From assembly GCF_000146505.1 (NCBI RefSeq), contig NC_017448.1, positions 1,140,001-1,172,000 on the forward strand: a stretch of DNA of 32,000 nucleotides. The letters run 5' to 3'. The first letter of the stretch is position 1; every line of letters starts with the position of its first letter. Below the pieces are notes generated by a model, which saw only the letters and a list, made by a program, of their open reading frames with translations, had not been told where the DNA came from and searched no databases. Below, in pieces: positions 1 through 32,000 of this stretch. The translations under genes were made by a program, and so were the position numbers. The DNA is from Fibrobacter succinogenes subsp. succinogenes S85 (GTDB taxonomy: Bacteria > Fibrobacterota > Fibrobacteria > Fibrobacterales > Fibrobacteraceae).

Positions 1-696
1 CTTCCAGAATTCGAGCTTGAACGGTCCGACTTCGTGAAGCAAGAAGTAGAATAACGTCCCCGCACTCAGCGCATTTGCAATCACGGTCGCAAGCGCGACA
101 CCCGTAACGCTCATGCCAAAGCCTGCGACAAAGAGGACATTCAGCAACACGTTGATAGCGCCCGTCGCAAGGAGCACGTAAAGCGGGCGTTTTGTATCGC
201 CTTTGCCACGCAGGATTGCCGCCACAAAGTTATACAGCATGACAAACGGAATACCCGCAAAATAGACTTGCAGATAGCGCACTGCCAAATCCAAAACATC
301 TGTAGGGGTCGAAATTGCCGAAAGGATCGGCCGCGCAAAAAAGACTCCGATAAACGAGAGCAATATCCCGCTAATGAACGAGACGATTACAGACGTGTGG
401 ACGCTGCGCGTAATGGCACGATAGCTCTGCGCACCAATCGAATTCGCGACGACGACATTCACGCCGACAGAGATGCCTACGAACAAGTTTATCAGCATAT
501 TGATGACGAACGTATTCGCACCGACCGCCGCAAGCGCCTTGTCGCCTGCGAATTGCCCCACCACGGCAATGTCAGCCGCATTGAACAGCTGTTGCAAAAT
601 GCTTGTCGCCGCAAGCGGAACGGCAAACCTCAGAATCTTACGACCGAGGGGTCCGTTCAACATATCCATATTCGTCTTTAACGCATCCGTTGCCAT
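1..696 (-). CDS. MATE family efflux transporter, N-terminal part only (ORF runs off the left window edge)
   Basis: Absent from the ORF track because it is open at the edge. Reading the reverse complement from ATG 696..694 gives 232 stop-free codons: MATDALKTNMDMLNGPLGRKILRFAVPLAATSILQQLFNAADIAVVGQFAGDKALAAVGANTFVINMLINLFVGISVGVNVVVANSIG... This is the typical N-terminal pattern of NorM/DinF-type MATE proteins. Confidence 0.75.
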   Translation of the reverse strand, partial: MATDALKTNMDMLNGPLGRKILRFAVPLAATSILQQLFNAADIAVVGQFAGDKALAAVGANTFVINMLINLFVGISVGVNVVVANSIGAQSYRAITRSVHTSVIVSFISGILLSFIGVFFARPILSAISTPTDVLDLAVRYLQVYFAGIPFVMLYNFVAAILRGKGDTKRPLYVLLATGAINVLLNVLFVAGFGMSVTGVALATVIANALSAGTLFYFLLHEVGPFKLEFWK

Positions 697-734
697 ACAG
701 CACCTTAAAACCGCGGCAAATTTAGATTTTTACG

Positions 735-748
735 CTTTAAGCTTAAAG
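735..748. promoter_or_regulatory. Perfect 14-bp palindrome CTTTAAGCTTAAAG in the divergent MATE / ychF intergenic region (possible operator)
   Basis: The sequence is its own reverse complement. It lies between divergently oriented start codons at 696 and 838. Confidence 0.3.
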
Positions 749-762
749 GGCAATTTTCTACC

Positions 763-791
763 TTTACATCGCAAAAACAGGTGACTAGAAT
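763..791 (+). promoter_or_regulatory. sigma70-like promoter for ychF (TTTACA-N17-TAGAAT)
   Basis: TTTACA at 763..768, exact 17-nt spacer, TAGAAT at 786..791, about 47 nt upstream of the ATG. A 7-bp hairpin AATCGCT/AGCGATT (789..811) lies in the predicted leader. Confidence 0.45.
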
Positions 792-837
792 CGCTATAGG
801 ATAAAGCGATTACAAGCGCCACAAATCGGAGATTATC

Positions 838-1935
838 ATGGGTTTTAAATGCGGCATCGTAGGCCTCCCGAACGTAGGCAAGAGCACAATCTTCAACGCA
901 ATCACTAACGCAGGCGCAGAATCCGCCAACTATCCGTTCTGCACCATCGACCCGAACGTCGGCATGGTCAGCGTCCCGGATGCCCGCCTCGATGAACTTG
1001 TGAAGGTCTACAACCCGAAATCCATCGTCCCGGCCGTTACAGAATTCGTAGATATTGCAGGTCTTGTAAAAGGCGCTTCCAAGGGCGAAGGTCTCGGCAA
1101 CCAGTTCCTCACCCACATCCGCGAATGCGAAGCCATCATGGAAGTGGTGCGCTGCTTTGACGACGAAAACATCATCCACGTGAACGGTTCTGTGGACCCG
1201 ATCCGCGACGTCGAAGTGATTGAAACGGAACTCATCCTCAAGGACTTGGACACTGTCGAAAAGCGCCTCGCTACCGAAGCTAAGAGTGCACGTACCGGCA
1301 ACGCCGAAGCCAAGGCACGCCTCGCCGCTTGCGAACTTTTGAAGACGACGATGGAAGAAGGCCGCGCCGCCCGCACCGTGATGCACGACAGCGAAGAAAT
1401 GGAAGGCATCGTCAAGGACCTCGGACTCCTTACCGCAAAGCCGCTCTTCTACTGCGCCAACGTGAAGGAAGACGACATCCTCACCGGTAACGCTTATGTG
1501 GACCAGCTCAAGGAATACGCCTCCAAGCACGGTCACGACGTGATTGTCATCAGCGGTAAGATCGAAGAAGAACTTTCCGCCATGGAACCGGCTGACAAGA
1601 TCGAATTCCTCAAGGAACTCGGCATGAAGGAATCCGGACTCGATTCCGTTGTCCGCAAGGGTTACGAAATTCTCGGCCTCCGTACGTTCTTCACCGCAGG
1701 CGAAAAGGAATGCCGCGCCTGGACGTTCCACGCAGGCTTCAAGGCCCCGCAGTGCGCAGGCGTCATCCACACGGACTTCGAACGTGGCTTTATCCGCGCC
1801 GAAACTTTGAGCTACGCCGACTTCCTCAAGCACGGCAGCTGGAACGCCGCCAAGGAAGCAGGTCTCGTCCGTACGGAAGGTAAGGAATACCTCGTGCAGG
1901 ATGGCGACATTATGTACTTCCTGTTCAACGTGTAA
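838..1935 (+). CDS. ychF: Redox-regulated / ribosome-binding ATPase YchF (Obg-family GTPase fold)
   Basis: 365 aa. N-terminus [23 protein letters not shown] (G1 P-loop), [10 protein letters not shown] (G3), C-terminal TGS-like [23 protein letters not shown] lies 6 nt upstream of the ATG. Confidence 0.95.
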
Positions 1936-1937
1936 TG

Positions 1938-1981
1938 GCGCCGGTGGCGCAGTAGGATGTAGGCAGTAGACAGTAGGCAGG
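1938..1981 (+). repeat. Short GC hairpin plus CAGTAGG-type heptamer array, copy 1 (in the ychF 3' UTR)
   Basis: GCGCC-GGT-GGCGC starts 2 nt after the TAA stop. It is followed by AGTAGG ATGTAGG CAGTAGA CAGTAGG CAGG. Near-identical syntax occurs at 24693..24736 on the other strand. Confidence 0.75.
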
Positions 1982-2021
1982 ACTGCTATAGGAAAGTCTT
2001 ACTGCTTAATGTTATAGAAAA

Positions 2022-2046
2022 GGTCGCGAGTGCTGAACTCGCGACC
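2022..2046. terminator. Bidirectional rho-independent terminator between convergent ychF and the 2064..2651 gene
   Basis: 9-bp GC-rich stem GGTCGCGAG / CTCGCGACC with a 7-nt loop. TTCTTTGTTG follows on the + strand and an A-rich run precedes it (a T-run on the - strand). Confidence 0.75.
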
Positions 2047-2063
2047 TTCTTTGTTGTCAAGAT

Positions 2064-2651
2064 TTAACCTTTTTTCGCTTTCTTCCGTTCGCGGCGGGCC
2101 ACCACCATCGGGCGCACAAGCGTTGCGATGTTCATCGCCGTTCCAATCAAAATCAGGAAGCTTGCGCAGTACAGCCCAACGCCACCTTCAACTTTCAGTA
2201 GTGGGATTCCAAGCGTCCCCCCGATGTGTGAAAGTTTCATCAATAGAGACCATAGCGAAATCATGGACAAGAGCCCCATTACCGTTGATGCTAGCGGTAC
2301 AATCCACGAGAACACCGCCGCTAAAACAACCGCAGCAATAATCCCATACAAGTGAGGTACCGCTTCCATTTTCGGGAAGTTCGGCATCTGCGCCTTGAAG
2401 TGATCCTGAACCTTCGGGTTTTCCTTAATCATGCGGTGCATTTGCCCCAGCGCAGGCTCCGAAATTGATTCATCGAGATCTACACCTGATGCAATCTGGT
2501 AGAACGTCATCTGCGCAATCGGCTTGCTATCGTCTTTTGCCGAACAAGACACATTTGCAAGCGGCATCAAAAGCGCAAGCAGCACAAGCAAATACGGGAG
2601 CGCCGTAAGCTTCTTGAAAAGTTTCATTTCCTTACTAGAATTGTTACTCAT
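2064..2651 (-). CDS. Hypothetical membrane protein (N-terminal signal/anchor, C-terminal multi-TM region, basic tail)
   Basis: 195 aa. Hydrophobic N-terminus KKLTALPYLLVLLALLMPLA, at least three hydrophobic helices in the C-terminal half, ends RRERKKAKKG. Its ATG overlaps the stop of the upstream gene (TAATG), suggesting translational coupling. Confidence 0.7.
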   Translation of the reverse strand: MSNNSSKEMKLFKKLTALPYLLVLLALLMPLANVSCSAKDDSKPIAQMTFYQIASGVDLDESISEPALGQMHRMIKENPKVQDHFKAQMPNFPKMEAVPHLYGIIAAVVLAAVFSWIVPLASTVMGLLSMISLWSLLMKLSHIGGTLGIPLLKVEGGVGLYCASFLILIGTAMNIATLVRPMVVARRERKKAKKG

Positions 2652-5098
2652 TATTTCCCCTGAATAATTTTATCGAGCGTGAACACGCAGCGGAAGCCGA
2701 TGCCGTCAGACCAATAGCGCGGATCTTCGTCATCGCGAGCCGTCATGTTCAACTTCTTTTCTTTATCCTTCCAAGAACCACCCTTTAAGACTTTGCTCGT
2801 ACCCCAGAAAGAACCGGTCGGATTGGAACTTTCAATAGAGAACGTGATTGCAAAGTAATTGTCACGAGTCCATTCGGCAACGTTACCCGACATGTCGTAA
2901 AGCCCCCATGCGTTTGGAGCTTTGGACGCTACATCGTGCGGACCATAATCAGCATCTTTCTTCCCCTTCTTAAAGGAATTACCTGCAAATACGGCATACT
3001 TGTTCACGCCCATGGCGTCATCAGAAGTCCAAAGATAGCCATCGTTACTACCGGCGCGGCCCGCAAATTCCCACTGGGCTTCAGTCGGCAAATCTCCACC
3101 GAGGACCTTGCAAGCGTACTGTGCATTTTCCCACGTAATATTCTGGACAGGCTTGTTCGGACCCTTAAATGCAGACTTGTCCGGATAACGCTTTGTAGAA
3201 TCCAGGAGTCCCATAATCTTGTGGAAAAATTCCTGAGTCACTTCTGTTGTGTGGATTGCAAACGGCGACATGGAAACAACCTTGCCACGATAGCGGAACG
3301 AGCCAGAATCAATAAGAGCAACCGTTCCACGAGAAGCGTGTTCAACAACATTAAACACAGGCTCAGTCTTGACCGTATCCGGTGCGGCAGAAGAAGAACT
3401 CGGAGCCACAGACGAAGAAGACTCTGGACCTCTCTTCAACCATTCTTCCACTTCCTTTTCAACGAGAATGTGCTTAGGCAACTTAAATTCACCCTTACCA
3501 AAATAGAGAGAATCGCCCATACGGAAGCCAAGCTTTTCATAGCGGTACTGGTAACGGCCCACGAGGTCGCCTTCCTTGAACACCCATACCGGCTTGTTAT
3601 TTACAAGGAACAAAGTCGTCACAAGAGATGTGTTGCCTTCAGCGAGCAACGTCACAAGAGAATCCATCGGGAAACTTTCAACAACACCCTTCCAGGATAC
3701 TTCAACACGTTCTCGTTCCGCACCAAAGCTGAGGTTCAAAGAATCAATCTTATTAGATTCAACGATTTTCATGATGGTATCGGCAGGAGACTTGCTTGAA
3801 TCTATGACGATAGTCGTATCCGGAGCCTTCATAATTTTTTCAATCGCAACCGGCATCATGTTGATTTGGAACGGGAGCGCCTGGAGGCTATCAAGCTTCG
3901 CATGGAACGCCTTGTACAAGTTGCTCACGACACCGAGCTTCTTTTGACGCCAGAGGTTCTGCGCCTCGGAGCGCTTGAGATTGTAGTGGGCCACATAACC
4001 GCGATAGACCTTTCCTGAATCCGCGAGTCCAAGGGAATCCGCAGGCTTGATGGCCGGATAGAATTTTGAGAACTCCGTCGTATCTACACGCTTAAAGTTC
4101 TTGTCAACTTCAGCGGAGAACGCATCGTAAAGCGCTTCGGTTTCTTCAAGCGTCTGGAGTGCCTGCACCTGTTCAATCGTCACGGACGGGACTACCGGAG
4201 CTGTTTTTGCTTCGGCAACATTAGAAACAGGAACCACGCTTGAACTAGAAGCAGGAGCATCAAAGTCAGGAATTGCGATAACCGAGTTCGAAGAATCTGC
4301 TGAGCTAGAAGAAACGGCACCTGAATCAAGGACTGCTGCACTAGAACTTGATGCCACTGCAGAACTAGATGCAGCTGCATTTGAGTCAACAGTGACCGCA
4401 ACACTCGTATCGGGAGCAGGGAATTTCACGTTGAACGTGAGGACTTCGCCCGACTGGAGGTTTCCAATATCAGCGTACGGAAGTTGATCAGGGGCGTTAA
4501 ACGAGAAAACATAAGTTCCCGGATTCACAGGATAAAGAGACCTGGTTCCCGGTTTCATCTTTGCGCTAAGGGAAACAATTTCCAAGTTCTTTTCATCAGA
4601 CAGGATTTGCACCATTCCCGGGTGGACGCTTTCTTTCAAGACCTCCCACTTACCATTCTTCATGAACAAGAGCTTTGATACCCGTGGAGAGTAAATATAT
4701 TCGGTATCAAAGTAAATGTCCGCTTCGTCCTGGAAAGCTTTGTACTGACGAGAGGCATACAAACGCAAGCCTAGCACTTCACGAGCGCCTAAGTGATTTT
4801 CCTTGAGGTTGTAAGCATGGAGCTTCTTATATTCCTCGGCCTTAGCCTCGCCCGAGAACCAAAGGTACTCCTTCGCAGAGTTTTTATGACGGAGGTACAG
4901 GCGGTTGGGCAGCAACGGGAACACGGGTTCTTGCGATATCGCCACGGAACTGTCCAGGACGATTGCAAAATTGGTCGCATGCTCCAAGGCATTACCGACT
5001 TTAAAATTTTCCGAAGACAATTTAAAGTTACGATCCTCATCGGCCATTGTTAATGCCGGGACCAGCAACAAAAGCGGAAGCAGTCGGGAAAATGTCAT
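2651..5098 (-). CDS. Secreted multidomain protein with C-terminal formylglycine-generating-enzyme (FGE-sulfatase / SUMF1) type domain
   Basis: 815 aa. Signal peptide MTFSRLLPLLLLVPALTMA. Two Ser/Ala-rich linkers (AAASSSAVASSSSAA..., ESSSSVAPSSSSAAP). C-terminal motifs ITWENAQYACKVLGGDLPTEAQWEFAGRAG, NAWGLYDMSGNVAEWT, LKGGSW and GFRCV are typical of the FGE-sulfatase fold. AGGAGA RBS. Confidence 0.85.
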   Translation of the reverse strand: MTFSRLLPLLLLVPALTMADEDRNFKLSSENFKVGNALEHATNFAIVLDSSVAISQEPVFPLLPNRLYLRHKNSAKEYLWFSGEAKAEEYKKLHAYNLKENHLGAREVLGLRLYASRQYKAFQDEADIYFDTEYIYSPRVSKLLFMKNGKWEVLKESVHPGMVQILSDEKNLEIVSLSAKMKPGTRSLYPVNPGTYVFSFNAPDQLPYADIGNLQSGEVLTFNVKFPAPDTSVAVTVDSNAAASSSAVASSSSAAVLDSGAVSSSSADSSNSVIAIPDFDAPASSSSVVPVSNVAEAKTAPVVPSVTIEQVQALQTLEETEALYDAFSAEVDKNFKRVDTTEFSKFYPAIKPADSLGLADSGKVYRGYVAHYNLKRSEAQNLWRQKKLGVVSNLYKAFHAKLDSLQALPFQINMMPVAIEKIMKAPDTTIVIDSSKSPADTIMKIVESNKIDSLNLSFGAERERVEVSWKGVVESFPMDSLVTLLAEGNTSLVTTLFLVNNKPVWVFKEGDLVGRYQYRYEKLGFRMGDSLYFGKGEFKLPKHILVEKEVEEWLKRGPESSSSVAPSSSSAAPDTVKTEPVFNVVEHASRGTVALIDSGSFRYRGKVVSMSPFAIHTTEVTQEFFHKIMGLLDSTKRYPDKSAFKGPNKPVQNITWENAQYACKVLGGDLPTEAQWEFAGRAGSNDGYLWTSDDAMGVNKYAVFAGNSFKKGKKDADYGPHDVASKAPNAWGLYDMSGNVAEWTRDNYFAITFSIESSNPTGSFWGTSKVLKGGSWKDKEKKLNMTARDDEDPRYWSDGIGFRCVFTLDKIIQGK

Positions 5099-5167
5099 AA
5101 GCTCTCCTGTCTTTTAAGGAACTTCTTGTCTAGAAAAAAATAATTTCTTATAAGAAAAGTAGTTCCA

Positions 5168-8100
5168 TTATTTTGACGAATTCGCCCCCATTTCGAGCAA
5201 GTAACCGCCTTTTGCACCACCCACAGGACCCAATTCAACCTTCCAGTCGGCCAAACGGATAATATCGGGATGGTGTTCAATGACAATGACTGTATCGCCA
5301 CGGGCCGAAAGCCTGCGCAAGAGGTTCCAAAGAATCTGAATGTCCTTCAGGTGGAGGCCTGTTGTCGGCTCATCAAGTAAGTAGACCATTTCCGTAGCCG
5401 GACGGCGGCAAAGTTCTGCAGCAAGTTTCAAACGCTGGGATTCACCACCGCTAAGCGTCGTGACCGGCTGACCGAGTTTCACATACGGGAGGCCCACATC
5501 ACGGAGGCATTCGAGCTTCGGCAAAATTTTCGGCTGATCCTTGAAGAACTCGCAAGCTTCTACGACGCGCATGTCAAGTACATCGGCAATGTTCTTGCCC
5601 TTGAACGTGACTGTAAGCGTTTCCTGATTGTAGCGCTTGCCACCGCAGACTTCGCAAGTTTCCCAGATATCCGAAAGGAAATGCATCTCAACAGCAACGG
5701 CGCCACGGCCTTCGCAAGCGGGGCAACGGCCACGCGCAAGGTTATAACTGAAACGACCGTAATCAAAGCCCTTCATCTTGGACTGTTCAAGTTTGGCAAA
5801 CAGCTTGCGGATATCGTCAAAGACGCCTGTAAAGCTCGCCGGCGTACTGCGCGGCGTTCCCGAAATCGGGCTCTGGTCCACAAGCAAGACTTCGCCGCTC
5901 TGTTTTTTGCGGCCGCGAGCCTGGAACTGCTTTTTGAGCGCCGGGAAAATTTCATCGACAACGAGAGAACTCTTGCCCGAACCCGAAACGCCACAGACAA
6001 CGCTCACCGCCTTCTTGGGGAATTTTACAGACAAGTTCTTAAGGTTGTTCGCCTTGAGGTTTTTGAACTCGTAAAATTCAGTATCATCCGTAATACGCAC
6101 GGGTTCCAACTGGTTTGCCACCGGAGTCGAATACGTGAGGAACTTGACCGTTTCGCTACGCGGGAACTGTTGCAACGCATACGGTTTTGCAAGTTCTGCA
6201 GGAGAGCCTTCGGCAACGACTTCACCACCGAAATCGCCTGCACCAGGGCCCATATCGATAATGTGGTCTGCGGCCTGCATCATCTTAAGATCGTGTTCCA
6301 CAACCACGAGCGTATTGCCAAGGTCACGCAAGCGGTAAAGCGTGTCCAAAAGTTTTGCAGTATCGCTTTCATGTAGTCCGACGGTCGGTTCGTCCAGCAC
6401 GTACAAGACGCCTTCAAGACCGCTACCAATCTGACTTGCCAAGCGGATGCGCTGGGATTCACCGCCCGAAAGCGTATCGCCCGCGCGATCAAGGCCAATG
6501 TAGCCTAACCCCACGCTAATCAAGAAGTCCAAGCGACCAATGATTTCGCGGAGAAGCGGAGACGCAATCGTCGTTTTACTTTGGATGGTCGCAGATGTTG
6601 CATTTTCTTCGTTTGCAAAATCAACTTTCGCAAACCAGTCGCGAGCTTCGGCAATGCTCATGTGATGCACATCCATGATGTTCTTGCCCAAGATGCGCAC
6701 CGCAAGATATTCAGGTTTCAAGCGTTCACCATGGCAATCCGGGCATTCTTCGCCATCCTTGAAATGTCCAAGGCCGAGGCAAGTTTCACAAGCGCCCCAA
6801 TGCGTGTTGAAACTGAAATGTTTCGGGTTGAGTGCGGAATCCATGTACCAGCCACATTCCGGGCAGCCCGGCTTTTCACTAGCCGAGAGGCGTTCTTCGC
6901 CATCGCAATCCACATAGAGGATTCCGTTACCATCGCGGTAGCCGCGTTCAAACGCTTCGACGAGACGAGCACGATTTTCTTCCTTGACGACCACGGAATC
7001 GACCACAGCGAGCAACTGCTTTTCACGCGTGGGCATTTTCGGCAGCGGGAGTTCTACGAGCTTTTTGCCGAGATAAGCCTTGCGGTAACCCTTTTCCGTG
7101 AGAATCTTGGAGAGCTTAATTTCGTCCTTGATTTCGAACGGAGCAAGAATCGTCACCATCTTGTTGAGGTCACGATCGAACGCATGCTGCATCAAGTCGC
7201 CCGTCGCATAAGAGCTGATGGGCTTTCCACAATGGAGGCAGTGAGCCGTACCCACGCGAGCCCACAAAATGCGGAAGTAGTCGTAAATCTCGGTGAGCGT
7301 TGCGACCGTACTGCGCGGGCTCTTGCTTGCACTCTTCTGGTCAATGGCAATCGCAGGTGCCAAGCCCGAAATAGAATCGATGCTACCGCGGTCGGGGCGT
7401 CCCAAGAATCGGCGAGCATAAGTGCTGAGCGTTTCGACAAAGCGGCGCTGGCCTTCGCTAAAGAGCGTATGGAACGCAAGGCTCGACTTGCCCGAGCCCG
7501 AAACGCCCGTAATCACGGTGAGCTTGTGGCGCGGAATCGTCACATCGATGTTCTTGAGGTTGTGCTTGCGAGCGCCATGCACTTCGATATCGAGCGAGTA
7601 ATCTTCGCCCTTTTCATCCGTACGTTCAAAATGCTTGTTTTCGCCATGCTTTTTCGCCAAAACCGGAGCCAAGTAACGCCCCGTCTCCGACTTTTTGCAC
7701 TTGGCAATTTGTTCGGGAGTTCCCGTCGCGATAATGCGGCCGCCATTCACGCCCGCATCCGGGCCAAGGTCAATAATCCAATCCGCACACTTGATTACGT
7801 CGAGGTTGTGTTCAATCACCACGACGCTGTTGCCGAGACTACGCAAGCGGTTCAAGCATTCGAGCAATCGGCGGATATCTTCAAAATGCAAACCGGTTGT
7901 CGGTTCATCAAGCAAGTAAAGCGTCTTGCCCGTACCCGGACGGCGCAGTTCCGAAGCAATCTTCACGCGCTGCGCTTCGCCACCGCTCAGAGTTGTAGAA
8001 GGCTGACCGAGTGTGAGGTAGCCAAGGCCCACTTCGCAAAGGAGCTTGAGCGGTTCTGCAATTTTCGGAATGTCCTTGAAAAATTCAGCGGCTTCGCTGA

Positions 8101-10483
8101 TGCTCATGTCAAGAACTTCAGAAATGTTCTTGCCCTTGAAATAAACTTCACGAGTCGCTTCGTTAAAGCGCTTGCCATCGCACACATCGCAAGTGACTTG
8201 CACGCTCGGCAAAATGTGCATGTCGATGACCTTCACGCCAGCGCCTTCGCAAGCGTCACAGCGACCACCCTTCACGTTAAAGCTAAAGCGGCTCTTCGTG
8301 TACCCGCGCACCTTGCTTTCTTCCATACCGGCAAACAAATCGCGGATATCGTCCCAAATTTTCGTGTAAGTGGCAGGGTTACTGCGCGGGGTGCGCCCAA
8401 TCGGAGTCTGGTCAATTTCAATGACCTTGTCGATGTTTTCGAGACCTTCCAAATGGTCGAACTTGCCGACCGGTTCTTCGGAATTGTAGAATACGCGAGC
8501 CAGTTCGCGGCGCAAAATCTGGTTGATGAGCGTGCTCTTGCCCGAACCCGAAACACCCGTAACTACGGTAAACGCACCGCCAAGCGGAATTTCGACATCG
8601 ACATTCTTGAGGTTGTTTTCGCAAGCACCACAAATCTTAAGCTTCGGCGTCTTTGCATCAATCTTCAATCGCTGCGACGGAATTTCAATCGACTTGCGAC
8701 CGCTCAAATACGCGCCCGTAAGTGACGACTTATTCTTTTCGAGTTCATCGACCGTGCCAGCCGCCAAAATGCGACCGCCCTCGACACCCGCACCAGGGCC
8801 AACATCAATCACGCAGTCTGCATGACGCATCGTATCCTCATCGTGTTCCACGATGAGAAGGCTGTTGCCTTGGGCTCGCAAGCGCTCGAGCATCTCGAGC
8901 AACTTATCGTTGTCACGTGGGTGCAGCCCAATACTCGGTTCATCAAGCACATAAAGCACGCCCTGGAGCCCCGCACCCACGGCGCTTGCAAGCCTGATAC
9001 GCTGCGCCTCACCGCCCGAAAGTGTCGAAGCCTTGCGGCTAATGTCCAAATAGCCAAGGCCCACCGCCTTCAAGAATCCAAGGCGCCCGCGAATTTCCTT
9101 GAGCACTTCGCGACCGATGCGCTGCTCCTTCGAGCTCAACTTGAGCTTGTCAAAAAACTCAACGGACTTTTCAACAGACCATTCCGTCATCTCGCAAATG
9201 TTATGACCATGGAAATCAACTGCCGCCGCAATGCGGTTGATTCTTGTGCCGTGGCATTCCGGACAAACGCCAATCTGCATATACTTTCGGAAGTGGTAAA
9301 TATGCCACATGTCCCAAAGTTCCTGCATAATCGTCACCACACCGCGTTCACTCCCGCTCGGAGTCCCGTAAAGCACGGCATCCTGCTGCGCCTTTTTGAG
9401 CTTATTCCACGGCGTATCAAGCGAAAAGTGCATTTCGTTTGCAATCGTACGCAAATTGCGCCAACCAAAATCGCTAAAGATAATGCAGCCGTCATCCTTC
9501 TTTTGCGGAGCAAGGCACCCCTCTTTCAAAGACAAATTCGGATTCGGAACAATCAAGTTAATGTCAAATTCGCAACTTTCGCCAAGACCCTTGCAGGCGG
9601 GGCATTGCCCCTTCGGGTCATTAAAGCTAAAGAATCGCGGTTCAAGTTCCGGAATAGAAATTCCGCACTTCGGGCAAGCGAGCTGCGTACCCTGCAAGCG
9701 GTATTCTTCCTTCGCGGCAGCCCCCTGCGACGCATCCGCCGCAGCATCCGAGCCCGCCTCCTGCGATGTCAGCAAGAACGATACAAGCTTTCCGTCCGTG
9801 AGCTTGAGCGCACCTTCAATGGCCTCGCGCAAACGGCTCATGTTCTTGCGTTCAAGCGTCAAGCGGTCAATCACCACTTCAATCGTGTGCTTCTCGTAAC
9901 GCACCAACAGCGGCACTTCTTCAAGCCTGTAAATCGTCCCGTCCACGCGTACGCGGACAAAGCCATTTTCCTTAAGCTCCGCAAGTTCCTTGCGGTATTC
10001 GCCCTTGCGCTCCTGCACAATCGGCGCCATCACCAAAATCTTTTTATTCTCGTCGCTAGCGTACAAGTTATCGACAATCTGGTCGACGGACTGCGCCTGA
10101 ATCACCTTGCCACACTTAGGGCAATGCGGAACGCCAAGGCGAGCAAACATCAAACGGTAATGGTCCAAAATCTCGACCACCGTACCCACCGTACTACGCG
10201 GGTTACGATTCACCGTCTTCTGGTCAATCGAAATCGTCGGAGAAATCCCGCGAACGCTCTCCACGTCCGGATGCTTCATGCGGCCAATGAACTGGCGCGC
10301 ATACGCTGAAAGCGACTCCACAAAGCGGCGCTGCCCTTCCTGGAACACCGTATCAAAAGCAAGGCTCGACTTGCCCGAGCCCGAAACGCCAGTCACCACG
10401 ACTATCGAGTCGCGGGGAATCGTCAAATCGACATGGCGGAGGTTGTGTTCATGAGCATCGCGGATTTCAATAGATTTCGTCAT
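5168..10483 (-). CDS. uvrA: Tandem-fused double UvrA (excinuclease ABC subunit A-like), 1771 aa, four ABC ATPase modules
   Basis: Walker A GVSGSGKS at aa 32, 643, 993 and 1498. LSGGE[AS]QR signatures at aa 488, 832, 1338 and 1677. UvrA-type CxxC zinc modules are present in both halves. N-terminus [52 protein letters not shown] is the canonical UvrA start, repeated at aa 974-1026. Confidence 0.9.
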
Positions 10484-10490
10484 GAACGCA

Positions 10491-10519
10491 AATATAGAAA
10501 AAGAGGCTCCAAATGTCTA
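10491..10519 (-). promoter_or_regulatory. Possible promoter of the uvrA fusion (TAGACA-N17-TATATT), with the -10 ending 7 nt before the ATG (leaderless candidate)
   Basis: The reverse complement reads TAGACA tttggagcctctttttc TATATT tgcgttc ATG. No Shine-Dalgarno-like purine run lies upstream of the ATG. Confidence 0.3.
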
Positions 10520-10554
10520 AAAATTAGTGAACATTTGAATAGAATGTAGATAGA

Positions 10555-10580
10555 AACAGCCACGATTTCTCGTGGCTGTT
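10555..10580 (-). terminator. Rho-independent terminator downstream of the lipoprotein gene
   Basis: 10-bp perfect stem AACAGCCACG / CGTGGCTGTT with loop ATTTCT. On the minus strand it is followed by TTCTATCT. It lies 33 nt past the stop at 10613. Confidence 0.6.
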
Positions 10581-10612
10581 CTTCCTCCTCACAATATAAC
10601 TCTCAGACTTCT

Positions 10613-12373
10613 TTAGTTACCACACTGGTCATAGGATCCGAACTTATCCACGACAAATTCGCCATCCACAGGGAACTGAAGTCGCACGGACGTAATTTTT
10701 CCGATGACATCTTCAATCTTTTCACTAGATTCCTCGTCAATATTCTTGAAAGCCTTCCAAGAAACCTTGCCCCACGTCATGTCGTCGGAATATTCAACTT
10801 CGGTATACCAGTATTTATTTGCAGCGGCATCGGTGACAAGAGCGATTCTAATGAAGTTGTAAGTACTGTAATGGATGCAAAAGCCATCCCATGCGCTGAT
10901 ATCAGCCGGTTCATTATTTGAACTTACAGTATTAAAGCCAATCGTCGCAACACTATCCAAATTATAGAGAAAATCATCCGATTTCACGTATGCCGTAAAC
11001 TTATGATGTTTATTCAACAAAGATGCAATGACATTTCCGTTATCATCAGCTTCAACATCGTCGGGGAACCCGAAACTATACGTATCCATTTCATCCGGAG
11101 AGTTGGTCCAAACGCCACCAGCCGTTGCACCGGAAATTCCGAGATCCACATGGTCGCCGTCAACAGATGCATCCCACAAGAAGCTCTTTCCAGACTTGTA
11201 GCTAGAAGACTGCGTCGGCTTCACTTCTTCAAATTCACCGGATTCCTTAACAGAAAGGTTTTCCGGCACCAAGGCGCTAATACGTCTGATTCCGAAACGT
11301 GTTCCAGCCTTGTTTTCCTTTGCAAATTTCAAGCGTACCTTCGCCAAATGCTTCAGGATATCGTCAGAACCATTCAAGACATCGGCGAACACGGCACAGT
11401 TCTTTTCCATATCGTCGTTCTTTGCCAAAGTCATTGTCTTGACACTCTTTTCAAGAGTTCCCGTCGAGGAATCCCCAGGAACAAGTTCCATCACAATATC
11501 CATTTGCGATTCATATTCCAAGCACAGGCCCTTCCACAAGCCAGACACATCGGCCGTATAAATGAAATCCTTGTCATTTTTAGTGGTTTTCCCGGCTACA
11601 AGGAATTCAAGACCAACATCCGGACTTGAACTGGAACCCTCAAAGACTACATTTCCATAAAGGCCTTCACTATAATAGATTCTTTCAGCCATATCCGAAA
11701 AATCACCTTCGCCATCCCAGTCAAAGTAAGCTTCGGAAGAATTTTCAAAGAAAGTCAGCTCGCCAGAAGTACCCTTATCGCCTTTTTCAAAGCCGGTCTC
11801 TACGCGGGACTTGCCATCCTTACCAATCCACATATCCGAGCGAACATAAGGAGTCAGGCGCTGGATGCTAAATTCACCCGTCGAACCCGATTCACCCACA
11901 AAGACCAGCTGCACAGAACGCACCTTCTTGACAACGTCAGAACCATCCGTATCATCCGACTTCTTCATCTTGAAATCTTCCCAAGATGCGCAATGACTTT
12001 CGGATCCAGAATCCTTCATATTCAGGCTGACAAAAGGCACATCCTTATCAACAGAAGAGCTTGCGTAGTCTTCCGTATCCAAGCGAACTTCCACAACAAA
12101 GTCAGACTTGTACGAAACGCACAAACCATCGCCACCCTGAGAAAGATCGGCAGGAGAACCATCCGGGCTGGAAACGTCATAGGCGATACCGGCACGTGCA
12201 AGGTCATCCCCGGACTTTTTCAACGAAACACGGCCGAGCAAAGCGCTCTTGGTATTTTCCAGCTTAATATCGGATCCCTTCATGACATTCCAATCCTTAA
12301 GATTGGCTGTTTCATTCCAGAATGCATTTTTTTTCTTCGGTGGTTCCATAGCTTTTGGAAGCCACGGGATCAT
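10613..12373 (-). CDS. Surface/lipoprotein body with three internal beta-sandwich-like repeats (reading frame lacks its signal peptide; see 12312..12446)
   Basis: 586-codon ORF. Triplicated motif sets GDGLCVSYKSD / WKGLCLEYESQ / WDGFCIHYSTY and VRSVQLVF / KVRLKF / SVRLQF. No signal peptide at the annotated start MIPWLPKAMEPPKKK. Confidence 0.8.
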   Translation of the reverse strand: MIPWLPKAMEPPKKKNAFWNETANLKDWNVMKGSDIKLENTKSALLGRVSLKKSGDDLARAGIAYDVSSPDGSPADLSQGGDGLCVSYKSDFVVEVRLDTEDYASSSVDKDVPFVSLNMKDSGSESHCASWEDFKMKKSDDTDGSDVVKKVRSVQLVFVGESGSTGEFSIQRLTPYVRSDMWIGKDGKSRVETGFEKGDKGTSGELTFFENSSEAYFDWDGEGDFSDMAERIYYSEGLYGNVVFEGSSSSPDVGLEFLVAGKTTKNDKDFIYTADVSGLWKGLCLEYESQMDIVMELVPGDSSTGTLEKSVKTMTLAKNDDMEKNCAVFADVLNGSDDILKHLAKVRLKFAKENKAGTRFGIRRISALVPENLSVKESGEFEEVKPTQSSSYKSGKSFLWDASVDGDHVDLGISGATAGGVWTNSPDEMDTYSFGFPDDVEADDNGNVIASLLNKHHKFTAYVKSDDFLYNLDSVATIGFNTVSSNNEPADISAWDGFCIHYSTYNFIRIALVTDAAANKYWYTEVEYSDDMTWGKVSWKAFKNIDEESSEKIEDVIGKITSVRLQFPVDGEFVVDKFGSYDQCGN

Positions 12374-12446
12374 CTGAACATGCCGTCAATGCAAGGGCTC
12401 CTAACAACCCCAAACAAAAAACGTTCGTTCTATTAAATTTTGTCAT
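12312..12446 (-). pseudogene. Detached 5' fragment: 44-codon frame encoding a lipoprotein signal peptide, out of frame with the 586-codon ORF
   Basis: MTKFNRTNVFCLGLLGALALTACSDDPVASKSYGTTEEKKCILE*. Lipobox LTAC. The ATG at 12446 lies 1 nt after the stop (12448..12450) of the upstream HTH gene. The frame overlaps the long ORF across the A8 run. Confidence 0.6.
12327..12334. repeat. Homopolymer T8 (A8 on the coding strand) at the frame junction of the lipoprotein gene
   Basis: Counted directly: aatgcaTTTTTTTTcttcgg. Confidence 0.9.
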
Positions 12447-12447
12447 A

Positions 12448-13281
12448 TCAGCCCTCATCTTTTTTATGTGTATTTTTTGACAAAGGAAACATCTGCAAGT
12501 TCAAGCGATAAACTTGACATGGTTCCTTACTCGTGTTGGCAATCGCCACAATCTTTCTGCGACAGGAATCCAATTCCCGCACAATCTGTTCATAAGTTTC
12601 GCGATCAATACCCATGGTCACACCGGAAACGTCGCGATCATGGACATCAAACTGATCTATAGCCTTCTGTGCAAAGCCCGCCATTTCACGGTGCATGGAG
12701 CGAACAACCAAAGGCATCACTTCGGAATTACCGACCAAGGCCTTATCCGTCTGCTCATAGACATTTTCGGACTTGCGTTGCAAAATCCCGACTCTCACCA
12801 TAAAATCCAGGGAATTACGGACTTCATCGGCAGTAATCGGGTTCCAGCACATTTGAGCAACATCTTCGGGAGTAGCCCCAGGCATCATCGCCACCAGTTC
12901 ACGCAGAACCGGATTTTTCCAGGATTCAAAATACGTGAACGCATCCCCATCGACCACTCGAATTTTGTTAGCGTCCGCAATATTTCTCATGTTTGCAAAG
13001 GCGGTCTTTTTCGTTTCGTCATCCTTCGCTTGGTTATACCGCACCAAATTGCGAAAATAAGCATTTTCAAAGCCGCCCAAATTCATAGCCGCAGCGACTC
13101 TTTCAATCCCCAACTCGCTAAGGCTGCTTTTCCCTTCACACACCAACTTCAAGTAAGTTGGCGACGTAAAGCCTGCCAGACGCGCGAATTCACGCCACGT
13201 AAACGAGCTAGTCCTCTTACGCTCATCATAAAAATCCTGCATGCAGCAGCGATAATCACGATATTCTGTTACTGGTTTCAT
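12448..13281 (-). CDS. HTH-type putative regulator, TIGR02147 / DUF4423-like paralogous family
   Basis: 277 aa. The N-terminus YRCCMQDFYDERKRTSSFTWREFARLAGFTSPTYLKLVCEGKSSLS looks like the HTH-containing N-terminus of this family as I remember it. Tightly coupled to the downstream lipoprotein signal-peptide ORF. Confidence 0.7.
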   Translation of the reverse strand: MKPVTEYRDYRCCMQDFYDERKRTSSFTWREFARLAGFTSPTYLKLVCEGKSSLSELGIERVAAAMNLGGFENAYFRNLVRYNQAKDDETKKTAFANMRNIADANKIRVVDGDAFTYFESWKNPVLRELVAMMPGATPEDVAQMCWNPITADEVRNSLDFMVRVGILQRKSENVYEQTDKALVGNSEVMPLVVRSMHREMAGFAQKAIDQFDVHDRDVSGVTMGIDRETYEQIVRELDSCRRKIVAIANTSKEPCQVYRLNLQMFPLSKNTHKKDEG

Positions 13282-13329
13282 AAAACCGCCTAATAAGAAA
13301 CTTTTCTCTCCATGACTTTAATATAACAT

Positions 13330-13367
13330 ATTTTGTATCATTAGACAAGTTTTCAATGATACAAAAT
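13330..13367. promoter_or_regulatory. 13-bp perfect inverted repeat ATTTTGTATCATT-N12-AATGATACAAAAT upstream of the HTH gene (candidate operator)
   Basis: Arms at 13330..13342 and 13355..13367 are exact reverse complements. The element lies 49-86 nt upstream of the ATG at 13281. Confidence 0.5.
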
Positions 13368-13397
13368 TAAAAAAAATCATTTTTTTACAAAAAGGAC

Positions 13398-13426
13398 TTG
13401 ACTGAATCAAAACATATTTTTAAATA
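13398..13426 (+). promoter_or_regulatory. sigma70-like promoter of tRNA-Asp (TTGACT-N17-TAAATA)
   Basis: TTGACT at 13398..13403, 17-nt spacer, TAAATA at 13421..13426. The tRNA starts 35 nt downstream. Confidence 0.5.
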
Positions 13427-13460
13427 TGGTTACCCGATTGAGAAATCAGTCGAACCACTT

Positions 13461-13536
13461 GGGGTGGTAGCTCAATTTTGGTTAGAGCACCGGCCTGTCA
13501 CGCCGGAGGTTGCGAGTTCAAGCCTCGTCTATCCCG
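13461..13536 (+). tRNA. tRNA-Asp (anticodon GUC)
   Basis: Cloverleaf by hand. Acceptor GGGGTGG/CTATCCC (two G-U pairs). D arm GCTC-AATTTTGGTTA-GAGC. Anticodon arm CCGGC-CTGTCAC-GCCGG. Variable loop AGGTT. T arm GCGAG-TTCAAGC-CTCGT. Discriminator G. CCA is not encoded. Confidence 0.93.
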
Positions 13537-13539
13537 CGA

Positions 13540-13576
13540 AAAAGCACTTCTCTCAGAGAAGTGCTTTTCGTTTTTT
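13540..13576 (+). terminator. Rho-independent terminator after tRNA-Asp
   Basis: About 13-bp stem AAAAGCACTTCTC / GAGAAGTGCTTTT followed by CGTTTTTT. Confidence 0.85.
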
Positions 13577-13677
13577 GCGCTCCAAAAGCCATTTTAAACC
13601 ATAGTCGCAATTGGAGGAACGCTTTTTTACTCCTTCTTCAAAAAATGTTTATATTAAAAATCAAGAAGGAGTTTTTT

Positions 13678-15402
13678 ATGAAGAACATTCATAAATACAT
13701 ACTTATCGTTTTAATCTGCGGGCTTATTTTCTTTATTCTCGGCTACCCCTGCCGAGAGCTTTTCCGAATTTCCAGCACAACCGAAGTCCGCATCGTGGCA
13801 GCACTACCCCTATTGTTTGGCATATCGTTTGGATTTGCTGGCGTCCTCGGCTGCGCCATCGCAAACCTCATTGCAGATATCATCTCCGGTTATGACGCAA
13901 TTATCTTCATCCCGGGATTTTTCGTCCAGATTATTTACGGTTACGTCCCCGCCGTGATTTGGAACAGGCTCCGCAAAAACGACAAGAACAAGTTCAAGCT
14001 AGACAAGGTTTACAAGAACGTGCAATACATGCTCATCGTCATTTTCGATTCACTCGCCACCGCATTCATGGTCGTGAGCGTCATCAAGCTCAAGTACGAT
14101 GAGCAGTACTTTTCAATGCTCTCGGCAAACATTTTCTTCAACCAGTTCATTACGATGGTGATTATCGGTATCCCGTACCTAATCTGCGCCTCGCTCTTTC
14201 GCCAACGCAAAATACGCAAGAAGCAGAAAAAATCGACAAAGTTCATCTTTTCCTTTTCACTTAACGAAAAATTCATCTTGTTCTTCCTGGTCACGAGTAT
14301 CGTTATTTCCGTAGCAATCGGTATTACAAGCTACCCAAGTATCGCACTTAAATACGGCGAGGACAACCTCAACCTTTGGAGTTACGTTTACTTTTACATC
14401 GGAGCCATACTGAATATCGGCATTTGGGTTTCACTCGGATTCCTCTACTACATGGAACGCACCGTTACAAAGCCTATCGAAAGCATGAGCGAAATTGCAA
14501 AGACATTCGGCCAGAACACGGACATTTACGAAAGAATCCACAACACGCTGCAGAAATGCCAACAGTACATCTACTTCACCTCCGAAGTCGGGAAACTCGC
14601 CCGTTCATACGAAGAAATAGCAACGGAGCTCGACGAATACGTGAAGCACTTGACCGAAGCCACGGCAAAGCAGCAGAAGGTCCATACGGAGCTTTCCATT
14701 GCAACGACCATCCAGCGAGCATCGCTATCGAAGCCCGTAGAAGTGGATGGTTTCGACAATTACGCCATGATGCGCCCAGCACTTGAAGTGGGTGGTGACT
14801 TTTACGACAACCTCATGATTGACGATGACCATTTAGCTCTCGTAATTGCAGACGTCTCGGGCAAGGGCGTCCCTGCCGCACTCTTTATGATGGTCTCCAA
14901 AATTGTGCTAAGGCACAACCTGCAACAAGGCCTCTCGCCCGCCGAAGCGCTCAACCGCGCAAACGACGAACTCGCCGAACACAACGTTCACGACATGTTT
15001 GTCACATGCCTTTGCGGCGTGCTGAATATCAAGACCGGCCACCTCGTCTACGCCAACGCTGGTCACGAAAAGCCGTTCATAAAGCATGAGAACGGAGATT
15101 TCGAAGTCGCCACTCTCAAAAGCGGATTCGTCCTCGCCGGCATGGAAGGCTACAAGTACAAGGAATTCGAAGCGCAGCTTAAGCCAGGCGACACGATTTT
15201 TACCTACACCGATGGAGTCCCCGAAGCCACAAACGAAAAGGACGAAGAATTCGGCATGGAACGCTTGCAGAAAGTCCTGAACGATTCCAAGGACGACTCA
15301 ATCCGCCTCCTGTGCCGTAAAGTCCGCATGGCGGTCAAGGAATTCGCCGGGAACGCCCCGCAGTTTGACGACATCACGATGCTCGCCTTCAAGATGAAGT
15401 AG
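13678..15402 (+). CDS. Membrane-anchored PP2C-type (SpoIIE/RsbU family) Ser/Thr phosphatase
   Basis: I use the start at ATG 13678 (AAGGAG RBS, MKNIHKYILIV...). The track start at 13510 overlaps the tRNA and its terminator. About 330 aa of N-terminal TM helices precede a C-terminal domain with TTIQRASL, EVGGDFYD, ALVIADVSGKGVPAALFM, NAGHEKPF, YTDGVPEA and FDDITMLAF. Confidence 0.88.
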   Translation: MKNIHKYILIVLICGLIFFILGYPCRELFRISSTTEVRIVAALPLLFGISFGFAGVLGCAIANLIADIISGYDAIIFIPGFFVQIIYGYVPAVIWNRLRKNDKNKFKLDKVYKNVQYMLIVIFDSLATAFMVVSVIKLKYDEQYFSMLSANIFFNQFITMVIIGIPYLICASLFRQRKIRKKQKKSTKFIFSFSLNEKFILFFLVTSIVISVAIGITSYPSIALKYGEDNLNLWSYVYFYIGAILNIGIWVSLGFLYYMERTVTKPIESMSEIAKTFGQNTDIYERIHNTLQKCQQYIYFTSEVGKLARSYEEIATELDEYVKHLTEATAKQQKVHTELSIATTIQRASLSKPVEVDGFDNYAMMRPALEVGGDFYDNLMIDDDHLALVIADVSGKGVPAALFMMVSKIVLRHNLQQGLSPAEALNRANDELAEHNVHDMFVTCLCGVLNIKTGHLVYANAGHEKPFIKHENGDFEVATLKSGFVLAGMEGYKYKEFEAQLKPGDTIFTYTDGVPEATNEKDEEFGMERLQKVLNDSKDDSIRLLCRKVRMAVKEFAGNAPQFDDITMLAFKMK

Positions 15403-15442
15403 ATCACGCTATTCCAATTTGGACTAGCACTTTGTTATTTAT

Positions 15443-15472
15443 TTGACATATTTTAAGTTATTTTCTTATTAC
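15443..15472 (+). promoter_or_regulatory. Possible promoter for the porin-like gene (TTGACA-N17/18-TTATTA/TATTAC)
   Basis: Perfect TTGACA at 15443..15448. The -10 candidate is weak. Confidence 0.3.
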
Positions 15473-15491
15473 ATACAAGGAGAAAATAACT

Positions 15492-16679
15492 ATGAATACC
15501 ATTAAACTTACAGCAATGGCATTTGGCCTTGCTGTCGCAAACGTTTTTGCTCAATCCGCCACCGAAGCAACCACCACAGAACAAAAGGGACCTGAATTCA
15601 ATATTTCAGGTAAGGCCGAATTTGACGCATACGCCAACGCACAAACAGGCGATAACCAAAAAATCAATCACAGCTACGCATCCACTATTGACGTAGACTT
15701 CAATGTCAAATTCAACAAAAACTGGTCCGCCTTTGCAGAAATTGAAGCCGATGGAGATGACGAAGCTCCACTCGTTACCTACAAAAAGGCATACGTTCAA
15801 TACAACAGAGGTGACAATTTCACACTCCGTGTGGGTGATTTGACATTCTCAGAGGGCGCATTCTCATTCTACAATTATGATGACGCCGGGATCTACGCCG
15901 CAGGCATGAGAGAACACGACATTCGCGGTCTAGACTTGCAGCTATACGGGTTGCAATTCGGTGTGGGCTTTGGCCGTGGAAACAACGACGTCTCTTGTCT
16001 GAACTCGGAATCATTTCCTTGCGATTACGGCGAATCCAAAAGTTACGATGTCCACTTAGCTTACCAATTTGACATTGCAGGCCAAACATTCCGTCCGTTC
16101 GTCCACTACAAAAGCTGGCAAATTAAAGATGCCAACGAACTCCATGCCGGTTTGCATACAGATCTTTTATTAGGTCCCTTTGACATTCACGCCGTTTACG
16201 GCTTACATGCAGACCGCTTGAAAAAATCCTACCCCAACGCCACGCACGCCTTGTTAGCCGAGCCCACATTGAATCTTGGCCGCGTGTTCATCAAAACAGG
16301 CATATTCTTCGCTTTCTTTGACGACGACATGGATAAGGCAACTATCCATGAAACCAGCGCTACTTATTATGAAATCCCTGAATACAAGTTCGCCTACGGC
16401 GAAGTCGATTTCAAGGCCCTTGACGTATTCACGGTCGGTCTCATAGGTGAATGGCATACCAACACGCTCGACAACTCGAAGGAACTCGGCTCTGTCAATT
16501 TCGGCACCCGACTTTACTTCAACCCCGTCAAGAATCTTGATATGACCGGTTTCGTAAAGGCCATCATCCCCGTGGGCGACGACTGGAAAAAGGATGGACA
16601 TGAAAAATGGGTATCCACAAACGATTACAACAATGACGTAACGTTCAACATCGGTCTTGAAACGGTATTCAAGTTCTAA
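15492..16679 (+). CDS. Porin-like outer-membrane beta-barrel protein
   Basis: 395 aa. Signal peptide MNTIKLTAMAFGLAVANVFAQS, alternating amphipathic strands, aromatic C-terminus ETVFKF. AAGGAG RBS. Confidence 0.72.
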   Translation: MNTIKLTAMAFGLAVANVFAQSATEATTTEQKGPEFNISGKAEFDAYANAQTGDNQKINHSYASTIDVDFNVKFNKNWSAFAEIEADGDDEAPLVTYKKAYVQYNRGDNFTLRVGDLTFSEGAFSFYNYDDAGIYAAGMREHDIRGLDLQLYGLQFGVGFGRGNNDVSCLNSESFPCDYGESKSYDVHLAYQFDIAGQTFRPFVHYKSWQIKDANELHAGLHTDLLLGPFDIHAVYGLHADRLKKSYPNATHALLAEPTLNLGRVFIKTGIFFAFFDDDMDKATIHETSATYYEIPEYKFAYGEVDFKALDVFTVGLIGEWHTNTLDNSKELGSVNFGTRLYFNPVKNLDMTGFVKAIIPVGDDWKKDGHEKWVSTNDYNNDVTFNIGLETVFKF

Positions 16680-16697
16680 ACAACTCCCTACCTCCAC

Positions 16698-16729
16698 AAA
16701 AATCCTCGGTATAACACTGAGGATTTTTT
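16698..16729 (+). terminator. Rho-independent terminator after the porin-like gene
   Basis: Stem AAAAATCCTC / GAGGATTTTT with an 11-nt loop, running into a T6 tract. Confidence 0.8.
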
Positions 16730-16757
16730 CTTATATTAACCACCAAAAGGAGAGCTT

Positions 16758-18530
16758 ATGACCGTCCGCGCCGATGTTACCCCTGATAATCCGTCCCGTG
16801 CAGAAATCGACTTTTCACGAATAGCCAACTTACTTGACGACAATTGGCTCGTCTGGATGAACAGATCCTGGTATTTCGACAACGACACCACAGGCTCCGT
16901 CCTGCGTGAAGTTGACGCGGTTCTTTACCATCGCAAGTACGGCCTCCTCCTTGTCGAATGCAAAGCCGGGAAAATTTCCGCCCGAACACAAAACCAAACA
17001 GGCAATGTTGTCTGGATGCAAAGCGGAAAGTCCATGGCGAAACCGCCACACATGCAAGTCGCCTCGCTAATCGCCCCGCTACACGAATACATGAAACTAT
17101 TGCTCAAAGCACCCCAGAACAAAGAATTCTACAGAGTGCGCGTACAATGGGCCGTATGTTTCAGCGACATGGAGAACATGGAAGGCATTCCTCTCTCGGA
17201 AATTCCGAGAAAACGAGCCCTTTTAAAGCCCGACATGCAAGACGTGAACAAGTTTGAAGAACGTTTAATCGAAATTCTTCAAACCCCCGAAGAATCCCAT
17301 GGCGGGCGCCCCTACCCGAACGACTATCTTGACGAAGATGCCTTCTTTGCGCTCCGCAACTTTTTTGACGGCATCGGCGACATGCAAACCGCCGCAGACG
17401 CGCTCCGCGAAGACAGCTACTATTCCGAGCAAGCCACAGAAATGCAGCAGATGATGATGGACTCCATCTCCCGGAACAACCGCGTGAGAATTGAAGGCGT
17501 GGCAGGCTCCGGAAAATCGCGCATGGTCGTCTGGGAAGCTTTGCGACTTTCCAAAATCGGTAAAAGCGTCGCCATCGCCTGCTACAACGACCTGCTCGCC
17601 GAAGAACTACGCAAAGAAGTGGAATCCGCCCTCGCCAAAGAACGCAAAATCGTCACCGCCAAATACGGGCGCGACGGAGGAGTCGGTTTTGGGAAAATCG
17701 AAGTCAACGTTTACGCCGACTGGTGCAAAAAATACGCCAAGGCTGTAAAAGAACTGCCAAAAATGGGCGCCGACAAATCGCAGTATTACGACAAGGAACT
17801 GCCCAAAGCATTCACCAACGCCCAGACAAAACTGTTCAAGGACAAGAAGCAGCGCGAAAAGATGTTCTTTGACGCCGTCATTATCGACGAAGCGCAGGAC
17901 TTTGCCAGCGAATGGATTGACTCGCTCATAGGCCTCTTGCGCGATAAGGAGCGCGGATACGCACGTATTTTCTATGACCCGGCACAGCGACTTTACGCCA
18001 AGAGAAACGGCATTGAAAACGCACAAGTGAAAGCGATGCCCGTCATGGTTCTCAAGCGAGCATTCCGCAACACCAAGAAAATTCTGGAGTGGATTTACAA
18101 GAACACCAACATTCGCTTGCAGAGCTATAACAACACGCCGCAAGGCTACCCTGTCAAGGAATATCGCTATAGAGACTCATCGGAACAAGAGCAGTTACTG
18201 CTCAACAGCTACAATGAACTCGTTCGAAAGTACGAACTCAAGCCATCCGAAATTCTCGTCGTTTCCATGCATAGCGAAGCCAGATCCGGCATCAAGAACA
18301 TTTCTAACGACACCTTTGCATGGAACAAGGTCGGCGGCAAGAAACTCATCCAAGATAAGGTAAACATCGTGAGTGCCTACCGCATCAAGGGGCTCGACAC
18401 AATGGCGGTAATCCTCGTCGATGTGGAAGAACCGACCGAGACAAGCAAGCGCGAAGACTGGAAACGCCTTCTGCTCGTTGGCGCCACCCGCGCCAAGAAA
18501 CTGCTGACCGTCATCCGAAAGAAAGCGTAA
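16758..18530 (+). CDS. NERD (PD-(D/E)xK nuclease-related) domain fused to a superfamily-1 UvrD-like helicase/ATPase
   Basis: 590 aa. NERD core EVDAVLYHRKYGLLLVECKAGKI followed by W...KPPHMQV. Helicase motifs GVAGSGKSR (Walker A), VIIDEAQDF (Walker B), FYDPAQRLY, SAYRIKGLDTMAVILV and LLLVGATRAKKLL (motif VI). Confidence 0.88.
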   Translation: MTVRADVTPDNPSRAEIDFSRIANLLDDNWLVWMNRSWYFDNDTTGSVLREVDAVLYHRKYGLLLVECKAGKISARTQNQTGNVVWMQSGKSMAKPPHMQVASLIAPLHEYMKLLLKAPQNKEFYRVRVQWAVCFSDMENMEGIPLSEIPRKRALLKPDMQDVNKFEERLIEILQTPEESHGGRPYPNDYLDEDAFFALRNFFDGIGDMQTAADALREDSYYSEQATEMQQMMMDSISRNNRVRIEGVAGSGKSRMVVWEALRLSKIGKSVAIACYNDLLAEELRKEVESALAKERKIVTAKYGRDGGVGFGKIEVNVYADWCKKYAKAVKELPKMGADKSQYYDKELPKAFTNAQTKLFKDKKQREKMFFDAVIIDEAQDFASEWIDSLIGLLRDKERGYARIFYDPAQRLYAKRNGIENAQVKAMPVMVLKRAFRNTKKILEWIYKNTNIRLQSYNNTPQGYPVKEYRYRDSSEQEQLLLNSYNELVRKYELKPSEILVVSMHSEARSGIKNISNDTFAWNKVGGKKLIQDKVNIVSAYRIKGLDTMAVILVDVEEPTETSKREDWKRLLLVGATRAKKLLTVIRKKA

Positions 18531-18561
18531 AATTAAAGGCATTGATTGGTCGCCTCGCCTC

Positions 18562-18607
18562 TTGACAGGCTAATAGCTATTAGCTATTTTAGCTAACAGA
18601 TATTAGC
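18562..18607 (+). promoter_or_regulatory. Promoter TTGACA-N17-TATTTT with two GCTAA-N6-TTAGC operators (probable TetR autoregulatory site)
   Basis: TTGACA at 18562..18567. The perfect 16-bp palindrome GCTAATAGCTATTAGC (18569..18584) fills the spacer. TATTTT at 18585..18590. Second site GCTAAcagataTTAGC at 18592..18607. Confidence 0.55.
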
Positions 18608-18655
18608 CACTGTAAAATATCGCAAAAGTCGCAAACTTCAAAAACAAGAGGCGCC

Positions 18656-19249
18656 ATGTCTACAAAAGAAAAAATTCTCGAAACCGCATTAACGCTATTT
18701 GCCAAAAACGGGTACGACGGCACAAGCGTGGAGCAAATCGCCCAGGATGTCGGCATCAAGGCGCCGTCGCTTTACAAGCACTTCAAGGGTAAAGAGGATA
18801 TTCTGAACTCGCTAATCGATATCGCCGAAACGCGTTACGAAGAATCATTCGGTTCCGCGAAGAAAGTCGGCACAATCCCAGAAAGTATCGACGGTTTCAT
18901 TCGCGAGATGTTAAAGCGCATCCGCTTTACAATGAGCGACCCGATTATCAAGAAGATGCGTGTTTTCTTGGTGCAGGAACAGTTCCGCAGCGAGCGCCTT
19001 GCCGAAATCACGACAAGGCATCAAGTGGACGGGCTTCAGCAAATGTACCAGAAAATTCTCGAAACGTTGATGACTGCCGGTATCATCGTCAAAGACGACC
19101 CGGAAATGCTAGCAACAGAAATCACCGCGCCAGTCGCACTTTGGATTTCTAAGGTCGATCGCCAGCCGAAATGCGAAAAAGAAGCTCTCAAATTCATCGA
19201 GAAGCACTTACAGCATTTTTTCAAGACATACGCAAATGGAAACAGATAG
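18656..19249 (+). CDS. TetR/AcrR family transcriptional regulator
   Basis: 197 aa. N-terminal HTH KEKILETALTLFAKNGYDGTSVEQIAQDVGIKAPSLYKHFKGKEDIL. Confidence 0.92.
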   Translation: MSTKEKILETALTLFAKNGYDGTSVEQIAQDVGIKAPSLYKHFKGKEDILNSLIDIAETRYEESFGSAKKVGTIPESIDGFIREMLKRIRFTMSDPIIKKMRVFLVQEQFRSERLAEITTRHQVDGLQQMYQKILETLMTAGIIVKDDPEMLATEITAPVALWISKVDRQPKCEKEALKFIEKHLQHFFKTYANGNR

Positions 19250-19757
19250 ATTTTTACTGCGCCCGTGGCGCGAAAGCGATGCCGAAGCTTTGTTCAAATA
19301 CGCTAGCGATCCAGATGTGGGTCCACGCGCCGGTTGGGAACCGCACAAGAACGTAGAAGAAAGCCTGCAAATCATCCGCACAATTTTTGGCGGTGATCAC
19401 ATGTGGGCCATTGAACTGAAAGAGACAGGAGAACCCATCGGTTGCATCGGCTACCTGCTCAAAGGCGAAAGCAACATCAATGTTGGCGAGAACGAAGCCG
19501 AAGCAGGCTACTGGATTGCAAAGCCTTACTGGAACAAAGGAATTTGTACTGAAGCGTTAAAGCTGATGATAGACTATTGCTTCAACGAAAAACACCTAGA
19601 CGTTCTCTGGAGCGACTTTTTCATCAACAATCCCGCCTCCGGACGCGTGATGGAAAAATGCGGATTCCGCGAAACCGGCGAAATGCGCTACTGCGAAAAT
19701 CTTTATGGCGGCAGCAAGCGCCCCGTGAAAGTGATGAGACTCTGTCGAAACGGATAA
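19236..19757 (+). CDS. GNAT family N-acetyltransferase (RimJ/RimL-like)
   Basis: 173 aa. TDRFLLRPWRESDAEALFKYASDPDV, GYWIAKPYWNKGICTEA and NPASGRVMEKCGF. Overlaps the tetR stop by 14 nt. Confidence 0.88.
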   Translation: METDRFLLRPWRESDAEALFKYASDPDVGPRAGWEPHKNVEESLQIIRTIFGGDHMWAIELKETGEPIGCIGYLLKGESNINVGENEAEAGYWIAKPYWNKGICTEALKLMIDYCFNEKHLDVLWSDFFINNPASGRVMEKCGFRETGEMRYCENLYGGSKRPVKVMRLCRNG

Positions 19758-19788
19758 AGTCATCGGTGAACATATTTAAAGGCAAAAA

Positions 19789-20412
19789 ATGGCAAAAGAA
19801 ATTGATCCGAAAAGCACAACCAGAGCAAAAGCATTTGAGTTTTGGATGCAAGCACCAAATCCGATGGTAACATTTTTCAAAACGCTTAACGTCACAAGAC
19901 TCGTGAAGGTGAGCAAAAAGCACGGTTTGAAATTCAACATGCTTATGGATTACTGCATCGGCAAGGCAGCGGCAAGCGTTAAGGAGTTTTACATGCTCCC
20001 AGTCAACGGCAAGCTCATGCAATACGATTCGATTGCGGTGAATACAATCATAAAAAACGACGAAGGCGAAGTCAGCTCTTGCGACATCCCATATTCCGAA
20101 GATTTGGCGACGTTCAACCGCAACTACCTCAAGTACACAAAAATCGTGGCGGAAAGTTGCCAGGATTGGGACTTGTCCGAGAACAGCATGGTCATTGGCA
20201 CTTCGGCTATTATCGATACAGAAATCGACGGCGCGGTCGGCATGAATTCCGGCATTTTCAACAACCCGTTTATGATTTGGGGACGTTACAGGAAACGTCT
20301 TTTCCGCTATGAATTGCCGGTTTCGTTCCAGTTCCACCACACGCAAATGGACGGGGCTCACGCCGGAAAGTTCCTTGCGAACTTGCAACAAGCAATTGAG
20401 GAACTTCGATAA
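19789..20412 (+). CDS. cat: Chloramphenicol O-acetyltransferase family (CAT, type A fold) protein
   Basis: 207 aa. The C-terminal catalytic motif SFQFHHTQMDGAHAGKF matches the CAT HHxxxDG signature. Typical length and N-terminal R..F..F pattern. Confidence 0.85.
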   Translation: MAKEIDPKSTTRAKAFEFWMQAPNPMVTFFKTLNVTRLVKVSKKHGLKFNMLMDYCIGKAAASVKEFYMLPVNGKLMQYDSIAVNTIIKNDEGEVSSCDIPYSEDLATFNRNYLKYTKIVAESCQDWDLSENSMVIGTSAIIDTEIDGAVGMNSGIFNNPFMIWGRYRKRLFRYELPVSFQFHHTQMDGAHAGKFLANLQQAIEELR

Positions 20413-20477
20413 AATTCGGTAACACTTTTCAAGACCTTAGGTGTTATATAAAAAAGGAGATTCCCGCAGCCGCGAGA

Positions 20478-21707
20478 ATGACAATAAAAATGACTTTAGT
20501 TTTGAACACATTGGAATCGGGCGATTGCTCGGAACAGATTAAAGCACTATTTGCAGACAAAAACGAAGAAATAGAAATCATCAACACTGCTGATTTAAAA
20601 ATTATGCATTGCATGGGCTGCAACAATTGCTGGCTTAAAACACCCGGCGTTTGCAGTATCAAGGACGATTACGAAATCATCCTCAAAAAAATGGTCGCAG
20701 CCGAAAACTTCTGGGTTGTGGCAGATACGAAATTTGGTTTTATTGACTACCGCGGCAAGCGAGTTTTGGATCGCATCGTCCCGATGCTAAACATGTACAT
20801 CGAAATCCGCGACGGTTGGGAACGTCATCAGTTGCGTTATCACCCACTGAATTTCGGCTTCATATACAAGGGTAATGGCAACCGCGAACTGCTCGAAGAA
20901 TGGAGCATGCGAGTCGCCAGAAATTTAGCAGGGCGTTCGCTAGGAGTTATTAGTTTAGACCAAAATGGGAGTTGTGAGAACACCGCGGAAATGCCGTCCG
21001 ATAGCGCCGCGGCACCAATCAAAACTGCCGCACCCGCCGCCGACGAACACGTCATCATAATTAACGGAAGCCCACGCGTCAAGAAGAATAGCAACACAAA
21101 CAAGATTGTCCATGCTTTTGCTGAAGGACTCGAAAAAGCGGGAATCACGCACAAGCTTTATTCACTCTCGAACCATGCCGAATGGGACGAAGCGCGCGAA
21201 GCATTCATGACGAATGACAACATCATCATTGCCGTGCCGCTCTTTGTAGAATGTCTGCCGAGTTTGTTGCTCGAATTTTTAAGTACACTCCCCACGGAAC
21301 GCAAGCAACCAGCAAAACTCTCGTTCATTCTCCACGGCGGTTTTGACGAAGGTCACCAGCTGCGACTCGGTGAAAAATTCTTGCAGTCGCTCCCGGCTCA
21401 GCTCGGATGCACCAGCGGTGGCGTCCTCGTGAAAGGCGGCAGTTTCTTGCTACGCAATCGCGAAAACAGCTACATCAAAAAGATGACCGACAAGATACTC
21501 GCCTCTTACACAACCATGGGACAATCTTTCGCCCGCAACGGAAGCTTCTCAAGTTCAGAAGCAAAGAAATTTACAGGCTTCGAAAAAAATCCAAAGATAG
21601 GAATCCTGCTATTCAACCTCATTTTCAAGCGCATCGTCAAAAAGAATTTCGAGCGAATCGCACAAGAATGGGGATGCTCGGAACCGTTGGACGCTAAACC
21701 ATATTAA
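20478..21707 (+). CDS. Tandem flavodoxin-like / NAD(P)H-dependent FMN reductase-type oxidoreductase (two fused domains)
   Basis: 409 aa. First module has the Cys-rich MHCMGCNNCWLKTPGVCSIKDD motif seen in iron-sulfur flavoprotein-like reductases. The second module starts VIIINGSPRVKKNSNTNKIV after an Ala/Pro linker. Confidence 0.78.
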   Translation: MTIKMTLVLNTLESGDCSEQIKALFADKNEEIEIINTADLKIMHCMGCNNCWLKTPGVCSIKDDYEIILKKMVAAENFWVVADTKFGFIDYRGKRVLDRIVPMLNMYIEIRDGWERHQLRYHPLNFGFIYKGNGNRELLEEWSMRVARNLAGRSLGVISLDQNGSCENTAEMPSDSAAAPIKTAAPAADEHVIIINGSPRVKKNSNTNKIVHAFAEGLEKAGITHKLYSLSNHAEWDEAREAFMTNDNIIIAVPLFVECLPSLLLEFLSTLPTERKQPAKLSFILHGGFDEGHQLRLGEKFLQSLPAQLGCTSGGVLVKGGSFLLRNRENSYIKKMTDKILASYTTMGQSFARNGSFSSSEAKKFTGFEKNPKIGILLFNLIFKRIVKKNFERIAQEWGCSEPLDAKPY

Positions 21708-21868
21708 AAAACAATGAAAAGAACTAAAGAGCTTTCAGAAATGGACGGCAGAAGCACGAAAGGAATATGGAGATCGATACTGACGAATTCTGAAAAAAGA
21801 TAGAAAAGGACTTGACGAGAGCTTTTAAATAGTATACATTTGTACACGTATTGTAAGAAGGAAATTTC

Positions 21869-22501
21869 ATGCCTTTTGACTTTAAAAAAGAATATAAAGA
21901 ATTCTACATGCCGAAAGGCAAACCCGAAATCGTCACTGTTCCGAAGATAAACTACATCGCGGTGCGGGGCAAGGGCAACCCGAATGAAGAAGAGGGCGAA
22001 TACAAAAAGTCCATCGAACTTCTGTACGGCATAGCCTACACCATCAAGATGAGCAAGAAAGGAGACCACAAAATCAAAGGCTACTTTGATTACGTGGTTC
22101 CGCCGCTAGAAGGATTCTGGTGGCAAGAAAATCTTGACGGAATCGATTACAGCCACAAGGAAAATTTCCAGTGGATTTCAGTCATTCGACTCCCCGACTT
22201 CGTCACCAAAACCGATTTCGATTGGGCAATCGAAGAAGCGACACGCAAAAAGAAAATAGACTTTTCGAAAGTCGAATTTCTCGAAATAGAAGAAGGGCTT
22301 TGCGTGCAGTGCATGCATTCCGGCTCATACGACGATGAGCCTGCAACTGTTGCAGCAATGGACAAGTTCATCGCTGACAACGGCTATGAAAATGATATTT
22401 CGGACACGAGGCGTCATCACGAGATTTACCTTTCTGACGCACGCAAAGTCGCCCCAGAAAAGTTAAAGACCGTCATCCGCCACCCGATTAAAAAGAAATA
22501 A
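21869..22501 (+). CDS. GyrI-like small-molecule-binding domain protein
   Basis: 210 aa. MPFDFKKEYKEFYMPKGKPEIVTVPKINYIAVRGKGNPNEE ... VVPPLEGFWWQE is the characteristic N-terminus of this family. Confidence 0.85.
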   Translation: MPFDFKKEYKEFYMPKGKPEIVTVPKINYIAVRGKGNPNEEEGEYKKSIELLYGIAYTIKMSKKGDHKIKGYFDYVVPPLEGFWWQENLDGIDYSHKENFQWISVIRLPDFVTKTDFDWAIEEATRKKKIDFSKVEFLEIEEGLCVQCMHSGSYDDEPATVAAMDKFIADNGYENDISDTRRHHEIYLSDARKVAPEKLKTVIRHPIKKK

Positions 22502-22511
22502 AGGAGAAATC

Positions 22512-23099
22512 ATGGAATTAAAATTTTGTCAGAGCTGCGGAATGCCGCTCACACCAGAAATCCTCGGCACAAACGCCGACGGCAGTAAGAACGATGAATA
22601 CTGCATCTACTGCTACAAAGACGGTGCATTCACCGGTGATTTCAACATGGAACAGATGGTTGAATTCTGCTCGCAGTTCGTCGATGAATTCAACAAGAAC
22701 ACCGGCAAGAACCTCACCCGCGAAGAGTACAAGGCAGAACTCCGCAAGTATTTCCCGACTCTCAAGCGTTGGAAATCAAGCGACGCAGAGCTCCCGCATG
22801 CAAACTCCCCCATCAAGCAAAAGCTGATCGAAGAAGTTAACGCGCTTAACATCAAGGACATGCCGACCATCGACAACCTCTTTGTATTGCAGGGATCGTT
22901 TATCAATCAGGAATACAAGATCAACGGCAACAGCGTCAAGCTCTTGGACGATAACGCAAGCTACTGGGGCAACCAGGTCGAAAAGCAAAATGCTGAAGGC
23001 CGCTGCTACGGAATCGCCTGCGACGAGCGCTACATTCTCGTGAGCGAATACGGCAAGAACGGCGCCGATGCAGAAATCGTCGTATTCAAAAGACGGTAA
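22512..23099 (+). CDS. Zinc-ribbon domain protein (Zn_ribbon_2-like N-terminus) with uncharacterised C-terminal domain
   Basis: 195 aa. CQSCGMPL...DEYCIYCYKDGAFT. AAGGAG RBS 10 nt after the stop of the GyrI-like gene. Confidence 0.8.
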   Translation: MELKFCQSCGMPLTPEILGTNADGSKNDEYCIYCYKDGAFTGDFNMEQMVEFCSQFVDEFNKNTGKNLTREEYKAELRKYFPTLKRWKSSDAELPHANSPIKQKLIEEVNALNIKDMPTIDNLFVLQGSFINQEYKINGNSVKLLDDNASYWGNQVEKQNAEGRCYGIACDERYILVSEYGKNGADAEIVVFKRR

Positions 23100-23141
23100 A
23101 ATAAGAACTCTCTAAAAATTGTGGTTTCTTGAACAAATCAT

Positions 23142-23192
23142 TTGTACTTTATCAGCAAAACTGATAAAAAACTGATAAAGTACAAGTTTTTT
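23142..23192 (+). terminator. 14-bp perfect inverted repeat plus T6 (terminator or attenuator-like element) immediately upstream of the OMP gene RBS
   Basis: TTGTACTTTATCAG (23142..23155) and CTGATAAAGTACAA (23172..23185), then GTTTTTT. An alternative 8-bp pairing is possible between TTTATCAG (23148..23155) and CTGATAAA (23161..23168). Confidence 0.5.
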
Positions 23193-23210
23193 ATACAAGG
23201 AGGATTATTT

Positions 23211-23972
23211 ATGTTTAAGAAACTTGCAATTGTGGCCGCACTTGCCACGAGCGCATCATTTGCATCCTGGGACATGTACCCGGTTCTTGAGCAACACAAA
23301 GGTGAAGTCTCCGTCGGAGTAAATTATTCAACGGATGAAAATACAAAAGAACTTTCAGTACCTGTAGGCGCCCGTTTTTCAGTTATTCAAAACTTAGAAC
23401 TCGCGTTCATGCTACCCTATCGCATTTTCACTCACGATAAAAATGGGAATGATATAAAGCGAGATGGTTTTGAAGAACTAGCGTTTATGGCTCGCTATAA
23501 AATAACACCCACAACAAGCGCTTTCGCCGACATCCGCACCCCCATAGGAGATGGATCCGACTATGAGAAAAAAACATGGATTGCCGCAACAGGCGCACAA
23601 TATTCCAACTCCATCAATCCGTTCATTAGATTTGGATCCGAAATCGGCCTTACAACATACTTTGTAAGGAAAATGAATCTAACGACTTTCAGTCTGAACG
23701 CTAGTACAGAATTTGAATTTAAAGTAACTCCGCAATTTACACCATACGTCGGTGCAAACTTGGGAGTACTCCTCGGCTCCATCACTGAAGACGGTTACAG
23801 ATTCAATAGCGCTGGAGATGGCCATGTTGACGCCAGAATTTACGTTGGCGCCAAATATGCATTCAACGACATGTTTGAAGTCGGCGTCAACGCGGGCATC
23901 TGGTTTGGCAACTGCTTCTACAAAGACAACACCGAAAAGAGCATCGGAACTTACGGGCGGTTCAAATTCTAG
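23211..23972 (+). CDS. Outer-membrane beta-barrel protein (hypothetical)
   Basis: I use the start at ATG 23211 (GGAGG RBS): MFKKLAIVAALATSASFAS signal peptide, C-terminus YGRFKF. The track start at 23142 lies inside the hairpin. Confidence 0.75.
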   Translation: MFKKLAIVAALATSASFASWDMYPVLEQHKGEVSVGVNYSTDENTKELSVPVGARFSVIQNLELAFMLPYRIFTHDKNGNDIKRDGFEELAFMARYKITPTTSAFADIRTPIGDGSDYEKKTWIAATGAQYSNSINPFIRFGSEIGLTTYFVRKMNLTTFSLNASTEFEFKVTPQFTPYVGANLGVLLGSITEDGYRFNSAGDGHVDARIYVGAKYAFNDMFEVGVNAGIWFGNCFYKDNTEKSIGTYGRFKF

Positions 23973-23989
23973 TTATATTCCGCTAGAAT
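23966..23989. terminator. Weak hairpin spanning both stop codons of the convergent OMP genes
   Basis: ATTCTAG (23966..23972) / CTAGAAT (23983..23989), 10-nt loop. No clear T-run. Confidence 0.25.
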
Positions 23990-24453
23990 GCGTAGCGGAA
24001 ATCCAACAGCAAAGACGCACCCGTGCTAGACGCCCCCATCGGGGTAAAAGCGAGTGCGTCAATACCAAAGTGCTTTCCGAAATCACAGTTCAGGCCAACA
24101 CCAACTTCACCAGAAGCATCGCTGCTCGAAACGGCATTAAGCAGAGTAAAACCAGCAACAAAATGCAAATTGTTTCCACCTAAATAGAACAAGGCCGGGA
24201 TACGAATGTACTGGAATTGCCAAACCTGGTATCTCAAGTCAATCGTCATGTAGATTGCGTTTTCACTAGAAAAACGGATTTTCGCACCAAGACCGACATC
24301 AGCAAGGCCAGCATGCAAAAAGAATCGAGCACGCGGCCATTCCGGTTCGGCAGGAGCAGAAGAGCCCCATCCAGATGCAGGATTCTGCTCATTAGCAAAG
24401 GTAAAAACGGAAGAAAGAAGCAAAGAAGCAAGAATTGTTTTCATTTTATTCAT
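23983..24453 (-). CDS. Small secreted / outer-membrane protein (hypothetical)
   Basis: 156 aa. Signal peptide MNKMKTILASLLLSSVFTFA, Gly/aromatic-rich strands, C-terminus LDFRYAF. Confidence 0.65.
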   Translation of the reverse strand: MNKMKTILASLLLSSVFTFANEQNPASGWGSSAPAEPEWPRARFFLHAGLADVGLGAKIRFSSENAIYMTIDLRYQVWQFQYIRIPALFYLGGNNLHFVAGFTLLNAVSSSDASGEVGVGLNCDFGKHFGIDALAFTPMGASSTGASLLLDFRYAF

Positions 24454-24498
24454 AACAGACTAAATATAGACAAATCATTGCAAAAACCGCCCATTCAC

Positions 24499-24527
24499 TT
24501 GCCAAAAACATTCGCTTTAGCTATATT
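24499..24527 (+). promoter_or_regulatory. sigma70-like promoter of tRNA-Ala (TTGCCA-N17-TATATT)
   Basis: TTGCCA at 24499..24504, 17-nt spacer, TATATT at 24522..24527. The tRNA starts 20 nt downstream. Confidence 0.5.
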
Positions 24528-24546
24528 CACTCCGCTATCAAGCTAT

Positions 24547-24619
24547 GGGGATATAGCTCAGTTGGTAGAGCGACAGGTTCGCAATCTGTAGGTCATGGGT
24601 TCGACTCCCACTATCTCCA
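24547..24619 (+). tRNA. tRNA-Ala (anticodon CGC)
   Basis: Acceptor GGGGATA/TATCTCC containing the G3-U70 alanine identity pair. D arm GCTC-AGTTGGTA-GAGC. Anticodon arm ACAGG-TTCGCAA-TCTGT. T loop TTCGACT. Discriminator A. CCA is not encoded. Confidence 0.92.
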
Positions 24620-24622
24620 CGT

Positions 24623-24658
24623 AAAAGAGGCAAGCTTTCGCTTGCCTCTTTTGTTTTC
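24623..24658. terminator. Bidirectional rho-independent terminator (tRNA-Ala on +, OMP operon on -)
   Basis: About 13-bp stem AAAAGAGGCAAGC / GCTTGCCTCTTTT with loop TTTC, followed by GTTTT. The A-run on the 5' side gives a T-run on the other strand. Confidence 0.85.
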
Positions 24659-24692
24659 CATATACATCAAATCCTGTTCCTATTTAATTCAT

Positions 24693-24736
24693 CCTGCCTA
24701 CTGTCTACTTCCTACTGCCTACTGCGACAGCGTCGC
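24693..24736 (-). repeat. Short GC hairpin plus CAGTAGG-type heptamer array, copy 2 (3' UTR of the 24737..25984 gene)
   Basis: The minus strand reads TAG(stop)-GCGAC-GCT-GTCGC-AGTAGG CAGTAGG AAGTAGA CAGTAGG CAGG. The order of elements is the same as at 1938..1981. Confidence 0.75.
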
Positions 24737-25984
24737 CTAAAAGTCCCATTTCACGCCAAGCTTGAGCTGCGTGAGGACCGTACTTTCGCGATACAATCCC
24801 TTGTAGAAATTGGGCAAATCCATATGTTTATAATTGCGTTCCAGTCCTAAGTAGTAGACCATCTTCCAATACTTCCACGAAACCGAGGCACCCCAAGTGC
24901 CGTTAAACTTCTTGATTTTTTCGTAATCGGAATCAGGACCTCCGACGGCAAAGCCGTAAAACAAGTTCATTTTTGCTTCAACGGTAATGCGGTTCTTAAA
25001 CTTGTACGAAATTCTAGAACGGAATACCGGGCCAAACCATTTGCCCATCGTCTGGCGGTAGACAATACTTTCGACCGATGGTTCCGCAGGGGGATTCGCC
25101 ACATACGCTTCATATTCATCATCGGCCATATAAGCGATACTGTCATTCAAATACTGCCAATATTCATTATAAGTGCTAACCGCTTGTTTATATGTCGCAT
25201 AGGATTGCATAAACGTTTTGTAGTCAAACGCAGAATCGGCTTCGAACTTTGCGCCCACATAGACCGTTCCGTTCAGGCCTTCGGGAGCAGTCCTGTGCCA
25301 CGAGGCGTACGCAGCAAACGACATCGGGCCGGAAGTCTGGTAATAAGCCCAGGCGACAGCTCCAATGCGCTGTTTTTCAAAACGGTACAAGTCCTTTTCG
25401 AACCACACATAAAAATCCGATGAAAGTTCCTTGCCCTCGATGTTAAAATCGTAACCCGCATCCAGGAGCATACCACGCCCCATCAACGTGTATTCCAGCC
25501 CAAGAACCAGGTTCCAGTCATTCGTATCCAAGAGCGACATTTCATCGTTATTCAAGAAGTAGTCACCCTGCACCGAAGCGGCAAACGTATGCGACCAAGT
25601 TGCGGTCGTATAGTCAAAATACGGATTCACATTCAAGAAGAGGTCCCCGCCTTTTTCGGCATCTTCCAGACCTGTTTCCTTGTAGTGCATCCCGTAAAGT
25701 CCAAGTTCACCAGCGATATGGAATTCCCACGGATTCGACGCATTGTCTAAGCTAGACGCGTCGTCATCTTCGACCCCCATAGCCGACTTGTAATCGCGGA
25801 TAATCCCCTGGATTTCTTCGGTGTACTCGCCAGGCAACGCCACCGCTTCTTCAAAGGCCTTAAGAGCGGCAGGAATATCTCCAGCCTCTTCCGCCTTCAT
25901 CGCGCGGTAATACGCCTCCTCCTGCGTCTCGGCAAAGAGCGCAGTCGCAAGCACAAGCATTATCAAACCAAACCAGCGAACCAT
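24737..25984 (-). CDS. Outer-membrane beta-barrel protein with N-terminal TPR-like helical segment (hypothetical)
   Basis: 415 aa. Signal peptide MVRWFGLIMLVLATALFA, helical EEAYYRAMKAEEAGDIPAALKAFEEAV, Tyr/Gly-rich strands, C-terminus LGVKWDF. Its ATG directly abuts the upstream stop (TAGATG). Confidence 0.78.
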   Translation of the reverse strand: MVRWFGLIMLVLATALFAETQEEAYYRAMKAEEAGDIPAALKAFEEAVALPGEYTEEIQGIIRDYKSAMGVEDDDASSLDNASNPWEFHIAGELGLYGMHYKETGLEDAEKGGDLFLNVNPYFDYTTATWSHTFAASVQGDYFLNNDEMSLLDTNDWNLVLGLEYTLMGRGMLLDAGYDFNIEGKELSSDFYVWFEKDLYRFEKQRIGAVAWAYYQTSGPMSFAAYASWHRTAPEGLNGTVYVGAKFEADSAFDYKTFMQSYATYKQAVSTYNEYWQYLNDSIAYMADDEYEAYVANPPAEPSVESIVYRQTMGKWFGPVFRSRISYKFKNRITVEAKMNLFYGFAVGGPDSDYEKIKKFNGTWGASVSWKYWKMVYYLGLERNYKHMDLPNFYKGLYRESTVLTQLKLGVKWDF

Positions 25985-26485
25985 CTATTTTTTCGGGAAA
26001 TTTCCCTTCTCCCAATCACGCTGATTATGCTTTTCCCAGGGATTGCGTTCAATCGGGCGCGGGACAAACGGACGCATCGGTTCCATGCGACCAGGCCACG
26101 GATTCATACCGCCCTGCGGTTCCTTCGGTTGTTCTTTTTCTTCGATTTTCTTTTCGCGAACAAACTCGTCCTTCGGCTTTACCGCATCCTTTTCGGCAAC
26201 AGGCGGCAATTCCGCAACAGCGGGCTTTGCAAGTTCATTGCGCAACTCTTTCTTTTCGACCACCGAATTGGTCCTCAAATCCTTGAGAATCTGTTCACGG
26301 GCAAGGCGGCGTTCTTCACGCATTTTCTGCCAGTCCACATTTTCCTTTTCGGACATTTTCGGAACTTTGTCCAAAGTTTCACGAGCCTCGACTGGCGTCG
26401 GGACACTTGCTTCCGGGCGAGAATCAATTTCGCCTGCCATGGCGGTCGCCGCCATCACAGCGGATGCCATTACAATCTTCTTCAT
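25985..26485 (-). CDS. Secreted, highly charged Pro/Glu/Lys-rich protein (hypothetical)
   Basis: I use the start at ATG 26485 (AAGGAG 7 nt upstream): MKKIVMASAVMAATAMA signal peptide, then low-complexity charged sequence. The track start at 26527 adds 14 non-signal residues. Confidence 0.7.
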   Translation of the reverse strand: MKKIVMASAVMAATAMAGEIDSRPEASVPTPVEARETLDKVPKMSEKENVDWQKMREERRLAREQILKDLRTNSVVEKKELRNELAKPAVAELPPVAEKDAVKPKDEFVREKKIEEKEQPKEPQGGMNPWPGRMEPMRPFVPRPIERNPWEKHNQRDWEKGNFPKK

Positions 26486-26529
26486 GGTGAGTCTCCTTAA
26501 ATTGAGCTTCAGCTTTTTACAAAACATCC

Positions 26530-27984
26530 CTATACCTTAAAGTCTTCTTTTTTCAAGCCCAGGCGTTCCATGATTTCGCGCAGCACCTTGCGGTCAATGC
26601 CAAGAATCGTAGAAGCGAGCGTGAGGTTCGCATTCGTGTCCTTGAGAGCGCGAGAGATGACTTCGCGTTCGACCGCTTCGCGGGCTTCCTTGAGCGTGCG
26701 CGGCGATTCCTTCGCCTGCCCCTGCATATCATCAAGCCCTAAATCCTTGGGCTGAATCACGCCATGCACGGCCTGCACCAAACCTTTCTGCACGCGGTTT
26801 TCAAGTTCGCGCACGTTACCCGGCCAGTGGTAACCGAGCAGCGCCTTTTCGGCGTTACGGCTCAAGTGGAATTTCCCACGGCCATATTCTGCACCATAGC
26901 GCTGGATAAAATTCTCCGCCAAGAGTACCACGTCCTGACCGCGATCGCGCAGCGGCGGAAGTTCAAGCGGCAGCACCTGAATACGGAAATACAAATCTTC
27001 GCGGAAGCGTTTTTCGCGCACGGCCTCTTCCAAGTCCACATGCGTTGCACTGATCACGCGCACGTTCACCGGAATTTCACGATTGTCGCCCACTCGTGTG
27101 ATGTGCTTTTCTTGCAACACGCGCAAAAGCTTCACCTGCATGTTGAGCGGGAGCTCGCCGATTTCGTCAAGGAAAATCGTACCGCCATCGGCTTCTTCGA
27201 AAAAGCCCTTCTTATTTTCAATCGCCCCCGTGAACGAGCCCTTGGCATGCCCGAACATGAGCGATTCCATCAAGTGCTCCGGAATAGCGCCGCAGTTCAC
27301 CGCAATGAACGGCTTTTCGGCACGCGGGCTATGCTTGTGGATGTAACGCGCCATCACTTCCTTGCCTGTACCCGTCTCGCCACGGATAATCACCGGGAGC
27401 GGGAGCGGCGAAAGCTTATCGGCCATCGCAATCACATCGACCATGGCCTTGGACGAATAAACGATACCATCCTTGCGGACAACATTTTTAAGCGTATCGA
27501 GCGATTCCTTGTCGCGCAAGCGGTCATAAGCGGCAAACGCAAACTTTTCGCAGACCGCCACAAACGAATCAAACAAAGCGCTGTCTTCGTCGGTGAACGG
27601 CTCCTTACGGGCGGCACGTTGCAAATAGAGATACCCCGCCTCGGAATCGGGCGTACGGAACGGAGAAACCATGATACTCGTGAGCTGGTTTTGCACAATG
27701 GACTTGGACAAGTCCGCCGATTCGTCATCAAGCTGGTTCCACACCACGGCGCGCTTTTCGTTTTTTGCAAGCTTGACCGCCGAAATGGAAATAGAAACTT
27801 TTTCAGGGTTCGAAAAATGAAGCGGTTCTTCGCCACCAATATCCAAAACAGCGGCATCCGCATGCAGGACGTCCTTGGCCACTTCGAGAATTTTCGGGAA
27901 AAGAGCTTCCGGCTGTTCTTCATCTAAAAGAGTCTTGACCACGTCAAGCATCTTTTCTGTGGCGAGCATGGATTCCGATTTCAT
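26530..27984 (-). CDS. sigma54-dependent transcriptional activator (bacterial enhancer-binding protein) with N-terminal GAF-like domain and C-terminal Fis-type HTH
   Basis: 484 aa. AAA+ core IIRGETGTGKEVMARYIH, GAFTGA-type loop FGHAKGSFTGA, GGTIFLDEIGELPLNMQVKLLRVLQE, R-finger region EDLYFRIQV, WPGNVRELEN. C-terminal HTH ANLTLASTILGIDRKVLREIM. No receiver domain. Confidence 0.92.
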   Translation of the reverse strand: MKSESMLATEKMLDVVKTLLDEEQPEALFPKILEVAKDVLHADAAVLDIGGEEPLHFSNPEKVSISISAVKLAKNEKRAVVWNQLDDESADLSKSIVQNQLTSIMVSPFRTPDSEAGYLYLQRAARKEPFTDEDSALFDSFVAVCEKFAFAAYDRLRDKESLDTLKNVVRKDGIVYSSKAMVDVIAMADKLSPLPLPVIIRGETGTGKEVMARYIHKHSPRAEKPFIAVNCGAIPEHLMESLMFGHAKGSFTGAIENKKGFFEEADGGTIFLDEIGELPLNMQVKLLRVLQEKHITRVGDNREIPVNVRVISATHVDLEEAVREKRFREDLYFRIQVLPLELPPLRDRGQDVVLLAENFIQRYGAEYGRGKFHLSRNAEKALLGYHWPGNVRELENRVQKGLVQAVHGVIQPKDLGLDDMQGQAKESPRTLKEAREAVEREVISRALKDTNANLTLASTILGIDRKVLREIMERLGLKKEDFKV

Positions 27985-28004
27985 AACTAACCCCGTAGTT
28001 TGCG

Positions 28005-29186
28005 CTATTCAGCGGCTGGCACAGGGAGGTCCAAAAGCAGGCTATCGACTTTCAATATCGGCGCACTATCGCTTTCTACCGAATGCTCCAAGTTCCTTGA
28101 CCGCTTTAACAGCTGGTCCCCTGTCGCATCGATACCGAAACGCATTGTTCCACTCGTAAGCAACAGCACTATCAAGAGTAATATAAGTCCAAAAATGCCC
28201 AAAACGGCCCATTTTAGCCATTTATTTTTCTTGCAAACGACAAACGGGAGACCCTTTTCAAGTCCATCTGGAACTTTTTGCCCCGCATTCTTTTCGCTTT
28301 CCGGGCGATTAATGGATTGGATATATTGGGTAACGCAGCCCGCAAGCGCAACCTCACCATGCGACACTTTATCAAGTGCAATTTCCAAGATTTCATCAAG
28401 CTCGTCAAAGTCCTCGACGCGATCCGAGACCTCCGCGCACAAGAGCCCCGACCAAAGCGGTTCAAGCGCCGAGAGCTGTTGAGCGCCTTCGGGCGTTTCA
28501 AAGGCGCCCGTCGCATAAAGCTTTTCCGAGATGTTCAAGTCCTGCACATTCGCCATCTGCTCGGCAAACTGCTCGTAGCCATCCGCAGTGATCAAGTCCT
28601 CGCCCGCAATCCAGCGGTACAGCAAAAGCCCAAGGCTGAACAAGTCGCTTTTTTCATCCGCAATCTTGCCCTGGAAGCGTTCCGGAGCCGCATACGCAAG
28701 AGCGCCCGGCCCGACAATGCCACAATCAATCAACACAGTGCACAGTCCCAAGTCGGCATTTCCACCGTTTCCATCCACAGCAAATATCACGTTTGCAGGG
28801 CTCAAGTCGCCATGCGACACGCCTTGTTTACGCAAAGCAGCGAGCGTCTGCGCCACCTGCCGAAGCGCTACAAGCGCAACCGCCACCGGCATCCGCCCAA
28901 GCGTTTCCGAAGATTCGCCATCTATATAATCATAAACCAGGTAAGGCGTTCCATCGCGATTGCCCCATTCTTCAATGCGGTACAGCCCCGGCTCACGCAC
29001 TTTATGCGAGCGTTCAACAACGCTTTCATCAAAAGAGAATCCGTCGTTATACCACTTGAGTACATACGGCGTACCACCCACATTCAAAAGGTAAATGGAC
29101 GCTTCGCCGCCCTGGTGCAGCAAGGAGCCTCCCTTCACGGAGTCCAGTAACGATGTCCCAGATTTTCTCATGGCCCGCACGCTCAC
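28005..29186 (-). CDS. Hanks-type Ser/Thr protein kinase with C-terminal transmembrane helix
   Basis: 393 aa. GTG start at 29186 overlaps the TPR gene stop (GTGA); an alternative ATG lies at 29171. Motifs YVLKW (VAIK Lys), VSHGDLSPANVIF (catalytic loop), LIDCG (DFG-like), YAAPERF (APE) and DLFSLGLLLY. TM segment WAVLGIFGLILLLIVLLL. Confidence 0.88.
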   Translation of the reverse strand: MSVRAMRKSGTSLLDSVKGGSLLHQGGEASIYLLNVGGTPYVLKWYNDGFSFDESVVERSHKVREPGLYRIEEWGNRDGTPYLVYDYIDGESSETLGRMPVAVALVALRQVAQTLAALRKQGVSHGDLSPANVIFAVDGNGGNADLGLCTVLIDCGIVGPGALAYAAPERFQGKIADEKSDLFSLGLLLYRWIAGEDLITADGYEQFAEQMANVQDLNISEKLYATGAFETPEGAQQLSALEPLWSGLLCAEVSDRVEDFDELDEILEIALDKVSHGEVALAGCVTQYIQSINRPESEKNAGQKVPDGLEKGLPFVVCKKNKWLKWAVLGIFGLILLLIVLLLTSGTMRFGIDATGDQLLKRSRNLEHSVESDSAPILKVDSLLLDLPVPAAE

Positions 29187-29905
29187 AGTTTACCAGAATA
29201 AACCATCGCCTTGAGCGAGTCTTCGGCAATGCGCGTCCACTTGGCAAGCACAGCATCCTGTGGCAGCGCCTCGCGCCCCATCGACCAGATGTCCCAAGCG
29301 GATTCGTAGTCGTGAGCGTTCCAGTAAAGGTTTCCGAGGTTCACGTACGCCGAAGCAAATTTCGGCTCCTTAGTCACGATGTACGCATAAATTTTCTTGG
29401 CGCCATCGACATCCCCCTGCCCGGCAAGGATCAAAGCTTTCAAGTTGTAGCTAAAGTAATTTTCCGGGTCCAGTTGGACGGACTGGTCCAAAAGGTGCAG
29501 AACCTTCGCCTGTGCATTTTCGGCAAGCATCGCGCGCGCAAGGTAAAAAAGCGCGGTCGAGTACATGGGCTTAGACTTTTCGCTAGAATCGACCACGGAT
29601 AAAATCTTGAATTCACGAACCGTGCGTTCCCAAAGCGCAAGCGTGCTTTCCTTTAAGCGTTCCTTGTCTTCGGCAATGGCATAGTAGGCAATCGCAAGGC
29701 CATAACGGGCATCGCGATTCGCAGGTTCAGCATCCAGCACTTTTGAGAAATTTGTAACAGCGCGGTCGTAATCGCCAATGCGGAGAGCATCGTCACCGCG
29801 AGTGAGGTCGTTTCCATCGCATGCGCCAAGGACAGTCGCAAAAAGTATCGCGAACAAAGCCTCGACAGCGTTATACAAACGATTATGGACAACCCGGCCT
29901 AACAT
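29183..29905 (-). CDS. TPR-repeat lipoprotein
   Basis: 240 aa. Lipobox ATVLGAC. Repeated A..Y..A..G.Y..A helical pairs (GDYDRAVTNFSKVLDAEPANRDARYGLAIAYY, GDVDGAKKIYAYIVTKEPKFASAYVNLGNLYW). Confidence 0.85.
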   Translation of the reverse strand: MLGRVVHNRLYNAVEALFAILFATVLGACDGNDLTRGDDALRIGDYDRAVTNFSKVLDAEPANRDARYGLAIAYYAIAEDKERLKESTLALWERTVREFKILSVVDSSEKSKPMYSTALFYLARAMLAENAQAKVLHLLDQSVQLDPENYFSYNLKALILAGQGDVDGAKKIYAYIVTKEPKFASAYVNLGNLYWNAHDYESAWDIWSMGREALPQDAVLAKWTRIAEDSLKAMVYSGKL

Positions 29906-29927
29906 GGTAATAAGTATATATAAAATT

Positions 29928-29961
29928 TTAGAACTTAGAGCTTAGAACTTAGAACTTAGTG
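29928..29961. repeat. Heptamer tandem repeat (TTAGAAC)n, 4 full units plus 1 partial
   Basis: TTAGAAC TTAGAGC TTAGAAC TTAGAAC TTAGTG, read directly. It starts 23 nt upstream of the TPR lipoprotein ATG. Confidence 0.9.
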
Positions 29962-29973
29962 TTGCATATTTGT

Positions 29974-30008
29974 CAGTAGGCAGTAGGAAGTAGACGGTAG
30001 GAAGTAAT
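29974..30008 (+). repeat. CAGTAGG-type heptamer array, copy 3
   Basis: CAGTAGG CAGTAGG AAGTAGA CGGTAGG AAGTAAT. Its core AGTAGGCAGTAGGAAGTAGACGGTAGG differs from the corresponding segment of copy 2 (reverse complement of 24697..24723) at one position. Confidence 0.85.
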
Positions 30009-30014
30009 ATGCTA

Positions 30015-30062
30015 GCTATGGGGTATGAGCACGGCACTTCGTGCCTTTGGGCTATGGGGTAT
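30015..30062. repeat. 12-bp direct repeat GCTATGGGGTAT x2 flanking a small hairpin GGCAC-TTC-GTGCC
   Basis: Copies at 30015..30026 and 30051..30062. The hairpin lies at about 30033..30045. Confidence 0.7.
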
Positions 30063-30070
30063 TAGGGAAG

Positions 30071-30104
30071 ACAAAAAACGCGCTCCGGATATCCAGAGTG
30101 CGTT
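30071..30104 (-). terminator. Rho-independent terminator of the DUF3332-like lipoprotein gene
   Basis: The minus strand reads AACGCACTCTGG-ATAT-CCGGAGCGCGTT (12-bp stem with one mismatch and one G-U pair) followed by TTTTTGT. Confidence 0.75.
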
Positions 30105-30128
30105 CTAATGACGAAATTTATTTGTCGA

Positions 30129-30560
30129 TTACTTTTCGATTTCGTACTGGGCAACGAGGTCGCCATTGGAATCGAGAGCACGGACGACGTTTTCATCGCG
30201 CTGGAGAGTGAGGTTAGAGACTTCGCCCTTAGCAGAGGTGAACTGCACAGAGAGAGAGCCGTCTTCGTTCTTCACAGCAGCAACGGAGTTGCCCTGGGCA
30301 TCCTTTTCATAGTAGGAATCGCCAGCTGCAAACGGATTGGAACCCGTCCAGAATTCGATGGTGTTCACGAAGAGGAAGTCTACAAAGAAGAAGCAAAGGC
30401 CATAAGCCGGAGTTGCAAGGAAGTGAACCAAGGACTTAGCCCACTTGTTGCTGATTTTGCCAATGGCGTTGTGGAGCCACTTGGTGGAACCGTAACTACC
30501 ATAGCAGCCGGAGAGGACGATCATGCCTGCGCAAAGAGCAGCGAGGATACCTTTTTTCAT
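30129..30560 (-). CDS. DUF3332-like lipoprotein
   Basis: 143 aa. Lipobox VLSGC. A conserved-looking hydrophobic core LATPAYGLCFFFVDFLFVNTIEFWTGSNPF resembles DUF3332 as I recall it. Confidence 0.75.
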   Translation of the reverse strand: MKKGILAALCAGMIVLSGCYGSYGSTKWLHNAIGKISNKWAKSLVHFLATPAYGLCFFFVDFLFVNTIEFWTGSNPFAAGDSYYEKDAQGNSVAAVKNEDGSLSVQFTSAKGEVSNLTLQRDENVVRALDSNGDLVAQYEIEK

Positions 30561-30659
30561 GTTTACAAACTCCTTATAATTTGGTGTTTTAGTTTTGTCA
30601 AAAATATAAGAAAGAACACCGGTATTTGCTAGAGGAAGAGCGCCGTGTGTATCATAAAT

Positions 30660-31037
30660 TTACAATCCATGATTCATGGCAGTGAGTAAAGTCACATGCG
30701 GTTCAAGGACCCGAAGACGTTTCATGTCTTTCGGTTTTACCCACCGAAAATCGTCATACCCATATATATGGATAAAATTCTTGCAAAGCTCGACATCGTA
30801 AGCCAAAAGACGCCCTCCGCCTCCACAGGAAAAATCCACCGCTCCGGCAGGCCGTAAAGACACAGGAATATCCGTCAAACGCTCAAAAAAGCCCCTTTCG
30901 AGGGCATCTTCTGCGGTTTCACCCTCTTCCAAGACTTCGGTCGGGAGCTCCCAGAATCCTGGAAAAAGCATCCCAGAGCCCCTTTTGCACATCAAAACAC
31001 GCCCTTTTCTGTGAACAAACCCACAAATAGCCATCAT
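30660..31037 (-). CDS. NUDIX hydrolase (MutT-like)
   Basis: I prefer the start at ATG 31037 (AGGAGG 6 nt upstream; MMAICGFVHRKGRVLMCKR). Nudix-box-like GFWELPTEVLEEGETAEDALERGFFERL. The track start at 31118 adds 27 residues with no RBS. Confidence 0.78.
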   Translation of the reverse strand: MMAICGFVHRKGRVLMCKRGSGMLFPGFWELPTEVLEEGETAEDALERGFFERLTDIPVSLRPAGAVDFSCGGGGRLLAYDVELCKNFIHIYGYDDFRWVKPKDMKRLRVLEPHVTLLTAMNHGL

Positions 31038-31157
31038 TTTGCCCCTCCTGAACGAACCTTCGCAACTTTTTGCTTGCATTTCTTTTATTTTTTTAATAAA
31101 TCTACAAATATCATACATACTTGATACATTTGAAGTTTTGGAATCAGGAGGTGAATC

Positions 31158-32000
31158 ATGAATGCGATAACTAAAGTGACTAGTATTATTACAGCTATTG
31201 CAGTTTCATCCATTTTTGCAGCCAAGGCACCCGTAGCTAAACCCGCCGCCAAAAAGCAGGAAGCTCTGACCGTCTGGATTATGCCAAACGGCGCATCGCC
31301 ACAAGAAAAACTTGAACAGAGATTAAACCTCTTTACCAAGAAAACAGGAATCAAGACAAAAGTCACCGTTCTGGACTGGGGTGTAGCCTGGAACCGCATC
31401 ACGACGGCACTTGCCACCGGCATAGACGCACCAGACGTATTACAGCTCGGCACAACATGGGTCCCGTACTTTGCTTCCCGCGGCGAAATCAAGCCTTTGA
31501 ACGAATGGCTCACACAAATTGATTCCACGAGGTTCGTTCCCGTCAGCTGGAACACGACTCATATCGACTCCGACACGACCATCTATTCCGTTCCGTGGTT
31601 CATCGATATCCGCCCAATTTTGGCCAACAAACGCATTCTCAAGAAGAACGACATCAATCCTGACGATGTCTCTACATTTGATGGATTCGTTAAAGCCATC
31701 CGCAAGGTGAACAACAGCCACGAAATGCTCGACGACGGCACCAAGGTCCGCGCATTTGCATTCCCGGGAAAGAACGACTGGAATATCCCGCACAACTTCG
31801 CCCCGTGGGTCTGGAGCAACGGCGGTAACTTCATCGAAAAAGACAATAGCGGTAAATGGAAGGCCGCCATCCTTACGCCAAAGACCATTTACGGTATCGC
31901 AAAGTACCTGAGCTTTGTGCTCGATACTCTTGTAAGCACCGAAGCCTTGCAGATGAACACGGCTCAGATCGTGCAACACTTTAACGCAGGCGAACTCGCC
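31158..32000 (+). CDS. ABC transporter extracellular solute-binding protein (family 1, sugar-type), N-terminal part (runs off the right window edge)
   Basis: Absent from the track (open at the edge). GGAGG RBS, ATG at 31158, 281 stop-free codons: MNAITKVTSIITAIAVSSIFA signal, LTVWIMPNGASPQE, VLDWGVAWNRITTALATGIDAPDVLQLGTTWVPYFA, VPWFIDIRPILANK. Confidence 0.85.
   Translation, partial: MNAITKVTSIITAIAVSSIFAAKAPVAKPAAKKQEALTVWIMPNGASPQEKLEQRLNLFTKKTGIKTKVTVLDWGVAWNRITTALATGIDAPDVLQLGTTWVPYFASRGEIKPLNEWLTQIDSTRFVPVSWNTTHIDSDTTIYSVPWFIDIRPILANKRILKKNDINPDDVSTFDGFVKAIRKVNNSHEMLDDGTKVRAFAFPGKNDWNIPHNFAPWVWSNGGNFIEKDNSGKWKAAILTPKTIYGIAKYLSFVLDTLVSTEALQMNTAQIVQHFNAGELA

Follow-up and report, generated by a model that had tools for sequence, protein, structure and literature searches.

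Directly behind the stop codons of two genes in a 32,000-nt stretch of the Fibrobacter succinogenes S85 genome (hereafter the window), a short GC-rich hairpin is followed by tandem heptamers of the CAGTAGG type, and a third run of such heptamers lies in the same stretch. What kind of element is this, and how does it come to stand at stop codons? A preliminary description, made from the letters alone, regarded it as an oriented and recurrent intergenic element ahead of a terminator, and offered several roles for it, among them those of a REP-like sequence and of a regulatory module. The CAGTAGG runs are in fact one family within about 240 rapidly changing 7-base tandem repeats that stand directly after stops.

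Three arrays in one window

The three places given for the heptamers in the preliminary description were all correct when re-read in the sequence, and Tandem Repeats Finder reports each of them, with a tandem copy number of 4.6-4.7 throughout. Coordinates below are positions in the window; genomes carry G numbers, with S85 itself as G000.

1933..1935, plus strand: copy 1, stop codon TAA of the YchF gene (gene 838..1935); the element begins 2 nt later
1938..1950, plus strand: copy 1, GC mini-hairpin GCGCC-GGT-GGCGC, 5 bp with a 3-nt loop (sequence and fold)
1950-1977, plus strand: copy 1, GTAGG-family array CAGTAGG ATGTAGG CAGTAGA CAGTAGG (sequence, Tandem Repeats Finder)
1978-1981, plus strand: copy 1, partial unit CAGG ending the array (sequence)
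1995..2017, plus strand: copy 1, degenerate segment AGTCTTACTGCTTAATGTTATAG, complementary to the array and paired with it in the RNA fold, mostly by G.U
2020..2058, plus strand: copy 1, intrinsic terminator-like hairpin of 12 pairs with a T-rich tail, between convergent genes (fold and terminator scan); stem and T tail proper span 2020-2048
24737..24739, minus strand: copy 2, stop codon TAG of a 415-aa gene (24737..25984) with no Pfam match (sequence)
24724..24736, minus strand: copy 2, GC mini-hairpin GCGAC-GCT-GTCGC, directly 3′ of the stop (sequence)
24693..24724, minus strand: copy 2, GTAGG-family array CAGTAGG CAGTAGG AAGTAGA CAGTAGG plus CAGG, with four full units at 24724-24697 (sequence, Tandem Repeats Finder)
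24623..24652, minus strand: copy 2, 13-bp A-tract/U-tract hairpin of the bidirectional terminator type (fold), followed by tRNA-Ala on the other strand
29974..30008, plus strand: copy 3, array CAGTAGG CAGTAGG AAGTAGA CGGTAGG AAGTAAT (sequence, Tandem Repeats Finder)
29928..29959, plus strand: array of another family next to copy 3, TTAGAAC x4.6, where G006 and G002 carry TAGTTAY units instead

Copies 1 and 2 are built in one order: the stop codon comes first, then the GC hairpin (5 bp, 3-nt loop), then four MRGTAGR heptamers and, after a spacer, the terminator hairpin. The final C of the copy 1 mini-hairpin doubles as the first base of its array, and the terminator hairpin of copy 2 is missed by a simple terminator scan because its T run sits within the stem. 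A second, inverted arm accompanies copy 1 in a degenerate, G.U-rich form and is absent from copies 2 and 3; the RNA fold of the whole 120-nt copy 1 stretch has z = -5.1. Copies 1 and 2 are insertions exactly at a stop, on the sense strand and upstream of a terminator, while copy 3 lacks a hairpin and is antisense to both flanking genes. Since an insertion between stop and terminator is predicted to be transcribed, the arrays should form part of a 3′ UTR. A search of the window against Rfam at the gathering score returned two tRNAs only and no match on the arrays. Neighbours of the arrays seen include YchF, a TPR protein and unknowns, with no common gene class.

Heptamer families, their placement and their turnover

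Arrays of period 7 number 283 in the genome when at least three units and a self-identity of at least 85% are required, against 1 of period 8, 3 of period 10 and 0 of periods 11 and 13. Intergenic DNA makes up 12% of the genome and holds 219/283 of these arrays. The main heptamer families are AACTTAG (62 arrays), GACGAGA (51), GACGAAA (43), MRGTAGR (about 42) and AGTGGTT (21). Arrays of the GTAGG type amount to 43, each of 3-6 units, and their loci draw on a common degenerate unit set (CAGTAGG, AAGTAGA, CGGTAGG, AAGTAGG). A genome-wide motif count of the kind proposed in the preliminary description, run with the pattern GTAGRNNGTAGRNNGTAGR, gave 71 matches; the reversed pattern gave 0.

Placement relative to stops was counted with genes from a crude purpose-made ORF caller, which leaves 5′-end distances unreliable and stop positions unaffected. 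Starts within 20 nt of an upstream stop were found for 19/22 sense against 1/20 antisense GTAGG arrays (Fisher p = 6e-8), and the same 20-nt test on any TAG lattice of at least four units gave 37/39 sense against 5/47 antisense (p = 2e-16). The stop codon is in phase with the lattice in 11/19 GTAGG and 24/37 TAG-lattice cases, where 1/7 is expected, and in six GTAGG cases the array starts at -6, -13 or -20 nt from the stop and so itself includes the stop codon. The strand rule is also strong in AACTTAG, whose units carry stops on both strands, and is weaker in GACGARA (9/15 sense against 4/24 antisense), whose units are stop-free on both strands. A terminator-like hairpin follows 21/37 of the stop-anchored TAG-lattice arrays, and a co-directional gene follows 14/16 of the rest. 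Position and strand thus bear out an oriented, recurrent, stop-anchored intergenic element ahead of a terminator; close to half of the GTAGG arrays are found upstream of genes or on the strand antisense to them. Orientation relative to replication was ruled out as a general rule, as the families disagree (15/43 GTAGG but 33/49 AACTTAG arrays on the leading strand).

The mini-hairpin had been suspected of compensatory conservation, and across the genus its structure indeed survives substitutions in both halves of the stem. Both unconstrained stem pairs are complementary in 32/47 genus pattern matches (1/16 expected), and the variants comprise four stem types, all complementary, with 12 loop sequences. 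At the ychF site, the stem is unchanged in G018 but its loop is AGC, and G007 reads GCGGC-TTC-GCCGC; at the copy 2 site, G002 carries GCGGC-TTT-GCCG at the same point. As a general feature of the arrays the hairpin was rejected, being present at 3/35 GTAGG arrays against a background of 3.4%. Within a subset of arrays it is a genuine junction module, as a search from the hairpin side and the genus pattern search also showed. The preliminary description had named a lack of positional or strand bias and of hairpin covariation as the mark of a mere dispersed microsatellite; both bias and covariation were present, with counts of 19/22 against 1/20 for placement and 32/47 for stems. Longer structures are typical of another family. 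Many AACTTAG arrays form long hairpins, and a complementary partner lies within 80 nt of 38/58 AACTTAG arrays compared with 4/35 GTAGG arrays. Inverted pairs of same-family arrays (at least three units each, at most 400 nt apart) were not found in the genome, so most GTAGG arrays here are not hairpin arms.

Among relatives the arrays change fast: 7-nt units are gained and lost, and whole arrays are replaced, often by another heptamer family at the same spot. A comparison with the closest relative, G018, covered 15 loci out of the 43 GTAGG arrays, with flanks mostly 93-99% identical (three flanks 80-88%). Only 2/15 arrays are kept, one of these with a 14-nt indel, and 5/15 are replaced at the same place by another heptamer family; the conservation expected of the regulatory module first proposed is therefore lacking. 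The site of copy 2 is empty but otherwise conserved in G018 and G006. Judged from this comparison, copy 2 is an insertion that appears to have arrived with a hairpin foreign to the repeat unit. At G000:793396, directly after TAA, an array is either present or absent, a clean difference of 38-39 nt. Behind the YchF stop, 11 congeners carry one unit, four units, five other heptamer families or nothing, with a single unit in G018 and G002 against four in S85. Copy 3 is kept in G006, its units in changed order.

A gene cassette framed by heptamers

Heptamer arrays also frame a gene. The full cassette consists of a stop, a small GC hairpin, sense heptamers, a PF05635/TIGR02436 gene and then inverted heptamers, the gene belonging to the 23S-rRNA intervening-sequence or Avd-like family, a small four-helix bundle. 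The sole PF05635 gene of S85 (G000:3717688-3718005) lies between lysS and the next gene and has GACGAGA arms: one flank reads TAG-ACGAGAGAACG-hairpin-TACAGACGAGAGACGAAAG, the opposite flank TCTCTCG x4. One RVT_1 ORF is present in the genome, far from the cassette. IVP genes were examined in relatives, 35 in all. Most have inverted heptamer arms on either side, and several have no readable arms (L029, L146); in the orthologous IVP genes L137, L139 and L140 the left arm only was seen. The sister species G006, G007 and G013 have cassettes with GTAGG-family arms, and in G013 a TAG is followed by the hairpin CTAGGC-GAA-GCCTAG and then by TAGTAGA CAGTAGA CGGTAGG, the order of copies 1 and 2. At the three window copies no PF05635/TIGR02436 ORF was found, so these are at most gene-less derivatives of a cassette.

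The abundance of dispersed heptamer families appears mostly to track the presence and arm type of cassettes. The three genomes whose cassettes have GTAGG arms contain 340, 197 and 179 matches to GTAGR x3 (the G007 assembly is 8% contaminated), compared with 71 in S85, 14 in the cassette-less G018 and 20 or fewer in most others. GACGARA is most abundant in G017, G000 and G002, all with GACGAGA-armed cassettes. In another genus, G025 has four cassette genes and 11 arrays per 100 kb, and no array was found in about 100 kb of either of its two congeners, which lack the cassette. Against the link, S85 has its 43 GTAGG arrays yet no GTAGG-armed cassette gene, cassette-less genomes retain arrays (per 100 kb, 1.5 in G018, 3.0 in G005 and 0.5 in G004), and arrays are sparse in G010 (1.5 per 100 kb) despite its three cassette genes. 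A test with a third family, AGTTAY, was mixed, G006 having an AGTTACT-armed cassette and only 6 matches. The compared genomes are kin, so the pattern of abundance could reflect shared ancestry. It is tentatively suggested, as a possibility that we consider doubtful, that the four-helix-bundle (23S-IVS/Avd-like) cassette makes or spreads arrays specific to its own arm sequence, and that gene-less arrays after stops are its offspring. Equally, the arrays may have been there first, with the cassette gene landing in them as a passenger, and we know of no biochemical activity of a four-helix-bundle protein that would copy repeats.

Known heptameric repeats and the origin of the arrays

The arrays are a new lineage of known heptameric repeats, which include those of Xanthomonas, Nostoc and Beggiatoa and the STRR sequences. 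STRR (short tandemly repeated repetitive) sequences form several heptamer families per genome, in tandem and in non-coding DNA, as here, but belong to a different phylum and have different units. In heterocystous cyanobacteria (Calothrix PCC 7601) they are described as three tandem heptanucleotides (cited in PMC4692102). The preliminary description knew of no account of the element, which belongs among heptameric simple-sequence repeats already in the literature (PMC4692102, PMC4679880); a literature search on heptamer repeats in Fibrobacter itself found nothing relevant. Several features by which LSSRs and STRRs are recognized were found here, namely at least three head-to-tail units, a non-coding excess of period 7, placement at stops and variation in unit number; transcription together with the neighbouring gene, a further such feature, is suggested by the location before terminators. 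A general excess of 7-nt units in bacteria goes back to Mrazek et al. 2007 (as cited in PMC4679880). The Xanthomonas (GGGAATC)n and Nostoc (GGGGAYT)n LSSRs, in the account of Rehm et al. 2015 (PMC4692102), obey a placement rule that matches the arrays here. They share tandem 7-nt units, usually about four copies, an excess of period 7 only, an intergenic bias and the absence of a link to a gene class. However, their units are G-tracts (quadruplex), and those of Fibrobacter are not. Fibrobacter also has several unrelated families side by side, which replace one another at a given site, as well as a GC mini-hairpin adjoining many arrays and long hairpins formed by many AACTTAG arrays. The same account gives increased stability around the repeats, whereas turnover in Fibrobacter is very fast (PMC4692102).

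The TAACTGA direct repeats of marine Beggiatoaceae, Cyanobacteria and Bacteroidetes (MacGregor 2015, PMC4679880) likewise place stops in all forward frames, are intergenic with 2-6 copies per set, in some sets overlap the upstream stop and are patchy among relatives. They lie mostly just upstream of start codons with one heptamer dominant, whereas the anchor in Fibrobacter is the stop and the families are several; MacGregor 2015 links no cassette gene to them (PMC4679880). Closest in layout to the Fibrobacter cassettes is the Coxiella burnetii IVS, where a PF05635-type four-helix-bundle ORF (S23p) lies within inverted repeats and is preceded by GACAGAT x2-3, the number depending on the strain (Warrier et al. 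2016, PMC4990558). The Coxiella IVS resides in 23S rRNA, the Fibrobacter cassettes between protein genes, and the window copies differ further in lacking an ORF and, for the most part, a second arm. RNase III is known to excise the stem only in the Coxiella IVS, as far as that source goes (PMC4990558).

On balance, the window element is probably a gene-less copy ('solo 5′ arm') of a heptamer-repeat element family that occupies many spacers of this genome and has the cassette as its full form, and it is probably selfish or near-neutral DNA. Because TAG is part of the unit, a stop codon would seed a new copy and serve as the starting point of its 7-nt lattice. Copying or maintenance may depend on a process tied to the cassette whose arms the arrays match, with later reshaping by replication slippage. 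Under this proposal the arrays would not be gene-specific regulators, and the closure of all three frames and the structure in the 3′ UTR would be side effects.

A simpler account, which we consider unlikely, takes the arrays for plain microsatellites: DNA polymerase has a preference for 7-nt slips, arrays can spring up at any locus and selection purges harmful ones, with no dedicated element or protein and with the cassette gene merely sitting in arrays. Slippage by 7 nt has been proposed before (Mrazek et al. 2007, as cited in PMC4679880) and fits the unit-number differences (1 versus 4 after ychF), the 14-nt indel, the permuted units between relatives, the many different heptamers held by one site in different species and the persistence of arrays in genomes without the cassette gene. 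Random seeds, however, should give locus-specific heptamers, whereas most arrays fall into five families and one degenerate unit set recurs at 43 loci. Slippage also sits poorly with copies that arrive with a hairpin foreign to the repeat, with a strand rule relative to the upstream gene that holds for AACTTAG and, more weakly, for stop-free GACGARA, and with the two array-free congeners of G025, which are hard to fit to a general polymerase property. Still less probable is an RNA element of 3′ UTRs and operon spacers selected by the host, in which the heptamers are tandem sites for a single-strand RNA-binding protein (cold-shock-domain or S1-type, about 7 nt each) that tunes mRNA decay, termination or ribosome release. 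The sense-strand rule, the placement between stop and terminator and the conserved structure of the adjoining hairpin favour it, as do the reported binding of one CspB protein to each unit of heptamer repeats (reviewed in PMC4679880) and the transcription of most Xanthomonas repeats (PMC4692102). Yet individual arrays are not conserved in the close relative (2/15), families are interchangeable at one site, the neighbours seen share no gene class and nearly half of the GTAGG arrays are antisense to or upstream of genes. CsrA, for which the units had been put forward as speculative sites, is absent (no PF02599 match in the 99.99% complete genome). A sense-strand advantage in G.U folding was looked for in array-bearing spacers and rejected, the sense strand being the more stable in 31/83 of these against 361/581 array-free spacers.

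TAG-bearing units could instead serve as a back-up stop device, three or more of them closing all three frames, because 7 is not a multiple of 3, and catching read-through and frameshifted ribosomes. A like remark has been made on the TAACTGA repeats (PMC4679880), TAG is on the sense strand in most families, and arrays begin at or supply the stop codon in the six GTAGG cases given above. We hold such a device to be very improbable as the cause, since a period of 4 or 5 would do equally and only 7 is enriched, relatives lose arrays freely and many copies are not behind genes. Stop-free GACGARA is placed likewise (9/15 versus 4/24) and also frames the cassette gene, and the enrichment of stop-free families argues against a back-up stop as the general cause. 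REP/BIME elements are imperfect palindromes of 20-40 nt with GTAG at the 5′ side, associated with RAYT. Those of Enterobacteria are, like the arrays, small dispersed intergenic palindromic mosaics, often between stop and terminator, and the Fibrobacter units do contain GTAG adjoining a small GC palindrome. Membership of this class, with movement by a REP-associated tyrosine transposase, is nevertheless close to refuted: the 99.99% complete genome has no Y1_Tnp/RAYT gene (no PF01797 match at E <= 0.01, control genomes positive), GTAG is tandem and lies 3′ of a hairpin of only 13 nt, and a core of period-7 tandem repeats is no REP feature.

In many bacterial genomes, no long simple repeat is commoner than the tandem repeat of 7 bases. 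If the cassette does spread the arrays, the heptamer excess of many bacteria would have a protein-linked cause and would not be a property of DNA polymerase. The genus offers a natural experiment, as close relatives differ in cassette presence and arm heptamer, and S85, a cultivable rumen bacterium, would therefore be a practical test system for cassette-driven spread of repeats. Annotation should take account of arrays that provide a stop codon or border on one and that turn over faster than the surrounding genes.

Heptamer arrays in the window and genome

The three arrays of GTAGG-family heptamers (MRGTAGR) described preliminarily in the window are present in the sequence as they had been read, and Tandem Repeats Finder reports all three. 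They lie among the following features.

1938-1950, + strand: hairpin GCGCC-GGT-GGCGC of copy 1, after the YchF gene's stop TAA and tg
1950-1981, + strand: copy 1 array, CAGTAGG ATGTAGG CAGTAGA CAGTAGG CAGG
2020-2048: copy 1 terminator, a 12-bp hairpin with a T tail (fold and terminator scan)
24736-24724, minus strand: hairpin GCGAC-GCT-GTCGC of copy 2, after the stop TAG of an unassigned 415-aa gene
Directly 3' of that hairpin, minus strand: copy 2 array, CAGTAGG CAGTAGG AAGTAGA CAGTAGG CAGG
24652-24623: 13-bp A-tract/U-tract hairpin of copy 2, clear in the fold, not called by a simple scan
24547-24620, + strand: tRNA-Ala (CGC), ending 3 nt from the A-tract/U-tract hairpin
29974-30008: copy 3 array, without hairpin, antisense to both adjoining genes
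29928-29959: TTAGAAC x4.6 array adjoining copy 3
30022-30062: beside copy 3, two GCTATGGGGTAT words flanking a GC hairpin (GCACGGCAC-TTC-GTGCC)

The scan misses the A-tract/U-tract hairpin because its T run lies within the stem; this hairpin is probably a common terminator for tRNA-Ala (CGC) and the copy 2 gene on the opposite strand. The whole spacer holding copy 3 is a mosaic of modules. An Rfam search of the window gave no match at the arrays.

The genome containing the window (G000; a single contig of 3,843,004 bp, 48% G+C) holds 71 matches to GTAGRNNGTAGRNNGTAGR and none to the pattern read backwards as a control. At a threshold of at least 3 units and 85% self-identity it contains 283 period-7 tandem arrays, compared with 1, 3, 0 and 0 for periods 8, 10, 11 and 13. 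Non-coding DNA, taken as the remainder after a crude ORF caller and amounting to 12% of the genome, accounts for 219 of the 283. The main families are AACTTAG (62), GACGAGA (51), GACGAAA (43), MRGTAGR (about 42) and AGTGGTT (21). GTAGG-family arrays (43, with 3-6 units each) draw on a small set of units, CAGTAGG, AAGTAGA, CGGTAGG and AAGTAGG, with a super-period of 14 nt.

Throughout G000, AACTTAG arrays form the 5' arms of long hairpins (e.g., G000:2372-2412, 5576-5621 and 62512-62548), whose 3' arm reads CTAAGTTCTAAG-AGCGMAGCGG-KCTAAGTTCTGCCAACT, often with a GC mini-hairpin at its end; a complementary partner lies within 80 nt of 38 of 58 such arrays. Other dispersed intergenic repeats, TGTCATTCCCGC...GCGGGAATCTCC hairpins and GTCATCCTGAGC...GAAGGATC elements, occur beside heptamer arrays around G000 positions 76930 and 186560 and at loci in the congeners G018 and G006.

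Placement at stop codons and the GC hairpin

The arrays are inserted at stop codons, and their orientation is fixed. Placement was measured from stop codons, whose positions gene-start calls do not affect. Of 22 sense GTAGG arrays, 19 start between -20 and +14 nt relative to the stop of the upstream gene, whereas only 1/20 antisense arrays has a gene end within 20 nt (Fisher p = 6e-8). The same bias is found near stops for AACTTAG (23/28 sense, 1/26 antisense) and for any TAG lattice of at least four units (37/39 sense, 5/47 antisense; p = 2e-16). The stop codon falls on the lattice in 11/19 GTAGG arrays and 24/37 of any TAG lattice of at least four units (expected 1/7), arrays at negative array-stop distance being automatically in phase; among non-overlapping GTAGG arrays within 20 nt of a stop, 5/13 are in phase. 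GACGARA units contain no stop on either strand, yet their arrays are also biased (9/15 sense, 4/24 antisense), and frame closing is therefore not what causes the placement in general. In the crude gene set of G000, 39 of 94 GACGARA arrays lie within ORFs. Orientation relative to replication varies among families.

Among 37 stop-abutting arrays, 21 are followed within 170 nt by a terminator-like hairpin and 14 of the other 16 by a co-directional gene, so the arrays lie inside predicted transcription units. A structural function of the sense RNA is argued against by the absence of a folding gain: the sense strand folds better in 31/83 array-bearing co-directional spacers, against 361/581 array-free ones. 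Preliminary suggestions of CsrA-type sites and of a REP-like element likewise find no partner, as G000 lacks both a CsrA gene and a RAYT.

Though absent from most GTAGG arrays (present in 3/35; background 3.4%), the hairpin is a real junction module. The 5-mers 3' of the 850 GC hairpins in G000 with a 5-bp stem and 3-nt loop are strongly skewed towards GTTCT (26), TACAG (21), AGTTG (16) and AGTAG (8), against about 1.7 expected, and each is the start of a heptamer array. At seven G000 loci the hairpin is joined to heptamers of the AGTAG or AGTGG type; at least five of these loci lie directly 3' of a stop codon, and the stems are GCGGC, GCGCC, GCGAC or GTGGC. In a genus-wide search with GCNNCNNNGNNGCAGTRGNNNGT, which leaves two stem pairs unconstrained, both free pairs were complementary in 32/47 matches (expected 1/16, p about 1e-27), the matches comprising four stem types and twelve loops; this bears out the structural conservation claimed earlier from two copies. 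Non-complementary matches come mostly from two conserved coding sequences.

Turnover at orthologous sites

Arrays are rapidly replaced, and their units slip. Across 11 congeners, the YchF stop codon is followed in G018 and G002 by a hairpin and a single CAGTAGG unit (in G018 with the same stem and loop AGC), in G007 by a different hairpin (GCGGC-TTC-GCCGC), an AGTGGYT array and the same tail GGACTGCTATA, and elsewhere by heptamer arrays of other, unrelated kinds that begin at the stop (GGCTCGR, YTAGGGR, AATGTGG, TCAGGYT), or the array is lacking. In the closest relative, G018, the counterparts of fifteen GTAGG loci were inspected; most flanks share 93-99% identity and three share 80-88%. Two arrays are kept, one with a 14-nt indel; one locus differs by a clean presence/absence of 38-39 nt directly 3' of TAA, in five another heptamer family has taken the array's place, and in the remainder unrelated sequence has. 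Copy 2 was inserted into a site that is empty and otherwise conserved in G018 and G006; at that point G002 has a hairpin alone (GCGGC-TTT-GCCG). G006 retains copy 3 with permuted units, and the adjoining TTAGAAC array gives way to TAGTTAY units in G006 and G002. At G018:C10 (L100), an extra insertion of ~560 bp, absent from G000, lies just 3' of the conserved GTAGG array orthologous to G000:877991.

Arrays may be seeded at stop codons because these match the TAG of the unit; in two cases an empty GAGTAAA site in G018 corresponds to GAGTAGA or GAGTAAG followed by units in G000. The arrays would be near-neutral, and their spread may be tied to a cassette.

Cassettes with heptamer arms

Array architecture is identical to that of the arms of a cassette encoding a PF05635/TIGR02436 (23S-IVS/Avd-like) four-helix bundle. 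G000 has one such gene (125.6 bits; TIGR02436, 126 bits), between lysS and the next gene, whose product has a weak match to the DGR Avd model and a match to PDB 2GSC (Xanthomonas) at 7e-19. It is flanked by TAG-ACGAGAGAACG, hairpin GTCGC-TTC-GCGGC and TACAGACGAGAGACGAAAG on one side and by TAA-TCTCTCG x4 on the other. The sole RVT_1 (reverse transcriptase) match in G000, in an 838-aa open frame, lies far away (C1:2050503-2050922, minus strand).

Such genes are present in 13/18 congeners. Inverted heptamer arms frame most of 35 examined, three orthologous genes having a left arm only and a few no readable arms, and the arm family varies by species: GTAGG at the lysS site of G006, G007 and G013, GACGAGA in G017 and G016, and AGTGGTT in G014. 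The G013 lysS cassette has the order stop, hairpin, array, exactly as in the window copies. Among genomes without the gene, G018 retains at the lysS site a remnant of the right arm (24 nt), G004 and G005 have an empty spacer of 6 nt there, and G008 has a heptamer hairpin. Protein clades track the family of the arms, with 11 label changes, as few as possible, against a shuffled mean of 14.2; shared descent could explain this match. The GTAGG-armed proteins of G007 (L019) and G006 (L020) are near-identical (branch lengths 0.009 and 0.016) in genomes more divergent elsewhere, a pattern that could arise if the cassette moved horizontally, or from the contamination (8%) of G007.

Table. Cassette arms and matches per genome (GTAGR x3; GACGARA x3)
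G007: GTAGG (second gene AATGTGT); 340; 62
G013: GTAGG; 197; 21
G006: GTAGG, AGTTACT; 179; 29
G002: GACGAGA, GGTTTTA; 80; 70
G000: GACGAGA; 71; 92
G017: GACGAGA; 68; 142
G009: GTAGG right arm; 63; 0
G018: no cassette; 14; 13

Table. Sampled period-7 arrays per 100 kb
With PF05635 gene: G000, 6.2; G006, 9.0; G013, 5.0; G010, 1.5; G025, 11.0; G028, 2.3 (only the cassette's own arms)
Without: G018, 1.5; G005, 3.0; G004, 0.5; G029, 0; G027, 0; G026, 0; G030, 0

Most other congeners have at most 20 GTAGR x3 matches. A third family is mixed, with 24 matches in G012 (TGAGTTA arms) and only 6 in G006 (AGTTACT arms). The contrast of G025 with G027 and G029 concerns a different genus and does not depend on Fibrobacter; heptamer arrays persist in genomes without the gene. 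That abundance mostly follows cassette arm type is suggestive, in a comparison of small samples from related genomes, with G007 8% contaminated.

In Coxiella, heptamers precede the S23p ORF of the IVS (PMC4990558). The G000 arrays are of the same kind as cyanobacterial STRR, the TAACTGA repeats (PMC4679880), the heptameric long simple repeats of Mrazek et al. 2007, as that work is cited in PMC4679880, and the Xanthomonas and Nostoc repeats, for which the same placement rule is published (PMC4692102). A literature search found no paper on heptamer repeats in Fibrobacter. New here are statistics on the stop lattice, covariation of the hairpin, array turnover between orthologous sites, the identity of GTAGG arrays with cassette arms in sister species, and the family-specific pattern of abundance, exceptions included.

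Follow-up and report, generated by a model that had tools for sequence, protein, structure and literature searches.

A tandem double UvrA of Fibrobacter succinogenes S85 as a probable single-chain pseudo-dimer with one insertion domain

Canonical UvrA is a chain of about 940 aa that acts as a homodimer, a symmetric assembly with an asymmetric task: the lesion is on one strand, and one UvrB is left there. As for longer forms, a duplicated UvrA class is said to have been mentioned by Goosen and Moolenaar in 2008, and NCBIfam holds a curated long-UvrA model of 1809 positions, NF001885 / PRK00635 "excinuclease ABC subunit A", which we take to be the Chlamydia-type UvrA of ~1786 aa. Canonical UvrA can form UvrA2UvrB1 complexes (PMC11985968), and the current debate concerns UvrA2UvrB1 versus UvrA2UvrB2, "recognition" versus "support" insertion domains, and the separation of the dimer for hand-off (PMC11985968, PMC12796330). 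Class II UvrAs, here D. radiodurans UvrA2, DrrC and Ecm16 (PDB 2vf7, 7sh1), have kept the insertion domain but have no UvrB-binding domain (PMC3167621, PMC9328131).

FSU_1023 (UniProt C9RM46) of the rumen bacterium F. succinogenes S85, a gene previously annotated as UvrA, lies in the 32,000-nt stretch of DNA analysed here (the window); it starts with ATG and is on the minus strand, which the initial annotation had not specified. That annotation described one 1771-codon ORF encoding two full UvrA units head to tail, and motifs, HMMs and alignments all agree with it (Table 1). The Walker A motif GVSGSGKS (aa 32, 643, 993 and 1498), the signature LSGGE[AS]QR (aa 488, 832, 1338 and 1677) and the zinc CxxC pairs were found exactly at the positions it had listed, and the protein also has four LDEP Walker B motifs. 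Each unit contains three zinc modules of four Cys, whose metal binding is predicted from sequence; the CxxC pairs are at 121/270, 294/407 and 742/765 in unit 1, and at 1082/1207, 1232/1247 and 1587/1610 in unit 2. At the motif level, 4/4 ATPase sites and 6/6 zinc modules are intact. The two units are not identical (38-46% mutual identity), and there is one insertion domain per two units in the whole protein; each half scores 950-1320 bits with HMMs, and these scores, with the fourfold repeat of 8-residue motifs in an ORF of 1771 codons, are far beyond chance.

Table 1. Features of FSU_1023 and of its upstream site, in positions of the window
Feature	Position	Strand	Basis or remark
Whole ORF, tandem double UvrA	5168..10483	-	1771 aa + stop; FSU_1023 / C9RM46
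Unit 1 (aa 1-943), canonical class I UvrA	7655..10483	-	NF001503 1319 bits; Pfam domains
Unit 1 UvrB-binding domain (aa 121-273), between Zn1 CxxC pairs	9665..10123	-	Motifs, Pfam
Unit 1 insertion (DNA-binding) domain (aa 294-410), between Zn2 CxxC pairs	9254..9604	-	Motifs, Pfam
Unit 1 Zn3 finger + beta-hairpin (aa 742-768)	8180..8260	-	Motifs; tip Ile757
Inter-unit linker (aa 944-963)	7595..7654	-	Ortholog alignment, column entropy
Unit 2 (aa 964-1771), UvrA unit without insertion domain	5171..7594	-	TIGR00630, AF2 model, ATPase motifs
Unit 2 UvrB-binding-domain-like insert (aa 1082-1210), between Zn1 CxxC pairs	6854..7240	-	Pfam, AF2, Foldseek
Unit 2 minimal Zn2 module C1232-x2-C-x11-C1247-x2-C	6734..6790	-	Motifs, alignments
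Unit 2 Zn3 finger + beta-hairpin (aa 1587-1613)	5645..5725	-	Motifs; tip Phe1602
Promoter-like site TAGACA-17 nt-TATATT	10491..10519	-	Consensus match only

Compared with class I UvrA (NF001503 and TIGR00630; PDB 2r6f, 3pih, 3uwx and 9gxk), unit 1 has every domain and passes the equivalog cutoffs, with 1319 bits for NF001503 (cutoff 1147) and 1274 bits for TIGR00630 (cutoff 730). It contains UvrA_inter (PF17760, 121 bits) and UvrA_DNA-bind (PF17755, 55 bits), and it is 52-53% identical to Firmicutes UvrA; the canonical layout attributed to it, UvrB-binding and insertion domains included, is confirmed by these Pfam and equivalog scores. Its UvrB-binding domain is canonical, with the RKGE, R177, R179, H199 and R207 positions kept, and holds a hypervariable Ala/Gly/Ser-rich insert at aa ~239-260; the tip of its Zn3 hairpin is Ile757, where canonical UvrAs have Phe.

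Unit 2 resembles class I in its ABC core, its three Zn modules with the Zn3 hairpin, and the fold of its UvrB-binding domain, and it is UvrA-like also when aligned separately to known UvrA and run through domain HMMs; it reaches 933 bits for TIGR00630, above the cutoff, and 952 bits for NF001503, below it. What it lacks is the insertion domain, as first claimed: Pfam detected PF17755 in half 1 and not in half 2, and an 11-residue loop stands in its place between the Zn2 CxxC pairs. On C. thermocellum UvrA (PDB 9gxk), unit 2 aligns in the blocks 27-333 and 422-939, with the insertion domain as the gap between them, and on unit 1 it likewise falls into two stretches, 4-302 and 406-922. The AF2 model of unit 2 alone has a pLDDT of 86 and matches 3uwx_A with a TMq of 0.88. 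FSU_1023 also differs from class I in having two units in one 1771-aa chain instead of a ~940-aa homodimer, and in unit-specific changes at several otherwise invariant interface and hairpin residues.

As for class II, FSU_1023 is similarly a UvrA-derived ABC ATPase with an altered set of accessory domains, but unit 2 is the opposite case, because it keeps a UvrB-binding-type domain and has no insertion domain. Foldseek ranked class II structures below class I for unit 2, and membership in class II was rejected since both units have a UvrB-binding-type domain and Zn1 cysteines. NF001885 is closer in its double length, and FSU_1023 aa 400-1182 are collinear with model positions 392-1158, across the junction; however, with 1243 bits FSU_1023 is below the cutoff of 3054 and outside that equivalog family. 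Five other double UvrAs also fall below this cutoff (~1000-1040 bits), and on such scores the Fibrobacter-type double UvrA is a lineage distinct from NF001885. FSU_1023 has a tandem UvrA architecture, with two units (four NBDs) in one uninterrupted ORF that is kept in orthologs; other double UvrAs are likewise tandem two-unit fusions, with linkers of ~15-25 residues, but their domain complements differ.

Regarding the dimer interface, all 15 published dimer-contact residues of canonical UvrA (PMC12796330) are kept in both units. At positions invariant in 11 canonical UvrAs, unit 1 has the fixed changes L67I, L81I and A84T, and unit 2 has Y55F, S82A and M508E; the asymmetry between A84T in the N-unit and S82A in the C-unit recurs among other double UvrAs. 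The covalent pseudo-dimer initially proposed is plausible, with indirect support from these conserved residues and unit-specific substitutions, and we consider, with a probability of about 0.68, that FSU_1023 is the nucleotide excision repair (NER) damage sensor UvrA of F. succinogenes built as a single-chain pseudo-dimer. An ancient duplication fused two UvrA units, both with proximal and distal ATPase sites and a Zn3 damage-sensing hairpin, and both keeping the canonical interface residues in ATP-binding domain I; the units would pair via this interface, joined by a flexible tether of ~20 residues, and one 197-kDa chain would replace the UvrA2 homodimer. Such a sensor would be hard-wired as asymmetric: the insertion-domain clamp arm and the canonical UvrB docking would come from unit 1 only, while unit 2 would complete the DNA groove with its second half and contribute two ATPase sites and a Phe-tipped hairpin, and its signature-II surface would contact the UvrB docked on unit 1. 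UvrB loading may then be akin to the UvrA2UvrB1 intermediate of mycobacterial UvrA.

It is unlikely that the units pair instead in trans between chains, unit 1 with unit 2 or like with like, with a four-unit assembly, or open oligomers on DNA, as the result. This arrangement is compatible with a complete interface in both units, and the single UvrAs of Fibromonadales, which descend from unit 1, are presumably still homodimers; yet the tether gives a very high local concentration for pairing within the chain, and the tight distribution of linker lengths (median 19, interquartile range 16-25, in 286 double UvrAs) fits a fixed intramolecular span. The complementary unit-specific changes at the interface fit an obligate N:C pair, in cis and in trans alike.

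FSU_1023 has no NER neighbours, a point against its role as an NER sensor: no NER gene, uvrB and uvrC included, occurs within the window. Some UvrA paralogs have other roles (PMC9328131), the wider family includes doubles without the UvrB-binding domain, and FSU_1023 might be a specialised paralog of the type of class II UvrA2, DrrC and Ecm16, working independently of UvrB and, for instance, conferring tolerance to DNA-binding toxins. This is quite improbable, however, given that the UvrB-binding domain of unit 1 is fully canonical and the UvrA equivalog cutoffs are passed; class II has no such domain, whereas both FSU_1023 units have one, and throughout the Fibrobacterales no UvrA-like protein other than the double form was found. 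Of the top 120 relatives of unit 1, which extend to 52% identity, none was a UvrA of canonical length named Fibrobacter, and the sole other COG0178 gene reported for S85 encodes a ~708-aa protein on a genomic island.

The distribution of the double form is broad. The 150 best matches of unit 2 among 1.84 billion representative proteins were inspected, and almost all were double UvrAs of 1550-2340 aa with several domain combinations, from Fibrobacterota, Planctomycetota, Poribacteria, Myxococcota and SAR324-like lineages. The initial view of duplicated UvrA as a rare class did not hold, for doubles fill these 150 best clusters in several phyla and a long-UvrA model exists in NCBIfam; fused UvrA sensors are widespread, being common in several bacterial phyla, yet apparently unstudied. 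The insertion domain is present in both units in Planctomycetota and Poribacteria (1880-2400 aa), in the first unit only in SAR324-like doubles, and in neither unit in Myxococcota-type doubles (1531-1654 aa). The trees of the N-halves and C-halves mirror each other, and each set of halves groups apart from the other with 99-100% bootstrap, in keeping with units that are partners; this bootstrapped phylogeny indicates that duplication and fusion happened once, anciently, that the unit 2 insertion domain was then lost independently at least three times, and that there was a reversion to single UvrA in Fibromonadales, whose proteins derive from unit 1 and have dispensed with unit 2. P0072, the nearest outgroup of the Fibrobacterales clade, still has the unit 2 insertion domain, and the loss in Fibrobacterales was therefore independent of those in other lineages.

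There is only a very slim chance that unit 1 does the job alone and that unit 2 is decaying and functionless, even if a domain has gone from unit 2, its UvrB-binding-like insert is the fastest-evolving part, and Fibromonadales do without it. The Walker A, signature, Walker B and H-loop residues of both its sites and its Zn2 and Zn3 cysteines are invariant in 51 sequences, the hairpin-tip Phe (Phe1602 here) is invariant across phyla, and unit 2 predates the split of several phylum-level lineages and has been kept since. Its NBD cores are conserved as much as those of unit 1, with mean identities of 0.86-0.88 for both (68 orthologs), and, judging from these alignments, the two units are under equal constraint.

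The UvrB-binding-like insert of unit 2 had been described as still present but strongly diverged, and the profile score, the fold match and a residue audit support this. It scores 29.9 bits for UvrA_inter (PF17760), above the Pfam cutoff of 23.3 bits, and it folds confidently as a UvrB-binding domain (AF2 pLDDT 91.6), with Foldseek matches to 3fpn_A (TMt 0.83) and 4dfc (0.80) at 22-26% identity; about half of the residues that canonical UvrB-binding domains conserve have been lost, its column entropy is 2.04 versus 1.19 in unit 1, and the Zn1 cysteines of unit 2 have disappeared in several lineages. D1162, R1173 and E1179, a conserved D-R-E core, are kept under selection. The fold and this core are retained, and the domain may still bind UvrB or Mfd, which would weaken the idea of one docking site.

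Both the FSU_1023 annotation as UvrA and the double architecture in curated databases were already known, so the value of this work lies in the comparative pattern and not in the discovery of a new system. Fused UvrAs offer a natural tool for gauging the asymmetry of a normally symmetric sensor: with non-identical halves in one chain, an ATPase site, a hairpin, an insertion domain or a UvrB-binding domain can be mutated in a single half, which is impossible with a homodimer, and the repeated evolutionary removal of the second insertion domain is a natural deletion experiment. A tentative proposal, with the odds somewhat against it, is that fused UvrAs are in general natural hard-wired asymmetric sensors whose halves divide the labour, the N-half docking UvrB and clamping DNA, and the C-half giving ATPase sites, a Phe-tipped hairpin and a signature-II support surface. 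The second insertion domain was lost independently at least three or four times, and in one lineage both are gone. If the proposal holds, NER would not require more than one insertion domain per sensor, and perhaps no more than one UvrB-loading site, with consequences for the choice between UvrA2UvrB1 and UvrA2UvrB2 and for the model of recognition and support insertion domains; the Myxococcota-type doubles, which have lost both insertion domains, imply that the logic of one clamp arm is not general.

The 20-residue linker is hypervariable, both its sequence and its length differing between orthologs (column entropy 3.0 bits); it contains no Met, and no promoter-like site was found at the junction of the two units. 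Its existence had been recognised correctly, while the span first proposed, about nt 7592-7648, gives way to that in Table 1. The single ORF, with a variable in-frame linker, is kept in more than 60 Fibrobacterales protein clusters from independent assemblies (JGI, NCBI, ENA and Logan), from 98% down to 50% identity across Fibrobacter, Fibrobacteraceae and Fibrobacterales, so the fusion is genuine and in frame. An assembly or sequencing artefact, by which a stop codon was lost between two tandem genes, is refuted by this conservation: hundreds of member sequences of independent origin carry the ORF without interruption, and their linkers vary in sequence and length and stay in frame. The source sequence is moreover a finished chromosome (CP001792.1), and nothing was found in favour of an artefact.

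Regarding the locus, no Shine-Dalgarno sequence precedes the ATG, as noted initially, and the product of the next gene, 69 nt downstream on the same strand, has an FGE-sulfatase domain and an N-terminus that resembles a signal peptide, in line with the secreted-type FGE protein, instead of NER genes, described there. The promoter-like site ends 8 nt upstream of the ATG, which implies a putative leaderless or near-leaderless mRNA; L001 has a similarly short leader. Finally, two FSU_1023 peptides have been seen by proteomics in S85.

Regarding its identity, FSU_1023 corresponds to UniProt C9RM46, annotated 'UvrABC system protein A', and the finished chromosome of Fibrobacter succinogenes S85 (CP001792.1) carries the gene for the identical protein; two of its peptides are listed in the supplement of an envelope proteome study (PMC6851124). 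The initial annotation had described this product as two UvrA units fused in one chain, the second devoid of the insertion (DNA-binding) domain, and motifs, Pfam and NCBIfam all showed that this architecture was right: each motif position was exact when recounted in the translation, which also contains four LDEP Walker B motifs and six CxxC pairs. Unit 1 (residues 1-943) passed the UvrA equivalog NF001503 of NCBIfam with 1319 bits (cutoff 1147), while unit 2 (residues 964-1771) scored 952 bits on the same model, below cutoff, and passed TIGR00630 with 933 bits (cutoff 730). The Pfam UvrB-interaction domain was found in both halves, at 121 and 29.9 bits, respectively (cutoff 23.3), and the insertion domain in the first half only; its absence from unit 2 was likewise apparent in the alignment with C. 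thermocellum UvrA (PDB 9gxk), that consists of two blocks and skips chain residues ~334-421, which are the insertion domain. The C-terminal 532 residues of the two units are 46% identical and the N-terminal 299 are 38% identical, which marks an old duplication and not a recent repeat.

Features of the double uvrA gene, its product and its surroundings (window coordinates in nt, unless residues are indicated)
Feature	Position	Strand	Remarks
195-aa ORF	2064-2651	-	
Downstream neighbour, 815 aa	2651-5098	-	FGE-sulfatase domain, signal-peptide-like N-terminus; 69 nt away
Double uvrA ORF	5168..10483	-	ATG start, 1771 aa
Walker A GVSGSGKS, four copies	aa 32, 643, 993, 1498	-	motif positions
ABC signature LSGGE[AS]QR, four copies	aa 488, 832, 1338, 1677	-	motif positions
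Inter-unit linker, 20 residues	aa 944-963, nt 7595-7654	-	
Ala/Gly/Ser-rich insert	9704-9769, aa ~239-260	-	unit-1 UvrB-binding domain
Promoter-like TAGACA-17-TATATT	10491-10519	-	ends 8 nt before ATG
Hairpin cagccacg-agaaat-cgtggctg, then TTTCT	about 10557-10578	-	after upstream gene
Upstream neighbour, 586 aa	10613-12373	-	no Pfam match
DUF4423 protein	12448-13281	-	
590-aa ORF	16758-18530	+	

As for the fusion itself, it is genuine, and a lost stop codon between two genes was ruled out: the same single ORF occurs in full-length homologs (1720-1860 aa; identity between 98% and about 50%) taken from independent JGI, NCBI, ENA and Logan assemblies and assigned, where named, to Fibrobacter, Fibrobacteraceae or Fibrobacterales; their unit 2 invariably aligns with unit-1 positions 4-302 and 406-922, and the linker varies in sequence and length with the frame always kept. 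The junction contains no Met, and no promoter-like site was found on the coding strand at the junction, so that separate production of unit 2 would not be expected.

In an alignment of 51 double UvrAs, the invariant residues of unit 2 included the Walker A lysine, the signature, the Walker B Asp-Glu pair and the H-loop His of each of its two ATPase sites, together with the Y-A-R-x-F element and the four cysteines each of Zn2 and Zn3, the zinc modules of which the former brackets the insertion domain when present. Across 68 Fibrobacterales orthologs, the NBD cores were equally conserved in units 1 and 2 (mean identity of the N-terminal core to the query, 0.86-0.88) and the linker was hypervariable (column entropy, 3.0 bits); the fastest-evolving folded part was the UvrB-binding-like insert of unit 2, at 2.04 bits vs 1.19 for that of unit 1. 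The AF2 model of unit 2 was confident (pLDDT 86.1, pTM 0.73), and it matched G. stearothermophilus UvrA with a TMq of 0.86-0.88.

When modelled alone, the unit-2 insert reached a pLDDT of 91.6, and its best structural matches were the UvrB-binding domains of solved structures, at 22-26% identity: 3uwx_A (TMq 0.86), 3fpn_A (TMt 0.83) and the UvrA/TRCF core of 4dfc (TMt 0.80). A conservation audit covered the 36 positions with at least 80% conservation among canonical domains: Fibrobacterales unit-2 sequences keep about half of them on average; the losses are R159-K-G-E162, R177K, R179Y, H199K, E202L and R207S. D1162, R1173 and E1179 are retained across all lineages, and the cysteines of Zn1, the module that brackets this domain, are gone from unit 2 in several lineages. 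Thus, the insert is predicted to have kept its fold and remodelled its surface; FSU_1023 may have one UvrB docking site only, on unit 1, or unit 2 may still bind UvrB.

With respect to the pairing of the units, both of them carry each of the 15 published dimer-interface residues (PMC12796330) or a conservative replacement of it, with fixed changes at positions invariant in 11 canonical UvrAs: L67I, L81I and A84T in unit 1, and Y55F, S82A and M508E in unit 2. In the homodimer, Y55 of one protomer touches S82-P83-A84 of its partner; the symmetry-related patches of the fused protein read S-P-T in unit 1 and A-P-A in unit 2. The combination of T84 in the N unit and A82 in the C unit recurs in the SAR324-like and Myxococcota-type doubles, and position 84 is S or T in seven of the nine N units of Planctomycetota and Poribacteria. 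Similarly, the two copies of the Phe at the tip of the Zn3 hairpin stack in the basal homodimer, and eight of eight orthologs carry Ile at the tip of unit 1 and Phe at that of unit 2. Together, these asymmetries fit an obligate unit 1-unit 2 pair, but do not tell the cis and trans arrangements, within one chain or between two, apart. Linker length has a narrow distribution over 286 doubles (median 19, interquartile range 16-25), as expected if the span is fixed and intramolecular.

As for its function, FSU_1023 is an uncharacterised protein whose architecture is of a known kind and which already bears a UvrA annotation, and we estimate a probability of roughly two in three that it is the damage sensor of nucleotide excision repair (NER), working as a single-chain asymmetric pseudo-dimer. 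The sensor role is the most likely one because no canonical-length UvrA named Fibrobacter occurs among the best 120 relatives of unit 1 (identity of 52% and above), and the sole other COG0178 gene reported for S85 is Fisuc_0952, which encodes an 'excinuclease ATPase subunit-like protein' of ~708 aa. This gene lies outside the window (chromosome 1178194-1180320), in genomic island 4 and adjoining a radical SAM gene, and a study of the acid-tolerant S85 strain has it in its expression tables with fold changes of +1.24 and +1.30 (supplements of PMC3079729 and PMC5442110). FSU_1023 and Fisuc_0952 were the only such entries in the supplements of F. succinogenes papers, where uvrB and uvrC of S85 were not found; a peptide-pattern scan of genomes with unit 1 (e.g., VEHDEDTM) returned ~600 mostly Firmicutes loci, and two Fibrobacterota loci were kept.

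Mycobacterial structures include both UvrA2UvrB1 and UvrA2UvrB2 complexes, and docking of UvrB on a protomer displaces the insertion domain of that protomer (PMC11985968). The single chain of FSU_1023 would be an asymmetric pseudo-dimer; its oligomeric state, UvrB stoichiometry and activity are inferred, as is the presence of uvrB and uvrC in the genome. The A2B1 state would find a natural counterpart in a sensor whose single insertion domain and single canonical docking site are both carried by unit 1. The interest of this protein resides in the repeated one-sided domain loss, the unit-specific interface changes and the reversion to a single unit, and it is usable as a natural asymmetric UvrA.

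Double UvrAs extend well beyond this order. The best 120 full-length matches were all double, and when unit 2 was compared with 1.84 billion representatives by HMMER, 61,332 matches were obtained, of which the best 150 were almost all 1550-2340 aa long. On a rough classification of these 150, 40 have the insertion domain in both units and 36 in the first only, like FSU_1023; a few have the reversed order, and doubles without UvrB-binding domain are also present, while the Myxococcota type (1531-1654 aa) lacks the insertion domain in both units. Examples of the Myxococcota type, of doubles with the insertion-domain-less unit first and of those without UvrB-binding domains are the representatives P0133-P0136, P0138 and P0139, along with P0313, P0379, P0298 and P0312. 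NCBIfam has a curated model of 1809 positions for long UvrA, NF001885, from which FSU_1023 differs (1243 bits, below the cutoff of 3054); the Chlamydia-type long UvrA was not found among the representative matches, the five candidates all scoring ~1000 bits on this model, below cutoff. This survey and the curated model indicate that the duplicated form is widespread, and they refute its supposed rarity, the part of the earlier interpretation that fell, while the architecture stood and the pseudo-dimer is plausible. No paper describing a duplicated UvrA was found in the literature searched.

Regarding the origin of the fusion, a neighbour-joining tree of 79 half-sequences (801 columns, 100 bootstraps) placed the C halves of Fibrobacterales, the SAR324-like lineage, P0064/P0108, P0088 and the Myxococcota type in one clade (100%) and the N halves of the same doubles in another (99%); the topologies of the two clades mirror each other, which points to a single ancient duplication-fusion behind this group. 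The Planctomycetota/Poribacteria doubles may have the same origin as the others or a separate one (49% bootstrap). Doubles that keep the unit-2 insertion domain are scattered between those that do not, such as P0072, sister to Fibrobacterales (100% in both halves), and P0083, sister to the SAR324-like clade (94% and 100%), which implies at least three losses of this domain within the group. A further loss is seen in a Poribacteria lineage of the Planctomycetota/Poribacteria group (P0119 vs P0087), and after each loss the Zn2 knuckles are left joined by a loop of 10-14 residues. Finally, the single UvrAs of Fibromonadales (P0142, P0143, P0147, P0154 and P0178; locus L081, 8001-10775), of ~915 aa and 62-65% identical to unit 1, seem to have lost unit 2 secondarily: they branch within the clade of Fibrobacterales N halves (91% and 98%) and keep the unit-1-specific I67, I81, T84, Q508 and hairpin-tip Ile. 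No second uvrA-like gene lies near P0147 in its Fibromonadales contig.

At the locus, the promoter-like site close to the ATG and the absence of a Shine-Dalgarno sequence suggest that the mRNA of double uvrA may be leaderless; a similarly short leader occurs in the Fibrobacteraceae genome L001, where both flanking genes are syntenic (7450-9204 and 15277-17469) beside a double uvrA whose product is 75% identical. No NER gene besides double uvrA was found in the 32-kb window; the sole other DNA-repair-flavoured gene is the 590-aa ORF, with a weak UvrD-like helicase C-terminal match (27 bits vs cutoff 25.6). The 195-aa ORF, whose product has a signal-peptide or lipoprotein-like N-terminus, overlaps with its start the stop codon of the FGE-domain gene by one base, which suggests that the two may be translationally coupled. 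The DUF4423 protein belongs to a paralogous family that recurs around the double uvrA locus, a further copy being present just beyond the window, in locus L082. Lastly, the Ala/Gly/Ser-rich low-complexity insert of unit 1, [21 protein letters not shown], directly precedes the second CxxC of Zn1, and it ranges from 0 to about 20 residues, varying even between relatives 96-98% identical.

Follow-up and report, generated by a model that had tools for sequence, protein, structure and literature searches.

A one-base homopolymer difference interrupts a conserved, predicted lipoprotein gene in one genome record of Fibrobacter succinogenes S85

Introduction

Phase-variable homopolymers are found as poly-G or poly-C tracts in Neisseria, Haemophilus and Campylobacter, and as poly-A tracts in the lipoprotein genes of Mycoplasma. 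A contingency locus of this kind is expected to show both polymorphism in the length of its tract and a repeat which is maintained. Programmed slippage is known from the A9 of Thermus thermophilus dnaX, the T9 of Shigella mxiE and the transposases of IS elements. Where a run has at least eight A or T, RNA polymerases show slippage at a low rate, and programmed sites are conserved and usually consist of at least nine A or of defined heptamers with stimulators. In consensus sequences, the most frequent type of error is also the homopolymer indel.

We describe here a locus in a 32,000-nucleotide stretch of DNA from F. succinogenes subsp. succinogenes S85 (contig NC_017448.1, positions 1,140,001 to 1,172,000; hereafter the window), which comes from a single-contig genome of 3,843,004 bp. 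The locus resembles the contingency loci in its 5′ homopolymer, its probable surface lipoprotein and its frame switch of one base, and it resembles the programmed slippage systems in having a run of A where two frames overlap. An initial annotation, made from the sequence alone, had proposed that the intact gene is the fused form of these two frames. It had offered four explanations for the A8 state of the tract: an error of sequencing, a mutation which recently inactivated the gene, a phase-variable gene caught in its OFF state, or a site decoded by slippage or +1 frameshifting.

Results

Two reading frames overlap at an A8 tract

All of the genes and sites described below lie on the reverse (−) strand, and coordinates are those of the window. 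The 5′ fragment of the gene (12312..12446) opens at ATG 12446 and reads MTKFNRTNVFCLGLLGALALTACSDDPVASKSYGTTEEKKCILE before a stop at 12312, giving 44 codons. It comprises a signal peptide with the lipobox L-T-A-C and the first 15 mature residues, followed by an out-of-frame tail which runs to the TGA, and it is identical to residues 1–38 of a 610-aa protein on the public record (P0096). The 3′ fragment (10613..12373) is a 586-codon ORF which holds the mature domain, lacks a signal peptide and lies in a different frame from the 44-codon ORF; starting at its residue 16 (N), it matches residues 40–610 of P0096 exactly. The overlap of both frames contains GAAG-AAAAAAAA-TGC, in which the run of eight A (12327..12334, T8 on the + strand) is the frameshift site and is one base longer than the A7 of all other contigs read from S85 and the species. 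The initial annotation had described this arrangement correctly, both in placing the ATG one nucleotide past the stop of the upstream HTH gene, where it opens a lipoprotein signal peptide with LTAC, and in noting that the 586-codon ORF has no signal peptide, is offset in frame and overlaps at the A8.

It had also claimed that one A fewer would fuse the frames into a lipoprotein of about 610 aa. The A7 version reads ...GTTEEKNAFWNETANL... across the junction and gives a protein of 610 aa, which matches P0096 letter for letter. Its arithmetic on ribosomal shifts was likewise right, as the frame is recovered by a +1 shift and not by a −1 shift. On direct reading, a GAGGG Shine-Dalgarno-like sequence was found 6–10 nt 5′ of ATG 12446, and no purine-rich ribosome-binding site was found upstream of ATG 12373 or ATG 12349.

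Runs of A8 or T8 are common in this genome (450 in 3.84 Mb). A genome-wide scan for a short open frame, a homopolymer of at least 7 and a long frame-shifted ORF gave 149 cases at 1,851 tracts vs 133 at random controls; by itself, the ORF geometry is no more than is expected by chance. The scan is uninformative because its matches are dominated by the junctions of neighbouring genes, and it has no power to reveal other homopolymer frameshifts in the S85 assembly. The case described here is real and goes beyond chance because joining the frames at A7 recreates a conserved protein, and the motif GTTEE(K/R)NAFW, which is conserved across the genus, straddles the tract.

The tract in other S85 assemblies and in resequencing data

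P0096 was found in the 90% cluster of the window protein and is on record from 57 contigs, the longest of which is 3,842,635 bp. It is indexed in 58 collection blocks, 56 of them with contigs of 2–5 kb, which represent at least 56 independent run assemblies. A second complete assembly of the strain, CP001792.1 (PMC3079729), encodes it as well. Ten loci which encode P0096 were fetched, comprising CP001792.1 and nine run contigs, and A7 was read in 10/10. These ten S85 loci are identical to the window over 2.7–7.8 kb except for the missing A and, in CP001792.1 only, base 14619. Within the lipoprotein gene, the window and CP001792.1 differ by no indel other than that at the tract.

In the protein collection, the broken product of 586 or 578 aa is not on record from any sample except the S85 record itself, where the truncated 578-aa form occurs once, in the genome of the window. 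The orphan peptide of 44 or 48 aa is likewise not on record from any other sample. Wild-type S85 genomic DNA has been sequenced with Illumina at 398x and mapped to CP001792, with all eight variants listed, the lowest at a frequency of 36% (Wu et al., PMC5442110). None of these eight variants lies at the tract, the position of which in CP001792 we computed as 705,636–705,642. Among the assemblies compared, the A8 is unique to one S85 record.

Differences between the S85 record and CP001792.1

We compared the window and CP001792.1 over about 39 kb and found four differences. At 12327–12334 the window has an extra A on the gene strand (T on the + strand). At 14619 it has A and CP001792.1 has G, giving I370 vs M370 in a PP2C/SpoIIE gene; at 15838–15867 it has 30 extra bases, giving a protein of 395 vs 385 aa; and at 17613 it again has A and CP001792.1 has G, giving K286 vs E286. 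The natural contigs have G at both 14619 and 17613, so 14619A and 17613A, which are both G>A transitions, are derived in the window lineage. Most of the natural contigs covering the third site have the 30 bp, so it is the lineage of CP001792 which has lost them.

In run SRR29904083, a single contig of 5,645 bp encodes exactly the window versions of all three neighbouring proteins, and the record is accurate at its three other differences from CP001792.1 within these 39 kb. Since the three differences were reproduced in an independent run, the record represents a real, distinct sub-lineage of S85, and a real A7-to-A8 slippage mutation therefore stays plausible. The lipoprotein gene of SRR29904083 was sought via the ORFs of 586 and 48 aa and via the neighbouring UvrA of 1771 aa, and no contig of this run was found, in an assembly which is fragmented and an index which keeps called products only.

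The fused frame in natural strains and in the genus

All of the natural F. succinogenes contigs which we read (12/12, from rumen metagenomes and MAGs, 94–99% identical to the window) have A7. A pattern scan permitting A6–A10 led to a contig from a JGI metagenome and to a MAG, each with A7. Ten loci which encode a TIGR02147 protein (the upstream gene) identical to that of the window were fetched as well, comprising CP001792.1 and nine rumen-metagenome contigs at 94–99% identity, and A7 was read in every one. The eight metagenome contigs in which the lipoprotein gene is complete have a gene call of 610 aa; the ninth (L057) ends inside the gene. The initial annotation had proposed counting the tract in other isolates and metagenome bins, and with A7 in every species contig read, this check gave a uniform answer.

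Searching 60 other genomes of the genus Fibrobacter gave 14 full-length orthologues at 57–97% identity. Every one of these is a single open frame of 616–644 codons (stop to stop), in which the signal peptide and its lipobox are followed by the junction motif GTTEE(K/R)N(A/G)FW. The A-run is 7 long in 3/14 and 2–5 long in 11/14, where the synonymous codons AAG and AGA interrupt it, and it is 8 long in none; the tract is not conserved as a homopolymer across species. In an alignment of 29 homologues the invariant residues include C23, G34, T35, T36, E37, N40, A41 and W43, and as these flank the junction, a conserved motif spans the tract.

Among 95 homologous cluster representatives from a large protein collection, nearly all are 596–632 aa long and have a lipobox. 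It should be noted that homologues of 554–565 aa, which start at an internal Met, were suspected of recurrent frameshifts. The sole one of these which was fetched (L060) has a fully open frame of 625 codons, and it is a start-codon miscall.

In all of these comparisons, it is the fused frame which is conserved. The proposal that it is the intact form was borne out, with a single frame in same-strain CP001792.1, the run contigs, the natural contigs and the genus orthologues alike.

The predicted lipoprotein

The signal peptide, MTKFNRTNVFCLGLLGALALTAC, combines the basic residues K3 and R6 with a hydrophobic core and the motif L-T-A-C, which fits the lipobox pattern [LVI][ASTVI][GAS]C. The lipobox cysteine, C23, is invariant in the 29 homologues, and in the window record it is out of frame with the mature domain. 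The intact product is predicted to be a bacterial lipoprotein and a substrate of Lgt and LspA. A match of the 44-aa peptide to factor-H-binding-protein (E = 0.012, 14.8 bits vs a cut-off of 200) was rejected, as it is a similarity of signal peptides only.

Profile searches with the body of the lipoprotein gave no Pfam, NCBIfam or PDB sequence match. The AlphaFold model (mean pLDDT 77.9, pTM 0.73) is nearly all beta-strand and has three repeated beta-sandwich, CBM-like modules. Using Foldseek, we found matches to CBM11 1v0a (probability 1.0, TM 0.59 by target), to SGBP-B 7kwb (E = 7.7e−7) and to 7zkq_A (TM 0.52). The significance of these matches is good, with low whole-chain TM-scores (0.15–0.2), and those to 1v0a and 7zkq_A are single-domain matches. 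A glycan-binding surface lipoprotein is a reasonable guess from the modelled fold.

A recurrent two-gene cassette

The upstream gene (12448..13281, with its TGA at 12450–12448) encodes a putative HTH regulator and ends one base before the ATG of the lipoprotein gene. It matches TIGR02147 over its full length at 304.4 bits vs a curated cut-off of 50, and DUF4423 at E = 1.9e−26. There are 40 TIGR02147 matches in the genome, and for 37 of the 39 full-length genes a gene with a lipoprotein signal peptide starts −50 to +28 nt from the stop (35 cassettes were identified by regular expression and 2 by eye). The lipoprotein gene is therefore the second gene of a cassette which recurs about 37 times, and only the window copy is interrupted.

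A promoter-like site, TTGTCT-17-TATATT with an upstream TG (13320..13348), lies ahead of the two-gene unit and is a consensus match only. On direct reading, an inverted repeat, AACAGCCACG-AGAAAT-CGTGGCTGTT (10553..10580), was found 33 nt past the stop codon and is likely to form a terminator hairpin; the terminator scan did not list it, as its tail has too few T. Run contigs of 2.7–2.95 kb cover both the TIGR02147 gene and the lipoprotein gene and are of the size of a transcript. Their 5′ ends lie at 13274–13311, just downstream of the promoter-like site, and most of them end at or shortly after the inverted repeat, with 5/10 ending at 10575–10584. The size and ends of these contigs suggest that they may derive from RNA, and they are consistent with a two-gene transcript.

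Discussion

Of the four explanations which had been offered for the A8, a sequencing error and a recent inactivating mutation remain, and very probably it is one or the other; the OFF state of phase variation and decoding by slippage are both disfavoured. The most likely reading, to which we would give about an even chance, is that the homopolymer was miscounted in the sequencing or finishing of the S85 record. We infer in this case that the additional A belongs to the record and is absent from the DNA, so that the organism would carry A7 and one ordinary 610-aa lipoprotein gene, and the protein would be made normally, exported, lipidated at Cys23 and anchored in the envelope. Uniform A7, which the initial annotation had named, for raw reads, as the mark of a simple assembly error, holds at the level of assemblies only. 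An eight-base run is short for a miscount given multi-fold Sanger coverage, which counts against an error, and this reading is further weakened because the record is faithful at its three other local differences.

As those differences are real, a real mutation is plausible too, and a miscount is only slightly likelier than a mutation private to this record, the chance of which we put at somewhat below even. Here replication slippage would have turned A7 into A8 in the sequenced laboratory sub-lineage of S85, leaving a recent pseudogene without a programmed role. The allele would be null, with the signal peptide leading into a 44-aa dead-end peptide and with a 586-codon remainder which has neither a signal peptide nor a Shine-Dalgarno sequence, so that any product of it would stay cytoplasmic. 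Tracts of A7 are typically hot spots of +1 slippage. The source of the DNA was a diverged sub-lineage, the other differences of which recur in an independent run, and its two private substitutions are transitions which are derived relative to natural strains; the lack of a purine-rich site 5′ of ATG 12373 and ATG 12349 also fits a null allele. However, a 586- or 578-aa product is on record from no other sample, while the intact product is on record from 57 contigs. SRR29904083 shares the alleles of the lineage and has no broken product on record, which is a weak argument given its fragmented assembly and an index of called products.

We regard it as improbable that S85 cultures are a mixture of A7 (ON) and A8 (OFF) cells produced by slipped-strand mispairing and that the record caught the OFF state. 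The gene of a probable surface lipoprotein with a homopolymer just past its signal peptide has the classical layout of such a switch, at least one A7-to-A8 event may have happened, and a small OFF subpopulation would escape notice since assemblies drop minority variants. Nevertheless, all 22 of the other species contigs (the ten S85 loci and the twelve natural contigs) have A7 across about 5% sequence divergence, and the 398x resequencing, which lists variants down to a frequency of 36%, has none at the tract (PMC5442110). In other species AAG and AGA break the tract (runs of 2–5 in 11/14), so there is no selection to keep a mutable repeat, and among the 37 paralogous cassettes of the genome the interruption is found in the window cassette only. 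It is the absence of length polymorphism together with the absence of a maintained repeat which makes phase variation unlikely. A weak contingency locus, in which S85 cultures hold a minority of A8 (OFF) cells, one of which was fixed in the record, is quite improbable as well; if true, no phase-variable envelope protein would have been described in Fibrobacter before this one.

Programmed recoding of a real A8, in which the full-length product would be made by transcriptional slippage with the loss of one A or by a +1 shift on AAA-AAA-T, seems to us extremely improbable. If the A8 is real, a small share of A7 transcripts would partly rescue the gene, and such unprogrammed slippage is expected to be leakiness, not design. 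The two-frame arrangement is absent from the 14 full-length orthologues, the 12 natural contigs and CP001792.1, which encodes the protein of the same strain in one frame, and the slippery run is itself not conserved. Neither a run of at least nine A nor a defined heptamer with stimulators, as is usual for programmed sites, is evident at the locus. Not one relative keeps two separate frames, and with the layout missing from CP001792.1 also, the odds of recoding are low.

For annotation, the locus is best treated as a single gene with a frameshift, or its tract changed to A7, and not as a cytoplasmic protein of 578 or 586 aa with an orphan peptide. Gene models taken from the S85 record for proteomics, transcriptomics or metabolic modelling lack the signal peptide and hence also the predicted location in the envelope. 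Should the additional A be real, a laboratory lineage of the type strain would be without a conserved surface lipoprotein, and this could matter when adhesion or cellulose degradation are compared between laboratories. The interest of the locus lies mainly in its annotation, as this is a one-base frameshift of a known kind which reveals no new mechanism.

The locus differs from the poly-G, poly-C and poly-A contingency genes in that its tract is not polymorphic in 22 contigs, is not conserved in other species, is normally no longer than A7 and belongs to a family of paralogous cassettes which are otherwise uninterrupted. It differs from the programmed slippage of dnaX, mxiE and the IS transposases in that its relatives and CP001792.1 lack the two-frame layout and its run is shorter than the known cases. 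The protein itself may be compared with surface glycan-binding lipoproteins built of tandem beta-sandwich or CBM-like domains, for which SGBP-B of Bacteroides thetaiotaomicron (7kwb) and CBM11 (1v0a) serve as examples; it has a lipobox at its N-terminus, an acidic stretch after it and, in the model, three repeated beta-sandwich modules. It differs in having no sequence family match, low whole-chain TM-scores and no SusC/SusD context, the partner of its gene being a regulator-like gene of the TIGR02147 family. As a sequence feature, the A8 is most similar to the homopolymer discrepancies which occur between independent assemblies of the same strain, where finishing errors or slippage mutations of one stock give pseudogenes with a frameshift. 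Like these, it is a single-base difference in an A/T run, is present in one record only and interrupts a gene of which CP001792.1 and all relatives have an intact copy. It departs from such discrepancies in no point of substance, and is unusual only in that the other local differences of this record are demonstrably real.

Differences between the two S85 genomes

Two G>A substitutions were private to this record (GCF_000146505.1) in comparison with CP001792.1, the other complete assembly of S85, and with natural strains: one at window position 14619, causing M370I in a PP2C/SpoIIE phosphatase, and one at 17613, causing E286K in a NERD-helicase. Both were also found on a contig from the independent run SRR29904083, which, on the basis of these alleles, indicates that the two public "S85" genomes are distinct laboratory sub-lineages. 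Within this region the two genomes diverge at approximately 1 site per 10 kb.

The two assemblies also differ by an in-frame 30 bp stretch in a porin-like gene (window 15838–15867), which is present in this record, giving a protein of 395 aa, and absent from CP001792.1, giving one of 385 aa. The 395-aa form was also found in SRR29904083 and in most of the rumen metagenome contigs covering the site, and it is therefore the CP001792 side which appears from these sequences to be altered, either by a 10-codon deletion in that lineage or by a gap in the CP001792.1 assembly.

Lipoproteins encoded next to TIGR02147 genes

Across the whole genome, a lipoprotein gene lay directly 3' of the TIGR02147 gene at 37 of 39 loci (for example C1:1136656–1137462 and C1:1189169–1189969, on the contig containing the window), often with the TIGR02147 stop overlapping the lipoprotein start. 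In many of these lipoproteins the lipobox Cys is followed by a common short motif, C-S-(D/E)-x-K-(V/I)-A-G-(G/T)-x-x-E-(E/T)-x-N; with a relaxed version of the pattern, 20 of 35 matched. The motif might serve in sorting or recognition. Its counterpart in the window lipoprotein gene is GTTEEKN, and the A-tract lies inside it.

Outside the window, the genome-wide scan for homopolymer frame switches picked out a G10 tract (C1:3285938–3285947), its longest G/C run, with 246 open codons upstream and 514 downstream in a different frame; the tract may mark a frameshifted or phase-variable gene.

Public annotations of the intact lipoprotein gene (L028:3001–4833, the CP001792.1 locus, and related records) include 591-aa forms starting "MTACSDD...", in which the lipobox Leu was taken as the start codon so that the protein begins within the signal peptide. 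The 554–565-aa forms in some MAGs start at an internal Met. These miscalls mask the lipoprotein signal in public records.

Within the mature domain (window 10613–12373), a module that includes a Cys occurs three times, as GLCVSY...VRSVQLVF, as GLCLEY...KVRLKF and as GFCIHY...SVRLQF, and each copy is predicted by the structure model to be a beta-sandwich. As modelled, these modules show some structural similarity to CBM11 and CIA30-like folds.
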